Shown here one piece after another: positions 1 to 64,000 of a stretch of 64,000 nt of DNA. Source of the stretch: Escherichia coli (GTDB lineage Bacteria > Pseudomonadota > Gammaproteobacteria > Enterobacterales > Enterobacteriaceae); the NCBI RefSeq assembly GCF_022846255.1, contig NZ_AP025682.1. One strand, given 5' to 3'. Numbering within the stretch: the stretch's first letter is position 1; every line of letters begins with the position of its first letter. Position numbers and translations under genes: made by a program. The notes beneath the pieces were generated by a model. It had not been told where the DNA came from. It did not search any database and saw nothing but the letters and a program-made list of their open reading frames with translations.

Positions 1-236
1 GCCGTGATGCTGTTCGCCATAGTGTCTGCCTCCAGTGGTCAGTAATCTGGAGTGTAGGTAACCGCATTCACTCCGGCGGGAAGAATTTACAAACTGTGAT
101 CTCGCCGCGAAAACATCAATATTATCCATTTTGCTGTAACATAATTGCTTTAATTGTTAATAATATTTTGCAATCAAGTTATCATAATCAAACAACTTCA
201 CTTGTCAGCGACACCGCTTCGTTTTTAACATCGCTT

Positions 237-1160
237 ATGGAAAAAAATAGTCTGTTTAGTCAGCGCATCCGTTTGCGCCACCTTCATACATTCGTAGCTG
301 TCGCACAACAAGGAACTTTGGGGCGCGCGGCTGAAACCCTTAATTTGAGTCAACCTGCGCTCTCTAAGACATTGAATGAACTGGAGCAGCTGACGGGCGC
401 TCGCTTGTTTGAGCGTGGTCGTCAGGGGGCGCAACTTACCTTACCCGGCGAACAATTTTTAACGCATGCAGTCAGAGTACTTGACGCCATCAACACTGCC
501 GGACAGTCGCTTCATCGTAAAGAAGGTCCTAATAATGATATCGTCAGGGTTGGTGCACTACCTACTGCGGCACTAGGGATATTACCTTCGGTTATAGGTC
601 AGTTTCATCAGCAACAAAAAGAGACGACCTTGCAAGTTGCGACAATGAGTAACCCTATGATTCTGGCGGGTTTAAAAACCGGGGAAATCGATATCGGCAT
701 TGGTCGGATGTCAGATCCTGAACTGATGAACGGGCTTAATTACGAACTGCTGTTTCTTGAATCGCTGAAGCTGGTTGTCCGCCCTAATCACCCGCTACTT
801 CAGGAGAACGTAACGCTAAGCCGGGTGCTGGAATGGCCGGTCGTTGTATCACCAGAAGGCACTGCGCCACGCCAGCATTCAGATGCATTAGTGCAGAGCC
901 AGGGATGTAAAATTCCTTCGGGTTGTATCGAAACGCTGTCTGCTTCGCTATCTCGTCAACTTACGGTTGAATACGACTACGTGTGGTTTGTCCCTTCTGG
1001 CGCTGTAAAAGACGACCTGCGTCATGCCACGCTGGTGGCCCTGCCTGTTCCGGGACATGGTGCAGGCGAACCGATTGGAATACTGACCCGCGTAGATGCG
1101 ACGTTCTCTTCTGGTTGCCAGTTGATGATTAACGCTATTCGAAAATCAATGCCGTTCTGA
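237..1160 (+). CDS. ydcI: LysR-family transcriptional regulator (307 aa)
   Basis: ORF 96..1160 has an N-terminal HTH (LHTFVAVAQQGTLGRAAETLNLSQPALSK) and LysR substrate domain; internal ATG at 237 gives the 307 aa length recalled for YdcI; sits beside trg as in K-12. Confidence 0.85.
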   Translation: MEKNSLFSQRIRLRHLHTFVAVAQQGTLGRAAETLNLSQPALSKTLNELEQLTGARLFERGRQGAQLTLPGEQFLTHAVRVLDAINTAGQSLHRKEGPNNDIVRVGALPTAALGILPSVIGQFHQQQKETTLQVATMSNPMILAGLKTGEIDIGIGRMSDPELMNGLNYELLFLESLKLVVRPNHPLLQENVTLSRVLEWPVVVSPEGTAPRQHSDALVQSQGCKIPSGCIETLSASLSRQLTVEYDYVWFVPSGAVKDDLRHATLVALPVPGHGAGEPIGILTRVDATFSSGCQLMINAIRKSMPF

Positions 1161-1165
1161 AAGGT

Positions 1166-1190
1166 GAAGGGATCTGTCGATCCCTCCTTT
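1166..1190. terminator. Hairpin between convergent ydcI and trg (putative bidirectional terminator)
   Basis: agggatc-tgtc-gatccct inverted repeat followed by a short T-run; lies between two convergent stop codons. Confidence 0.4.
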
Positions 1191-1197
1191 AACATTT

Positions 1198-2838
1198 TCA
1201 CACCGTAGCGAAACTAACTGGTTCACCCGCTCCGCGAGGTACTGCCGACACGGAATGTTTGTTCAGACGGAATACGTCCACCGCCTCAGTTAATCGTGCA
1301 GCCTGTTCTTCAAGGGACACCGCCGCTGCTGAGGCTTCTTCTACCAGAGAAGCATTCTGTTGCGTCACCTTATCCATTTCAGAAATCGCCTGGCTAACCT
1401 GCGTTATGCCTCTACTTTGTTCATCCGAGGCGGCGGCGATTTCCTGCATGATATGTGTGACACTCGCGACGGCATCAACAATAGTGCTCATGGTTTTCCC
1501 TGCCGTTGCCACCTCATCCGACCCCAGGTCAATTAACCTGACTGATTCACTGATCAAGCCTTCAATCTCTTTCGCCGCCTGAGCGCTGCGGCTTGCGAGT
1601 GTCCGTACTTCGCTGGCGACAACGGCAAATCCACGCCCTTGCTCACCCGCTCGCGCGGCTTCAACGGCAGCATTCAGTGCCAGAATATTCGTCTGGAAAG
1701 CAATACTGTTGATGACGGCGGTGATCTCAGAAATTTTCTTCGAACTCGTGGAGATAGCGCCCATCGTTTTTACTACACCGGAAACCGTCTGCCCGCCATT
1801 GCAGGCTTTAATAGAAGCCTCTTGCGCCAGTTTGCTGGCATGATGCGCGTTATCCGCATTCTGTTTCACCGTCGCAGTGAGTTGCTCCATGCTGGCGGCA
1901 GTTTGTTCAATTGCCGCCGCTTGTTCTTCAGTGCGAGATGAAAGGTCCGCATTGCCAGCGGAAATTTCGCTGGTGCCACGATAAATCTCTTCCGCGCCCT
2001 GTCGAACGGTCCCTACAGTCATCCCCAGTGAATGCTGCATTTGCTGTAAATGACGACTTAAGCGACCGATTTCATTACGACCCGCCGGTTCATCATTCAT
2101 CGTCAGATCGCCACTGGCGATTTTTTCAATCCGTTGTGCGGCATGTTGCAGTGGACGAATGACGATCCGACGTAGCACTATAAATGTTATCAGCGTCATG
2201 ACCAGGGCAAGCACAAACGCGCCAATCATGAACATCCCACCCAGGCGGGTGCGCTGATGGGCCAGTTCCGCCAGTTGGTTGGCTCTGGTGCTACGTATCT
2301 TAACGGCTTTGTTCAAAATATCGGTATAAGCATTATCCAGCGGTCGGATCTGCTCACTTTCATGATTGATAATCGCTTCAAACATGCCATTTTTGGCATA
2401 TTTCAACATCGGTTGCATACCCGTGATATAAGCCTGGAAGCGTTGATTTAATTCAGTGTCGAGGGCTTCATCAGCAGGTGTTTTCACCGACCGATTCTGA
2501 TAAGCACGATAACCTTGCTGCGACTGTTTAATCTCCGATTCGGCTTGCGCAATATTTCGCTTCATTGCTTCCATTTCCGCAATACGACTCGCTGCCCCGG
2601 CCTGAATCATATTGATCCGGGCTGAACGCAAAAAATCTGAACTGTTCGCTAACCCGGTCCGAATCTCAATCTCCGCAGTAACATCACGCTGATCGCGATC
2701 GGCCTGCCAGAGGAAATAGCCAGCCAGAGCAGAACTTAATGCGAATAGAACTAAGATACCGCCAAGAATGCAGGCAAATAACGGAACCAGCCTGATGTGA
2801 TGCAAAAAACCTAATCGCTGTGAGGGAGTTGTATTCAT
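1198..2838 (-). CDS. trg: Methyl-accepting chemotaxis protein III (ribose/galactose chemoreceptor), 546 aa
   Basis: 546 aa with two TM segments, HAMP domain and the MCP signalling domain ([34 protein letters not shown]); length and context match Trg. Confidence 0.9.
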
Positions 2839-3129
2839 TACCGTTGTCTCTCGTCCAGGTTTACTCCTGATAGAAAGTCATCGGCACTTGACGGTAATTA
2901 CTTATGACCAAAAACCTCTTTGCGTCACATTTTTACAACAATTATGGCAGAGAAGAATAATGCCATTGGAATGAAGAGAGTAACGAATGATTAAACTGGC
3001 AAACCCGAATGACGAAAAATTCTGGAAAACAGCACGCAATTTCGTCAGGTGATTATTTTCGTCCCTAAGGAAACCACATAGGATGCTCACGGGTGCCTGA
3101 GACTTTCTGTTTTCAGGCTAACCGGGAAT

Positions 3130-3200
3130 CAGAAAGACGAAGGCCCCGACCGATATTTCTATCAACCGAGGCCAACGAATGAACACAGCAATTCAGATCT
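3130..3200 (-). ncRNA. sokB: Putative Sok-type antisense RNA of the hokB locus (coordinates approximate)
   Basis: By analogy with hok/sok loci an antisense RNA is expected just upstream of hokB on the opposite strand; the minus strand here can form a stem (cgguugaua/uaucggucg with G-U pairs). Not verified by alignment. Confidence 0.25.
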
Positions 3201-3236
3201 TAGCCTCTTACCCGCCATCCGGCAAGGAGAAAGGCT

Positions 3237-3386
<150 letters not shown>

Positions 3387-3457
3387 GGGCAAGCGCGGGG
3401 ATTTTCCCCGCGCATCTGACTAGCAGATTCATTTTCTCATGGCACCCCTTTTACACT

Positions 3458-3631
3458 TCAGTTAGTGCATGTTTTTTTCGATGCACTAATAGAACCATCA
3501 TTACAGACAAATTTGCCGCCTGCCGTACAGTGTGAGATCCCCCCTTTCGAACCAGAACAGGGTTTGCGCCCGGCATCGGCATAAAAGGAAACAAGCGTTC
3601 CCATAACCAGGATAAGCGCCAGTTTTTTCAT
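3458..3631 (-). CDS. ydcA: Small secreted/lipoprotein-like protein, 57 aa
   Basis: Hand translation MKKLALILVMGTLVSFYADAGRKPCSGSKGGISHCTAGGKFVCNDGSISASKKTCTN with signal peptide; GGAGG RBS; position between hokB and cybB as in K-12. Confidence 0.75.
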   Translation of the reverse strand: MKKLALILVMGTLVSFYADAGRKPCSGSKGGISHCTAGGKFVCNDGSISASKKTCTN

Positions 3632-3801
3632 ATAACCTCCATGATTTATCGAATCTTATGTTCGATTTGAACGTTATACGCTGGTTTATTTTGATACCGT
3701 TGATGAGATCAAAGATCGGGTGAATTGATTAAAGATAAGCCAGATGGACGTATAGACAAGGATTATGGTTTTATTTGTCATACAAATAAATATAATAGGC
3801 G

Positions 3802-3866
3802 CTTCCGATGTAGGCCCGTATTCTTCGCCTGTACCACGGGTCGGTTTTAGTACAGGCGTTTTCTTT
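3802..3866 (+). ncRNA. rydC: RydC small regulatory RNA
   Basis: cttccgatgtaggcccgtattcttcgcctgtaccacgggtcggttttagtacaggcgttttcttt matches the RydC sequence as recalled (one possible substitution); TATAAT -10 at 3791..3796; ends in hairpin plus U-run; lies between ydcA and cybB. Confidence 0.7.
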
Positions 3867-3875
3867 AAATATCCT

Positions 3876-4406
3876 TCAGGAACGTTTACGCGGCATCATG
3901 CGTAGAAGTGTGTTGTCCTTCCAGAAATAGTGGTGTGCCAGTGCAGCCGCAGCGTGCAACCCGATGACAAAATATCCCAGATTCGCCAGCGTTTCATGCC
4001 ACGACTTTAAGCTATCAACCCGTTCGAAATTGGCCTCTGAAGCGTAAGGCATCGTCAAACCAAACGCAAACCACGGGTTGCCCCGGTTATACATCATCAC
4101 CAAACCAATCACTGGCAGCGCAATAAACAGGAGATAAATCACCAAATGGCCCAAATGCGCCAGTCCCGTCATCATCGGTTTTGGCTTAGGTATAATCGGC
4201 GGGGTTGGGCATTTCAGCCTTAACAAAAGACGAACCACCATCAGTACGAGAATTGAGATGCCACAGGAAACATGAATCATGTTGATGAGGGGCCGATCGC
4301 TACGTGGGAAGAAACCACGAAACTCCATTGCGCAATACGCTACGATAACCAGCAAAAAGACCAGCCAGTGAATGCTGATTTGTAACCTTGAGTATTTATT
4401 TCCCAT
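3876..4406 (-). CDS. cybB: Cytochrome b561, 176 aa
   Basis: Start taken at internal ATG (MGNKYSRLQISIHWLVFLLVIVAYCAMEF...) with aggaa RBS, giving the 176 aa length recalled for CybB; multi-TM haem-binding protein. Confidence 0.9.
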   Translation of the reverse strand: MGNKYSRLQISIHWLVFLLVIVAYCAMEFRGFFPRSDRPLINMIHVSCGISILVLMVVRLLLRLKCPTPPIIPKPKPMMTGLAHLGHLVIYLLFIALPVIGLVMMYNRGNPWFAFGLTMPYASEANFERVDSLKSWHETLANLGYFVIGLHAAAALAHHYFWKDNTLLRMMPRKRS

Positions 4407-4594
4407 AACATTTCCTGCTTTAACATAATTTGCCGTTAACATAACGGGCTTTTCTTAAAATTTCATTAAATATTGTTCACCTGTTTTCAGTACGTTACGT
4501 TTCGCTGCAAGAATGTAGATTGCCCATCCCGCCATCCTGGTCTAAGCCTGGAAAGGATCAATTTTCATCCGAACGTTCCTGACAGGAGAAGACC

Positions 4595-5596
4595 ATGAGT
4601 AAAGTTGGTATTAATGGTTTTGGTCGTATCGGTCGACTGGTGTTGCGTCGATTACTTGAAGTCAAAAGCAACATAGACGTTGTCGCTATTAATGATCTCA
4701 CTTCCCCAAAAATTCTCGCCTACCTGCTGAAACATGATTCAAACTACGGACCGTTCCCCTGGAGCGTTGATTATACGGAAGATTCACTTATCGTTGATGG
4801 GAAAAGTATCGCGGTTTACGCCGAAAAAGAGGCTAAAAATATTCCGTGGAAAGCGAAAGGCGCAGAAATCATTGTCGAATGTACAGGCTTTTATACCTCC
4901 GCCGAGAAATCGCAGGCGCATCTTGATGCTGGCGCGAAGAAGGTGTTGATTTCCGCCCCTGCCGGTGAAATGAAAACCATCGTTTATAACGTCAATGACG
5001 ACACTCTGGATGGCAACGACACCATTGTTTCCGTGGCGTCATGCACCACTAACTGCCTTGCGCCGATGGCCAAAGCCTTGCATGACAGTTTCGGGATAGA
5101 AGTCGGCACGATGACAACCATTCATGCCTATACCGGCACCCAGTCACTGGTGGATGGCCCACGTGGTAAAGATTTACGTGCTTCACGCGCAGCGGCAGAA
5201 AATATCATTCCCCACACTACGGGGGCGGCAAAAGCCATTGGTCTGGTGATCCCGGAACTGAGCGGCAAACTGAAAGGTCATGCGCAACGCGTGCCGGTGA
5301 AAACAGGTTCGGTCACTGAACTGGTGTCGATTCTCGGAAAAAAAGTGACTGCCGAAGAGGTGAACAACGCGCTTAAAAAGGCGACAAACAATAACGAGTC
5401 ATTTGGTTATACTGATGAAGAAATAGTCTCTTCCGATATCATTGGCAGCCATTTCGGTTCGGTGTTTGATGCCACGCAAACGGAAATTACCGCCGTGGGC
5501 GATTTACAACTGGTGAAAACGGTCGCCTGGTACGATAACGAATATGGCTTCGTCACACAGCTTATTCGCACCCTCGAAAAATTCGCTAAACTCTGA
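4595..5596 (+). CDS. gapC: Glyceraldehyde-3-phosphate dehydrogenase C, full-length 333 aa
   Basis: NAD-binding [10 protein letters not shown] motif and catalytic [10 protein letters not shown]; uninterrupted here, whereas gapC is a pseudogene in K-12. Confidence 0.9.
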
Positions 5597-5604
5597 CGCG
5601 CACA

Positions 5605-5632
5605 GGCGGAGGAAAAAACCTCCGCCTCTTTC
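5605..5632. terminator. Bidirectional intrinsic terminator between gapC and aldA
   Basis: ggcggagg-aaaaaa-cctccgcc perfect hairpin flanked by T/A runs, between convergent genes. Confidence 0.6.
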
Positions 5633-5637
5633 ACTCA

Positions 5638-7077
5638 TTACGACTGTAAATAAACCACCTGGGTCTGCAGATATTCATGCAAGCCATGTTTACCATCTGC
5701 GCCGCCAATACCGGATTTACGCCATCCAGCGTGGAAGCCTTGCATAGCTTCGAAGTTTTCACGGTTGATGTAAGTTTCACCAAACTTCAGCCCTTTAATG
5801 GCTTTCATCGCGACGTTCAGATTTTGGGTATAGATTGATGAGGTCAGGCCGTAATCACTGTCATTAGCCATTGAGATAGCCTCTTCCAGCGTGTCAAATG
5901 CGACCACCGGCAGAACCGGGCCAAAGGTTTCCTCATGCATAATCGACATTTCCTGGCGAACATCCAGCAGCAATGTCGGCGGATAATAATATCCTTTCCC
6001 CTCTACCGCTTTGCCACCCAACGCCACTCTCGCCCCTTCTTCTACTGCGCGCGCCACTTTTTGCTCAACCCTTTCCAGCGCCGCGGCGTTAATCAACGGT
6101 CCCATCGCAATGTCGTTGCGTTCAGCAGGGTTACCAAATTGAACCGCCTGCATCGCTTCACCCAGCCGATTGACGAACTGATCATAAATGCTTTTCTGTA
6201 CATAAACACGTTCTGCACAGTTACACACTTGCCCACTATTAATGACGCGTGAATCAACGATGGCTTTGACTGCCAGTTCAAGATCGGCATCGTCCATTAC
6301 GATAGCCGGTGCTTTACCCCCCAATTCCAGGCACACTTTGGTGATGTTTTTCGCCGCAGTCGCCATAATCTTTTCACCTGCAGAGACGCTGCCTGTCATA
6401 CTGACCATTGCGACCTTTGGGTTACCCGCCAGTTCTTGCCCAACGGTTTCACCACGCCCGAGTACAAGGTTAAACACGCCGCGCGGAAGGCCTATTTCAT
6501 CAACGATTTTGGCGAATGCAATCGCATTGTTTGGCGTAAATTCACTGGGTTTAATGACGATGGTATTACCGGTCAAAAGAGCGGGAGCCATTTTGCGGGC
6601 AATGAGGAAGAACGGAAAGTTCCACGGCAGAATGCCGGTAGTCACGCCAAGCGCACGTTTAAACAGAAGAATATTTTCTCCTGGACGATCGCTTTGAATA
6701 ATCTCGCCCTCGTAACGCCGTGCCCACTCCGCCATATAATCGATATAGTCCGCAGTAAAAGCCACTTCGACTTCAGCCAACTGCTGGATCTTGCCCCCTT
6801 CTTCGACAATCAGCGCACTGATTTCACTGGCACGTTCCCGGATCCCGGCGGAGATTTTGCGCAACCAACTGGCGCGTTCAATAGCAGGCAACGCTTCCCA
6901 TTCTGGTTGTGCACGTTCTGCTGCATCGATTGCCTTACGGGCATCCTCGGCCTGACCATCGGGAATGCGGGAAATGACAGCCTCTGTAGCAGGGTTTTCC
7001 ACATCAATCCATGCGTCTCCACGCCAGGTAACAAACTGTCCATCGATATACATAGGATGTTGAACGGGTACTGACAT
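5638..7077 (-). CDS. aldA: Lactaldehyde/glycolaldehyde dehydrogenase A, 479 aa
   Basis: 479 aa aldehyde dehydrogenase fold (catalytic Cys in GQVCNCAERVYV, ELGGKAP motif); length and neighbours match AldA. Confidence 0.9.
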   Translation of the reverse strand: MSVPVQHPMYIDGQFVTWRGDAWIDVENPATEAVISRIPDGQAEDARKAIDAAERAQPEWEALPAIERASWLRKISAGIRERASEISALIVEEGGKIQQLAEVEVAFTADYIDYMAEWARRYEGEIIQSDRPGENILLFKRALGVTTGILPWNFPFFLIARKMAPALLTGNTIVIKPSEFTPNNAIAFAKIVDEIGLPRGVFNLVLGRGETVGQELAGNPKVAMVSMTGSVSAGEKIMATAAKNITKVCLELGGKAPAIVMDDADLELAVKAIVDSRVINSGQVCNCAERVYVQKSIYDQFVNRLGEAMQAVQFGNPAERNDIAMGPLINAAALERVEQKVARAVEEGARVALGGKAVEGKGYYYPPTLLLDVRQEMSIMHEETFGPVLPVVAFDTLEEAISMANDSDYGLTSSIYTQNLNVAMKAIKGLKFGETYINRENFEAMQGFHAGWRKSGIGGADGKHGLHEYLQTQVVYLQS

Positions 7078-7273
7078 GGGCGACTCCTGTGATTTACATG
7101 TTTGTTTTTGGTAAATTTATTGTTAATTAACATCAATTATCAGAGAGACGGCATCGTGAAAGGACAATTCTGTGAAGGGCTTCATAAAAACAAGTGTAAA
7201 AGGAATTAAAGGCAGAAATAAAAGTCAGAAGTCATGCCCGTTTGCAAACAATTGGTTCACGAACGGGCAATTT

Positions 7274-8074
7274 TTAACGTAACGAGCGACTTTCCATCGC
7301 CTCGATGAGCACCGCATCGTGTTTCAGCGTTTGCCATGCCTGGATGACTTCTGCCGGAAAATCAACGTGAACGATAAAATCTCGCCCGCGGGGGCCGTAG
7401 CCATCGCTATCATCGCGTAAACGCGGCAGCTCGCCAGTGAGTAGCGATAGATAACGCTCAACCGGCCATAATCCTTGCAACGGATTAACAAAGATTACAC
7501 TGTCTGCGTTATTTCCTAACTGAGGAACGAATCCGGGATAACTTAACCAGCGTGGTGCATCGGGATTATCCCCGGTTATACGGCGGAACGTCGCCATCGT
7601 GCGCCGCTGCATGGTGGGGTCCTGAACAACGATAGCCGTATGAACTCGTTCTACGGCCTGATTCAATAGCGCGATGCTAAAGCGTGCGTTTTCACCGCAG
7701 TTTGTTGACTGGTCTTCAATCCAGATTTTTTCATGCGGAATATGCCAGAACTGATGAGCGATATCCGCCAGGATGGTAGCTTCAGCTCTGCCAGTGGTGC
7801 GGATAGTGTTGTAGTGTGGATGCTGTGCGATGGCGCTATACAAAAAAGTTGTCGAGTGACCGATACCACCACTAATCAGTAAAGGAATTTGCTGATCGCG
7901 GGCAATCTTACATGCCGCATCGATAGTCGGCATAACCGCATTGCCTGCAAGGATCACGCAATCGGCCTGATACGGCACCTCACCGGAGAAATCATCCTGC
8001 GCCAGCCACTGTCCGATAACATTTATGGCATCTATGGTTGCCGGCGAAAGCGTCGGAAACGGGGTAATATTCAT
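7274..8074 (-). CDS. ydcF: DUF218 family protein, 266 aa
   Basis: 266 aa ORF between aldA and hrpA, same length and position as K-12 ydcF. Confidence 0.8.
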
Positions 8075-8285
8075 GGTTCCTCCTTATCGTTCCCTTAAGA
8101 ATACTGCGTGAGATAATAGTGAGAAGCGGAGCACTCTGAAAGGAGGAAGTCGTATTTCCTTAACTGCCACTCCGCAAGCCTGACATATTTTTTAAGGAAA
8201 TGCTGTAGATAAACATTATTCATCTTGCAGCAGAGAATTGTATTTTTCTGAACTCCTGAATTTTTTCCCTTATCGTTTTTAGAAT

Positions 8286-8322
8286 TAATAAAAAACCCGG
8301 CGCTAAATGCTTACCGGGTTTT
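8286..8322 (-). terminator. Intrinsic terminator downstream of hrpA
   Basis: aacccgg...ccgggtt hairpin followed on the minus strand by a T-run. Confidence 0.5.
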
Positions 8323-8346
8323 AGATTTATCAGGCAAATAGCAGTG

Positions 8347-11300
8347 TTAACCGCTAATCTGCTCCATCGCCTGCAAAATACGCTTATCCGAAATCGGATA
8401 AGGCGTGCCAAGTTGTTGAGCGAAGTAACTAACGCGCAGCTCTTCTATCATCCAGCGGACCTCTTTCACGTCTTCATCCTCACGACGTGCAGGCGGTAGT
8501 TTGTTGATCCATTGCTGCCACGCCTGCTGGACGTTTTCGACTTTCAGCATCTGAGCACGGTCGCGATGTGGATCAATCGCCAGTTTTTCCAGTCGTTTTT
8601 CAATCGCCTGCAAATAACGCAGCGTGTCGCCCAGCCGTTTGAAGCCGTTACCAGTGACAAAACCGCGATACACCAGCCCGCCCATCTGCGCTTTAATGTC
8701 AGAAAGCCCCAGCGCCATGGTCATATCCACCCGCCCTTTCAGACGTTTGTTGATATTGAACACCGCAGTGAGGATTTGCTCGACCTGCTTCGCAATATCC
8801 ACCACTGTGTCGTTCAGTTCAGCGCGGACTTTTTCATGCAGCGCAGCAAAGCCTTCTTCCGTCCAGACCGGGCCACCATTGGCGTCGATCAGTTGATCCA
8901 CACCGCAGGAGATACAGTCGTCGATCAGCTCCAGCACTTTGCCATACGGGTTAAAGTACAGCCCCAGCTTGGCTTTGTTTGGCAACTTCTCATGCAAATA
9001 TTTGATTGGCGAGGGAATATTCAGCAGCAGTAAACGGCGAAGACCGTTCCACATTGCCTGCTTCTGTTCCAGCGGGTTATCAAACAGTTTGATCGCTACG
9101 CTGTCACGCTCATCCACCAGCGCCGGCCACGCCTTCACTTTGTAGTTGCCGCGCTTCTGCTCGTAGCTTTCCGGCAGTTGACCAAAACTCCAGATATGTA
9201 AACCGCTCTGCTCGATACCGTCATCCGCCACGGCAGACAGCGTTTCCTGCACTTTGCCTTTCAGGGCGTCTTTCAGATCCTGTAATGAGCGCCCTTCTTT
9301 TAGCTTCTTGTTTTTGTCATCCACCACGCGGAAAGTGATTTTCAGGTGATCGGGCACCTGATCCCAGTGCCAGTCTTCGCGGTCAACGGTGACGCCAGTC
9401 ATCCGCCGTAACTCTCGTTCAAGGCTGTCGAGCAACGGCAATTCCAGCGGTGTGACGCGGCCTAAAAACGCTTCGGCGTAGTTTGGCGCGGGCACAAAAT
9501 TACGGCGTACCGGCTTCGGCAGCGATTTAATCAGGGCGATGATCAGCTCACGACGCAGACCGGGGATCTGCCACTCAAACCCACTCTCCTCAACCTGGTT
9601 AAGTAACGGCAGCGGGATATGCACGGTCACACCGTCAGCATCCGCACCGGGCTCAAACTGATAGCTCAAACGCAGTTTGAGATTGCCCTGATGCCAGAAG
9701 TTCGGGTAATCCAGTTTGCTGATTTTTTCCGCCCCTTCTTTGATCAACATGCTCTTTTCAAAGTTGAGCAAATCAGGCGTTTCGCGGCTGACTTTTTTCC
9801 ACCAGCTGTCGAAGTGACGTGCGGAAATCACATCGTGGCTGATGCGCTGGTCGTAGAACTCAAACAGCGTTTCGTCATCCACCAGAATATCGCGGCGACG
9901 TGATTTGTGTTCCAGCTCTTCTACTTCCGCCCGTAGTTTCAGGTTTTCACGGAAGAATGCGTGACGCGTCTGCCAGTCACCTTCCACCAGCGCGTGGCGA
10001 ATAAAGAGTTCACGACATAACGCCGGATCGATCTGGCTGTAGTTGACCTTACGCGCAGCAACAATCGGCAACCCGTAAACAGTGACTTTTTCCGTTGCCA
10101 TCACCGCGCCCTGCGCCCGTTCCCAGTGCGGTTCGCTGTAGGTGCGTTTGATTAAATGCTGAGCGACAGGTTCCACCCATTCTGGATCGATGCGTGCCGC
10201 AATGCGCCCCCACAGGCGGCTGGTTTCTACCAGTTCCGCCACCATTACCCATTTCGGCGGCTTTTTGAATAAACCAGAACCGGGGAAGATGGAGAAACGC
10301 GCGTTACGTGCGCCGGTATATTCTTGTTTATCGGCATCTTTCATGCCGATATGCGAAAGCAAACCGGTCAGCAACGCAATGTGAATTTCGCGATAATCCG
10401 CCGGTTCGCTGTTAACCGGAATGCCAAGTTCTTTCACCACCTGGCGCAACTGGGTGTAGATATCCTGCCATTCGCGCACGCGCAGATAGTTGAGATAATC
10501 AGTACGACACAGGCGACGGAAGGCGTTTGAAGAAAGCGCCTTTTGCTGCTCGCCAAGATAATTCCACAGATTCACAAATGCCAGGAAGTCAGACTCTTTG
10601 TCGTGGAAGCGACGATGTTTTTCGTCAGATGCCTGCTGTTTATCCATCGGACGCTCACGCGGATCCTGAATGGAGAGCGCGGACGTGATAATCATCGCCT
10701 CACGCACGCAGCCATGTTTTTGCGCTTCCAGCACCATTCGCGCCAGACGAGGATCGACTGGCAGTTGCGAGAGCTGGCGACCGAGCGGCGTCAGTTTATA
10801 GGCGCTGGCCTGTTCATCAGTGGTGATCGCGCCCAGCTCTTCGAGCAGACGCACGCCATCCTGGATATTGCGTTTATCCGGTGCTTCGACAAACGGGAAT
10901 GCGGCGATATCGCCCAAGCCCAGTGCGGTCATCTGCAAAATAACCGAGGCCAGGTTAGTACGCAGAATTTCTGGGTCGGTAAACTCCGGGCGCGAGAGGA
11001 AATCGTCTTCGGAATAGAGACGAATACAGATCCCTTCTGACACACGACCGCAGCGGCCTTTACGCTGATTAGCTGAAGCCTGCGAAATTGGCTCAATCGG
11101 CAAACGCTGCACTTTGGTGCGATAGCTGTAGCGGCTGATACGCGCCGTACCTGGGTCGATAACGTATTTAATCCCCGGTACGGTCAGCGAGGTTTCCGCG
11201 ACGTTAGTCGCCAGCACAATGCGCCGTCCGCTGTGCGACTGGAAGACGCGGTTCTGCTCGCTGTTGGAAAGCCGTGCATAAAGCGGAAGAATTTCCGTAT

Positions 11301-12249
11301 GGCGTAAGTTCAGCTTGTTCAGCGCATCGGCGGTATCGCGAATTTCTCGCTCGCCGCTCATAAAAATCAGAATGTCGCCAGGGCTTTCCTGGCTCAGTTC
11401 ATCTACGGCATCGAAAATCGCCTGCAACTGGTCGCGCTCGGTGTCATCAGCTTCTTCAACAATCGGGCGATAGCGCACTTCCACCGGATAGGTCCGACCG
11501 GAGACTTCGATAATCGGCGCATTATTAAAGTGGCGCGAAAAGCGTTCCGGGTCGATAGTCGCGGAGGTGATAATAATTTTTAGGTCAGGACGCCGCGGCA
11601 GCAACTCTTTCAAATAGCCGAGGAGAAAATCGATATTCAGGCTGCGTTCGTGCGCTTCGTCAATAATGATGGTGTCGTACTGCATCAGCAGGCGGTCTTG
11701 CTGGATCTCTGCCAGCAGGATGCCGTCGGTCATCAGCTTGACCATCGTGTTATCACTGACGTGATCGCTGAAACGCACTTTGTAACCGATGCAACCGCCC
11801 GGCTCCGTTTTCAGCTCTTCCGCAATACGGTTCGCCACCGTTCTTGCCGCCAGGCGACGCGGCTGGGTATGGCCGATCAGCCCTTTAATCCCGCGCCCCA
11901 GCTCCATACAGATTTTCGGTAGCTGAGTCGTTTTACCGGAACCCGTTTCCCCGGCGACGATCACCACCTGGTGGTCACGAATCGCTTCGAGAATGTCCTG
12001 CTTTTTCTGACTAACCGGCAAATTGTCCGGGTAAGTAATCTCCGGTCGTGCCGCTTCACGCAGCAGGACTTTCCCTGCCGCATGGTCAATCTCTTTCGCC
12101 ATCTCCTGGAAAATGGCTTGTTGTGCATCAGGATTTTTAACCTTCTTCACACCGTGCAGACGGCGTAAAAAACGCTGTCTGTCGCGCAGCATCAGCGAAT
12201 CCAGCCGCTGCTGCAAGTCAGCAAAGGTCAATTTTTGTTGTTCTGTCAT
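8347..12249 (-). CDS. hrpA: ATP-dependent RNA helicase HrpA (DEAH-box), 1300 aa
   Basis: 1300 aa; Walker A GETGSGKTTQLP, DEAH motif (IIIDEAHERS), helicase C-terminal and HA2 regions. Confidence 0.95.
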   Translation of the reverse strand: MTEQQKLTFADLQQRLDSLMLRDRQRFLRRLHGVKKVKNPDAQQAIFQEMAKEIDHAAGKVLLREAARPEITYPDNLPVSQKKQDILEAIRDHQVVIVAGETGSGKTTQLPKICMELGRGIKGLIGHTQPRRLAARTVANRIAEELKTEPGGCIGYKVRFSDHVSDNTMVKLMTDGILLAEIQQDRLLMQYDTIIIDEAHERSLNIDFLLGYLKELLPRRPDLKIIITSATIDPERFSRHFNNAPIIEVSGRTYPVEVRYRPIVEEADDTERDQLQAIFDAVDELSQESPGDILIFMSGEREIRDTADALNKLNLRHTEILPLYARLSNSEQNRVFQSHSGRRIVLATNVAETSLTVPGIKYVIDPGTARISRYSYRTKVQRLPIEPISQASANQRKGRCGRVSEGICIRLYSEDDFLSRPEFTDPEILRTNLASVILQMTALGLGDIAAFPFVEAPDKRNIQDGVRLLEELGAITTDEQASAYKLTPLGRQLSQLPVDPRLARMVLEAQKHGCVREAMIITSALSIQDPRERPMDKQQASDEKHRRFHDKESDFLAFVNLWNYLGEQQKALSSNAFRRLCRTDYLNYLRVREWQDIYTQLRQVVKELGIPVNSEPADYREIHIALLTGLLSHIGMKDADKQEYTGARNARFSIFPGSGLFKKPPKWVMVAELVETSRLWGRIAARIDPEWVEPVAQHLIKRTYSEPHWERAQGAVMATEKVTVYGLPIVAARKVNYSQIDPALCRELFIRHALVEGDWQTRHAFFRENLKLRAEVEELEHKSRRRDILVDDETLFEFYDQRISHDVISARHFDSWWKKVSRETPDLLNFEKSMLIKEGAEKISKLDYPNFWHQGNLKLRLSYQFEPGADADGVTVHIPLPLLNQVEESGFEWQIPGLRRELIIALIKSLPKPVRRNFVPAPNYAEAFLGRVTPLELPLLDSLERELRRMTGVTVDREDWHWDQVPDHLKITFRVVDDKNKKLKEGRSLQDLKDALKGKVQETLSAVADDGIEQSGLHIWSFGQLPESYEQKRGNYKVKAWPALVDERDSVAIKLFDNPLEQKQAMWNGLRRLLLLNIPSPIKYLHEKLPNKAKLGLYFNPYGKVLELIDDCISCGVDQLIDANGGPVWTEEGFAALHEKVRAELNDTVVDIAKQVEQILTAVFNINKRLKGRVDMTMALGLSDIKAQMGGLVYRGFVTGNGFKRLGDTLRYLQAIEKRLEKLAIDPHRDRAQMLKVENVQQAWQQWINKLPPARREDEDVKEVRWMIEELRVSYFAQQLGTPYPISDKRILQAMEQISG

Positions 12250-12440
12250 AACGTTAGTGGGCAGTAGGCTGCCTGATTAATTTTCTTTTAAATGATAGAT
12301 ATAGAGTACCACATCGCGGCTTTCTATGCGTTGTTCAATAAATTCGAACATAGGCTTCGATTTATTGCGCTATCTCTGTGGCAGGATTGTGAATAAAGTG
12401 TCAACAAGCAACGGGGCATTGCCCATTCAAATATCTATAA

Positions 12441-13055
<615 letters not shown>

Positions 13056-13066
13056 GATTTATGATG

Positions 13067-13093
13067 CCTCCCACGAAAGTGGGAGGTTTTTTT
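13067..13093. terminator. Bidirectional intrinsic terminator between azoR and ydbC
   Basis: cctcccac-gaaa-gtgggagg hairpin followed by T7. Confidence 0.65.
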
Positions 13094-13095
13094 AT

Positions 13096-13962
13096 TTAAC
13101 CCGCCTTTTGCGCAATACTGTCCAGCGTTGCCAGCACGTCATCCGTTAGCACTAATTCATCGGACGCCATATTCTCCCGCAGATGCCCCACCGAAGAGGT
13201 GCCAGGAATCAACAAAATATTCGGTGAACGTTGTAACAGCCACGCCAGCGCCACCTGCATTGGTGTTGCACCCAGGCTCGTAGCAACATCGGAAAGCGTG
13301 GAGGATTGCAGCGGCGTAAAGCCCCCGAGCGGGAAGAACGGCACGTAGGCAATGCCATCACGAGCCAAAGCATCAATCATTGCGTCATCAGCACGGTGGG
13401 CAATGTTGTATTCGTTCTGCACGCAGACGATTTCGGCAATCTTTCGCGCCTCTGCAACCTGCGTCGGTGTGACGTTACTCAGGCCAATATGTTTTACCAG
13501 GCCTTGTTGTTGCATCTCCGCCAGCACTGTCAGGCTGGCCTCAATCGATCCTTCCGCTGGGCCATGACCATCCCCCATCATAACGCGCAGGTTAACCACA
13601 TCCAGTACGTCCAGGCCGAGATTACGTAGATTATCGTGTACCGCTTTTTGCAGCTCTGCCGGAGAAAATGCGGGTAACCAGGAAGCGTCCTCTCCACGCC
13701 GCGCACCAATTTTAGTGACAATTGTCAGGTCGTCAGAGTAAGGATAAAGCGCTTCGCGGATAATCTGATTGGTGACGTGCGGACCATAAAAGTCGCTGGT
13801 ATCAATATGATTGACGCCCAATGCCAGCGCCTCGCGCAGCACGGTTATAGCGACGTGGCGATCTCTTGGGGGGCCAAAAACCCCAGAACCAGCCAGTTGC
13901 ATCGCGCCATAACCAAGACGGTTAACGGATTTTGTACCGAGAGTAAATGTGTTGCTGCTCAT
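13096..13962 (-). CDS. ydbC: Aldo-keto reductase family oxidoreductase
   Basis: AKR fold (NHIDTSDFYG, catalytic Tyr/Lys context); position next to azoR matches ydbC. Confidence 0.8.
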   Translation of the reverse strand: MSSNTFTLGTKSVNRLGYGAMQLAGSGVFGPPRDRHVAITVLREALALGVNHIDTSDFYGPHVTNQIIREALYPYSDDLTIVTKIGARRGEDASWLPAFSPAELQKAVHDNLRNLGLDVLDVVNLRVMMGDGHGPAEGSIEASLTVLAEMQQQGLVKHIGLSNVTPTQVAEARKIAEIVCVQNEYNIAHRADDAMIDALARDGIAYVPFFPLGGFTPLQSSTLSDVATSLGATPMQVALAWLLQRSPNILLIPGTSSVGHLRENMASDELVLTDDVLATLDSIAQKAG

Positions 13963-14109
13963 CGCACCCTGCCCTGTAATAAAACGGATTAAGAAAAATC
14001 AGTATAGGAATGAATAGAGATAAATAATGCGAGGGTGTAAACAAGATTACTGGATGAGTAGCTCTAATATCCTGAAAGACACCAAAACAAGACGCGTCAA
14101 GTACCGCAT

Positions 14110-14149
14110 CCGGCAATAAAAAACCGCAACCTGTATCAGCGTTGCGGTT
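14110..14149 (-). terminator. Intrinsic terminator downstream of the paaY-like gene
   Basis: aaccgcaac...gttgcggtt hairpin followed on the minus strand by a T-run. Confidence 0.5.
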
Positions 14150-14162
14150 AAGGTATCACATG

Positions 14163-14783
14163 CTAAAAATTAGAACGTTCAGCATCTGGACGTGACTGTT
14201 TCGGTCGCAGATTCTCATCAAATACCAGACGCTGCCTGCCAGGTTCAACTTCCCGCAATGGCTCGACTTGATGCAACGTCTGCTTACAACGTGTCACCAG
14301 CACCTGATACTCATGCGTGCCCTGCTTTTTCCATGCCAGCTCCTGCTCACTAAGTTCACGAATCGCTTTTGCCGGGCTGCTGACAATCAGATAATTAGCA
14401 GGCATTTCTGCTTTGGCTTTCACAAATGCGGATGCGCCAACAATACTGTTCTCACCAATCACCGCACCGTCCATCACTACCGCGTTCATTCCCACTAACG
14501 CATTGCGGCGGATAATGCAGCCGTGAAGGATAGCGCTATGACCAATATGCCCATCTTCTTCAACGACAGTATCCTGCCCGGGAAAGCCGGGCATAACGCA
14601 ATTATCCTGAATGTTCGCGCCATCTTTCACCACGATACGACTAAAATCACCTCGCAGGCTGGCATTTGGTCCAACGTAAACGCCCTTGCCGAGAATAACA
14701 TCGCCGATCAATACCGCTGTCGGATGAACAAAACTCTCTTCTGTTACAATCGGAGTCAGACCGTCTATCTGATAAATTGGCAT
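14163..14783 (-). CDS. paaY: Hexapeptide-repeat (gamma-carbonic-anhydrase-like) protein, PaaY/CaiE/YrdA family
   Basis: Left-handed beta-helix hexapeptide repeats; N-terminus [11 protein letters not shown] resembles PaaY as recalled; genomic position corresponds to the end of the paa cluster, which is otherwise absent. Confidence 0.55.
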
Positions 14784-14889
14784 AACACCTCCTGTTCAAT
14801 ATTCAAACCGCCAAAACGTTGAAAATACAGGCTACCCGGCGAAGGCTGCTCACCGACCGAGGTTTCACCTTTTTCACTAACGAACGCTA

Positions 14890-15124
14890 CAGCAGCAGGC
14901 GCTACGCGCTGATAAAATTTGCCGATAAAGGTTTGGTGGTCGCGCAATATATTCGTAACCGTCGTCTCGATTTTTGTGCAGATGCGATTCGCCATGCCGC
15001 AGATGATGAAAAACTGGCAGGCATTGGCTTTCATTGGGGATTTTCCGACCAGAGTCATTTTTCAACGGTATTTAAACAACGCTTTGGGATGACGCCAGGC
15101 GAGAATCGGCGTAAATTCCGCTAA
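14890..15124 (+). pseudogene. C-terminal remnant of an AraC-family regulator (probably feaR 3' end)
   Basis: Only the last ~75 codons look like an AraC HTH (GFSDQSHFSTVFKQRFGMTPGENRR); no N-terminal domain; position between ydbL and paaY is where feaR lies in K-12. Confidence 0.45.
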
Positions 15125-15162
15125 CTAATTCGCGTTGCATGTACAGCAACGCGAATTAGTTA
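15122..15162. repeat. 17-bp perfect inverted repeat with 7-nt loop overlapping the stop codon of the AraC remnant
   Basis: taactaattcgcgttgc-atgtaca-gcaacgcgaattagtta read directly; no flanking U-run, so it may be a protein-binding palindrome or a factor-dependent terminator. Confidence 0.5.
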
Positions 15163-15295
15163 AAACAGATATTTGACTATGCATTTTTCAGGGCAAAAGA
15201 CAATTTGGCAGGAATTTTTGAATAATCATCTTATTTCCGGAAAATAGATTAATCGCCTTCTCCTGTAGCGTTATCCCGATATTGCGGTTTTGCTA

Positions 15296-15625
15296 TTAAA
15301 ATTTTCGCACCCATTTACCGTTTATCCCTTGTACATATTCCCCGGGTTTGGCCCGTTCTACGAGCTTTTGCCCGGCGAGTTTCGCGATATCATCCACCGA
15401 CACATTATTTTGCTTTGCCAGTTGTTGATAGCTCGCTTTACGTTCGGCATTGATGTCGGTTACTAATTTCTCAGTTTCAGCATCTGTTTTCAGCGCAACC
15501 AGATAACCATAAAATGTTTCGCCTACCCGCCCCTGAGTTCTGGCTTCATCCAGAGTCAATGCCATTACATTGCTGCTTACCAAGCCAACAAGAAATGCAC
15601 AAAGAAGTAATGTTCTTTTCATCAT
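15296..15625 (-). CDS. ydbL: DUF1318 periplasmic protein
   Basis: Start at MMKRTLLLCAFLVGLVSSNVMA (signal peptide) after a gagg RBS; gives ~108 aa, matching ydbL. Confidence 0.8.
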   Translation of the reverse strand: MMKRTLLLCAFLVGLVSSNVMALTLDEARTQGRVGETFYGYLVALKTDAETEKLVTDINAERKASYQQLAKQNNVSVDDIAKLAGQKLVERAKPGEYVQGINGKWVRKF

Positions 15626-15629
15626 CACC

Positions 15630-15815
15630 TCAAAAAAGATCGCTACGGGTCTCAAGCAGCTCTTCGACATCTTTGTCTGCCTTGATGATGATCTCATGCT
15701 CAATTTTAACGTTCATATTGATAGTGATCGGTTCCTTAGGTGCAGCGACTTCAATGCGAGGCGTACAGCCAACCAGCATAAAAGATGACGTCAACGCAGC
15801 CAGTAAAATTTTCAT
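15630..15815 (-). CDS. ynbE: Small lipoprotein, 61 aa
   Basis: MKILLAALTSSFMLVGC lipobox; 61 aa; translationally coupled between ydbH and ydbL. Confidence 0.8.
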   Translation of the reverse strand: MKILLAALTSSFMLVGCTPRIEVAAPKEPITINMNVKIEHEIIIKADKDVEELLETRSDLF

Positions 15816-18451
15816 TGTTTATCCTCACACTCTTTTCCTTGCGGACAGTCATTTCCCGGTAGACGCGCGTTCTGCTCCAGCCATGCCTGGAGATTATCGC
15901 CAAAGCGTAAACTGCGCCACAGCGTAAAAATATTCTCTTCATGATGGTAATTAATATTTACCGTACCGCTTTTACCATCAACGCGACTGGTACCTGTAAT
16001 ATTGGCCTGCATGGTTAATAAACCGAGATTATCTAAATTAATTTTTGTCGATGAACGGCTAATTTCCATATAGCGCAACCAGTTAATTGCTGAACCCGCG
16101 GTCATATTGTCTTTCACCACCGCATCTGCGGTGTCTTTATCCAGCCGCAAGGTCATCGGCCCGCTATTTGCCAGCCAGCCGTCTTTCACAATCCATTTTT
16201 CGTTGTTTAGCCATAACGGCAATGCACCACTAAATGCCCCGGACATGGCGAATTGTTTCGGATTGACGGCGCTAACCAGTTCGCTGGAGGAAAGATTATT
16301 CAGCCGCAACAGCGCCGGGTCATGTTGCGGCATACGTAATTGTTTCATCAGCACGTTACCGCCTAACACATCGACGCTAACATCAGTCAACAGCAATGGT
16401 TCTTCTTCAGTCCACGGATAACGCCCTTGCAAATCAGCCGTAATATTTTTCGCTGTAACCAGATTAATCACTTCGGCAATTCGCAACGTAACGGGACCGC
16501 GAGTCCCCAGATGCCAGGCTCCATCGGCAAAACGGAAAGGCAGGACAAAATCGACACCGTTAACCTGATTATCTGGCATCCAGGCACTACCGCCTTTCAA
16601 CACGCCGTGCCCTCCCGCGCGGAATCCTTGTTCGGGCGCTGCTGAAAATGCAACCTGAGCATACAGTTCACCATCGCGTAAGTTCATCTTCCAGTCGGGT
16701 GGCACCAACGGCTGGAATACAGTCAGTGATTGTTTAGGCCACCAGGCGTTACCGCGCAGACGAATACCGTCCCAGCGACCATTTACCCGAACCGGGCCAA
16801 TCTCACCAGCATGTAAATCGCCTTTAAAGAGGAAATACGTCGGATCGCGCCCATCGACGCTAAATTTTAAGGTTGATGGCGGTAACACACTGCCGCCAGT
16901 GAACAGCGTTTGCCCGGCGTCCAGTGACAGCGCGCCGCTGAAGGAGGGATGCTGTGCGTCACGTCCCCAGACGACGGGCTTGTCGAGAATTAATCGCGGC
17001 TTTTCTACCGTCATCGTACCGTATTGTAACTGGTCGAAACCGGTGGAGAGATCGGTCAGCGTAATCGTGCTGTCATGCCACTCACCTTTTCCTGCGACAT
17101 CCCAGGTGGCATTCATCGGTGTAAAACTCCCTTTTCCCCAGTAGCGCCACTGCCAGCGGCCAGCGTCAGGGAGAAAATCATTCGCCAGCCCATCCATATG
17201 CAGCACGAAATCGCCCAGTTCATTTTCATGCGCCTGCAAAATGGCCTGCAAACGTCCGTCAACACCACGTTGGGTGACTTTTACACCCGCTAAAGGCCAG
17301 CGGATTTCATCGATGTCCAGCGAATCAATGACTCTTCCCTTTGAACGAAGTAACGCGCCAGGCTCAAAGGTCAGCGTTGGGTCAGACAGACTTCCACTTA
17401 GCTGCGCAGGTAAACGGGCATATAAAATGAGGTCCGCCTGTTTCGCTTCACCGGTCAGCTGCAGAGGCAGCTGGCTGTTATCCATGCTTAATTTTCCTGG
17501 GCCAAAATTTAACACCGCGTTGCCTTTACCCGCTTGCCCCTGGGTCAGCACACTCAGTCGCCCGCTGACCAGAGCGTTCTCGAGCCCTGCCTGCCAGTTG
17601 TCGACTTTAACACCCAGTCGGCCACTCAAAGGAAAACCTGCATACGGCCAGCTCCAGCGACCATCGCTTACGGTCAATTGTTGACGAGTAATTTGCCACG
17701 GCAAATCGAGCAACGGATCGCCGTTATCCCGTGCCAGCACAATCAATTGCCCGCTATTTTCCTGCCAGTCCAGCTCGGCATCCACCAGTGACGGTTCCTG
17801 CGGCAAGTTTAACGTCGCAGTAGCATGACCACTTACCGGAAGTCCATCCGGCACGAGCGGCATAGTAAATTCCCCCACCAGTTTTACCGGCGGCTGATTT
17901 TCAAACGCGGCGACATCCAGTTCGCTGACTGTAAGTTGTTGCCCTTTCAGCTGGCCTTGAAATTTAACTTTTTCGCCCTGATAACGCAGTTGCTGGATAT
18001 CGGAGGTTAATGCGAGAGAGAGTTTTCCCTGCCATTCCTGCCAGGGAGAAAAAATCAGTTTATCGATATTGATCCAGGTGTTAGGCAGCATGGACTGCCA
18101 CTGCGCGAGGGTTTTTGGAGCGGCTGGCGATTGTTCCGCCTGCGGCAATTTCGCCAGACAAGCAGAATCAAGTTCTACCGTGCCGACGTTCAATAACCAG
18201 CGGCTGGGATGTGAAAGGCTGGCGTTGGTGATATGCGCAAGCTGACAATCTCCCACCAGATAACGGAGATCGGGGATGATTAAACCTTTACGCGTAATGC
18301 GTGGGCTTTCATCTAATGCAATACGTGTCCCGAGCGGTAGCCAGATGCCCGCCAGCGTGGGAACCCACAGCCCGAGCGTCATCAGCAGCGTCAACGGCAC
18401 AAGAATAATCAGTAATAACAGCGCGAGAACGGCTTTATATTTACCCAGCAT
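15812..18451 (-). CDS. ydbH: Large AsmA-like membrane-anchored protein, 879 aa
   Basis: 879 aa with N-terminal TM anchor; same length and operon arrangement (ydbH-ynbE-ydbL) as K-12. Confidence 0.9.
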   Translation of the reverse strand: MLGKYKAVLALLLLIILVPLTLLMTLGLWVPTLAGIWLPLGTRIALDESPRITRKGLIIPDLRYLVGDCQLAHITNASLSHPSRWLLNVGTVELDSACLAKLPQAEQSPAAPKTLAQWQSMLPNTWINIDKLIFSPWQEWQGKLSLALTSDIQQLRYQGEKVKFQGQLKGQQLTVSELDVAAFENQPPVKLVGEFTMPLVPDGLPVSGHATATLNLPQEPSLVDAELDWQENSGQLIVLARDNGDPLLDLPWQITRQQLTVSDGRWSWPYAGFPLSGRLGVKVDNWQAGLENALVSGRLSVLTQGQAGKGNAVLNFGPGKLSMDNSQLPLQLTGEAKQADLILYARLPAQLSGSLSDPTLTFEPGALLRSKGRVIDSLDIDEIRWPLAGVKVTQRGVDGRLQAILQAHENELGDFVLHMDGLANDFLPDAGRWQWRYWGKGSFTPMNATWDVAGKGEWHDSTITLTDLSTGFDQLQYGTMTVEKPRLILDKPVVWGRDAQHPSFSGALSLDAGQTLFTGGSVLPPSTLKFSVDGRDPTYFLFKGDLHAGEIGPVRVNGRWDGIRLRGNAWWPKQSLTVFQPLVPPDWKMNLRDGELYAQVAFSAAPEQGFRAGGHGVLKGGSAWMPDNQVNGVDFVLPFRFADGAWHLGTRGPVTLRIAEVINLVTAKNITADLQGRYPWTEEEPLLLTDVSVDVLGGNVLMKQLRMPQHDPALLRLNNLSSSELVSAVNPKQFAMSGAFSGALPLWLNNEKWIVKDGWLANSGPMTLRLDKDTADAVVKDNMTAGSAINWLRYMEISRSSTKINLDNLGLLTMQANITGTSRVDGKSGTVNINYHHEENIFTLWRSLRFGDNLQAWLEQNARLPGNDCPQGKECEDKQ

Positions 18452-18658
18452 GGGTAGTTAATATCCTGATTTAGCGAAAAATTAAGCATTCAATACGGGT
18501 ATTGTGGCATGTTTAACCGTTCAGTTGAAGGTTGCGCCTACACTAAGCATAGTTGTTGATGAATTTTTCAATATCGCCATATCTTTCAATTATATTTGAA
18601 ATTTTGTAAAATATTTTTAGTAGCTTAAATGTGATTCAACATCACTGGAGAAAGTCTT

Positions 18659-19648
18659 ATGAAACTCGCCGTTTATAGCACAAAACAGTACGACAAGAAG
18701 TACCTGCAACAGGTGAACGAGTCCTTTGGCTTTGAGCTGGAATTTTTTGACTTTCTGCTGACGGAAAAAACCGCTAAAACTGCCAATGGCTGCGAAGCGG
18801 TATGTATTTTCGTAAACGATGACGGCAGCCGCCCGGTGCTGGAAGAGCTGAAAAAGCACGGCGTTAAATATATCGCCCTGCGCTGTGCCGGTTTCAATAA
18901 CGTCGACCTTGACGCGGCAAAAGAACTGGGGCTCAAAGTAGTCCGTGTTCCAGCCTATGATCCAGAGGCCGTTGCTGAACACGCCATCGGTATGATGATG
19001 ACGCTGAACCGCCGTATTCACCGCGCGTATCAGCGTACCCGTGACGCTAACTTCTCTCTGGAAGGTCTGACCGGCTTTACTATGTATGGCAAAACGGCAG
19101 GCGTTATCGGTACCGGTAAAATCGGTGTGGCGATGCTGCGCATTCTGAAAGGTTTTGGTATGCGTCTGCTGGCGTTCGATCCATATCCAAGTGCGGCGGC
19201 GCTGGAACTCGGTGTGGAGTATGTCGATCTGCCAACCCTGTTCTCTGAATCAGACGTTATCTCTCTGCACTGCCCGCTGACACCGGAAAACTACCATCTG
19301 TTGAACGAAGCCGCCTTCGATCAGATGAAAAATGGCGTGATGATCGTCAATACCAGTCGCGGTGCATTGATTGATTCTCAGGCGGCAATTGAAGCGCTGA
19401 AAAATCAGAAAATTGGTTCGTTGGGTATGGACGTGTATGAGAACGAACGCGATCTGTTCTTTGAAGATAAATCCAACGACGTGATCCAGGATGACGTATT
19501 CCGTCGCTTGTCTGCCTGCCACAATGTGCTGTTTACCGGGCACCAGGCATTCCTGACAGCAGAAGCTCTGACCAGTATTTCTCAGACTACGCTGCAAAAC
19601 TTAAGCAATCTGGAAAAAGGCGAAACCTGCCCGAACGAACTGGTTTAA
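18659..19648 (+). CDS. ldhA: Fermentative D-lactate dehydrogenase (NAD-dependent), 329 aa
   Basis: D-isomer-specific 2-hydroxyacid dehydrogenase fold (GVIGTGKIGVAM NAD-binding motif); 329 aa. Confidence 0.95.
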   Translation: MKLAVYSTKQYDKKYLQQVNESFGFELEFFDFLLTEKTAKTANGCEAVCIFVNDDGSRPVLEELKKHGVKYIALRCAGFNNVDLDAAKELGLKVVRVPAYDPEAVAEHAIGMMMTLNRRIHRAYQRTRDANFSLEGLTGFTMYGKTAGVIGTGKIGVAMLRILKGFGMRLLAFDPYPSAAALELGVEYVDLPTLFSESDVISLHCPLTPENYHLLNEAAFDQMKNGVMIVNTSRGALIDSQAAIEALKNQKIGSLGMDVYENERDLFFEDKSNDVIQDDVFRRLSACHNVLFTGHQAFLTAEALTSISQTTLQNLSNLEKGETCPNELV

Positions 19649-19665
19649 TCTTCCCGCTCCCCTGC

Positions 19666-19694
19666 ATTCCAGGGGAGCTTATTCAGATAATCCC
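19666..19694 (+). terminator. ldhA intrinsic terminator
   Basis: gctcccctg-cattcc-aggggagc hairpin followed by a T-rich tract. Confidence 0.6.
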
Positions 19695-19758
19695 CAAAGA
19701 CCTTTCATCCTCTATTCTTAAAATAGTCCTGAATCAGAAACAGTAATTGAGAACCACA

Positions 19759-20181
19759 ATGAAGAAAGTAGCCGCGCTTGTTGCGCTAAGCCTGCTGATG
19801 GCGGGATGTGTAAGTAGTGACAAAATTGCTGTAACGCCAGAACAGCTACAGCATCATCGCTTTGTGCTGGAAAGCGTAAACGGTAAGCCCGTGACCAGCG
19901 ATAAAAATCCGCCAGAAATCAGCTTTGGTGAAAAGATGATGATTTCCGGCAGCATGTGTAACCGCTTTAGCGGTGAAGGCAAACTGTCTAATGGTGAACT
20001 GACCGCCAAAGGGCTGGCAATGACCCGTATGATGTGCGCTAACCCGCAGCTTAATGAACTCGATAACACCATTAGCGAAATGCTGAAAGAAGGTGCACAA
20101 GTGGATCTGACCGCGAACCAGTTAACGCTGGCGACCGCGAAACAGACATTAACTTATAAGCTGGCGGATTTAATGAATTAA
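19759..20181 (+). CDS. hslJ: Heat-shock lipoprotein HslJ (META domain), 140 aa
   Basis: Start at MKKVAALVALSLLMAGC (lipobox); 140 aa; downstream of ldhA. Confidence 0.85.
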   Translation: MKKVAALVALSLLMAGCVSSDKIAVTPEQLQHHRFVLESVNGKPVTSDKNPPEISFGEKMMISGSMCNRFSGEGKLSNGELTAKGLAMTRMMCANPQLNELDNTISEMLKEGAQVDLTANQLTLATAKQTLTYKLADLMN

Positions 20182-20444
20182 TAGCTGCCACAGCTCCCGG
20201 CGGCAAGTGACTGTTCGCTACAGCGTTTGCCGTTGGGTAATGCACACATCCCAATCGCCGTACCATCCAGTTGGCGGGCAACAGAAAGCGAACCGCCGAT
20301 CATTGCACAATTTGCTTCTCCACTACTGGACATCGACGCTTTTAAACCTGGCGCTACGTGCGCCGCAGTCGCCTGCTGAACAGGTTCACTACTACACGCC
20401 GACAACAATAAAGCGGCACACCCTACCCAAAACGCTGCTCGCAT
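20178..20444 (-). CDS. ydbJ: DUF333 lipoprotein-like protein, 88 aa
   Basis: 88 aa with signal peptide and LLLSACSS lipobox; between hslJ and ydbK. Confidence 0.75.
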   Translation of the reverse strand: MRAAFWVGCAALLLSACSSEPVQQATAAHVAPGLKASMSSSGEANCAMIGGSLSVARQLDGTAIGMCALPNGKRCSEQSLAAGSCGSY

Positions 20445-20717
20445 CTTTTCTTCCTCTGATCTTCAAGCCAAACGACACCGCCATAAATAATAGGCAGCAC
20501 AGAGGGCGGCGTCGAGAGCTGTCCTGCGCGTTGCCCCGCATTTTTACTTTTTTATGGCTATTTTTTTGCCCTCTGTTTGATCAAAACATTCATTACGCTG
20601 ATGTGGGGGACACAAAAGCGAAAATGCAGAAGAAAGCCATTTGCTAAAATTGAACGATTACTACTGGGCGCGCAGCAATTTCGTGCGCCCCTCATTTGCG
20701 CAATGTAAGGGTGTCAT

Positions 20718-23700
20718 ATGATTACTATTGACGGTAATGGCGCGGTTGCTTCGGTGGCGTTTCGCACCAGTGAAGTTATCGCCATCTACCCTATTACCCC
20801 CAGTTCCACGATGGCAGAACAGGCTGATGCATGGGCCGGAAACGGCTTGAAAAACGTTTGGGGAGACACACCACGCGTGGTTGAAATGCAGTCGGAAGCG
20901 GGTGCTATCGCTACCGTGCATGGTGCTTTGCAAACTGGTGCCCTCTCAACATCGTTTACGTCATCGCAGGGTTTGCTGCTGATGATCCCGACGCTGTACA
21001 AACTGGCAGGCGAACTCACACCGTTTGTCCTGCATGTTGCGGCACGTACCGTTGCCACACATGCACTCTCTATTTTTGGCGATCATTCCGACGTTATGGC
21101 GGTGCGCCAGACGGGTTGCGCGATGTTGTGTGCAGCAAACGTCCAGGAAGCGCAAGACTTTGCTCTCATTTCGCACATCGCGACGCTGAAAAGCCGCGTG
21201 CCATTTATTCATTTCTTTGATGGTTTCCGCACATCCCACGAAATCAATAAAATTGTCCCGCTGGCCGATGACACGATTCTTGAACTGATGCCGCAGGCAG
21301 AAATTGATGCTCATCGCGCCCGGGCACTCAACCCGGAACATCCGGTGATCCGCGGTACGTCCGCCAATCCTGACACTTATTTCCAGTCTCGCGAAGCCAC
21401 CAACCCATGGTACAACGCGGTCTATGACCATGTTGAACAGGCGATGAATGATTTCGCTGCCGCGACAGGTCGTCAGTATCAGCCGTTTGAGTATTACGGG
21501 CATCCGCAAGCGGAACGGGTGATTATCCTGATGGGCTCAGCCATTGGCACATGTGAAGAAGTGGTTGATGAATTGCTGACCCGTGGCGAAAAAGTCGGCG
21601 TGCTGAAAGTTCGCCTGTACCGCCCCTTCTCCGCCAAACACTTGCTGCAAGCTCTGCCGGGATCCGTGCGCAACGTGGCGGTACTGGACAGAACCAAAGA
21701 GCCTGGTGCCCAGGCAGAACCGCTCTATCTGGATGTGATGACCGCACTGGCAGAAGCCTTTAATAATGGCGAGCGTGAAACCCTGCCCCGTGTCATTGGT
21801 GGGCGCTATGGTCTTTCATCCAAAGAATTTGGCCCGGACTGTGTACTGGCGGTATTTGCCGAGCTCAACGCGGCTAAACCGAAAGCGCGCTTTACGGTTG
21901 GTATTTACGATGATGTAACCAATCTGTCACTGCCGTTGCCGGAAAACACCCTACCAAACTCGGCGAAACTGGAAGCCTTGTTTTATGGCCTTGGTAGTGA
22001 TGGCAGCGTTTCCGCGACCAAAAACAATATCAAGATTATCGGAAATTCCACGCCGTGGTACGCACAGGGCTATTTTGTTTACGACTCCAAAAAGGCGGGC
22101 GGCCTGACGGTTTCTCACCTTCGCGTGAGCGAACAGCCGATTCGTTCCGCTTATCTCATTTCCCAGGCTGATTTTGTTGGCTGCCACCAGTTGCAGTTTA
22201 TCGATAAATATCAGATGGCTGAGCGTTTAAAACCTGGCGGCATTTTCCTGCTCAACACGCCGTACAGCGCAGCTGAAGTGTGGTCGCGCTTGCCGCAGGA
22301 AGTTCAGGCCGTGCTAAACCAGAAAAAAGCGCGCTTCTATGTGATTAACGCGGCGAAAATCGCCCGCGAATGTGGCCTGGCGGCTCGTATTAATACCGTC
22401 ATGCAGATGGTTTTTTTCCATCTGACGCAGATTCTGCCTGGCGATAGCGCCCTGGCAGAATTGCAGGGTGCGATTGCCAAAAGTTACAGTAGCAAAGGCC
22501 AGGATCTGGTGGAACGCAACTGGCAGGCTCTGGCGCTAGCACGTGAATCCGTAGAAGAAGTTCCACTGCAGCCAGTTAATCCGCATAGCGCCAATCGACC
22601 GCCAGTGGTTTCCGATGCCGCTCCTGATTTCGTGAAAACCGTAACCGCTGCGATGCTCGCGGGGCTTGGCGACGCCCTCCCCGTTTCGGCACTGCCGCCA
22701 GACGGCACCTGGCCGATGGGCACCACGCGCTGGGAAAAACGCAATATCGCCGAAGAGATCCCCATCTGGAAAGAGGAACTCTGTACGCAATGTAACCACT
22801 GTGTCGCCGCTTGCCCACACTCAGCTATTCGCGCAAAAGTGGTACCGCCTGAAGCGATGGAAAACGCCCCTGCCAGCCTGCATTCGCTGGATGTGAAATC
22901 GCGTGATATGCGCGGGCAGAAATATGTCTTGCAGGTGGCTCCGGAAGATTGCACCGGTTGTAACTTGTGCGTCGAAGTTTGCCCGGCGAAAGACCGTCAG
23001 AATCCAGAGATTAAAGCCATCAATATGATGTCGCGCCTGGAACATGTCGAAGAAGAGAAAATCAATTACGATTTCTTCCTCAACCTGCCAGAAATCGACC
23101 GTAGCAAACTGGAACGTATTGATATTCGTACATCGCAGCTGATTACACCGCTGTTTGAATATTCAGGTGCTTGCTCCGGTTGTGGCGAGACGCCGTATAT
23201 TAAATTGCTGACTCAGCTCTATGGCGACCGGATGTTGATCGCTAATGCCACTGGCTGTTCTTCAATATACGGCGGTAACCTGCCTTCAACACCATATACC
23301 ACCGATGCCAATGGTCGTGGACCGGCATGGGCGAACTCGCTGTTTGAAGATAACGCCGAATTTGGCCTTGGTTTCCGCCTGACGGTCGATCAACATCGTG
23401 TCCGCGTGCTGCGTCTGCTCGATCAATTTGCCGATAAAATCCCGGCAGAATTACTGACTGCGTTGAAATCAGACGCCACGCCAGAGGTTCGTCGTGAACA
23501 GGTTGCAGCTTTACGCCAGCAACTCAACGATGTTGCTGAAGCACATGAACTGCTGCGTGACGCAGATGCCCTGGTGGAAAAATCAATCTGGCTGATTGGT
23601 GGCGATGGCTGGGCTTACGATATCGGCTTTGGCGGTCTGGATCATGTATTGAGTTTGACGGAAAACGTCAACATTCTGGTGCTGGATACGCAATGCTATT

Positions 23701-24242
23701 CCAACACCGGTGGTCAGGCGTCGAAAGCGACACCGCTGGGTGCAGTAACTAAGTTTGGCGAGCACGGCAAACGTAAAGCGCGTAAAGATCTTGGCGTCAG
23801 TATGATGATGTACGGTCATGTTTATGTGGCGCAGATTTCTCTCGGCGCGCAGCTGAACCAGACGGTGAAAGCGATTCAGGAAGCGGAAGCGTATCCGGGG
23901 CCATCGCTGATCATCGCTTATAGCCCATGTGAAGAGCATGGTTACGATCTGGCACTCAGCCACGATCAGATGCGCCAACTCACTGCTACCGGCTTCTGGC
24001 CGTTATATCGCTTCGATCCTCGTCGTGCCGATGAAGGCAAACTGCCGCTGGCGCTGGATTCACGCCCGCCGTCAGAAGCACTGGAAGAAACGTTACTTCA
24101 CGAGCAGCGTTTCCGTCGTCTGAATTCGCAGCAGCCAGAAGTGGCAGAACAGTTATGGAAAGATGCTGCAGCTGATTTGCAAAAGCGCTATGACTTCCTG
24201 GCACAAATGGCCGGAAAAGCGGAAAAAAGCAACACCGATTAA
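20718..24242 (+). CDS. ydbK: Pyruvate:flavodoxin/ferredoxin oxidoreductase, 1174 aa
   Basis: 1174 aa PFOR with two 4Fe-4S ferredoxin motifs (CTQCNHCVAACP, CTGCNLCVEVCP) and a TPP-binding region. Confidence 0.95.
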   Translation: MITIDGNGAVASVAFRTSEVIAIYPITPSSTMAEQADAWAGNGLKNVWGDTPRVVEMQSEAGAIATVHGALQTGALSTSFTSSQGLLLMIPTLYKLAGELTPFVLHVAARTVATHALSIFGDHSDVMAVRQTGCAMLCAANVQEAQDFALISHIATLKSRVPFIHFFDGFRTSHEINKIVPLADDTILELMPQAEIDAHRARALNPEHPVIRGTSANPDTYFQSREATNPWYNAVYDHVEQAMNDFAAATGRQYQPFEYYGHPQAERVIILMGSAIGTCEEVVDELLTRGEKVGVLKVRLYRPFSAKHLLQALPGSVRNVAVLDRTKEPGAQAEPLYLDVMTALAEAFNNGERETLPRVIGGRYGLSSKEFGPDCVLAVFAELNAAKPKARFTVGIYDDVTNLSLPLPENTLPNSAKLEALFYGLGSDGSVSATKNNIKIIGNSTPWYAQGYFVYDSKKAGGLTVSHLRVSEQPIRSAYLISQADFVGCHQLQFIDKYQMAERLKPGGIFLLNTPYSAAEVWSRLPQEVQAVLNQKKARFYVINAAKIARECGLAARINTVMQMVFFHLTQILPGDSALAELQGAIAKSYSSKGQDLVERNWQALALARESVEEVPLQPVNPHSANRPPVVSDAAPDFVKTVTAAMLAGLGDALPVSALPPDGTWPMGTTRWEKRNIAEEIPIWKEELCTQCNHCVAACPHSAIRAKVVPPEAMENAPASLHSLDVKSRDMRGQKYVLQVAPEDCTGCNLCVEVCPAKDRQNPEIKAINMMSRLEHVEEEKINYDFFLNLPEIDRSKLERIDIRTSQLITPLFEYSGACSGCGETPYIKLLTQLYGDRMLIANATGCSSIYGGNLPSTPYTTDANGRGPAWANSLFEDNAEFGLGFRLTVDQHRVRVLRLLDQFADKIPAELLTALKSDATPEVRREQVAALRQQLNDVAEAHELLRDADALVEKSIWLIGGDGWAYDIGFGGLDHVLSLTENVNILVLDTQCYSNTGGQASKATPLGAVTKFGEHGKRKARKDLGVSMMMYGHVYVAQISLGAQLNQTVKAIQEAEAYPGPSLIIAYSPCEEHGYDLALSHDQMRQLTATGFWPLYRFDPRRADEGKLPLALDSRPPSEALEETLLHEQRFRRLNSQQPEVAEQLWKDAAADLQKRYDFLAQMAGKAEKSNTD

Positions 24243-24270
24243 ATGCTCTGGATAAGGATCATCCAATTCT

Positions 24271-24380
24271 AAAAAAAAGCCCGGACGACTGTTCGGGCTT
24301 GTCTTCTTATATGTTGGAAAATCAGTAGCAATGCAATGGCCCAACAGAAAATAAAATCTGTGACAATAAAGGCATATAAC
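24271..24380 (-). ncRNA. micC: MicC small RNA (OmpC regulator)
   Basis: Minus strand reads gttatatgcctttattgtcacagattttattttctgttgggccattgcattgctactgattttccaacatataagaagacaagcccgaacagtcgtccgggctttttttt, matching MicC as recalled at all but about three positions; sits between ydbK and ompN and shares the gcccgg hairpin with the ydbK terminator. Confidence 0.7.
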
Positions 24381-24607
24381 CCGCGCAGAATAACGTATAG
24401 AAAATTAAAAGTATAATTTTTATTTTGTATGTGTTATCTCCAATACATTCACCAGACTTATTATCATTTCTGAAGAATTATTTAATTAAGGTTTTACTTA
24501 AGGCGTAACAAATGATATTTATCGGCTAACTGAACTTCTCCTTTAGGATGTTTTCACTCCCCAAAATGGGGATGAAAGGCAAATAAAATAACTAAAGGAT
24601 TTATTCA

Positions 24608-25741
24608 ATGAAAAGCAAAGTACTGGCACTCTTAATTCCTGCCCTGCTCGCTGCAGGTGCTGCACATGCAGCCGAAGTTTATAATAAAGACGGCAACAAA
24701 TTAGATCTGTATGGCAAAGTTGATGGCCTGCATTATTTTTCTGATAATTCAGCGAAAGATGGCGACCAGAGCTATGCTCGTCTGGGTTTTAAAGGCGAAA
24801 CCCAAATTAACGATCAACTCACTGGCTACGGTCAATGGGAATACAATATTCAGGCAAACAACACCGAATCTTCAACAAACCAGTCATGGACCCGTCTGGC
24901 ATTTGCCGGACTGAAATTTGCAGATTACGGTTCTTTCGATTACGGACGTAATTATGGCGTAATGTACGACATCGAAGGCTGGACTGATATGCTACCTGAA
25001 TTTGGCGGTGACTCTTATACCAATGCAGACAACTTTATGACTGGTCGTGCCAATGGCGTCGCGACTTATCGTAATGCTGATTTCTTCGGTCTGGTAAATG
25101 GTCTGAACTTCGCGGTGCAGTATCAAGGTAACAACGAAGGTGCCAGTAATGGTCAGGAAGGCACCAACAACGGACGTGATGTTCGCCATGAAAACGGTGA
25201 CGGCTGGGGTCTTTCCACAACATATGATTTAGGCATGGGCTTTAACGCTGGTGCGGCATACACCTCTTCTGACCGCACCAATGACCAGGTTAACCATACT
25301 GCGGCGGGTGGTGATAAAGCAGACGCGTGGACTGCTGGGCTAAAATACGATGCTAACAATATTTACCTGGCAACCATGTATTCAGAAACGCGTAATATGA
25401 CCCCGTTTGGCGACAGCGATTATGCTGTTGCAAACAAAACCCAGAACTTTGAAGTCACTGCACAGTACCAGTTTGATTTTGGTCTGCGTCCGGCAGTCTC
25501 TTTCCTGATGTCTAAAGGCCGTGACCTGCACGCTGCCGGTGGTGCAGACAACCCAGCAGGTGTTGATGATAAAGATCTGGTTAAATACGCCGATGTTGGC
25601 GCGACTTACTATTTCAATAAAAACATGTCCACCTATGTTGACTATAAAATCAACCTGTTGGATGAAGATGACAGTTTCTACGCTGCCAACGGCATCTCTA
25701 CCGATGATATCGTCGCTTTAGGTCTGGTTTATCAGTTCTAA
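24608..25741 (+). CDS. ompN: Outer membrane porin N (OmpC/OmpF family), 377 aa
   Basis: Signal peptide, general-porin motifs and C-terminal aromatic residue (…LGLVYQF); 377 aa. Confidence 0.9.
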
Positions 25742-25800
25742 ATCCCCCTGCCCGCTGTTTTGGCGGGCTTTTTCTGCCTATTCATCCTCCTTTGATCTAA

Positions 25801-26316
<516 letters not shown>

Positions 26317-26323
26317 CACTAAC

Positions 26324-26348
26324 GCCCGCACATTGCTGCGGGCTTTTT
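26324..26348 (+). terminator. uspF intrinsic terminator
   Basis: gcccgca-cattgc-tgcgggc hairpin followed by T5. Confidence 0.6.
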
Positions 26349-26502
26349 GATTCATTTCGCAAATGTGCTGACATTTTCCCCTCTAATCATTACAATTTAA
26401 ATTTATGAATTATGCATTGATAATCGCTATTATAATATCGTTCCCTGTGCATTATTATCAGTTTTTCTGGTATTAAAAGACTGGGCGCTAATAGGAGATG
26501 CA

Positions 26503-27003
26503 ATGAACCACGCAATGTTTCCTGGCATAGTTCTAGCCTGGATTATAGGTATGCCGCTGGGAATTGGTGCATTTATTGTAGGACTGTCTTGTGCAATTGC
26601 AACTGGCTATCTGAAAGATAATAGCATCATAAAGAAAGATACCATTATAGGTATCGTTTTTTCAGGAATTTTTGTCTTGACTATCAACAGGCACAAGTCA
26701 GCGGATTACAGATATCATTATTACATTACAGTTTACTCTGCATGGTATCGCCTACCATTTTTGCCACATTAAAAGCAGTCGGAATTATTCTGTCTATATA
26801 CTATTAACAGCTCCAGGGTCTATTGCTGTCCTCACCACGCGTCGCTTTCATAAGGCATTACTTATCGCCGTAACGATATCAATAACAATATCAGGCGTAT
26901 GGTTATTATATTTTCTCGACAGAGCCCCAGCGCCGACAATCGTCCTCTTATTTGCTGTAGCATTTCTTTTCGCGCTGATAATAATCAATTTTCGGAAACA
27001 ATA
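26503..27003 (+). pseudogene. Frameshifted, 5'-truncated ABC-3 family metal-transporter permease (ZnuB/SitD/MntB-like)
   Basis: Frame 1 (MNHAMFPGIVLAWIIGMPLGIGAF...IIGIVFSGIF) resembles the central part of ZnuB-like permeases; after a stop, two other frames carry the C-terminal part (...LLYFLDRAPAPTIVLLFAVAFLFALII); no N-terminus and no adjacent ATPase or binding-protein genes. Confidence 0.5.
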
Positions 27004-27283
27004 ATCTCAACAGTAGAATAAAGAGGCAAATCAATCATTACATATATAAGATGGTGCTAATATTGTACCGCCTTTAAATTGAATTTTATCCTTTCACCCT
27101 TACACAATTTAAGGAATGCAGATGACTATTTTATCAGCTCCCAGCCTTTTTCCTGGTAATCGAAAACTTGAAAATCATTAACTCTAAGAAATTCTGCCAA
27201 ATCGTTGAAATTACTTTAAATTAGACTCGAACAAATCAACCCCTGATGGGGCTTTTACTTATCAATTTAATCGTGTAGATATC

Positions 27284-27331
27284 GACCTCCATCTGCCCGC
27301 CTCAGATTCGTACCTGGTGGAGGTCTTTTTT
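27284..27331 (+). terminator. Putative intrinsic terminator inside the AT-rich remnant
   Basis: gacctcc ... ggaggtc stem with an inner atctg/cagat stem, followed by T6; no annotated gene upstream. Confidence 0.4.
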
Positions 27332-27392
27332 CGTTGCCTCTTTCCCCCTTTAGTTCAGTATAAAATCATCAAACTAATGCTGTTCACACTAT

Positions 27393-27572
27393 TTACCTCC
27401 AGCATTCTATATAAATAATAGAAATAAAAACCCCAATACATAGTGCATTGGCATGACCAAACATCAATGCCATTATACTCGCCTCTGTTAAATACTCGCT
27501 AGTTAATATGATAGGCACGCATGATATAACAATCCATATGCTAATACATAAATACACCAGTATTTTTCTCAT
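27393..27572 (-). CDS. Hypothetical 59 aa hydrophobic small protein (unverified)
   Basis: ATG-initiated ORF in ~30% GC DNA translating to MRKILVYLCISIWIVISCVPIILTSEYLTEASIMALMFGHANALCIGVFISIIYIECWR with two predicted hydrophobic segments; weak RBS; one codon under the ORF-track cutoff. Confidence 0.2.
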   Translation of the reverse strand: MRKILVYLCISIWIVISCVPIILTSEYLTEASIMALMFGHANALCIGVFISIIYIECWR

Positions 27573-28279
27573 AGTCAGTCCCTGTGATTAACAACAAGGC
27601 ATAGTTAAACATATTTCACATTCAAACGTAAACATTATTAATAAAATTCTGTCAATCAAACTGACATCACGATTCAAGCCCTCTTCAAACTGAAGGTTAG
27701 AGCAGCGTAGAACATTTCAAAACAATACACTAAAAAAATACCCGAACAAAAAACTTAATTCTTTTTTATTGTGAACTTTAGTAATTTTGCCATGCAACTC
27801 TTTATTACATTTAGGCCTATCTTATTTCATGGCAACGCAGATACAGGACCATTTCTTGTGCTATGGATAAGTAATAAGCTAGTTACATCTTTTTAAGAGA
27901 ACCATTTTCACATATCAAGATATCATCACCACCCACAATGAATTAAGTATTTTTCTTATTCTTTAGATTAGATGCGTAATGAATCCCTAACTCCATTCGG
28001 GCGTTATGGCTCTTTCATTTGAAATACATTCATATCCAATGTAATATTTCCATGCGCAAATATAACTACCGACCATACTCATCATTTATTACAGAGAATT
28101 ATTTTATTCACCGAAAAGTTTCACAAAATATCCCCTGATAGAAAACTAAAAAACACTGCATAATATCGCTATTCTGGCACTTGCGAAAAATTATATTCTG
28201 CACCTGTTGTAGCGTTCTATTTCTCCGCCTGGCAACGAATGCACAATGTCCGCCACAGTTTCTGTTCTAATTTCTTCCT

Positions 28280-28588
28280 GTGTTACCGCATCCTGTACGG
28301 GTAGCGCAACACCAGCATGCTAAGCAAGGCTTTCCCATCAGATTTCACTACGACTATTTGGGAGCGAGATGGAATGCAGCAGTAAAACGTGCTGGTATTC
28401 GCCGCCGTAATCCGTACCATACGCGACATACTTTTGCCTGCTGGCTGTTGACGGCAGGAGCGAACCCGGCATTTATAGCCAGCCAGATGGGGCATGAAAC
28501 TGCGCAGATGGTGTATGAAATTTACGGTATGTGGATTGATGACATGAACGACGAACAGGTAGCCATGTTAAATGCGCGGTTATCGTAG
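28280..28588 (+). pseudogene. 3' fragment of a phage-type tyrosine integrase (intR-like remnant)
   Basis: Only the catalytic C-terminus is present (RRRNPYHTRHTFACWLLTAGANPAFIASQMGHETAQMVYEIYGMW with the conserved His/Arg/Tyr residues); the upstream part of the frame is not integrase-like; immediately 5' of ttcA, where intR lies in K-12. Confidence 0.6.
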
Positions 28589-28639
28589 TTGCAAAGTTTG
28601 CCCTCAATATGCCCCACTTAGTACCAGAGAACTGAAATA

Positions 28640-29575
28640 ATGCAAGAAAATCAACAAATTACAAAGAAAGAACAATACAACCTGAACAAATTACAAAAAC
28701 GTCTGCGTCGTAACGTGGGCGAAGCCATTGCTGACTTCAATATGATTGAAGAAGGCGATCGCATCATGGTTTGCCTCTCCGGGGGTAAAGACAGCTATAC
28801 CATGCTGGAGATTCTGCGCAATTTGCAGCAAAGCGCGCCAATCAATTTTTCGCTGGTGGCTGTTAACCTCGATCAAAAGCAACCGGGCTTCCCGGAACAC
28901 GTTCTGCCCGAGTATCTTGAAAAGCTGGGCGTTGAGTACAAGATTGTTGAAGAGAACACTTACGGTATCGTGAAAGAGAAGATTCCGGAGGGCAAAACCA
29001 CTTGCTCACTGTGTTCTCGCCTGCGTCGCGGTATCCTTTATCGTACCGCAACGGAACTAGGGGCGACGAAGATCGCACTGGGTCACCATCGTGACGATAT
29101 CCTGCAAACGCTGTTCTTAAATATGTTCTACGGTGGCAAGATGAAAGGTATGCCTCCGAAACTGATGAGCGATGATGGCAAACATATCGTGATCCGTCCG
29201 CTGGCCTACTGCCGCGAGAAAGATATTCAGCGCTTTGCCGATGCAAAAGCGTTCCCGATTATTCCGTGCAACCTGTGCGGTTCACAGCCTAACCTGCAAC
29301 GTCAGGTGATTGCTGACATGTTGCGTGACTGGGATAAACGTTATCCGGGGCGTATCGAGACGATGTTCAGCGCAATGCAGAATGTGGTGCCGTCGCATCT
29401 GTGCGATACCAACCTGTTCGATTTCAAAGGCATTACCCACGGTTCTGAAGTGGTTAACGGGGGTGATCTGGCGTTTGATCGCGAAGAGATCCCACTACAA
29501 CCAGCGGGCTGGCAGCCTGAAGAAGATGAAAATCAGTTGGATGAGTTACGGCTGAATGTGGTTGAAGTGAAATAA
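28640..29575 (+). CDS. ttcA: tRNA 2-thiocytidine(32) synthetase, 311 aa
   Basis: PP-loop motif [11 protein letters not shown] and the two CxxC clusters; 311 aa. Confidence 0.9.
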
Positions 29576-29580
29576 CCCGG

Positions 29581-29662
29581 ATAGCGCCCGATGCGCAAGC
29601 GTATCGGGCTACTCTTATGGAGGCCGGATAAGACGCGGCCAGCGTCACATCCGGCAATGCCG
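29581..29662. repeat. REP/BIME-type extragenic palindromes between ttcA and dbpA
   Basis: gccggataagacgcggccagcgtcacatccggc and an adjacent imperfect palindrome resemble REP units; located between convergent genes. Confidence 0.55.
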
Positions 29663-29703
29663 AAGAAGATGTTTACTCTTGCACCCTGCAATTCAACATT
29701 TCA

Positions 29704-31077
29704 TTATTTTAATAACCGCACCCGGCACGTTTTTCCTTTAATCTTCCCACCCTGTAGCTGTTTCCATGCTTTATGAGCAACAGCCTGACGCACCGCGACA
29801 TAGACATGCGCCGGATGCACGGCAATTTTGCCAATATCTGCGCCATCAAGCCCGATGTCTCCTGTCAGCGCACCTAATACATCACCCGGGCGCATTTTGG
29901 CTTTTTTCCCGCCATCGATACACAACGTTGCCATTTCTGCTTTCAGCGGCACAATGGAACTATTTGCTGGCGGCGTTTGCCAGTTAAGTTTTATCTGCAA
30001 CATGTCAGAAATGATATTGGCCCGCTGTGCTTCTTCCGGGGCACAGAAACTGATCGCCAGACCGCTATTTCCTGCACGAGCTGTACGACCGATGCGATGT
30101 ACATGAACTTCAGGGTCCCACGCCAGCTCAAAGTTCACCACCAGCTCAAGCGATTTTATATCCAGACCACGCGCAGCAACATCAGTCGCGACCAGTACAC
30201 GGGCGCTACCGTTAGCAAAACGTACCAGGGTCTGATCGCGATCGCGTTGCTCCAGATCGCCGTGTAACGACAATGCACTTTGCCCTACTTCATTCAGCGC
30301 GTCACAGACAGCCTGGCAATCTTTTTTGGTATTGCAAAACACCACGCAAGAGGATGGCTGATGCAAGCTTAATAACCGTTGCAACAGAGGAATTTTGCCT
30401 TTGCTGGATGTCTCATAAAATTGTTGTTCAATAGGTGGCAGAGCATCTGTTGAGTCAATTTCAATCGCTAAAGGATCGCGTTGCACTCTTCCGCTGATTG
30501 CGGCAATGGCTTCCGGCCAGGTTGCCGAAAACAGAAGTGTCTGCCGAGATGCTGGCGCAAAACGGATGACATCATCAATGGCGTCACTAAATCCCATATC
30601 CAGCATGCGGTCGGCCTCATCCATCACCAGCGTATTCAACGCATCCAGTGATACAGTGCCTTTTTGCAGGTGATCCAGCAAACGGCCCGGCGTTGCCACG
30701 ATAATATGCGGCGCATGTTGCAACGAATCACGCTGCATACCGAACGGTTGACCACCGCACAACGTCAAAATTTTGGTATTTAGCAGAAAACGCGCCAGCC
30801 GACGCAATTCACCTGCCACCTGATCCGCCAGTTCACGCGTAGGACACAGCACTAAACCCTGGGTTTGAAATAGCGACACATCAATTTGCTGTAACAAGCC
30901 GAGGCCAAAAGCCGCCGTTTTGCCGCTGCCGGTTTTCGCCCGCACGCGAACATCTTTTCCGGCAAGGATCGCCGGAAGCGCGGCGGCCTGCACCGGCGTC
31001 ATGGTTAAATAACCCAACTCATTAAGGTTTGTGAGTTGGGCGGGAGGCAAAACATTCAGGGTAGAAAAAGCGGTCAC
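29704..31077 (-). CDS. dbpA: ATP-dependent 23S-rRNA-specific DEAD-box RNA helicase, 457 aa
   Basis: Q-motif, Walker A AKTGSGKT, DEAD box (VMDEADRMLDMGF), SAT, HRIGRTARAG motifs and C-terminal RNA-binding domain; GTG start at 31077. Confidence 0.95.
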   Translation of the reverse strand: MTAFSTLNVLPPAQLTNLNELGYLTMTPVQAAALPAILAGKDVRVRAKTGSGKTAAFGLGLLQQIDVSLFQTQGLVLCPTRELADQVAGELRRLARFLLNTKILTLCGGQPFGMQRDSLQHAPHIIVATPGRLLDHLQKGTVSLDALNTLVMDEADRMLDMGFSDAIDDVIRFAPASRQTLLFSATWPEAIAAISGRVQRDPLAIEIDSTDALPPIEQQFYETSSKGKIPLLQRLLSLHQPSSCVVFCNTKKDCQAVCDALNEVGQSALSLHGDLEQRDRDQTLVRFANGSARVLVATDVAARGLDIKSLELVVNFELAWDPEVHVHRIGRTARAGNSGLAISFCAPEEAQRANIISDMLQIKLNWQTPPANSSIVPLKAEMATLCIDGGKKAKMRPGDVLGALTGDIGLDGADIGKIAVHPAHVYVAVRQAVAHKAWKQLQGGKIKGKTCRVRLLK

Positions 31078-31106
31078 AATCTATTCTCGTGGTCATCGAC
31101 GCAAAG

Positions 31107-31280
31107 TCAGCAGGCGCGTATCCTCGCAGATCTACGCTCACGATGCGACAATTTAATCGGTTCTTCATCGGGTGGTGGGTCAGGCATGGGTTGCGGGCGA
31201 GGGATCGGATCAGGTACTGGAACAGGATCGCCAGGAATCGGTTCAGGGACAGGAATTTGCAAATAAATAAGTGTCGTCAT
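31107..31280 (-). CDS. Hypothetical 57 aa Xaa-Pro-repeat small protein upstream of dbpA (unverified)
   Basis: ATG preceded by GGAGGG at 4-nt spacing; hand translation MTTLIYLQIPVPEPIPGDPVPVPDPIPRPQPMPDPPPDEEPIKLSHRERRSARIRAC; in-frame stop just upstream; ends 30 bp before the dbpA start codon. Confidence 0.3.
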   Translation of the reverse strand: MTTLIYLQIPVPEPIPGDPVPVPDPIPRPQPMPDPPPDEEPIKLSHRERRSARIRAC

Positions 31281-31337
31281 ATTTCCCTCCGGTCATTGGG
31301 TGGACTCTTAAAGGGTAGACGCTGATAAATAACAGGC

Positions 31338-31459
31338 AAAAAAAAGCCGACTCATCAAAGTCGGCGTCGTACGAATCAATTGTGCTATGCAGTAATTCAA
31401 AAAAGGAAGTAAGACAATATGGAGCGCAACGCCCATCGCTTGACGTTGCATTCACCTGC
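31338..31459 (-). ncRNA. fnrS: FnrS small RNA (FNR-activated)
   Basis: Minus strand reads gcaggtgaatgcaacgtcaagcgatgggcgttgcgctccatattgtcttacttcctttttt...gccgactttgatgagtcggctttttttt, matching FnrS as recalled; ~122 nt; between zntB and dbpA. Confidence 0.75.
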
Positions 31460-31494
31460 AAGAGAGATATTGCCCTGAATGGGTAGAGAGTTTA

Positions 31495-31508
31495 TTGACT
31501 TCGCTCAA
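31495..31508 (-). promoter_or_regulatory. FNR-binding site of the fnrS promoter
   Basis: TTGAC-ttcg-CTCAA centred about 42 bp upstream of the inferred fnrS 5' end, the spacing of a class II FNR site. Confidence 0.6.
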
Positions 31509-31554
31509 ACTTTACGGCGTTTTTGTATACAGATAGCCGGAAAAATTGCTTTTG

Positions 31555-32559
<1,005 letters not shown>

Positions 32560-32792
32560 TTATTTTGTAGTCTAGCCTTCTGGCCCTGTTACGCAACATC
32601 TCATCACCCCATTACCCTGAAATGATTAATAAAATTCTGTCTAAATTGAATACAAAAAGCAAAATGCTTTTCCGTATACAAACCGTGTGAAGTGTTAAAT
32701 AGCGTCTATCATTATCAGAATTATCTGATCATATGACGTGGCTTTTTTGCGATCGGATAGCAACAAAAATTGATAAAAATAATGGGATCTCA

Positions 32793-34025
32793 ATGATTAC
32801 ACACAACTTCAATACTCTGGACTTACTCACCAGTCCTGTCTGGATCGTTTCGCCCTTTGAGGAACAGTTAATTTATGCCAACAGCGAGGCGCGACTGTTG
32901 ATGCAAGACCTCACGTTTAGTCAGCTACGAACCGGTCCCTATTCCGTCTCCTCACAAAAAGAACTGCCGAAATACCTCTCCGATCTGCAAAATCAACACG
33001 ATATTATCGAAATCCTCACCGTTCAGCGCAATGAAGAGGAAACAGCATTGAGCTGTCGACTTGTTTTGCGAAAGCTGACAGAAGCAGAACCGGTGATTAT
33101 TTTCGAAGGTATCGAAGCGCCGGCAACACTGGGTTTAAAAGCCAGTCGCTCGGCAAATTATCAGCGCAAAAAACAAGGTTTTTATGCGCGCTTTTTTCTG
33201 ACTAACTCTGCACCAATGTTGTTGATTGACCCCTCACGAGATGGCCAAATCGTCGATGCTAACCTCGCTGCGCTCAATTTCTATGGTTATAACCATGAAA
33301 CGATGTGCCAGAAACATACCTGGGAAATTAATATGCTCGGGCGTCGCGTCATGCCTATCATGCATGAAATCTCGCATTTACCCGGTGGTCATAAACCTTT
33401 GAATTTTATTCATAAACTGGCGGATGGTTCGACTCGTCATGTGCAGACCTATGCCGGGCCGATTGAAATTTATGGCGACAAGCTCATGTTATGTATTGTG
33501 CATGATATTACTGAGCAAAAACGGCTGGAGGAGCAGCTGGAACATGCTGCCCACCATGATGCGATGACCGGATTACTGAATCGGCGACAGTTTTATCACA
33601 TTACCGAGCCAGGCCAAATGCAGCACCTCGCCATCGCTCAGGATTACAGCTTGTTGCTCATCGACACCGATCGTTTTAAACACATTAACGATCTCTATGG
33701 GCATTCTAAAGGTGATGAGGTGTTATGCGCCCTTGCCCGCACTCTCGAAAGTTGCGCTCGCAAAGGCGATTTGGTGTTTCGTTGGGGAGGCGAAGAGTTT
33801 GTCTTATTGCTACCAAGAACCCCACTGGATACCGCGCTTTCGCTGGCTGAAACTATCCGCGTAAGCGTGGCAAAAGTGAGTATTTCGGGCTTACCACGCT
33901 TTACTGTCAGCATTGGTGTGGCGCACCACGAAGGAAATGAAAGCATCGATGAACTGTTTAAACGCGTTGATGATGCTTTGTATCGAGCGAAAAATGATGG
34001 ACGCAACCGCGTGCTGGCGGCATAA
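32793..34025 (+). CDS. dgcM: Diguanylate cyclase with PAS domains, 410 aa
   Basis: Start at ATG 32793; PAS regions followed by a GGDEF domain (RWGGEEFVLLL); 410 aa. Confidence 0.85.
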   Translation: MITHNFNTLDLLTSPVWIVSPFEEQLIYANSEARLLMQDLTFSQLRTGPYSVSSQKELPKYLSDLQNQHDIIEILTVQRNEEETALSCRLVLRKLTEAEPVIIFEGIEAPATLGLKASRSANYQRKKQGFYARFFLTNSAPMLLIDPSRDGQIVDANLAALNFYGYNHETMCQKHTWEINMLGRRVMPIMHEISHLPGGHKPLNFIHKLADGSTRHVQTYAGPIEIYGDKLMLCIVHDITEQKRLEEQLEHAAHHDAMTGLLNRRQFYHITEPGQMQHLAIAQDYSLLLIDTDRFKHINDLYGHSKGDEVLCALARTLESCARKGDLVFRWGGEEFVLLLPRTPLDTALSLAETIRVSVAKVSISGLPRFTVSIGVAHHEGNESIDELFKRVDDALYRAKNDGRNRVLAA

Positions 34026-34045
34026 GCCACGGATGCGTCTCGTGA

Positions 34046-34609
34046 TCAACGACTGCGCTTAGCGTGGCGCTCCCAGTTTTCTTGCTTCGCCTGCGCTGTT
34101 TTACGTAGTGCGACGTAACACGCCCCGCTGCCGCCATGATGCGGTAGCGCAGTGCAATATGCCTGAACATCATCAAATTCGGTCAGCCAGCGCGCCACAT
34201 AGCTGCGGACAATATTGGCATGCGATTTATCATCCCGTCCTTTGCCATGAATAATCAGCACGTTACGCAAACCATCCGCCAGGGCTTGTTGAATGAAACT
34301 GAACATCATTTTGCGGCACTCTTCCACCGGCTGGCGCAAAAGATTCAGGCTCGCCTGTTGCGGATATTTACCACTGCGCAGCTTATCCAGCACCCCATGT
34401 TGCAACCCTTCCCGCCGAAACTCCAGCGGCTGACTTAGCGGGATGATGTCGAGAAATCCAGTGGTGAGGAAATTATCAAGTTGCAGCGTGTCGATACGCT
34501 GCGGCGCACGTTGGTTACGCGTTGGATGCCAGTGGACATCTGTAGCACGTTTCAGCGGCTGGACATCTTCCATGGCGTCAAGAAACAGCGATTTGTCGTC
34601 AAGGTTCAT
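34046..34609 (-). CDS. smrA: Smr-domain protein (putative DNA endonuclease), 187 aa
   Basis: C-terminal Smr domain (LIIHGKGRDD...); 187 aa; downstream of dgcM as ydaL is in K-12. Confidence 0.85.
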   Translation of the reverse strand: MNLDDKSLFLDAMEDVQPLKRATDVHWHPTRNQRAPQRIDTLQLDNFLTTGFLDIIPLSQPLEFRREGLQHGVLDKLRSGKYPQQASLNLLRQPVEECRKMMFSFIQQALADGLRNVLIIHGKGRDDKSHANIVRSYVARWLTEFDDVQAYCTALPHHGGSGACYVALRKTAQAKQENWERHAKRSR

Positions 34610-34803
34610 GTAACCTCCTATGCACCTTCACACGTCGTGATTCAGACGGGTTAATTGTTCATACTTACTGCATCGTTCCCTTCACAGATTGAAACAATAC
34701 TCTACTTCATACCTGTGAGTATCTGCGCAGGCGGGGCATTTTATACTAGCCTGTTAGCAGTATCGAACAGTTTAGCCCGAGTTTAATTCAGCACAGGCTC
34801 CGA

Positions 34804-36318
34804 TCAGGATGATTTATTCATAGCAGGAACCAACAAAAATGCGATAAATAACAGACCACTGATTAGCAGAAAGGTATCCGAAAATGCCATAGTTTGCGCC
34901 TCCCTCAGCATCAATTGACTCAATAATTTGGTTGAAGCCAGTATTTCCGATGTCTGGTCACTTCCACTGCGATTAAAAAACAAAGCACTTCTGGAAATGA
35001 AGTCATTCACCGTATGGGGAACAGAAACCATTTTTTCACCCATTCTCGAAAAATGAAAATTAGTTCGATTATTGAGAATAGAGCCACACAGGGCAATACC
35101 AATTGCGCCCCCAAGATTACGTGTTAAATTAAATACACCAGAGGCTAACTTCAGCCGTTCTTTTGGAATTCCCCCCAGCGTTAATGTTACGATGGGGGCC
35201 ATCGCAAACTGCTGCGAAATCCCTCTAATTGCCTGTGGAAACAGTAACTCCTGCCATCCCCATTCGTGGGTTATAGGGGTAAAAAGATACATTGAAAACA
35301 CAAATCCGCCCAGCCCCGCCATCAACAGCCATTGCAGATTTATTTTTTTACTTAACCAGAAGTAAAAGGGAACAGAAAATAACTGGAAAATACCTGTTGT
35401 GCAAACGGCAAAACCTATCTCTTCGGCATTTAATCCGCGAACCTGCCCCAAAAACACAGGTATTAAATATACAGTAGAGAATATTCCAACCCCTCCAGAA
35501 AAAGAAAAGAAACATCCCAGTGTGAAATATTTATCCTTAAAAGCATGAAGATCCATTATCGGATTGGATATTTTAAGTGTACGCGCAGCAAATAAAATAA
35601 AACTTACCAATGCCAGAACTGATGTCAGCAAAATAGTATTATCATCCAGCCATCCCCAGCGCGCTCCTTCTTCAAGGGTATATTCCAGACATCCCAGTGT
35701 CATGGCCAACAGGATAATACTCGGATAATCAGCAACTTTCAGTAAAGAGAGATCAGGTTTATCAAAATTAACCAGAAAAGGAATACTCAAAACTAAATAT
35801 ATGCCCGGTAATATATTGATATAAAATAGCCATCGCCAGTCGAGGTTATCAGTGATCCAGCCCCCCAGAGTTGGCCCTAGCGTCGGTGACAGTGAGGCCA
35901 GCGCACTGACTACCGCAGCAGCCAACCCCAACTCTTTACCCTGGTAATAAATAAACGCCGTCGTGAAAACTAAAGGGATCATGGATGCGCCAGCAACTCC
36001 CTGTAAAGCACGAAAAAAAATCATGATCTGAATATTCCATGCAAGTCCACAAGCGATACTCATTAAAGTAAATATTCCCGCGGATAGAGTAAAAAGCCAA
36101 CGAGTGGAAAATACCCGTGACAGCCACCCAGAGAGCGGAATAACAATAATCTCGGCAATTAAATAGCTGGTCTGAAGCCAGGCCATTTCGTCTTTACCTG
36201 CGGACAGACCACCACCTATTTCATTTAGGGATGACGATACAATTTGAATATCAAGCTGAGCAATAAATAATCCAATACACATACTGGCGAAAGCAATATG
36301 TTTACGCATAGACATCAT
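34804..36318 (-). CDS. MFS multidrug efflux transporter, EmrB/QacA (DHA2) family, 504 aa
   Basis: ~14 predicted TM segments with DHA2 motifs; overlaps the upstream membrane-fusion gene by 4 bp. Confidence 0.8.
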   Translation of the reverse strand: MMSMRKHIAFASMCIGLFIAQLDIQIVSSSLNEIGGGLSAGKDEMAWLQTSYLIAEIIVIPLSGWLSRVFSTRWLFTLSAGIFTLMSIACGLAWNIQIMIFFRALQGVAGASMIPLVFTTAFIYYQGKELGLAAAVVSALASLSPTLGPTLGGWITDNLDWRWLFYINILPGIYLVLSIPFLVNFDKPDLSLLKVADYPSIILLAMTLGCLEYTLEEGARWGWLDDNTILLTSVLALVSFILFAARTLKISNPIMDLHAFKDKYFTLGCFFSFSGGVGIFSTVYLIPVFLGQVRGLNAEEIGFAVCTTGIFQLFSVPFYFWLSKKINLQWLLMAGLGGFVFSMYLFTPITHEWGWQELLFPQAIRGISQQFAMAPIVTLTLGGIPKERLKLASGVFNLTRNLGGAIGIALCGSILNNRTNFHFSRMGEKMVSVPHTVNDFISRSALFFNRSGSDQTSEILASTKLLSQLMLREAQTMAFSDTFLLISGLLFIAFLLVPAMNKSS

Positions 36319-37346
36319 CTCTCATCAACACTGACGGTGACGGACAGTCCCGGGCGAAGAAGTTGCTTTAATTCCTTTGCGTCGTCAAATGCAATCCGTA
36401 CCGGGACACGCTGAACAATTTTGGTGAAATTGCCAGTGGCATTTTCTATCGGAATCAAGCTGAAACTGGCTCCTGTCGCTGGGGAAAGGCTTTCAATGTG
36501 ACCGTGAAACACTTCCCCTTTGAGAATATCAGCACGGATCTCAGCCTTCATTCCTGGCTTCATTCCCGCTATTTGGTTTTCTTTATAATTTGCATCAACC
36601 CACAACTCACTGACTGGTACTAGTGAAACTAACGATGTGCCGCCTTCCACCCAACTGCCTGTATGGGCGCTGCGGTTTGCGACAATGCCATCAATCGGCG
36701 CACGAACAAGGGTATATTCCAGATCCAGTAGTGCCTGAGTCAAAGCGGCCTGAACTTCTTCGATACTTGCACGTACGTTTTCTTCCTGAGCAGATAAAAC
36801 TGCCAGCCGTTGCTTCTCCACCAGGAAATCGTTCGCGGCTTTGCGCTCCTTTGCTGCGACCTGCTGGTAGTCAAACCTGGCGTTATCAATAATTTGTTGC
36901 GATATTGCCGCTGATTGTGCGAGTTTTTCATAACGTTCAGTATCTCGCAGGCGCTTTTGCTCCTCATGTTTTACTGCCTGCCATGTTTCACTGGCACTTT
37001 GAATTATCGACTGCTGCATCGCAATAGTGGCTTGAATGCTTTCGAGATTGGCTTTGCTACTTTTTATTTTTGCCTCAAGCCTGCCGACATTTGCACGATA
37101 ATCCCGATCATCGAGACGCAGGATAATATCGCCTTTTTTTACACTCTGATTATCGCGCACCTCTATAGCAGAAATATAACCAGAAACTTTACTTGCCACC
37201 GTGGTGATATTACCACCAATGTAAGCATCATCCGTCGTCTGTATAAATCTTCCTTTGCTTACCCACCAGATAAAAAAGACAACGCCAGCCAAAAGAATAC
37301 CGATCGCTACCACCCCAATAAGCTGTTTTTTAGAAATTATCATCAT
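36315..37346 (-). CDS. Membrane fusion protein, HlyD/EmrA family, 343 aa
   Basis: N-terminal TM anchor, coiled-coil region and HlyD-type beta-barrel; translationally coupled to the MFS gene. Confidence 0.8.
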   Translation of the reverse strand: MMIISKKQLIGVVAIGILLAGVVFFIWWVSKGRFIQTTDDAYIGGNITTVASKVSGYISAIEVRDNQSVKKGDIILRLDDRDYRANVGRLEAKIKSSKANLESIQATIAMQQSIIQSASETWQAVKHEEQKRLRDTERYEKLAQSAAISQQIIDNARFDYQQVAAKERKAANDFLVEKQRLAVLSAQEENVRASIEEVQAALTQALLDLEYTLVRAPIDGIVANRSAHTGSWVEGGTSLVSLVPVSELWVDANYKENQIAGMKPGMKAEIRADILKGEVFHGHIESLSPATGASFSLIPIENATGNFTKIVQRVPVRIAFDDAKELKQLLRPGLSVTVSVDER

Positions 37347-37439
37347 TCTTTACACCGTATATATCCGGAAACTTGCATACGTCATATTTAAAATTTAACA
37401 TGGCTTATTTGATGATTTCTGACAAAATACCTACTGTAA

Positions 37440-38255
37440 ATGACAATCACACTGCAACCCAAAGCATCACCAGGGCATCACATTATCGGACTGGATTCGG
37501 AACATCTGAATGGAGGCACAGTTCCCTGGCATAAACATCTCTATGCCCAGTTGCTTTACCCGGCTGAAGGAGTCGTTCGTATATGGGCTGGAGAAAGCGT
37601 CTGGCTAGTGCATGCCAGCAGCGCGCTTTGGCTGCCCCCACAAATGCCGCATAAGTTTGTTGCGACAGGCAACGTACTTTTAAAAACCGTACTGGTTTCA
37701 GAAGCGGAAAGTGAAACGCTGGGAAAAGTTTGCTTCATGACGGGTATTTCACCCCTGTTAAGGGAATTACTAATTGCAATTAACCAACTTCCACCGTCGC
37801 AAAGTACCACAGATAAACAACAGTTACGTTTTTCAGCCCTCGAGACACTGATACTTCAGGAAATAAAAATGGGGGTGAAAATGTCACTTGAACTCCCTTG
37901 GCCAAATGATGAGCTGCTACAGCAGCTTTGTGAGAATTTGCTAAACAACCAAGGGTATCTGCCAACACTGGATAATCTAGCGGATAAAATTAACGTCAGT
38001 AGCCGTACACTCATGCGCTTATTTGTTAAAGAGACGGGATTAACATTTCGCCACTGGGTTCAGCAAATGCACGTTATTTCTGCAGTGACGCTTCTTGATG
38101 ATGGATATTCGTTGACCAAAATTGCCCATCGTCTGGGCTATGCCTCAGCTGAATCGTTCGGCAATATGTTTAAGCGTCGAACGGGCTACTCACCCGGTAA
38201 ATTTACTCGTCGATTAACGATGCATGATTATGCAATCACAAGACAAATGATTTAA
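37440..38255 (+). CDS. AraC-family transcriptional regulator with cupin-like N-terminal domain, 271 aa
   Basis: C-terminal AraC HTH (KIAHRLGYASAESFGNMFKRRTGYSPGKF); divergent from the MFP-MFS operon. Confidence 0.75.
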   Translation: MTITLQPKASPGHHIIGLDSEHLNGGTVPWHKHLYAQLLYPAEGVVRIWAGESVWLVHASSALWLPPQMPHKFVATGNVLLKTVLVSEAESETLGKVCFMTGISPLLRELLIAINQLPPSQSTTDKQQLRFSALETLILQEIKMGVKMSLELPWPNDELLQQLCENLLNNQGYLPTLDNLADKINVSSRTLMRLFVKETGLTFRHWVQQMHVISAVTLLDDGYSLTKIAHRLGYASAESFGNMFKRRTGYSPGKFTRRLTMHDYAITRQMI

Positions 38256-38324
38256 CTTATATTTTCGTGAAATCTGTCACTGAAGAAAATTGGCAACGGA
38301 TGGGTAAAACCGTTATAACACTGT

Positions 38325-38420
38325 CACCGGTCACCAGGACCCCAGGCCGGATTTAAGACGAGGATGCACTGCTGTGTGTACTGTAGAGTCTGGCGGATGT
38401 CGACAGGCTCTATTTTTTTA
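38325..38420 (+). ncRNA. mcaS: McaS (IsrA) small RNA
   Basis: ...ggccggatttaagacgaggatgcactgctgtgtgtactgtagagtctggcggatgtcgacaggctctattttttt matches McaS as recalled, including GGA motifs and terminal hairpin plus U-run. Confidence 0.65.
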
Positions 38421-38626
38421 TTCATTTTTTAGCTCTGTAAATAACCACATTCTCGCCGGGATTGGGGAATGAGTGACGAGATCAGTGGTGTCTGGCGGCT
38501 ATCACGCCACAGAATCAAATAACGGATAGCCTACGGTAAAATTTCGCTGACTGGAATTATCCCACCCTCGATCCATGTGATGGCTTGCCCTCATTTCTTC
38601 AGGCAGAAAAATCAAAAAATCGCTTT

Positions 38627-38776
38627 ATGCTTAAATACTGCGACAAACCAGACGCGAAACCTGGTACTTACTTTTTGTTAGTATTAATCTTTTTGGTGGT
38701 ATGGCTGCTGATGTTGCTGGCGTGGTATCTTGTTGGCTTGCCGATAGGTCCGGGTATTTACCCACGTTTGTCTTAA
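38627..38776 (+). CDS. Hypothetical 49 aa single-TM peptide immediately upstream of ogt (possibly a 3' remnant of abgT)
   Basis: [55 protein letters not shown]; no clear RBS; occupies the position of the abgT 3' end in K-12. Confidence 0.25.
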
Positions 38777-38786
38777 GAGAGAACGG

Positions 38787-39302
38787 ATGCTGAGATTACT
38801 TGAAGAAAAAATTGCCACGCCACTGGGTCCACTGTGGGTGATTTGCGATGAGCAATTTCGCCTGCGGGCGGTTGAATGGGAAGAGTACAGCGAACGCATG
38901 GTGCAGCTGCTGGACATCCATTACCGCAAAGAAGGCTATGAACGTATTTCTGCCACCAACCCAGGTGGTTTAAGTGACAAGCTTCGTGAATATTTTGCCG
39001 GTAATCTTAGCATTATTGATACGCTTCCCACTGCCACGGGGGGGACGCCATTTCAGCGCGAAGTCTGGAAAACACTGCGCACTATCCCCTGCGGGCAGGT
39101 AATGCATTATGGCCAACTGGCTGAACAATTAGGCCGCCCTGGCGCGGCGCGTGCCGTTGGTGCGGCAAACGGATCGAATCCCATCAGCATCGTCGTACCT
39201 TGCCATCGGGTTATTGGCCGAAACGGCACCATGACCGGATATGCAGGCGGAGTTCAGCGAAAAGAGTGGTTATTGCGCCACGAAGGTTATCTTTTGCTGT
39301 AA
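38787..39302 (+). CDS. ogt: O6-alkylguanine-DNA alkyltransferase, 171 aa
   Basis: Active-site PCHRVI motif; 171 aa; upstream of fnr. Confidence 0.9.
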
Positions 39303-39463
39303 ACATTAAACAATTTGTGCCAGCTTGTTCACACTTTTATGTAAAGTCACCCTTAACAACTTAAGGGTTTTCAAATAGATAGACATATATTTACATCTAA
39401 TATCGGAATTCTCTGCTGTTAAGGTTTGCTTAGACTTACTTGCTCCCTAAAAAGATGTTAAAA

Positions 39464-39477
39464 TTGACAAATATCAA
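39464..39477 (+). promoter_or_regulatory. FNR box in the fnr promoter (autoregulation)
   Basis: TTGAC-aaat-ATCAA palindrome ~20 bp upstream of the fnr start codon. Confidence 0.55.
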
Positions 39478-39496
39478 TTACGGCTTGAGCAGACCT

Positions 39497-40249
39497 ATGA
39501 TCCCGGAAAAGCGAATTATACGGCGCATTCAGTCTGGCGGTTGTGCTATCCATTGCCAGGATTGCAGCATCAGCCAGCTTTGCATCCCGTTCACACTCAA
39601 CGAACATGAGCTTGATCAGCTTGATAATATCATTGAGCGGAAGAAGCCTATTCAGAAAGGCCAGACGCTGTTTAAGGCTGGAGATGAACTAAAATCGCTT
39701 TATGCCATCCGCTCCGGTACGATTAAAAGTTATACCATCACTGAGCAAGGCGACGAGCAAATCACTGGTTTCCATTTAGCAGGCGATCTGGTGGGATTTG
39801 ATGCCATCGGCAGCGGTCATCACCCGAGTTTCGCGCAGGCGCTGGAAACCTCGATGGTATGTGAAATCCCGTTCGAAACGCTGGACGATTTGTCTGGTAA
39901 AATGCCGAATCTGCGTCAGCAGATGATGCGTCTGATGAGCGGTGAAATCAAAGGCGATCAGGACATGATCCTGCTGTTGTCGAAGAAAAATGCCGAGGAA
40001 CGTCTGGCTGCATTCATCTACAACCTGTCCCGTCGTTTTGCCCAACGCGGCTTCTCCCCTCGTGAATTCCGCCTGACGATGACTCGTGGTGATATCGGTA
40101 ACTATCTGGGCCTGACGGTTGAAACCATCAGCCGTCTGCTGGGTCGCTTCCAGAAAAGCGGTATGCTGGCAGTCAAAGGTAAATACATCACTATCGAAAA
40201 TAACGATGCGCTGGCCCAGCTTGCTGGTCATACGCGTAACGTTGCCTGA
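39497..40249 (+). CDS. fnr: Fumarate/nitrate reduction transcriptional regulator, 250 aa
   Basis: Start [15 protein letters not shown]; N-terminal Cys cluster ([14 protein letters not shown]), CRP-family fold and C-terminal HTH; 250 aa. Confidence 0.95.
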
Positions 40250-40400
40250 TTCTTCCGCATAACTCACTATCCTTCTGTCATATCATTAAATTTTTCTGAT
40301 TTATTGATCTGACAGAAGGTTCATCACTGTTTCATTCACCAGATATGGGTTAATCTTTTAATTACAAACTGCGTTGACAGTTGTTGTAAGGAGACCCTGT

Positions 40401-41351
40401 ATGGCTATGTATCAGAACATGCTCGTTGTTATCGATCCTAACCAGGACGACCAACCAGCATTGCGGCGAGCTGTTTATTTACATCAACGGATTGGTGGCA
40501 AAATTAAAGCCTTTTTGCCGATCTATGACTTCTCATACGAAATGACCACCCTGCTCTCTCCGGACGAACGTACCGCTATGCGTCAGGGCGTCATCAGCCA
40601 GCGTACAGCCTGGATCCACGAGCAGGCAAAATATTATCTCAATGCTGGCGTTCCCATTGAAATTAAAGTGGTCTGGCATAACCGTCCTTTCGAAGCCATC
40701 ATTCAGGAAGTGATCAGCGGCGGGCACGATTTGGTGCTAAAAATGGCGCACCAACATGACCGTCTGGAAGCGGTGATTTTTACGCCAACGGACTGGCATC
40801 TGTTACGCAAATGCCCAAGCCCGGTGTGGATGGTGAAAGACCAGCCGTGGCCGGAAGGGGGTAAGGCGCTGGTGGCGGTGAATCTCGCCAGTGAAGAGCC
40901 GTACCATAATGCGCTCAATGAAAAACTGGTCAAAGAGACGATCGAACTGGCAGAACAAGTCAACCATACCGAAGTTCATCTGGTTGGCGCTTATCCGGTA
41001 ACGCCAATTAATATCGCGATTGAACTGCCGGAATTTGACCCGAGCGTTTATAACGATGCCATTCGTGGGCAACATTTGCTGGCAATGAAAGCTCTGCGGC
41101 AGAAATTCGGCATTAATGAAAACATGACGCACGTAGAAAAAGGTCTGCCAGAAGAGGTGATTCCTGATTTGGCGGAGCATTTACAGGCGGGGATTGTGGT
41201 TCTGGGCACGGTCGGACGCACCGGTATTTCAGCAGCATTCCTCGGCAACACGGCGGAACAGGTGATTGATCATCTTCGCTGCGACCTGCTGGTCATTAAA
41301 CCTGACCAGTATCAGACACCCGTTGAACTGGATGACGAAGAAGACGATTAA
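40401..41351 (+). CDS. uspE: Universal stress protein E (tandem Usp domains), 316 aa
   Basis: Start at [10 protein letters not shown] after aaggag RBS; two UspA domains; 316 aa. Confidence 0.9.
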
Positions 41352-41372
41352 CGACTCTTCAATAACTGACAA

Positions 41373-41398
41373 GGCCCGAGTTATCGGGCCTATTTTTT
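41373..41398. terminator. Bidirectional intrinsic terminator between uspE and ynaJ
   Basis: ggcccgag-ttat-cgggcc hairpin followed by T6. Confidence 0.6.
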
Positions 41399-41400
41399 AC

Positions 41401-41658
41401 TTACTGCTCTTCGCCGCCAAGGAAATAAATTCCCAACGGGATTGCCAGCAACACAGTAAAGACCAGGCTATAAACAAAAATCATCGATGACTGAATCACA
41501 TACATTGATGTCGTCCACTCAGACAGCGGAATATTGTACTGTTCTATAACGCCGCCGATGGTCGCGCGAGTCACAACCGACGCCGCAATAATGAAAACCG
41601 CCAACAAACCAAAGAGAAATTTCTTCCCTTTCGCTGACTTCAGTTTCGCCATAATCAT
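41401..41658 (-). CDS. ynaJ: DUF2534 small inner-membrane protein, 85 aa
   Basis: 85 aa, two TM segments; convergent with uspE and divergent from ynaI as in K-12. Confidence 0.8.
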   Translation of the reverse strand: MIMAKLKSAKGKKFLFGLLAVFIIAASVVTRATIGGVIEQYNIPLSEWTTSMYVIQSSMIFVYSLVFTVLLAIPLGIYFLGGEEQ

Positions 41659-41901
41659 GATGTAATCCTTGTGCAGACAAATTTCTTGTTACCTAAACGT
41701 AACAATACCATGACATTTTACCGTTGTCTGCTCTGAAAATCTCACCTCTTAGCTGGATTTACAATCAACGCATTGATTAGTTAGCTAATGTTGCAACTTC
41801 CTTCCCTGACTATTGATGATCTGAATGAATTGTCGCGGTAAAATAGTCCCGCCAGGGGTTTCCGGCATGACGACAATTATCTGGAGGAGCCTGATAAAAC
41901 A

Positions 41902-42933
41902 ATGATCGCTGAACTGTTTACAAATAATGTGCTTAATCTGGTCATTATTTTCGGTAGCTGCGCAGCATTGATTCTGATGAGCTTTTGGTTTCGCCGTGGA
42001 AATCGTAAAAGAAAAGGATTTTTATTCCATGCGGTGCAATTTTTAATCTACACCATAATTATTAGTGCTGTTGGTAGCATCATTAACTATGTTATAGAAA
42101 ACTATAAACTCAAATTTATCACCCCAGGCGTTATCGATTTTATCTGTACGTCCCTGATTGCGGTTATTCTGACGATTAAGCTATTTCTGCTGATTAATCA
42201 GTTTGAAAAACAGCAGATTAAAAAAGGTCGCGATATCACCAGTGCGCGGATCATGTCGCGCATTATCAAAATCACCATTATTGTGGTGCTTGTTCTGCTT
42301 TATGGCGAACATTTCGGCATGAGCCTTTCTGGCTTGTTGACCTTTGGTGGTATTGGTGGTCTGGCTGTCGGTATGGCCGGTAAAGATATTCTGAGTAACT
42401 TCTTTTCCGGGATTATGCTCTATTTCGACCGTCCTTTCAGTATTGGCGACTGGATCCGTTCACCGGACAGAAATATCGAAGGTACAGTAACGGAAATTGG
42501 CTGGCGAATTACCAAAATTAAGACCTTTGATAATCGTCCATTGTACGTACCGAACTCGCTGTTTTCGTCGATCAGCGTAGAAAATCCTGGACGAATGACC
42601 AACCGGCGCATTACCACGACCATTGGTTTACGTTATGAGGATGCGGCAAAAGTGGGCGTTATTGTCGAAGCCGTACGTGAGATGCTGAAAAATCACCCGG
42701 CCATCGACCAGCGACAAACCTTACTGGTTTATTTCAACCAGTTTGCTGATTCGTCATTAAATATTATGGTTTATTGCTTTACCAAAACCACGGTATGGGC
42801 TGAGTGGCTTGCTGCACAGCAAGACGTTTATTTGAAGATTATCGATATTGTACAGTCACACGGCGCGGACTTTGCCTTCCCCAGCCAGACGCTGTATATG
42901 GATAACATTACACCGCCGGACCAGGGTCGCTAA
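41902..42933 (+). CDS. ynaI: Small-conductance mechanosensitive channel (MscS family), 343 aa
   Basis: Multi-TM N-terminus followed by an MscS-type beta domain; 343 aa. Confidence 0.9.
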
Positions 42934-42983
42934 ATCAGACATCACTGGCGTTATCCACAAGGGTAACGCCAGTTCCCATCACA

Positions 42984-44597
42984 TTAATGCTTCACAATAT
43001 ACATAGTCCGACTGTACGCCACATCTTCAGGGTTATTAATGGGATAACCTTTCAGCCACGGCTTGATTAATCGTCCATTGGTATATTGATAAATTGGTGC
43101 AATCGGTGCTTGCTCCATGAGGATTTTTTCTGCCGCGTTGTAATCGGCATTACGCGCTTTAACGGTATTTTCCGTCGATGCCTGGGCCAGAACTTTGTCA
43201 TATGCCGGATTGTTAAAGCGTGAAATATTCCCGGAATGCGTTGACGTTAATAATGTCAGGAAAGTGGAGGGTTCATTATAATCCCCTACCCACGAGGCGC
43301 GGATAACATCAAAATTGCCGGTATTACGGCTATCGATATAGGTTTTCCATTCCTGGTTTTGCAATTTAACATCTACGCCCAGGTTCTTTTTCCACATCGA
43401 TGCTACAGCAATCGCAATTTTTTGATGGTTTTCTGAAGTGTTATACAAAAGCGTCAGCTTCAGCGGTTTTTGCGGACCATAACCAGCTGCGCTCAACAAA
43501 GTTTTTGCCTGCGCATTCAGTTCTTCCTGACTCATTTGTTCAAACGGCGAAGGTTCCGGCGTAAATCCCGCGGTAACATCTGGTGTAAAATGCCACGCTG
43601 GCTTTTCGCCCGTCCCCAACACTTTTTCGGTCATCAGGCGGCGATCTATCGTCATACTTAATGCCAGGCGAACGCGCTGATCTGCCGTCGGCCCTTTTTG
43701 CGTGTTAAACGCATAATAATAGGTCCCGAGCTGTGGCGGCGTATAAACCTGCCCCGGAATATCCTTCAACAACTTCTGATACATATTTTTCGGGAAGGAT
43801 TCGGTGATATCAATATCCCCCGCGAGATAACGCTTAGTGGCTGCGGATTCCTGATTAATTGGCAGGAAGGTCACTTTTTGCAGTACCGTTTTGGCGTTAT
43901 CCCAATAATGGGTATTCGGCACTACGACCAGTTTTTCATTGACTACGCGCTCTTTAAGAACATAAGCGCCATTGCCGATCAGATTTCCGGGTTTCGTCCA
44001 CTCTTTACTGCTTTCTACGTTGGCTTTTTGCACCGGGAAGAAGGCAAAGTTAGCGGTTAAATTCACAAACCACGGCAATGGTTTATCAAGCTGGATTTTC
44101 AAAGTATGGGCATCAACTGCGGTGACGCCAAGCTGGTCAGGCGCGGCTTTACCATCAATAATCGCCTGTGCGTTGTTGATTCCCGCCAGCGCGGCAAACC
44201 ATGCAAATGGCGATAGCGTTTTCGGGTCCACCAGACGTTGCCAGCTGTAGACAAAATCTTGCGCCGTTACCGGTGTGCCATCCGCCCATTTTGCGTTATC
44301 GCGCAGGGTAAAAGTCCAGATACGGTTGTCATTACTTTTCCACTGAGTCGCAACGCCGGGGACAATCTCCCCTTTCTCGTTCTGATTCACCAGTCCTTCA
44401 AACAGATCGCGAATGACCTGAATCTCCGGCAGGCCCACGGCTTTAGCGGGATCCAGCGACGCTGGCTCATCTTTAATGTGGCGCACCAGCTCCTGCTTCT
44501 CTGCCAGTACTGTGCCGCTCGGAACTTCAGCAGCATACGAAAGAGAAATGCTGCTGACCAACAGCGCACAACACGTGACTGAAACAGAGTGCTTCAT
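42984..44597 (-). CDS. mppA: Periplasmic murein tripeptide-binding protein (OppA paralogue), 537 aa
   Basis: Start at MKHSVSVTCCALLVSSISLSYA (signal peptide); family 5 solute-binding protein; 537 aa. Confidence 0.9.
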   Translation of the reverse strand: MKHSVSVTCCALLVSSISLSYAAEVPSGTVLAEKQELVRHIKDEPASLDPAKAVGLPEIQVIRDLFEGLVNQNEKGEIVPGVATQWKSNDNRIWTFTLRDNAKWADGTPVTAQDFVYSWQRLVDPKTLSPFAWFAALAGINNAQAIIDGKAAPDQLGVTAVDAHTLKIQLDKPLPWFVNLTANFAFFPVQKANVESSKEWTKPGNLIGNGAYVLKERVVNEKLVVVPNTHYWDNAKTVLQKVTFLPINQESAATKRYLAGDIDITESFPKNMYQKLLKDIPGQVYTPPQLGTYYYAFNTQKGPTADQRVRLALSMTIDRRLMTEKVLGTGEKPAWHFTPDVTAGFTPEPSPFEQMSQEELNAQAKTLLSAAGYGPQKPLKLTLLYNTSENHQKIAIAVASMWKKNLGVDVKLQNQEWKTYIDSRNTGNFDVIRASWVGDYNEPSTFLTLLTSTHSGNISRFNNPAYDKVLAQASTENTVKARNADYNAAEKILMEQAPIAPIYQYTNGRLIKPWLKGYPINNPEDVAYSRTMYIVKH

Positions 44598-44659
44598 AAG
44601 TTTCCCTCTAACCGACATTAAAATTGATGCGTAATTATTTGTTTCGCTTTAAAGAAATG

Positions 44660-44686
44660 CAAACAACTTCCATCAAAAAAGTGACA
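44660..44686 (+). repeat. Copy A of a ~27 bp imperfect direct repeat (caaacaacttccNNcaaaaaagtgaNa)
   Basis: caaacaacttccatcaaaaaagtgaca; 63-89 bp upstream of the mppA start codon; matches copy B at 47771..47797 in 24 of 27 positions. Confidence 0.6.
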
Positions 44687-44933
44687 AAGGAAGCATCAAA
44701 TGTTTTAAGTATCAATATATCAAATCAGATTTAGTGTAAATAATAGTCTCCAAAATGCGGTAAAGCACATAGAACTCCGAACACTACGTTCGGGCTTCGC
44801 ACATTCAAACCCGTTTTCGGTATCATAATCAGCATCTGTCGCCATTGTGCGAAGAATAAAAAATAACCAAAACGTTGAAAGGAACTGAGAATACGTTAAG
44901 AGAAGAATTAAATTAATGTATCAGCAAGTAGTG

Positions 44934-45833
44934 CTAAACAGCACCTTTATACTTCAGCCTATCTATAAATAATGAGAATGCCGAGCCAGCATGTCGACGG
45001 TGTGGATAGTACAGGTGATAACCGGGTAAATCTGGTGTGAATTTATCCAAAACACGTATCAGTTTTTTTTCTTTAATAGCCCGCTCAACCTGATCATAAG
45101 GTAGATACGCCAATCCATGCCCATCAATTGCAGCATCAATGATCAGGTCTATCGTATTCAGTAAAAGCTGACCTTCCATGCGAACACGAACTTCACGTCC
45201 ACCGCGTATTAATCTCCAGCGATTTGCTGTACCCGATGTGGGAAGATACAAATTAATTGCCTGATGATCTATTAATTGTGACACTGACGTTGGAGCACTT
45301 CGACGAGAAAAATAATCCGGTGAGCCAACAATAGCCATTGGTATGTCTGGCCCGATTCGAATGGCGATCATATCTTTATCCATCTCCCCACCCAGACGGA
45401 CGCCTGCATCAAAACGTTCAGAAACGACATCGGTCAAACCATAATCAATGGTAAGCTGAATATCAATTTCAGGATGCGATTTCAGGAATGTGCGCATAGC
45501 TGGTAACAATATCGTTTTTGCTGCATGTTCTACAGTAGTAATACGTATTGTCCCGGATGGGCGGTTCTGCAGATCGCTCAGGGAAGTCAGGGCAGAATCT
45601 ATGTCATGCAACATAGGGCCAAGAACAGACAAAAGATGCTCGCCCGCTTCAGTGGGTACAACGCTGCGCGTGGTTCGCGTCAGAAGCCGCAATCCCAATC
45701 GTTCTTCTATACGGCGCACTATCTGGCTTAAAGCTGACTGCGCCATGCTCAGGCGGGCTGCTGCGCGAGTGAAGCTACGCTCCTCTGCAACAACGACAAA
45801 CGCCATCAGATCAGCGATTTCTTCACGCTTCAT
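44934..45833 (-). CDS. ycjZ: LysR-family transcriptional regulator, 299 aa
   Basis: N-terminal HTH (FTRAAARLSMAQSALSQIVRRIE) and LysR substrate-binding domain; 299 aa. Confidence 0.85.
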   Translation of the reverse strand: MKREEIADLMAFVVVAEERSFTRAAARLSMAQSALSQIVRRIEERLGLRLLTRTTRSVVPTEAGEHLLSVLGPMLHDIDSALTSLSDLQNRPSGTIRITTVEHAAKTILLPAMRTFLKSHPEIDIQLTIDYGLTDVVSERFDAGVRLGGEMDKDMIAIRIGPDIPMAIVGSPDYFSRRSAPTSVSQLIDHQAINLYLPTSGTANRWRLIRGGREVRVRMEGQLLLNTIDLIIDAAIDGHGLAYLPYDQVERAIKEKKLIRVLDKFTPDLPGYHLYYPHRRHAGSAFSLFIDRLKYKGAV

Positions 45834-45853
45834 TCAGTATCTCCATACAATCT

Positions 45854-45899
45854 ATTAATCATTTAAATGATAGGTCTAATCATGATTTTGGGTCTAATC
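45854..45899. promoter_or_regulatory. Cluster of palindromic TAATCA-containing boxes in the ycjZ-ycjY divergent promoter region (candidate LysR-type binding sites)
   Basis: Perfect palindromes ATCATTTAAATGAT (45857..45870) and AATCATGATT (45877..45886), with a third taatca copy at 45893; read directly. Confidence 0.45.
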
Positions 45900-45970
45900 A
45901 ACTTAATGATCAATATCTATAGTGATATCACCAACCGTTAAAACGAACCGACAACTCCATGAGGAACGGA

Positions 45971-46891
45971 ATGATGAATAATAAAGTCAGCTTCACTAAC
46001 AGCAATAATCCAACCATCTCTTTGTCTGCAGTGATCTATTTCCCTCCAAAATTTGATGAAACCCGTCAGTATCCGGCAATTGTGGTATCTCACCCAGGTG
46101 GGGGCGTTAAAGAGCAAACGGCCGGAACCTATGCCGAAAAACTGGCGGAAAAGGGATTTGTCACTATTGCTTATGACGCATCTTATCAAGGTGAAAGCGG
46201 CGGCGAGCCGCGTCAGTTAGAAAACCCATACATTCGTACTGAAGACGTCAGTGCCGTGATTGATTACCTGACAACGCTTTCTTATGTCGACAATACCCGA
46301 ATTGGTGCGATGGGAATTTGTGCCGGTGCAGGATATACAGCCAATGCTGCAATTCAGGATCGCCGCATCAAGGCCATCGGTACTGTTAGTGCGGTCAATA
46401 TTGGTTCGATGTTCCGTAATGGTTGGGAAAACAATGTGAAATCTATTGATGCCCTACCATACGTTGACGCGGGTTCAAACGCCCGAACCAGCGATATTAG
46501 CAGCGGAGAATACGCCACTATGCCACTGGCACCAATGAAGGAGTCCGATGCGCCGAACGAAGAACTGCGTCAGGCCTGGGAATATTACCACACCCCTCGC
46601 GCGCAGTATCCAACAGCACCGGGTTACGCTACTTTGCGCAGCCTTAACCAGATTATTACCTATGATGCTTACCATATGGCGGAAGTGTACCTGACTCAGC
46701 CGATACAGATTGTGGCGGGCAGCCAGGCTGGGAGCAAATGGATGAGTGACGACCTGTACGATCGAGCATCAAGCCAGGATAAACGCTATCACATTGTTGA
46801 AGGCGCAAACCATATGGATCTTTATGATGGCAAAGTCTATATGGCTGAAGCAATTTCAGTATTAGCTCCGTTCTTTGAGGAAACTCTGTAA
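45971..46891 (+). CDS. ycjY: Alpha/beta-hydrolase (dienelactone-hydrolase-like), 306 aa
   Basis: Start at MMNNKVSF after a gagg RBS; hydrolase fold with nucleophile elbow (GICAGAG); 306 aa. Confidence 0.85.
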   Translation: MMNNKVSFTNSNNPTISLSAVIYFPPKFDETRQYPAIVVSHPGGGVKEQTAGTYAEKLAEKGFVTIAYDASYQGESGGEPRQLENPYIRTEDVSAVIDYLTTLSYVDNTRIGAMGICAGAGYTANAAIQDRRIKAIGTVSAVNIGSMFRNGWENNVKSIDALPYVDAGSNARTSDISSGEYATMPLAPMKESDAPNEELRQAWEYYHTPRAQYPTAPGYATLRSLNQIITYDAYHMAEVYLTQPIQIVAGSQAGSKWMSDDLYDRASSQDKRYHIVEGANHMDLYDGKVYMAEAISVLAPFFEETL

Positions 46892-46961
46892 TGAAACATA
46901 TTCAAATCCGTAATAGTGATATGGCCTGGCATATTGCTGCCAATAATCTGGGAAAAGTTTC

Positions 46962-47600
46962 ATGAAAAATGTACTGATTCTTGGTGCTGGCGGTCAGATA
47001 GCCCGCCATGTGATTAATCAACTGGCAGATAAACAAACCATTAAACAAACTTTATTTGCCCGTCAGCCAGCAAAAATCCACAAACCCTATCCAACTAATA
47101 GCAAGATTATTATGGGGGATGTACTGAATCATGCAGCATTGAAGCAGGCCATGCAGGGACAGGATGTTGTGTATGCCAACCTTACGGGGGAAGATTTAGA
47201 TATTCAGGCAAATTCAGTGATCGCTGCGATGAAAGCCTGTGATGTTAAACGTCTGATCTTTGTTCTTTCCCTCGGTATTTATGATGAAGTTCCAGGAAAA
47301 TTTGGCGAATGGAATAATGCAGTTATTGGTGAACCCCTAAAACCATTCCGCAGGGCTGCGGATGCAATTGAGGCTTCTGGACTGGAATATACAATTCTTC
47401 GCCCTGCCTGGCTGACTGATGAAGATATTATTGATTATGAGCTTACCTCACGCAATGAACCATTCAAAGGTACGATCGTATCACGTAAGAGTGTCGCAGC
47501 ATTAATCACAGATATCATCGATAAACCTGAGAAACACATTGGTGAGAATATAGGCATCAATCAACCCGGGACTGATGGTGATAAGCCCTTCTTCATGTAA
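46962..47600 (+). CDS. ymjC: NAD(P)-binding Rossmann-fold protein (NmrA/SDR-like), full-length 212 aa
   Basis: N-terminal GAGGQIARH dinucleotide-binding motif; uninterrupted here, whereas ymjC is recalled as a pseudogene in K-12. Confidence 0.7.
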   Translation: MKNVLILGAGGQIARHVINQLADKQTIKQTLFARQPAKIHKPYPTNSKIIMGDVLNHAALKQAMQGQDVVYANLTGEDLDIQANSVIAAMKACDVKRLIFVLSLGIYDEVPGKFGEWNNAVIGEPLKPFRRAADAIEASGLEYTILRPAWLTDEDIIDYELTSRNEPFKGTIVSRKSVAALITDIIDKPEKHIGENIGINQPGTDGDKPFFM

Positions 47601-47770
47601 ATCAATTATATAGCTACCATCGTACTGTACTATGTGCAGTACGATTTATTAAACTTATTAAGGTGAACTGATCAATCAGATGCGATTAACATGTGTAGAA
47701 CCAGTAAGAATAAAATACGCCATGTATATAACATTACGACAATTCTAATATCTGCACATCAATGAAAATA

Positions 47771-47797
47771 CAAACAACTTCCGGCAAAAAAGTGATA
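47771..47797 (+). repeat. Copy B of the ~27 bp imperfect direct repeat
   Basis: caaacaacttccggcaaaaaagtgata; 94-120 bp upstream of the mpaA start codon. Confidence 0.6.
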
Positions 47798-47890
47798 CAA
47801 GATCGATGACATAGCGTTGAAGAAAAGGATTTGATAATCCGCAAAATTTGCACAACACTGCCTGTAATACTTCCTGAACCAGAGACGATC

Positions 47891-48619
47891 ATGACCGTAA
47901 CTCGCCCACGCGCCGAACGCGGCGCATTTCCGCCCGGAACAGAACATTACGGACGTTCATTATTGGGCGCGCCGTTAATCTGGTTTCCGGCCCCTGCAGC
48001 CAGTCACGAAAGTGGTTTGATTCTGGCTGGCACTCACGGTGATGAAAACTCTTCGATCGTCACGCTCTCCTGTGCTCTGCGGACTTTGACACCTTCTTTG
48101 CGCCGCCATCATGTGGTGCTGTGTGTGAATCCTGACGGCTGCCAGTTAGGGTTACGGGCCAATGCTAATGGTGTGGATTTAAACCGAAACTTTCCGGCAG
48201 CGAACTGGAAGGAAGGTGAAACAGTTTATCGCTGGAACAGCGCCGCTGAAGAACGTGATGTTGTATTACTGACAGGTGACAAACCTGGCTCCGAACCTGA
48301 AACCCAGGCGCTGTGCCAGCTTATACACCGCATTCAACCTGCCTGGGTGGTCTCATTCCACGATCCGCTGGCCTGTATTGAAGATCCCAGACACAGCGAA
48401 TTAGGTGAATGGCTGGCCCAGGCGTTTGAATTGCCTCTGGTAACCAGCGTCGGTTATGAAACGCCTGGCTCTTTCGGCAGTTGGTGTGCAGATCTCAACT
48501 TGCATTGCATCACCGCAGAGTTTCCACCCATCTCCTCCGACGAAGCCAGCGAAAAATATCTCTTTGCGATGGCAAACTTGCTGCGCTGGCATCCTAAAGA
48601 TGCAATTCGCCCGTCGTGA
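47891..48619 (+). CDS. mpaA: Murein peptide amidase A (zinc carboxypeptidase family), 242 aa
   Basis: Start at MTVTRPRAERG; zinc-binding HGDE motif; 242 aa. Confidence 0.85.
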   Translation: MTVTRPRAERGAFPPGTEHYGRSLLGAPLIWFPAPAASHESGLILAGTHGDENSSIVTLSCALRTLTPSLRRHHVVLCVNPDGCQLGLRANANGVDLNRNFPAANWKEGETVYRWNSAAEERDVVLLTGDKPGSEPETQALCQLIHRIQPAWVVSFHDPLACIEDPRHSELGEWLAQAFELPLVTSVGYETPGSFGSWCADLNLHCITAEFPPISSDEASEKYLFAMANLLRWHPKDAIRPS

Positions 48620-49559
48620 ACTGAAGCGCCGGTTCCACATCTACCGCCAGCCAGGTCGGTCCGTCAAGATCGGCGAAACTGACCTGCGGCACCAGCGGTA
48701 AAGCGGCGCTAATGGCACGAGAGGTACACAACATGCAGCCCAGCATCAGACGAAAACCTTGTGCACGCGCTTCAGTCGCCAGCGCCAGCGCTTCCGTCAG
48801 ACCACCGGTTTTATCAAGCTTAATGTTAACCATCTCATAGCGCCCTTTCAGCGCCTTCAGATTGCTACGAGTATGACAACTTTCATCAGCACAAATCGGT
48901 AACGGATGAATAAAATTCTCCAGCGCCGCATCGTCCTGCGCAGGAAGCGGTTGTTCAAGCATCGCAACGCCTAAATCCGCCAATAGCTGGCAACGCGCCG
49001 CCAACCCTTCTGCACGCCAGGATTCATTTGCATCAACGATCAGCGTCGCATCGGGCACAGCTGTGCGAATTGCCACCATCCGCTCACTGATAAGATGGTT
49101 ATCCAGCTTCACTTTCAGTAATTTCGCGCCTGCCTGCCAGAGTGTTGATGCACTATTGGCCATCTGATCAGGCGTACCGATGACTATCGTCTGTGCCGTG
49201 GTGACTGTCTCGGGAAGCGTTATGCCGATCAAATCAGCCAGCGATTGCTGCTGTTTTCGCGCCGCCAGATCCCACAATGCACAATCCAGCGCATTACGTG
49301 CTGCGCCGGCAGGGAGGATTTTTTGCAACTCCTCCCGTGTCAGCCCTTTCTCTAATTGCGGCACGACGCTCATAATTTGCGCCATTACCGAGGCATCACT
49401 TTCCCCATAACGCGGATACGGCGTGCATTCGCCGGTGCCTTTAATACCCTCTTCTTCCAGTTCAACCACCACCACGCGCGCTTCACTGCGACTTCCCCGA
49501 GCAATCACAAACGGGGTATGTAAGGGCCAGGCCTCCTCAAATACCTTAACGGTTCTCAT
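48594..49559 (-). CDS. ycjG: L-Ala-D/L-Glu epimerase (enolase superfamily), 321 aa
   Basis: Start at MRTVKVFEEAW; enolase-superfamily fold with KxK motif (KVKLDNH); 3' end overlaps the 3' end of mpaA by 26 bp. Confidence 0.85.
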   Translation of the reverse strand: MRTVKVFEEAWPLHTPFVIARGSRSEARVVVVELEEEGIKGTGECTPYPRYGESDASVMAQIMSVVPQLEKGLTREELQKILPAGAARNALDCALWDLAARKQQQSLADLIGITLPETVTTAQTIVIGTPDQMANSASTLWQAGAKLLKVKLDNHLISERMVAIRTAVPDATLIVDANESWRAEGLAARCQLLADLGVAMLEQPLPAQDDAALENFIHPLPICADESCHTRSNLKALKGRYEMVNIKLDKTGGLTEALALATEARAQGFRLMLGCMLCTSRAISAALPLVPQVSFADLDGPTWLAVDVEPALQFTTGELHL

Positions 49560-49677
49560 CTTTACTCCTTGTTGTCGCGGTGGTCTGCGGATTAAGCGCA
49601 AATAGCGTTTGCTGTGTTATTGACAGTTAGCATAAACTAGGTGTGACGTTAACTATATGTAAACAGGAAAGATAATC

Positions 49678-50184
49678 ATGTCACAAACCGTTCATTTCCA
49701 GGGCAACCCGGTTACAGTCGCCAATTCCATCCCGCAGGCGGGTAGCAAAGCGCAGACTTTTACTCTCGTGGCAAAAGATCTGTCTGACGTCACCCTCGGT
49801 CAGTTTGCGGGTAAACGCAAAGTGCTGAACATTTTCCCGAGTATTGATACCGGTGTTTGCGCCGCATCAGTACGTAAGTTTAACCAACTGGCAACCGAGA
49901 TCGACAACACCGTTGTGCTGTGTATCTCTGCCGATCTGCCGTTCGCCCAGTCTCGTTTCTGCGGCGCAGAAGGTCTGAACAACGTTATCACCCTCTCCAC
50001 TTTCCGTAACGCTGAATTCCTGCAAGCCTACGGTGTGGCAATTGCTGATGGCCCACTGAAAGGTCTGGCAGCGCGTGCCGTTGTGGTTATTGATGAAAAT
50101 GACAATGTGATTTTCAGCCAGCTGGTGGATGAAATCACCACCGAGCCGGATTACGAAGCAGCTCTGGCTGTACTGAAAGCATAA
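49678..50184 (+). CDS. tpx: Thiol peroxidase (atypical 2-Cys peroxiredoxin), 168 aa
   Basis: Peroxidatic Cys in SIDTGVCA; 168 aa. Confidence 0.95.
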
Positions 50185-50189
50185 GTTAA

Positions 50190-50222
50190 TATGCCTGATG
50201 GTGTTGCACCATCAGGCATATT
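50190..50222. terminator. Bidirectional hairpin between tpx and tyrR
   Basis: atatgcctgatggtg-ttgc-accatcaggcatat, a 15-bp perfect stem between convergent genes. Confidence 0.6.
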
Positions 50223-50227
50223 CACGC

Positions 50228-51769
50228 TTACTCTTCGTTCTTCTTCTGACTCAGACCATATTCCCGCAACTTATTGGCAATCGCGGTATGTGAAACGCCG
50301 AGACGTTTTGCCAGTTTGCGCGTGCTGGGATAATTGCGATAAAGCTGAGTTAATACCGAGCGTTCAAAACGGCTGGTGATTTCGTCCAGCGAACCTTCCA
50401 TCGCATCTTCGCCCACGGCTACCGTTGCGGCGTCATAATCCGGCAACAAAATATCCTGTGGACGCAGCTCATAACCGTCCAGTTGTGTCAGTGCGCGATA
50501 GATAGCGTTCTTTAACTGCCGCACATTTCCCGGCCACGCATAACGCGTAAGTACAGTATTCAGATCAGCGGCCAGTTTCGGACGCGGCACGCCCTGCTCG
50601 TCGGCAAAGCGGGCGACGAACAGCTCGGTTAACGGCATGATGTCCTGCGGACAGTCACGTAGCGGCGGCAGATTGAGCGTCAACACGTTCAGACGATAAT
50701 AGAGATCTTCACGGAACACGCCTTTTTGCACCAGTTCGACCAGATTCTTCTGCGTAGCACAAATCACCCGCACATCGACATGCACCTCATGGTCTTCGCC
50801 AACCCGACGGAAGGTGCCATCATTAAGGAAACGCAGTAATTTCGCCTGCATCCGTGGTGACATCTCACCTATTTCATCCAACAGCACCGAACCACCGTTC
50901 GCCTGCTCAAAGAACCCTTTCTTCCCTTCCGGAGCATGACCAAACAGTTCACTCTCGACCGCATCTTCCGGTATAGACGCACAGTTCAGTGCCAGGTAAG
51001 GTTTGCTCGCTCTGGGGCTTGCCTGATGACAGGCATACGCAAAGAGATCTTTTCCGGTGCCGGTATCACCCGTAATCAGCAGTGGCGCGCTTAGCATCGC
51101 CAGTTTCTGCGCCTGTTCGACAACATGCTTCATTCTCGGGCTGACAGCGACAATTTGACTGAAGGCGCTGACATCCTGGGCGGCGACATTTTGCAACTGA
51201 CGGCCCATACGAATCGTTGATCGCAGCATCACCACCGCACCGGTCAGGACGTGTTGATCATTTTCATCCTGAAGATAAACAGGCGTAATCTCCATCAGGA
51301 AATTCTGCCCATTAATAACGACATGCTCGTTATGCGAATCTTGCGGTTCGCTTTCCAGCCAGCGTAAAAAATTAAAGCCGTTAATCAATTGCGCGGCGGT
51401 ATGGTTGCGCAGGCGATCCAATTTTTGCCCAAAAAGCTGACAGCTCGCCGGGTTCGCCATATCCACTTTGCTTTTCATATCGACAGAGAGCACAGGTTCA
51501 GGCAACGCCTCCAGTAACGCGCTCAACGCCAGATGCTCACGTTCGGAAGGCATCCACGGGACAGTACGCACATCGGTAACACCTGCAATACGGCGTATTT
51601 CGGCCATCAGACTGCTGAAACTCTCAAACTCCAGTTCAGCAAAATTGAGGTAGATTCGCCCAATGGGGTCAATCTCAATACCGCGTAAATCAATGCCTCT
51701 TAGCACGAGTAGATCGAGTAATTCGCGGGTCAGACCGAGTCGGTCTTCACAAAAGACTTCCAGACGCAT
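50228..51769 (-). CDS. tyrR: Transcriptional regulator TyrR (sigma-54-type AAA+ domain), 513 aa
   Basis: Start at MRLEVFCEDRLGLTRELLDLL; ACT/PAS N-terminus, AAA+ domain (GDTGTGKD, GAFTGA-like region) and C-terminal HTH; 513 aa. Confidence 0.95.
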   Translation of the reverse strand: MRLEVFCEDRLGLTRELLDLLVLRGIDLRGIEIDPIGRIYLNFAELEFESFSSLMAEIRRIAGVTDVRTVPWMPSEREHLALSALLEALPEPVLSVDMKSKVDMANPASCQLFGQKLDRLRNHTAAQLINGFNFLRWLESEPQDSHNEHVVINGQNFLMEITPVYLQDENDQHVLTGAVVMLRSTIRMGRQLQNVAAQDVSAFSQIVAVSPRMKHVVEQAQKLAMLSAPLLITGDTGTGKDLFAYACHQASPRASKPYLALNCASIPEDAVESELFGHAPEGKKGFFEQANGGSVLLDEIGEMSPRMQAKLLRFLNDGTFRRVGEDHEVHVDVRVICATQKNLVELVQKGVFREDLYYRLNVLTLNLPPLRDCPQDIMPLTELFVARFADEQGVPRPKLAADLNTVLTRYAWPGNVRQLKNAIYRALTQLDGYELRPQDILLPDYDAATVAVGEDAMEGSLDEITSRFERSVLTQLYRNYPSTRKLAKRLGVSHTAIANKLREYGLSQKKNEE

Positions 51770-51839
51770 GGGAACCTTCACCTGAAAAAAGAACAATTAA
51801 TATGATGATATGACACTATTTGGATAGCAGGAAGGTTTC

Positions 51840-51857
51840 TGTCAACAATCATTGACA
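51840..51857. promoter_or_regulatory. TyrR-box-like palindrome upstream of tyrR
   Basis: TGTCAA-caatca-TTGACA fits the TGTAAA-N6-TTTACA pattern; ~70 bp upstream of the tyrR start codon. Confidence 0.5.
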
Positions 51858-51916
51858 CAAAGACGGAAAAACGGGCACTTCGGCGTAAAGATATCCGGTC
51901 AGCACCCGATATTGCA

Positions 51917-52978
51917 TTATTTTTCGCTGGGCGTTTTGCCTTTTTGCAGCGTCTCTTTCACCTGACCGATAAGCTGACGACGGAAATCCCCGAGGCGAGG
52001 TTTGTCATCGTCAATCCACGGCAGCGGGCGGCAAAGCTCCATAGCTTTAATCCCCAGTCGTGCCGTCAGAAGTCCAGCACCAATCCCCTGAGCTGCCCGG
52101 GTAGACAAACGCGCAGCGAGATCTTGCGACATCCAGTCCATCCCCACTTCGCGCACCAGTTCGCTGGCTCCGGCGAAAGCGATATTCAGCAATACCAGCT
52201 TAAACAGGCGCAAACGGCTGTAATACCCCAGTTCAATGCCATACAGCGTGGCGATGCGATTAATCAAACGCAGATTGCGCCAGGCGATAAATGCCATATC
52301 CACCAGCGCCAGCGGGCTGACCGCAATCATCAATGTTGATTCCGCTGCCGAACGGCTGATTTCACGCCGCGCCTGGGCATCTAAAACTGGCTGGACCAAA
52401 TGCGCATACAAACTGACCACTTCACGGTCGTTTTGCGTTTCATGGATTGAGGCATACCAGCGTTGCAGAGCCGGATGTGACTGATCGATGCCCGCCTGCT
52501 GCGCCAGTTTTTCGCAGAATGCACGGCCTTTACCCGTGCCGTGACTGTGCAACAAATCGCGCGCTTCGTCGCGTTCATGGGCGCGCTGTCGCAAGCGCCA
52601 TAAGCGCCGCCACTCTGTTACCACAGAACCTACGCCAGCGCCGATAATCAATGCCCCAGCGGCACATCCACCCAGCGCCACCCAGTCCTGGGTTTGCCAG
52701 GCGTTCATTGTCCACTGCACGCCCTGCCCGACAACGCTTGCGCCAAACAGAGCCAGCCCGCCCATCACCATTTTGCGCCACAGGCTGCGTTTCGGACGTA
52801 ACGCTGCATCCATTACCGCTTCAACTTGCCCCTCTTCTTCCTGCGCTTCGTCGAGCGTGGCCGGGGCAAAATTTTGCGCCTGATTTTCGTCAAAGGTTTG
52901 CTGAGCCCTGAATTTTGGATTCTGATCGACATCCAGCGGACCGTCGAAATCAATACGTGGTTTTAACGGTTCGGTCAT
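51917..52978 (-). CDS. ycjF: DUF697 inner-membrane protein, 353 aa
   Basis: 353 aa; overlaps upstream ycjX by 4 bp, as in the K-12 ycjXF operon. Confidence 0.85.
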
Positions 52979-54372
52979 CGCAATTTATCTCCTATTAAAA
53001 ATTCCAGCGCAGCATCAAGACGAATATGCGGTAGCGGTTTGTCGACATCCATCACCTGCGGACGAAACGCCTCAAACTGGAAGCCTTGCTTATCCCAGAA
53101 CGCCTGACCTGGCAAACGTGCGGGAACTTCGCCAGGATAAACAGTGAGCGGTGCGCCATCGCTGAGTCGATTACCGCGCAGCGCCGGGATTTTCTCACCG
53201 TTAACATCAATAATGCCGCTGGTGGTCGCCTGAACTGACGCCAGCCCCAGGCAATCCATGCTGATCCCTTCGAACGCCGCATTTTGCCAGGCATCCTGAA
53301 TTAGTTGTTGCAGTAATGAAACCATATTGGCGTGCTGATCGATGGTCACATGGTCTGCTTTAGTGGCAGCAAACAATAGCTTATCGATAACCGGCGAAAA
53401 CAAACGCCGGAACAGGGTTCGCTGCCCGTAGTGGAAACTTTGCATCAGCTGCGTCAGCGCCAGACGCATATCATTAAATGCCTGTGGCCCACTGTTGAGA
53501 GGCTGCAGGCAATCCACCAGCACAATCTGGCGGTCAAAGCGCAGAAAATGATTCTTATAGAACCCCTTCACCACTTTCTCGCAGTAATAATTAAACCGCT
53601 CGCGCAGCATTCCGGCATTGGTATGCTTATCGGCCTGCGCCAGTTTGGACTCGCCCCAGGCATCGACATCCGGCCACGGGAAGAATTGCAGCGCGGGTGC
53701 TCCTGCCATATCGCCAGGCAAAACAAAGCGTCCTGGCTGAATAAAGTGCAGCCCCTGCTGTTTGCAGTGATGGAGATAATCGGTCCACGCGGCGGCAATG
53801 TCTGCCAGCCGGTTTTCGTCGGCAGGCGCTAGCGGGTCCAGCCCTTCGCACATCATTCGCCATTTCGCCGACCATTCGCCGCGCTGACCATTAAGTAAGC
53901 CCGTCATCTGGCGCGACCAGCTTAAATAGTCCTGCGCCAACATCGGCAGATCGAGCAGCCATTCGCCGGGATAATCCACAATCTCCAGATACAGCGTGGA
54001 GGTGTCCTTGAAGTGGCGTAGCAGCGAATCGTTCGATTTAAAACGTAGCGCCAGGCGGATTTCACTGACGCCGCGCGTTGGCGTCGGCCAGGCAGGAGGA
54101 TCGCCATATAACTGCGCCAGCCCTTCATCATAGGTGAAGCGCGGAATGCCAAAGTCACGCTGGGGAATGCGTTTTACGCCCAGCAGACGCTCTTCACGCA
54201 CCGCAGTTAATAGCGGCAAACGTGCTCCGGCGTGAATATTGAGCAACTGATTGACCATCGCAGTGATAAACGCCGTTTTGCCGCTGCGGCTAAGTCCGGT
54301 TACGGCGAGGCGCAGATGTCTGTCGACACCCCGATTCACCAGCGCATTAAGTTCATTTTTAAGTCGCTTCAT
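52975..54372 (-). CDS. ycjX: P-loop NTPase of unknown function (YcjX family), 465 aa
   Basis: Start at [11 protein letters not shown]; Walker A GLSRSGKT; 465 aa. Confidence 0.85.
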
Positions 54373-54526
54373 TGCTGTCCTGTGCTGCTCTGAAGACCAG
54401 AAAAAAATCATTCGTAAGGATATGAATGTGGGGGCCAGGCCATTGATTATCAACTGCCCGTGTTGTCATCGACGGGCGAACTCCATAAGATGTGCAACAT
54501 TCACGTTCGGACGGAGTTCCTGACCT

Positions 54527-55525
54527 ATGTCCCCTACTATTTATGATATTGCCAGGGTTGCAGGCGTATCAAAATCCACCGTATCACGCGTGCTGAATAA
54601 GCAAACCAATATCTCCCCGGAAGCGCGCGAAAAAGTGTTACGGGCCATTGAAGAATTACAGTATCAACCAAACAAGCTGGCACGCGCGCTGACCTCTTCG
54701 GGTTTTGATGCCATTATGGTGATTTCTACCCGTTCGACCAAAACTACGGCGGGTAATCCGTTTTTCTCGGAAGTTTTACATGCCATCACCGCCAAAGCTG
54801 AAGAAGAAGGTTTCGACGTGATATTGCAGACGTCGCACAACCTGGCAGAAGACTTACAAAAATGCGAAAGCAAAATTAAGCAGAAAATGATTAAAGGCAT
54901 TATTATGCTAAGTTCGCCAGCGGATGAGTCATTTTTTGCCCAACTCGATAAATATGATATTCCGGTGGTGGTAATTGGCAAAGTTGAAGGTCAATATGCC
55001 CATGTTTATTCTGTCGATACCGATAATTTTGGCGACAGCATTGCGTTGACCGATGCGTTAATTGAAAGTGGGCATCAAAATATTGCCTGCCTGCATGCTC
55101 CGCTTGATGTCCATGTTTCGGTTGACCGCGTTAATGGCTATAAGCAAAGTCTGGCTGCGCATAATATTGCAGTGCGTGATGAATGGATTGTTGACGGCGG
55201 TTATACCCATGAAACAGCCTTGCAAGCCGCACGGCAATTATTAAGCCAGTCACCGTTGCCTGAGGCAGTGTTTGCTACTGACAGCCTGAAATTAATGAGC
55301 ATTTATCGTGCGGCAGCAGAGAAAAATATTGCTATTCCGCAGCAGTTAGCGGTGGTGGGTTATAGCAATGAAACGCTGTCATTTATTTTAACGCCTGCAC
55401 CGGGCGGCATCGATGTTCCGACGCAGGAGTTAGGGCAACAAAGCTGCGAGTTATTATTCCGCTTAATTGCCGGAAAACCGTCACCACAAAATATTACCGT
55501 TGCCACGCATATGTCGTTGAAATAA
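54527..55525 (+). CDS. ycjW: LacI-family transcriptional repressor, 332 aa
   Basis: N-terminal HTH ([21 protein letters not shown]) and periplasmic-binding-protein-like domain. Confidence 0.85.
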
Positions 55526-55585
55526 ATGTATGCCGGATTTGGGGTTCAGTTCAGCTCGCGCCGCATCCGGCAATTTAACCCATTA

Positions 55586-56491
55586 TCAGAACGAGTAATT
55601 TACGCCGACACCTGCATAATGGAATTTATCGCTGTCGCCTTCGTCGTGATCCTGCCACTCAAACGCGTATTCCAGCGAAACGGAAAGACCATTCTGGAAA
55701 TCATAACCGTAAAATAACCCCACACGGTTAAAATCATGGCCTTCACGTTCAATATCATCCTGCCAGTCCCAGTTACTCCAGCGATCCAGCCCAATGCGCA
55801 TATACGGCGTCACCGAGTGGTTGCCGAGCGTCAGCGGCAAATAGGCACGAATTTCTTGCGTGGAAAACTCACCGTTATTGCGGCTGTCGTCCATATTGAA
55901 GCCGCGCTCGAGATAATAGTTCACTCGCAAAGCAACCGTTTCGTTGAAGGTATATTGCAGACCTGTTTCCGTTTCGACTCGGGTATCAGCGTAACCGGTC
56001 GTGTTCAGATCGTTGGCAAATTTATACATCGATAACCAACCGTTGAAACGTAAATCGTCAGTCAGTTTCACATCCCAGTCTGGCGCGATTTTCCAGCGCT
56101 GCATATTCGCCGTGTCTTTACCCGGTTCATCAACGTAGTGATAACCATAATTACGAAAACCGCCGGTCAGGCCGAAACTGAAATCATCGCTTTCGAGGAA
56201 CTGATAATGCACCTCCAGCTCCGGGCGATCAAACCACGTTCCACGTTTACCCGCGCTATAATCTACCGGCCCTTCCTGATAATAGGCCAGAGAAATTCTC
56301 CACGGCCCGTTGGCGGCATTAAAATAGACAGAAGGCTCCGCGAGCCCATCCATATCTTCGCCATAACCCTCGACGTTTTCTATTTCGTACATCGCGCCGA
56401 TATTAAAGTGCCAGTCGTTCTTTTCCTCGGCCTGTGCGCAGGCCATTCCCGCACACATCACCAGTGCGGTACAGGGTAATAACTTTTTCAT
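55586..56491 (-). CDS. ompG: Outer membrane porin G, 301 aa
   Basis: Signal peptide and beta-barrel ending in an aromatic residue (…GVNYSF); 301 aa. Confidence 0.9.
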   Translation of the reverse strand: MKKLLPCTALVMCAGMACAQAEEKNDWHFNIGAMYEIENVEGYGEDMDGLAEPSVYFNAANGPWRISLAYYQEGPVDYSAGKRGTWFDRPELEVHYQFLESDDFSFGLTGGFRNYGYHYVDEPGKDTANMQRWKIAPDWDVKLTDDLRFNGWLSMYKFANDLNTTGYADTRVETETGLQYTFNETVALRVNYYLERGFNMDDSRNNGEFSTQEIRAYLPLTLGNHSVTPYMRIGLDRWSNWDWQDDIEREGHDFNRVGLFYGYDFQNGLSVSLEYAFEWQDHDEGDSDKFHYAGVGVNYSF

Positions 56492-56535
56492 AATTGTTCC
56501 TTGTATTATCCTGGGGGAATGCCTTCCCCCTGTAT

Positions 56536-57618
56536 TTAGCGAATTGCTATTTCCGTTTCTGCATCAAAGAAATGACATTTAGTCATATCAAAATGAATAG
56601 TGATATTTTCTCCTGCATGATAATCATTTAACGCACCAGCACGGACCACCAGTTCGTGCCCCCCAACCGTGGTGTAGAGCATAAATTCAGCACCGGTTAA
56701 TTCTGCCACGCTAATTTTGGCGGAAATGTTATTTTCCTCTTGCGCGTCCGGATGAATATCTTCCGGGCGTATTCCCATCACGATGGGCTTATGCAAACTT
56801 TCCTGTGTTTTCAGAACCGCTAATTTCTCTTCGGGAATGGTTAATTTAAGCGTTTCAGTAACGAATTTATCGCCATCGATCGTGCCGCGAATAAAATTCA
56901 TCGCCGGTGATCCAATAAATCCGGCAACAAACATATTCGCGGGTTGGTTATAAACCGTTTTCGGCGCACCTACTTGCTGAACAATCCCATCCTTCATAAT
57001 CACAATCCGCGTCGCCATGGTCATCGCTTCGGTCTGATCGTGGGTCACGTAGATCATGGTGGTGTTCAGTTTCTGATGCAGCTTGCTGATCTCTGCGCGC
57101 ATTTGTACGCGCAGCTTGGCATCAAGGTTAGAGAGCGGTTCATCCATTAAAAACACGCCCGCTTCGCGCACAATCGCCCGCCCGAGCGCCACACGCTGGC
57201 GTTGCCCGCCAGAAAGCGCCCCCGGCTTGCGTTTCAGGTACTCACGCAGGCCGAGAATTTGCGCCGCCCAGTTCACCCGCTCATCAATCACCTCTTTGGC
57301 GATTTTTTGCATCTTCAGGCCAAACGCCATGTTGTCGTAGACCGTCATATGCGGATACAGCGCGTAGTTCTGGAACACCATCGCAATATTGCGCGCTTTG
57401 GCTGGAACGTCATTCATTCGTTTGCCGTCGATCAACAGATCGCCGCCGCTGATCTCCTCAAGCCCGGCAATCATGCGCAGGGTGGTCGATTTACCGCAGC
57501 CTGACGGACCGACAAAGACAATGAACTCTTTATCGGCAATTTCCAGGTTGAAGTCCTTCACCACATGCACCTGGTTATCGTAGATTTTTTGAATATGTTG
57601 TAACGAAAGCTGAGCCAT
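56536..57618 (-). CDS. ycjV: ABC transporter ATP-binding protein (MalK/UgpC-like), full-length 360 aa
   Basis: Walker A GPSGCGKST, ABC signature LSGGQRQR and Walker B; full-length here, whereas ycjV is recalled as truncated in K-12. Confidence 0.85.
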   Translation of the reverse strand: MAQLSLQHIQKIYDNQVHVVKDFNLEIADKEFIVFVGPSGCGKSTTLRMIAGLEEISGGDLLIDGKRMNDVPAKARNIAMVFQNYALYPHMTVYDNMAFGLKMQKIAKEVIDERVNWAAQILGLREYLKRKPGALSGGQRQRVALGRAIVREAGVFLMDEPLSNLDAKLRVQMRAEISKLHQKLNTTMIYVTHDQTEAMTMATRIVIMKDGIVQQVGAPKTVYNQPANMFVAGFIGSPAMNFIRGTIDGDKFVTETLKLTIPEEKLAVLKTQESLHKPIVMGIRPEDIHPDAQEENNISAKISVAELTGAEFMLYTTVGGHELVVRAGALNDYHAGENITIHFDMTKCHFFDAETEIAIR

Positions 57619-57631
57619 GTTGATTCCTTTG

Positions 57632-58291
57632 CTATACGTTTTGCCAGAAGGCCGATAACCGCGGCCAGGTCAGGGAGTCCGTTGAGGGCAACAATAATTG
57701 CGCCCCGGTTAAGCCCGCGCCGATCCCCACCGAGCGCATACCGCTGGCGTTAATGGCGTCAATGCCCGCCTGCGCATCTTCAATACCGATACATGCCTGC
57801 GGCGGCACGCCCAGTCCGGCACAGGCGGCGAGAAAGATTTCCGGGTCCGGTTTCGAGTTTTTAAGTTGGGAAGCGTCCGCGCAGAAGGTGAAAAACTCGC
57901 GCAGCTCCAGCGCTGCTAAAATCGTCGGCGCATTCAGGGAGACAGAAGCCAGCCCTATAGGGATCTGCTGTGCGCAGAGATCTGTCAGCAAAGAGCGAAT
58001 GCCGGGCAGCACAGCATTAACCGTCAGTTCGCGCAGTGAGTGGACGTAGAGCAGATTTTTGCGATACGCCAGTTGCGCCCTTTCCTGCGGGTTAAAGTCG
58101 CCCTCTTTGCCCCCGTGTTGCAGAATGCGTCGCAGAGACTCATCGCGGCTGATCCCTTTTAGGGATTCGTTAAACTGCGCATCAATGCTGATGCCAATTT
58201 CAGCGGCAATCTGCTGCCACGCCTTGAAATGCAGATGCGCGGTATCGGTGATTACACCATCCAGATCGAAAATTACCCCTTGCAGTTTCAT
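57632..58291 (-). CDS. ycjU: Beta-phosphoglucomutase (HAD superfamily), 219 aa
   Basis: HAD motif I ([12 protein letters not shown]); 219 aa. Confidence 0.85.
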
Positions 58292-60555
58292 TCATCCTCC
58301 TGATGCGTGGTAGCGGTCCCATTGAAGGGCAAAATAAAATCACCCAAACAGAAAACAGATTCTTCAGCCACAGATATAAGCTGCCCGTTCAAACGCAGTG
58401 AAACGGGCGCAGAAGTTCGAATCGCAATACGCTGCGCGTCGAGAGTGACCTGTAATTCGCAGCCCTGCCAGAACAGAGGGAAAGACAACTGTTGCCACTG
58501 CACAGGTAACGCCGGATTCAAATTTAATTCACCGTCACGCACGCTCACCCCGGCAAAACCCTGAATCGCCCCCAGCCAGATAGCGCCAGTTGCGGCAGCA
58601 TGGATACCGTCGTCGCAGCTATGCGGGTCAGCACCGAGATCGATTTCAGTCCCCTCCCGCCAGAACTGATAACTTTGCGCCAACAGGCCACAGCGTGCGG
58701 CAACAATGCCGTGGATCGCTTTACTTAATGACGAGTCGTGAATAGTGCGCGGTTCATAAAATTGCAGATTGGCAAGACACGATGCCGCTGAGAACTGCTC
58801 CGGCAGCATGTAATTGAGCATCACCACATCAGCTTGTTTGAGGATCTGCATCTCGTTCACTTCTGCGCGTGAATAATCCAGCAGAATGGTTTGCTTCCCC
58901 GCCGCCGCTTTGTATTTCGCCAGATTAATCACCGGCTTAGCCATAAACGAATCATCCTGCGGCAAAACGCCGTCGGGCTGAATTTCTGGCAGCCGCAGTT
59001 CTTTGAGGTACATTTCTGCACGATGAATAAACGCGTCGTCGCTACAGCCAAACTGACGAGCGATATTCAGCGCCTGCTGGACGTTGTAATACGCCATATA
59101 GCTGGTGAAGGCGTTATTATTGACATGTTCGGTATATTCGTCTGGCCCAATAACATCATGAATTTCCAGACGGTCGTTAACCCTCACCGCGCGGCTAATC
59201 CAGAACTTTGCTGTCTCCAGAAGTAGCGCCATGCCTTCATGAGCAATGAAACTTTCATCCCCCGTGGTCCGCCAGTATTGAATAACCGCCCAGGCGATAT
59301 CGGCCACCAGATGATGTTCCGCCTGCGCAGAGGCCACTTTTTGCCGCAACCCGGTGCGAATGTTAATGGCGGCAAATTCCGGCGTCTCTTCTTCGCCGCT
59401 GCGCGCGCTTTCCCACGGAAATAGCGCGCCCTGCCAGCCGTTGCGTCGCGCTTTCTCCTGCGCGCCTGTCAAGTTGTGCCAGCGATAACGCAGTAAACTT
59501 CTGGCAATCGTCGGTTCGCTAAACAGATGGAACGGCAGTAAAAATACTTCCGTATCCCAGAAAACGTGGCCTTTGTAGCCTTCCCCGGTCAAACCTTTTG
59601 CCGCAATACTGCTGCGCTCGTCGTGAGCAGGCGTCATGATGCGTAGGTGATAAAGCGCATAATCTAACGCTTGCTGATCGTGCGCATCGCCGCCGTTTAC
59701 CGTGATACGACGTTTCTGCCACCACTGACGCCAGTTTTCTGTGGATGCTGCAAGAAGTTGGTCGTAACTCTGCTGCGCACACATTTCAAGCTGACGAAGC
59801 GATGCACTACCCCACTCGTCTAAAGCGGCTTGTCTGTCGTCCCGCCAGTCGATCCACACCAGTTTTTGCAGCGTCAACGTCTCACCTGCGTGAAGCTGCG
59901 CGCAGGTATGTTGCAGTAAACGGCGCTCTTTGGCGGTATAGCATTGCTGCACATCACCGCTCACCTTACAGCAACAGCTGATGGCCACATCACTGCGCCC
60001 ATCCTGGGTGGTGTAGATCCCCTGCATCAGATGCTGACCAAACACCCGCACCTGGGTTTCGTCGAGATGCTGGCGACCGTGATTGGTTTGCGTGGCGTCA
60101 ATGCCTGTTGAAATCAGCACTGACGCGTTGGCGTCCAGCGGGGTAATACTGATTTCCAGCGCGATCAGCGGCAGTTGGTCTGCCGAAACAAAGCGACGGC
60201 TGGCGATGGTGTAACCAGTGCCGTTGCTGGTACGCCAGACAACGTTGCGACGTAATTCGCCACTGGCAAAGTTAAGCTCACGCTGCCATGCTTCGCGGGA
60301 TAACGAGATAATCTCACCATTTATGGCAATCTCCATCCCCACGACATCAGGCAGGTTCACCAGTTCGTTGATTTCACCTTTACCCGCCCGATGATAAAGC
60401 CCTGCCAGATACATGCCGCGCGTCTGGCGCGTGTAATCTTCTTCATGGCTGGCGCGAAGCCCAAGATAGCCGTTCCCCTGCGCCATCAGCGAAGCATACT
60501 TGTTCAGGGTATGCTGGCTGAAATGGGGTTCCGTTAACGTTACTGGCCTGATCAT
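58288..60555 (-). CDS. ycjT: Glycoside hydrolase family 65 phosphorylase (kojibiose phosphorylase), 755 aa
   Basis: 755 aa GH65-type ORF; overlaps ycjU by 4 bp. Confidence 0.85.
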
Positions 60556-61607
60556 AATTCCACACGCGTCCCTGTTTCTGCGGATTGATACAACGCCGCC
60601 ACCAGTTGCTGGATGATGTATCCCTGCTCGGCGTCGGCTATCATCACGGGCTTACCTTGTACGTGGTTGATAAAGGCTTCCATACTGCGCAGATGACGGT
60701 TGTCGTCTGCCATTTCCCGTTGCATCAGCGTCATTAACTCACCGTTGTTATCGGTGTAGATATGTGCTGGAAACAGCGTCGCCCCGGCTTTATCACCACA
60801 AAAGCTGACGTTCATAATCGACTGTTCGCGGATGTTGAGTGCAAATGAGGTCTCAAGCCACAGAATGCCGCCGTTATGAAATTCAATGGTGCCAAACAGC
60901 GAATCTTCGACGCTGTAGGTTGCCGGGTCCCACTCGCCAAATTGACCGCAGCTCTTTTGCGTGCCGATCTTTTGAAAGCTATGCGCAGTCACGCTTTTCA
61001 CCGCTGGAAAACCCAGCACATACATCGCCGCATCCAGCATATGAATGCCGATGTCGATCAGCGGGCCTCCGCCCTGCAATTCTTTATTAGTAAAGACACC
61101 CCAGCCGGGAACACCGCAACGACGCAGGGCGCGGGCGGTGGTAACGTAAATCTCTCCCAAAACGCCGTTGGTCACCTGTTCACGCAGCTGTTGCGTATCG
61201 AGTGCAAAACGATGGTGAAAGTCGTAGGCCAGCACCTTGCCCTGTTTGCGCGCGGTATCGCACATTTCCCGCGCCTGTTCTGGCGTCATGGCGGGCGGTT
61301 TTTCGCACATCACATGGCAGCCCGCTTCCAGCGCCATCAGGGTATGTTCGTAATGAAAACGGTTAGGTGAGCAGACGCTAACCACATCAGGTTTCACCGC
61401 CAGCAGCATGGCCTGCGGATCGTCCCACACGGATGCATTCCCGTATTTTTCTGCCAGCGCCTGCGCCTGGGAAAGGCGGCTGTCACAGACAGCCACCAGT
61501 TCCAGATCGTTGCGGGTGCAGTAGTACGAAGCATGAACTTTATCCGCCACCTGGCCCGCGCCTATGATCGCGACTCGCAGCGGAGAGCTTGTCATTGCAC
61601 TTTTCAC
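60552..61607 (-). CDS. ycjS: Gfo/Idh/MocA-family NAD(P)-dependent oxidoreductase, 351 aa
   Basis: N-terminal Rossmann motif (VAIIGAGQVADKVH); 351 aa. Confidence 0.85.
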   Translation of the reverse strand: MKSAMTSSPLRVAIIGAGQVADKVHASYYCTRNDLELVAVCDSRLSQAQALAEKYGNASVWDDPQAMLLAVKPDVVSVCSPNRFHYEHTLMALEAGCHVMCEKPPAMTPEQAREMCDTARKQGKVLAYDFHHRFALDTQQLREQVTNGVLGEIYVTTARALRRCGVPGWGVFTNKELQGGGPLIDIGIHMLDAAMYVLGFPAVKSVTAHSFQKIGTQKSCGQFGEWDPATYSVEDSLFGTIEFHNGGILWLETSFALNIREQSIMNVSFCGDKAGATLFPAHIYTDNNGELMTLMQREMADDNRHLRSMEAFINHVQGKPVMIADAEQGYIIQQLVAALYQSAETGTRVEL

Positions 61608-61616
61608 AAAGACCTC

Positions 61617-62414
61617 TTAGCAGGTACGCACCCAGGCCAACGAATCACGGTACGCCTGGGCAGGATCTTCTGCCCGGATACGCCCTTCATACACCACATA
61701 ACCCTGATAGTTATCGGCGCGCAGCTGTTCAAACAGCGCGTGGAAATCGAGGGTGCCGCTGCCCGGCTGGTAACGATGGTTATCGGCAATATGCACATGA
61801 CCGAGCAAGTCGCGGTTGTCGTGCAACGCCTGCGCCAGGTTATCTTCTTCGATATTCATGTGATAGAAATCGCCGATAATCTGCACATGTTTAAGATTGT
61901 TTTCGACGATGTAACGACGAGCATCGGCGAGGGTGTTGATCATGTGATCCTGATAGCGGTTTAACGGTTCGAGGTACACCACGGTTCCGGTACGTGCGGC
62001 CGCCTGTTCCAGTACGCGCAGGGAATCACTCACCATTTTGCGGTCGCCGTCCAGGCTACGCGGCGAGGTCATCGGCGGTAAGCGGAAGGTAAACATGCCC
62101 CATGCAGCCGGAACGACGATACCTTTACCGCCCACTTCTGCCAGCGCTTCAAGAATGCGTTCGATCTGCTTTAAGCCATTAAGTCGACGCTCTTCGATAA
62201 AGTCGCCAATCCAACCGTCATAGCCACCGCAGGCGGTGGTCACCGGTAAACCGGTTTCTTTGATTGCTGCTTTGACTTCTTCGAGATTGTTGACCAGCAG
62301 TTTGCCGTCAATCTCAAAACCATCGAAACCCATCTCTTTGATATAACGAAATTTCTCCAGAATGTTTTCCGGAAAGAACGCCTGATTCTGTGTGCCGATT
62401 TTCATTCTTTTCAT
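61617..62414 (-). CDS. ycjR: Sugar phosphate isomerase/epimerase (xylose-isomerase-like TIM barrel)
   Basis: TIM-barrel AP-endonuclease-2-like protein; position between ycjS and ycjQ. Confidence 0.85.
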   Translation of the reverse strand: MKRMKIGTQNQAFFPENILEKFRYIKEMGFDGFEIDGKLLVNNLEEVKAAIKETGLPVTTACGGYDGWIGDFIEERRLNGLKQIERILEALAEVGGKGIVVPAAWGMFTFRLPPMTSPRSLDGDRKMVSDSLRVLEQAAARTGTVVYLEPLNRYQDHMINTLADARRYIVENNLKHVQIIGDFYHMNIEEDNLAQALHDNRDLLGHVHIADNHRYQPGSGTLDFHALFEQLRADNYQGYVVYEGRIRAEDPAQAYRDSLAWVRTC

Positions 62415-62423
62415 TCCTTTGAA

Positions 62424-63476
62424 TTAAAACGTGACGCCCATTTTGATGCTCTTTTCCGGATGCTGGTCGACATACTGCATGTAGCTTTCCGGGCTGTTGG
62501 CAAAGGTCACCACCGGGTCGATTAAATCTTCACAATTGAGATAACCGTTCATCAGCAGTTCCCAACAGGTTTCTTCGATACGTTTGCGGCTCCAGCGCGG
62601 ATAATCCGGGTTCGGCTCGCTGCACGCACGGGAGAAAACAATTTTGGCGTTATTGAAATGGGCTTCGCGTCCGAGGTTAAAACCTTCGGCAAACGGTTTG
62701 GCAAACGCGACATACGAGATGGTGCCGCCATATGCTAGGCCGCGAAGCGCCGATTGCAGCGCGTCGGCGTAACCGCTGGTTTCGATAATCACATCGGCAC
62801 CCTGCTTGCCGGTCAGCGTTTTGATCTCTTTGCCTACGTCAGTGCCAATAGGGTTAAGGCAGAAATCCGCACCGTGTCGACGAGCAATATCACAACGATG
62901 GGCAATAGGATCGACGCCAATTACCACCGATGCGCCAGCGCGTTTCGCCAGTTGGATGGCAATTTGACCGATCGCGCCAAGCCCTACCACCACGACAAAA
63001 TCCCCTACGCGTACGTTGGCATCGCGCACGCCGCTCATGGCAAACTGCGCCGGGTCGTAGCAGACGGCGTTTTTCCAGGAGCTGCCTTGCGGCATTTTGC
63101 GCAGCTTGTAGTTATTCACTGCGTTAATGATGACCGTCTCGGAGAGCGGGCCGTAGCCGCATACGCTGTCGCCCACCGCGTAGTCGTTAACGTCGCTGCC
63201 GCACTCGATAATGTCGCCAACCACCATGTTGCCAAGCTGGAACTTGCCAAACTCAATGCCGCGCGGCGCATCTGCCGGACGCGGGGTGAACATCTGCCAT
63301 TCGCCATTAAAGTCGTCATTAATAAACGGGCTGGCGGCGCGGAAATCAACCACTTCCGTCCCGTGTTTCGGCGCGCCGAATCGCACGCGGATCTTCACTT
63401 CATTGGCTGAAATCGCCCGATCTTCATACTCAACCAGCGCAGCAACGCGCGGTGCTGTGGCTACTAACTTTTTCAT
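62424..63476 (-). CDS. ycjQ: Zinc-type alcohol dehydrogenase-like sugar dehydrogenase, 350 aa
   Basis: MDR fold with NAD-binding GLGAIGQIAIQLAK region; 350 aa. Confidence 0.85.
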   Translation of the reverse strand: MKKLVATAPRVAALVEYEDRAISANEVKIRVRFGAPKHGTEVVDFRAASPFINDDFNGEWQMFTPRPADAPRGIEFGKFQLGNMVVGDIIECGSDVNDYAVGDSVCGYGPLSETVIINAVNNYKLRKMPQGSSWKNAVCYDPAQFAMSGVRDANVRVGDFVVVVGLGAIGQIAIQLAKRAGASVVIGVDPIAHRCDIARRHGADFCLNPIGTDVGKEIKTLTGKQGADVIIETSGYADALQSALRGLAYGGTISYVAFAKPFAEGFNLGREAHFNNAKIVFSRACSEPNPDYPRWSRKRIEETCWELLMNGYLNCEDLIDPVVTFANSPESYMQYVDQHPEKSIKMGVTF

Positions 63477-63506
63477 GTAAAACTCCTTGTCAAGAAACTG
63501 GCCGCT

Positions 63507-64000
63507 TTAGCCCTTCACGCCACCGGCGGTCAAACCACTCTTAATAAAATGTTCCGAAAGCGCATACATAATCACCACTGGCAATGCGGTCACCAGCGAG
63601 GCCGCCATCATCCGTCCCCAGATGTAATCAGGCGTACTGAACAGCGCGTTCAGGCCCACTGGTAAGGTGAAATTGCTGGCGCTGGAGAGGAAAATCGACG
63701 CAAACAGATAGTCGTTCCACGCCACCATAAAGCAGTAGACAAACACCGATATCAGCCCGGACATCGCCAGGGGCACGGTGATACGGAAGATAATTTGCAG
63801 ACGATTGAGGCCATCCATCATCGCCGCTTCTTCGATCTCATCAGGGATGGTGTCGAAGTAGCTTTTCAGCATAAACACGGCGGTGGGCAGGGTTTGCGTC
63901 ACCATGGTAATGATCAGCGCCATCTCGGTGTCGTAAATGCCAAGTGCGGTGATGATTTTGAACAGCGGCACCACCAGCAAAATGCCGGAGAACATGTACA
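63507..64000 (-). CDS. ycjP: ABC transporter permease, 3' portion only (gene continues past the window end)
   Basis: Binding-protein-dependent permease with EAA-like loop (TIPDEIEEAAMMDGL); the 5' end lies beyond position 64000. Confidence 0.8.
   Translation of the reverse strand, partial: YMFSGILLVVPLFKIITALGIYDTEMALIITMVTQTLPTAVFMLKSYFDTIPDEIEEAAMMDGLNRLQIIFRITVPLAMSGLISVFVYCFMVAWNDYLFASIFLSSASNFTLPVGLNALFSTPDYIWGRMMAASLVTALPVVIMYALSEHFIKSGLTAGGVKG

Follow-up and report, generated by a model that had tools for sequence, protein, structure and literature searches.

The genes mpaA and ycjG of Escherichia coli, encoding murein tripeptide amidase A and L-Ala-D/L-Glu epimerase, respectively, lie on opposite strands and run into each other at their 3' ends. 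This arrangement raises the question of whether the two coding regions truly overlap, how such a junction arose, and whether the transcription that it entails has any regulatory role. The locus was analyzed within a 64,000-nucleotide stretch of E. coli DNA, referred to here as the window, to which all unmarked positions belong. In reading frames and RefSeq annotation alike, mpaA (242 amino acids) occupies 47891..48619 on the plus strand and ends with a TGA codon at 48617-48619, and ycjG (321 amino acids) occupies 48594..49559 on the minus strand and ends with a TAG codon at 48596-48594. A first-pass annotation had proposed a 26-bp overlap of the 3' ends, and the open reading frames, together with the RefSeq entries for strains RM14723 and K-12, showed this to be exact: the two coding sequences share 48594..48619 tail to tail in phase (123:132), with each stop codon located inside the coding sequence of the partner. 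Read on the plus strand, the shared segment encodes part of P235 of MpaA, followed by KDAIRPS and the stop; read on the minus strand, it encodes part of F314 of YcjG, followed by TTGELHL and the stop.

Both reading frames correspond to well-characterized proteins. MpaA matched the NCBIfam equivalog NF007897 with 478 bits and YcjG matched NF011708 (L-Ala-D/L-Glu epimerase) with 677 bits, both far over the cutoff, and structures have been solved for both (PDB 5hxd for MpaA and 1jpd for YcjG). Literature on the pathway confirmed that the two enzymes catalyze consecutive steps of murein peptide processing, as had been stated from the sequence, and both genes are listed as members of the regulon that the repressor PgrR controls (PMC5934670). 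The same 26-bp overlap is annotated by RefSeq/PGAP in strain RM14723, to which positions 47600-49700 are 100% identical (this segment has matches in 5413 complete genomes), and in the RefSeq record of K-12 MG1655, where ycjG is placed at 1388930..1389895 and mpaA at 1389870..1390598. A 106-nt junction sequence was found in 5414 of 5426 complete E. coli genomes, 5363 of which carried it at an identity of at least 99%, and in a sampled O157:H7 genome it was 100% identical to the window.

The overlap would disappear if it were an annotation artefact, that is, if a true stop lay elsewhere, hidden by an error in sequencing or by some programmed event. One structural observation points in this direction, as the deposited chain of E. 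coli MpaA (5hxd) ends at D237, five residues short of the annotated end. With 5363 complete genomes carrying the junction at 99% identity or more, however, the 237-residue chain reflects a limit of the construct or of the deposited sequence and not a natural stop, and a stop after D237 would in any case still leave an overlap of 11 bp. In YcjG, the structure 1jpd spans residues 1 to 321 and is thus resolved to the last residue, L321. Since both stop codons are directly legible and unambiguous in the sequence, the artefact explanation is effectively refuted, and we regard it as essentially excluded. The mpaA/ycjG pair is accordingly a convergent overlapping pair of coding sequences, in which both genes are genuine, each stop lies in the partner, and the arrangement is kept in orthologous loci; it is an ordinary overlap that has already been annotated and catalogued.

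How ordinary it is can be judged from the survey of Lillo & Krakauer (2007, PMC2174442), who counted 58 convergent coding sequence overlaps in E. coli. In that survey, phase (123:132) was the commonest for convergent overlaps of at least 5 nt, only 20% of the genes involved had predicted intrinsic terminators, and the overlaps were well fitted by a model of stop-codon mutation. The pair studied here shares with these the phase, the lack of intrinsic terminators, and an apparent origin by stop mutation; its 26 bp exceed the modal convergent overlap of 4 nt, and otherwise nothing essential differs. When the genes of the window were read antisense in phase (123:132), stops occurred at about 0.043 per codon, so that open runs average about 23 codons. 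A run of 7 to 8 codons is therefore unremarkable, and 26 bp lies within chance expectation and is, if anything, short. Eleven convergent junctions between intact genes were present in the window, of which two overlap, the others being spaced by 20 to 128 bp.

The second overlap in the window joins hslJ (plus strand, ending at 20181) and ydbJ (minus strand, ending at 20178) over 4 bp at 20178-20181, and ydbJ-hslJ as well as smrA-dgcM, which has a 20-bp spacer, likewise appear in a published list of excludons (PMC12288877). The window is imperfectly colinear with RM14723, with an 18-nt offset at hslJ/ydbJ. Positions 2194217-2198636 and 2204911-2207096 of RM14723 correspond roughly to 35000-39300 and 26400-28600 of the window; in these two tracts, RefSeq annotates ogt and a DHA2 MFS efflux permease gene of RM14723 as frameshifted pseudogenes and integrase/DUF1627 fragments beside ttcA. 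Upstream of mpaA, an intact gene for a 212-amino-acid SDR-family oxidoreductase was found at 46962-47600, where the K-12 annotation has nothing but the fragments ymjD and ymjC; about 660 bp, at 47101-47760 of the window, are missing from K-12 MG1655.

The history of the junction was followed in related genomes. Scanning a single genome for each species yielded 80 Enterobacteriaceae loci, and stops were located in frame in 79 loci, comprising 78 of the 80 returned plus RM14723. The coding sequences overlap in 74 of these 79 loci and are apart in 5. An overlap of 10 bp, in which the two stops are interleaved as TCAnnnnTGA, was seen in 44 of the 79 loci, including those of Enterobacter, Raoultella/Klebsiella, Kluyvera, Kosakonia, Leclercia, Lelliottia, and Trabulsiella, and the 26-bp form was seen in 26, which represent Escherichia, Salmonella, and Citrobacter. 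Rarer overlaps measured 4 bp (three loci), 33 bp (one locus), and 47 bp (one locus). Two apparent overlaps of 247 bp and three of four apparent 47-bp overlaps, obtained when the loci were initially processed, proved to come from tblastn alignments extending through stops and were corrected by the in-frame scan, by which the remaining 47-bp overlap was confirmed as true (locus L021).

The two main forms differ at a single site. Junction listings and a MAFFT alignment placed a 1-nt indel at 48595..48596 between the 26-bp form (CCTAAAGATG) and the 10-bp form (CCTCAAAGATGA), the 26-bp form being one nucleotide shorter. On the ycjG strand, the indel converts the stop from TGA to TAG; on the mpaA strand, it puts the gene out of frame with the older TGA, so that five more codons are read until the next stop. 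Judged by taxonomic breadth in an unrooted comparison, the 26-bp form probably derives from the 10-bp form by deletion of this nucleotide. Stops have also shifted independently in other lineages. In Citrobacter youngae-like genomes, both stops are displaced by 21 nt. Overlaps are present as well in Pantoea (26 bp), Erwinia (21 bp), and Cronobacter (19 bp), and there they come from an extended tail of YcjG.

In four species (L042, L045, L048, and L052), a spacer of 284 to 331 bp separates mpaA from ycjG. These spacers share a conserved 39-amino-acid open reading frame with a hydrophobic tail on the ycjG strand (for example, MIEWEDESVATQDELMKRMIDTVAAVVLVLIVVAGLYFA), for which an NCBIfam search returned no match, and those of L042, L045, and L048 contain a classic bidirectional terminator of A-tract, hairpin, and U-tract beside mpaA. 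Two of these records, titled 'Citrobacter sp. 18056' (L042) and 'Chryseobacterium sp. 18061' (L048), contain similar mpaA-ycjG loci with spacers of about 300 bp, which sets them apart from the Citrobacter loci of the 26-bp class. The title 'Chryseobacterium' does not match an Enterobacteriaceae-type locus, and the label 'Citrobacter' may also be wrong.

Beyond these families, the pairing fades. In an outgroup locus (L086; GCA_000406285.1, 2501-3807), the gene order is mppA (minus), mpaA (plus), and tpx (plus), the MpaA protein is 67% identical, and the 75-nt gap between mpaA and tpx contains no ycjG. From this order, either ycjG entered the space between mpaA and tpx in the line leading to Enterobacteriaceae and Erwiniaceae, or the outgroup has lost it. 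Four more distant MpaA homologues found by tblastn (L087-L090; 45 to 52% identity) had no ycjG neighbour in any case, and the convergent pairing was therefore traced no further than Enterobacteriaceae and Erwiniaceae.

The last residues of MpaA, K236 to S242 (48596..48616, plus strand), lie past the conserved fold and are an antisense read-out of ycjG: the NF007897 profile, with 237 positions, stops at MpaA residue 236, and the Vibrio MpaA structure 4axv can be aligned only up to residue 235 of the E. coli protein. After the motif LLRW(H/Q)P, the MpaA tail varied in length and sequence across the loci and was also variable in a set of 22 species, and the YcjG C terminus, F-T-T-G-x-L-H-L, was conserved throughout the loci compared. 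Within the overlap, site entropy in the 22 genomes with the 26-bp form was 0.06 at ycjG codon position 2 and 0.71 at position 3; third positions of mpaA outside the overlap gave 0.93. Third positions of ycjG were somewhat less variable inside the overlap than outside it (0.71 versus 1.31), which tells against a neutral reading of the junction, in a comparison that draws on a tiny sample of 9 sites and includes stop-codon positions. Because variability in the overlap tracks the codon positions of ycjG, the segment appears to evolve as ycjG sequence, with the MpaA tail as a by-product. On these sequence patterns, the extra residues of MpaA are most simply read as an unconstrained appendage, a passive antisense read-out of the YcjG C terminus.

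A junction of this kind leaves the end of each transcript to be explained. The first-pass annotation had held that neither gene has room for a terminator of its own. The factual part of this claim stood, as consensus and permissive scans found no canonical intrinsic terminator after the mpaA or ycjG stop, and neither scan found a G+C-rich bidirectional hairpin flanked by A- and U-tracts at the junction; the implied difficulty did not, since Rho terminates transcription within the neighbouring gene, a common situation among the roughly 58 convergent overlaps of E. coli (PMC2174442). No Rfam-type RNA family was found at 46500-50500 with an E value of 1 or below. A candidate ycjG terminator embedded in mpaA at 48602-48550, composed of a hairpin and the tract UAUUUUUCG, was rejected: its fold was no better than that of shuffled sequences (z = -0.74), its U-tract consists of the conserved S-E-K-Y codons of MpaA, and no Term-seq 3' end has been reported at the site (PMC7815308).

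Past the stop, the RNA of both strands is untranslated and has the high C and low G content that suits Rho. For RNA of the ycjG strand, a tract within mpaA at 48150..48290 (minus) has more C than G (C/G 1.3 to 1.85); for RNA of the mpaA strand, the untranslated region antisense to ycjG at 48724..49555 (plus) has C/G ratios mostly of 1.1 to 2.75. The former tract holds a published Rho termination region. Adams et al. (eLife 2021, PMC7815308; supplementary file 2) recorded such a region at K-12 position 1390286, in RNA of the ycjG strand that runs antisense to mpaA. Without bicyclomycin, coverage there fell from 47 to 14, and when the drug was present it changed from 58 to 68 (Rho score 3.94, p = 7e-5). 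By the verified conversion between K-12 position x and the window (window = 1438489 - x), this peak is at 48203, inside mpaA and 391 nt beyond the ycjG stop. Rho termination of untranslated or antisense RNA, as described in that study, thus fits the ycjG strand with its C-over-G RNA; for the mpaA strand, antisense to ycjG, the same data record no 3' end and no equivalent Rho region.

Two further features of the mpaA region were observed. RNA of the ycjG strand at 48255-48330 (minus), 265 to 340 nt past the ycjG stop, has an unusually stable predicted fold of -24.7 kcal/mol (z = -2.7) that sits just upstream of the Rho peak at 48203. At the other end of mpaA, a Term-seq 3' end was reported at K-12 position 1390559 (PMC7815308), equivalent to 47930 and 39 nt into the mpaA reading frame; just before it, at 47910-47930 (plus), lies a 6-bp hairpin made entirely of G:C pairs (GCGCCGAACGCGGCGC) followed by AUUU. 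This 3' end may mark a place where mpaA transcripts are attenuated or processed early in the gene.

Evidence that RNAs from the two strands meet was also available from published data. Among the perfect RNase III-type duplexes listed in mpaA by Huang et al. (PMC7373196, Table S3), two of 21 to 22 nt that were captured with p19 map to 48019-48042 and about 48074-48096, and they demonstrate pairing of sense and antisense RNA within the gene. In addition, ycjG-mpaA is listed among 165 convergent excludons, with its transcripts overlapping in half or more of the 58 MG1655 RNA-seq samples used (PMC12288877). The operon tables of SMRT-Cappable-seq make no mention of the genes of the mpaA/ycjG region. 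Taken with the Rho region, the duplexes and the excludon listing support the earlier proposal that transcription of each gene reads into the other.

From this read-through, mutual antisense interference had been suggested, and the overlap could then be a regulatory excludon, in which a terminator-less junction was selected because the two genes restrain each other through convergent transcription and through RNase III cutting of their paired 3' regions, thus fixing the ratio of the two or the timing of their expression. The excludon listing, the duplexes inside mpaA, the extension of ycjG-strand transcription by about 390 nt into mpaA, and the retention of the overlapped state in most Enterobacteriaceae loci as well as in Pantoea, Erwinia, and Cronobacter are all consistent with such a device. 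Several observations argue against it. The genes encode consecutive enzymes of one pathway and are listed together in the PgrR regulon, and mutually exclusive expression would therefore make little physiological sense. Read counts of mpaA and ycjG are far under those of tpx (PMC7373196, Table S1), so that polymerase collisions should be rare, and double-stranded RNA captured by p19 at 1 RPM or more came from 87% of E. coli genes, with the mpaA duplexes scarce at only about 1 to 4 RPM (PMC7373196). The overlap is conserved in neither length nor sequence, there is no conserved RNA structure or Rfam family, and the literature examined contained no report of anticorrelated mpaA and ycjG expression. 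Mutual interference is thus still conjectural and fits poorly with the shared regulon, the single pathway, and the low read counts, and we consider selection of the junction as an excludon to be unlikely.

Classical excludons, such as that of mogR and the flagellar operon in Listeria, pair genes of opposing function whose expression is reciprocal. The mpaA/ycjG pair is like the mogR excludon in its opposite strands, overlapping transcripts, and RNA duplexes that RNase III can cleave, and unlike it in combining sequential genes of one pathway that share the PgrR regulon. The E. coli MG1655 excludome compiled with ExcludonFinder (Sanmartin et al., NAR 2025, PMC12288877) contains this same locus; the catalogue records transcript overlap only, gives no per-locus analysis, and reports no reciprocal regulation for ycjG-mpaA, and it does not cover the overlap of the coding sequences, its origin by stop shifts, its persistence across the family, or the Rho site. 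Bidirectional termination and programmed RNA polymerase collision, as described by Wang, Ju, Liu et al. (bioRxiv 10.1101/2022.10.23.513370), need a stem-loop between the convergent genes. The mpaA/ycjG pair resembles that system as a convergent pair whose polymerases must meet, but it lacks the stem-loop element.

Beyond ycjG on the mpaA strand lies tpx (49678..50184, plus strand), which is co-directional with mpaA, and the order mpaA (plus), ycjG (minus), tpx (plus) is that of a noncontiguous operon. In such an operon, mpaA and tpx would be carried on one RNA that runs antisense across ycjG, coupling tpx to mpaA, silencing ycjG, or both. The published excludome names mpaA-ycjG-tpx as one of three E. 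coli noncontiguous operons (PMC12288877, Table 1). On the plus strand, no canonical intrinsic terminator was found from 48619 to a weak hairpin in the ycjG-tpx intergenic region (49593..49611), whose 7 pairs include 3 of G-C and whose U-tract is poor; no terminator-like site comes earlier once the mpaA stop has been passed. The outgroup locus, with tpx directly after mpaA, is likewise compatible with this arrangement. Against it, tpx read counts are about 9 to 50 times those of mpaA (PMC7373196, Table S1) and a promoter-like site is present at 49649-49676, just upstream of tpx; read-through from mpaA would therefore add little to tpx. Moreover, the untranslated stretch that an mpaA transcript would have to cross, about 940 nt with C strongly over G (up to 2.75), is an ideal Rho substrate, which makes full read-through doubtful, and the published claim rests on continuity of coverage (PMC12288877). 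A functional noncontiguous operon at this locus is therefore, in our estimate, unlikely.

The same catalogue lists tpx-ycjG as a divergent excludon (PMC12288877). The dominant Term-seq 3' end of tpx, at K-12 position 1388306 (about 50183 in the window, plus strand), lies within the tpx stop codon with no terminator hairpin before it; the convergent spacer between tpx and tyrR measures just 43 bp, and tpx is highly expressed.

The junction might be kept by selection as a small antisense coupling device that tunes the ratio or order of expression of the two murein-tripeptide enzymes, with PgrR-controlled transcription of the mpaA operon running across ycjG towards tpx and ycjG transcription running into mpaA. 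If true, this would explain why the overlap persists in Enterobacteriaceae and Erwiniaceae despite independent stop shifts, and its persistence over two families, with a spacer in only 5 of 79 loci, could reflect selection and not a mutational ratchet. We nevertheless give such a device a low likelihood.

The explanation that we favour, with a probability of roughly three in four, is that the overlap is genuine and ancient, was made and repeatedly remodelled by shifts of stop codons, and includes no purpose-built regulatory device. The ancestral-type state would have had stops interleaved by 10 bp, as in most Enterobacteriaceae today. In the line of Escherichia, Salmonella, and Citrobacter, the 1-nt deletion would then have produced the TAG stop of ycjG and carried mpaA past its TGA, so that mpaA came to read five further codons antisense to the conserved C terminus of YcjG (TTGxLHL). 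With no spacer and no intrinsic terminator, neither mRNA can avoid entering the partner gene. Transcription from the ycjG strand is, on the published data, stopped by Rho about 0.4 kb into mpaA, and transcription from the mpaA strand would run antisense over ycjG and either end by Rho or reach tpx. Some of the overlapping RNA forms duplexes cut by RNase III, and the low read counts of both genes suggest that mutual damping is likely mild at most. The most economical reading is that the junction lost its spacer long ago because these transcripts are ended by Rho and by no hairpin. Later drift would have proceeded by further stop-codon shifts, with whichever C-terminal tail is dispensable absorbing the cost.

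Parts of this picture were already known: the overlap is present in the K-12 annotation, the gene pair has an entry in the excludon catalogue, and the Rho region and the RNase III duplexes are contained in supplementary tables. The present analysis adds that a 1-nt indel separates the 26-bp and 10-bp forms, that the MpaA end is a passive antisense read-out of the YcjG C terminus, and that the overlap persisted at the family level while its stops shifted repeatedly on either side. The importance of these additions beyond bookkeeping is small. The locus does lend itself to teaching, as a neat case of the origin and drift of convergent overlaps where there is no intrinsic terminator to require a spacer; and if the junction were to tune the levels of MpaA, YcjG, and Tpx, it would represent a rare excludon that links genes of the same pathway.
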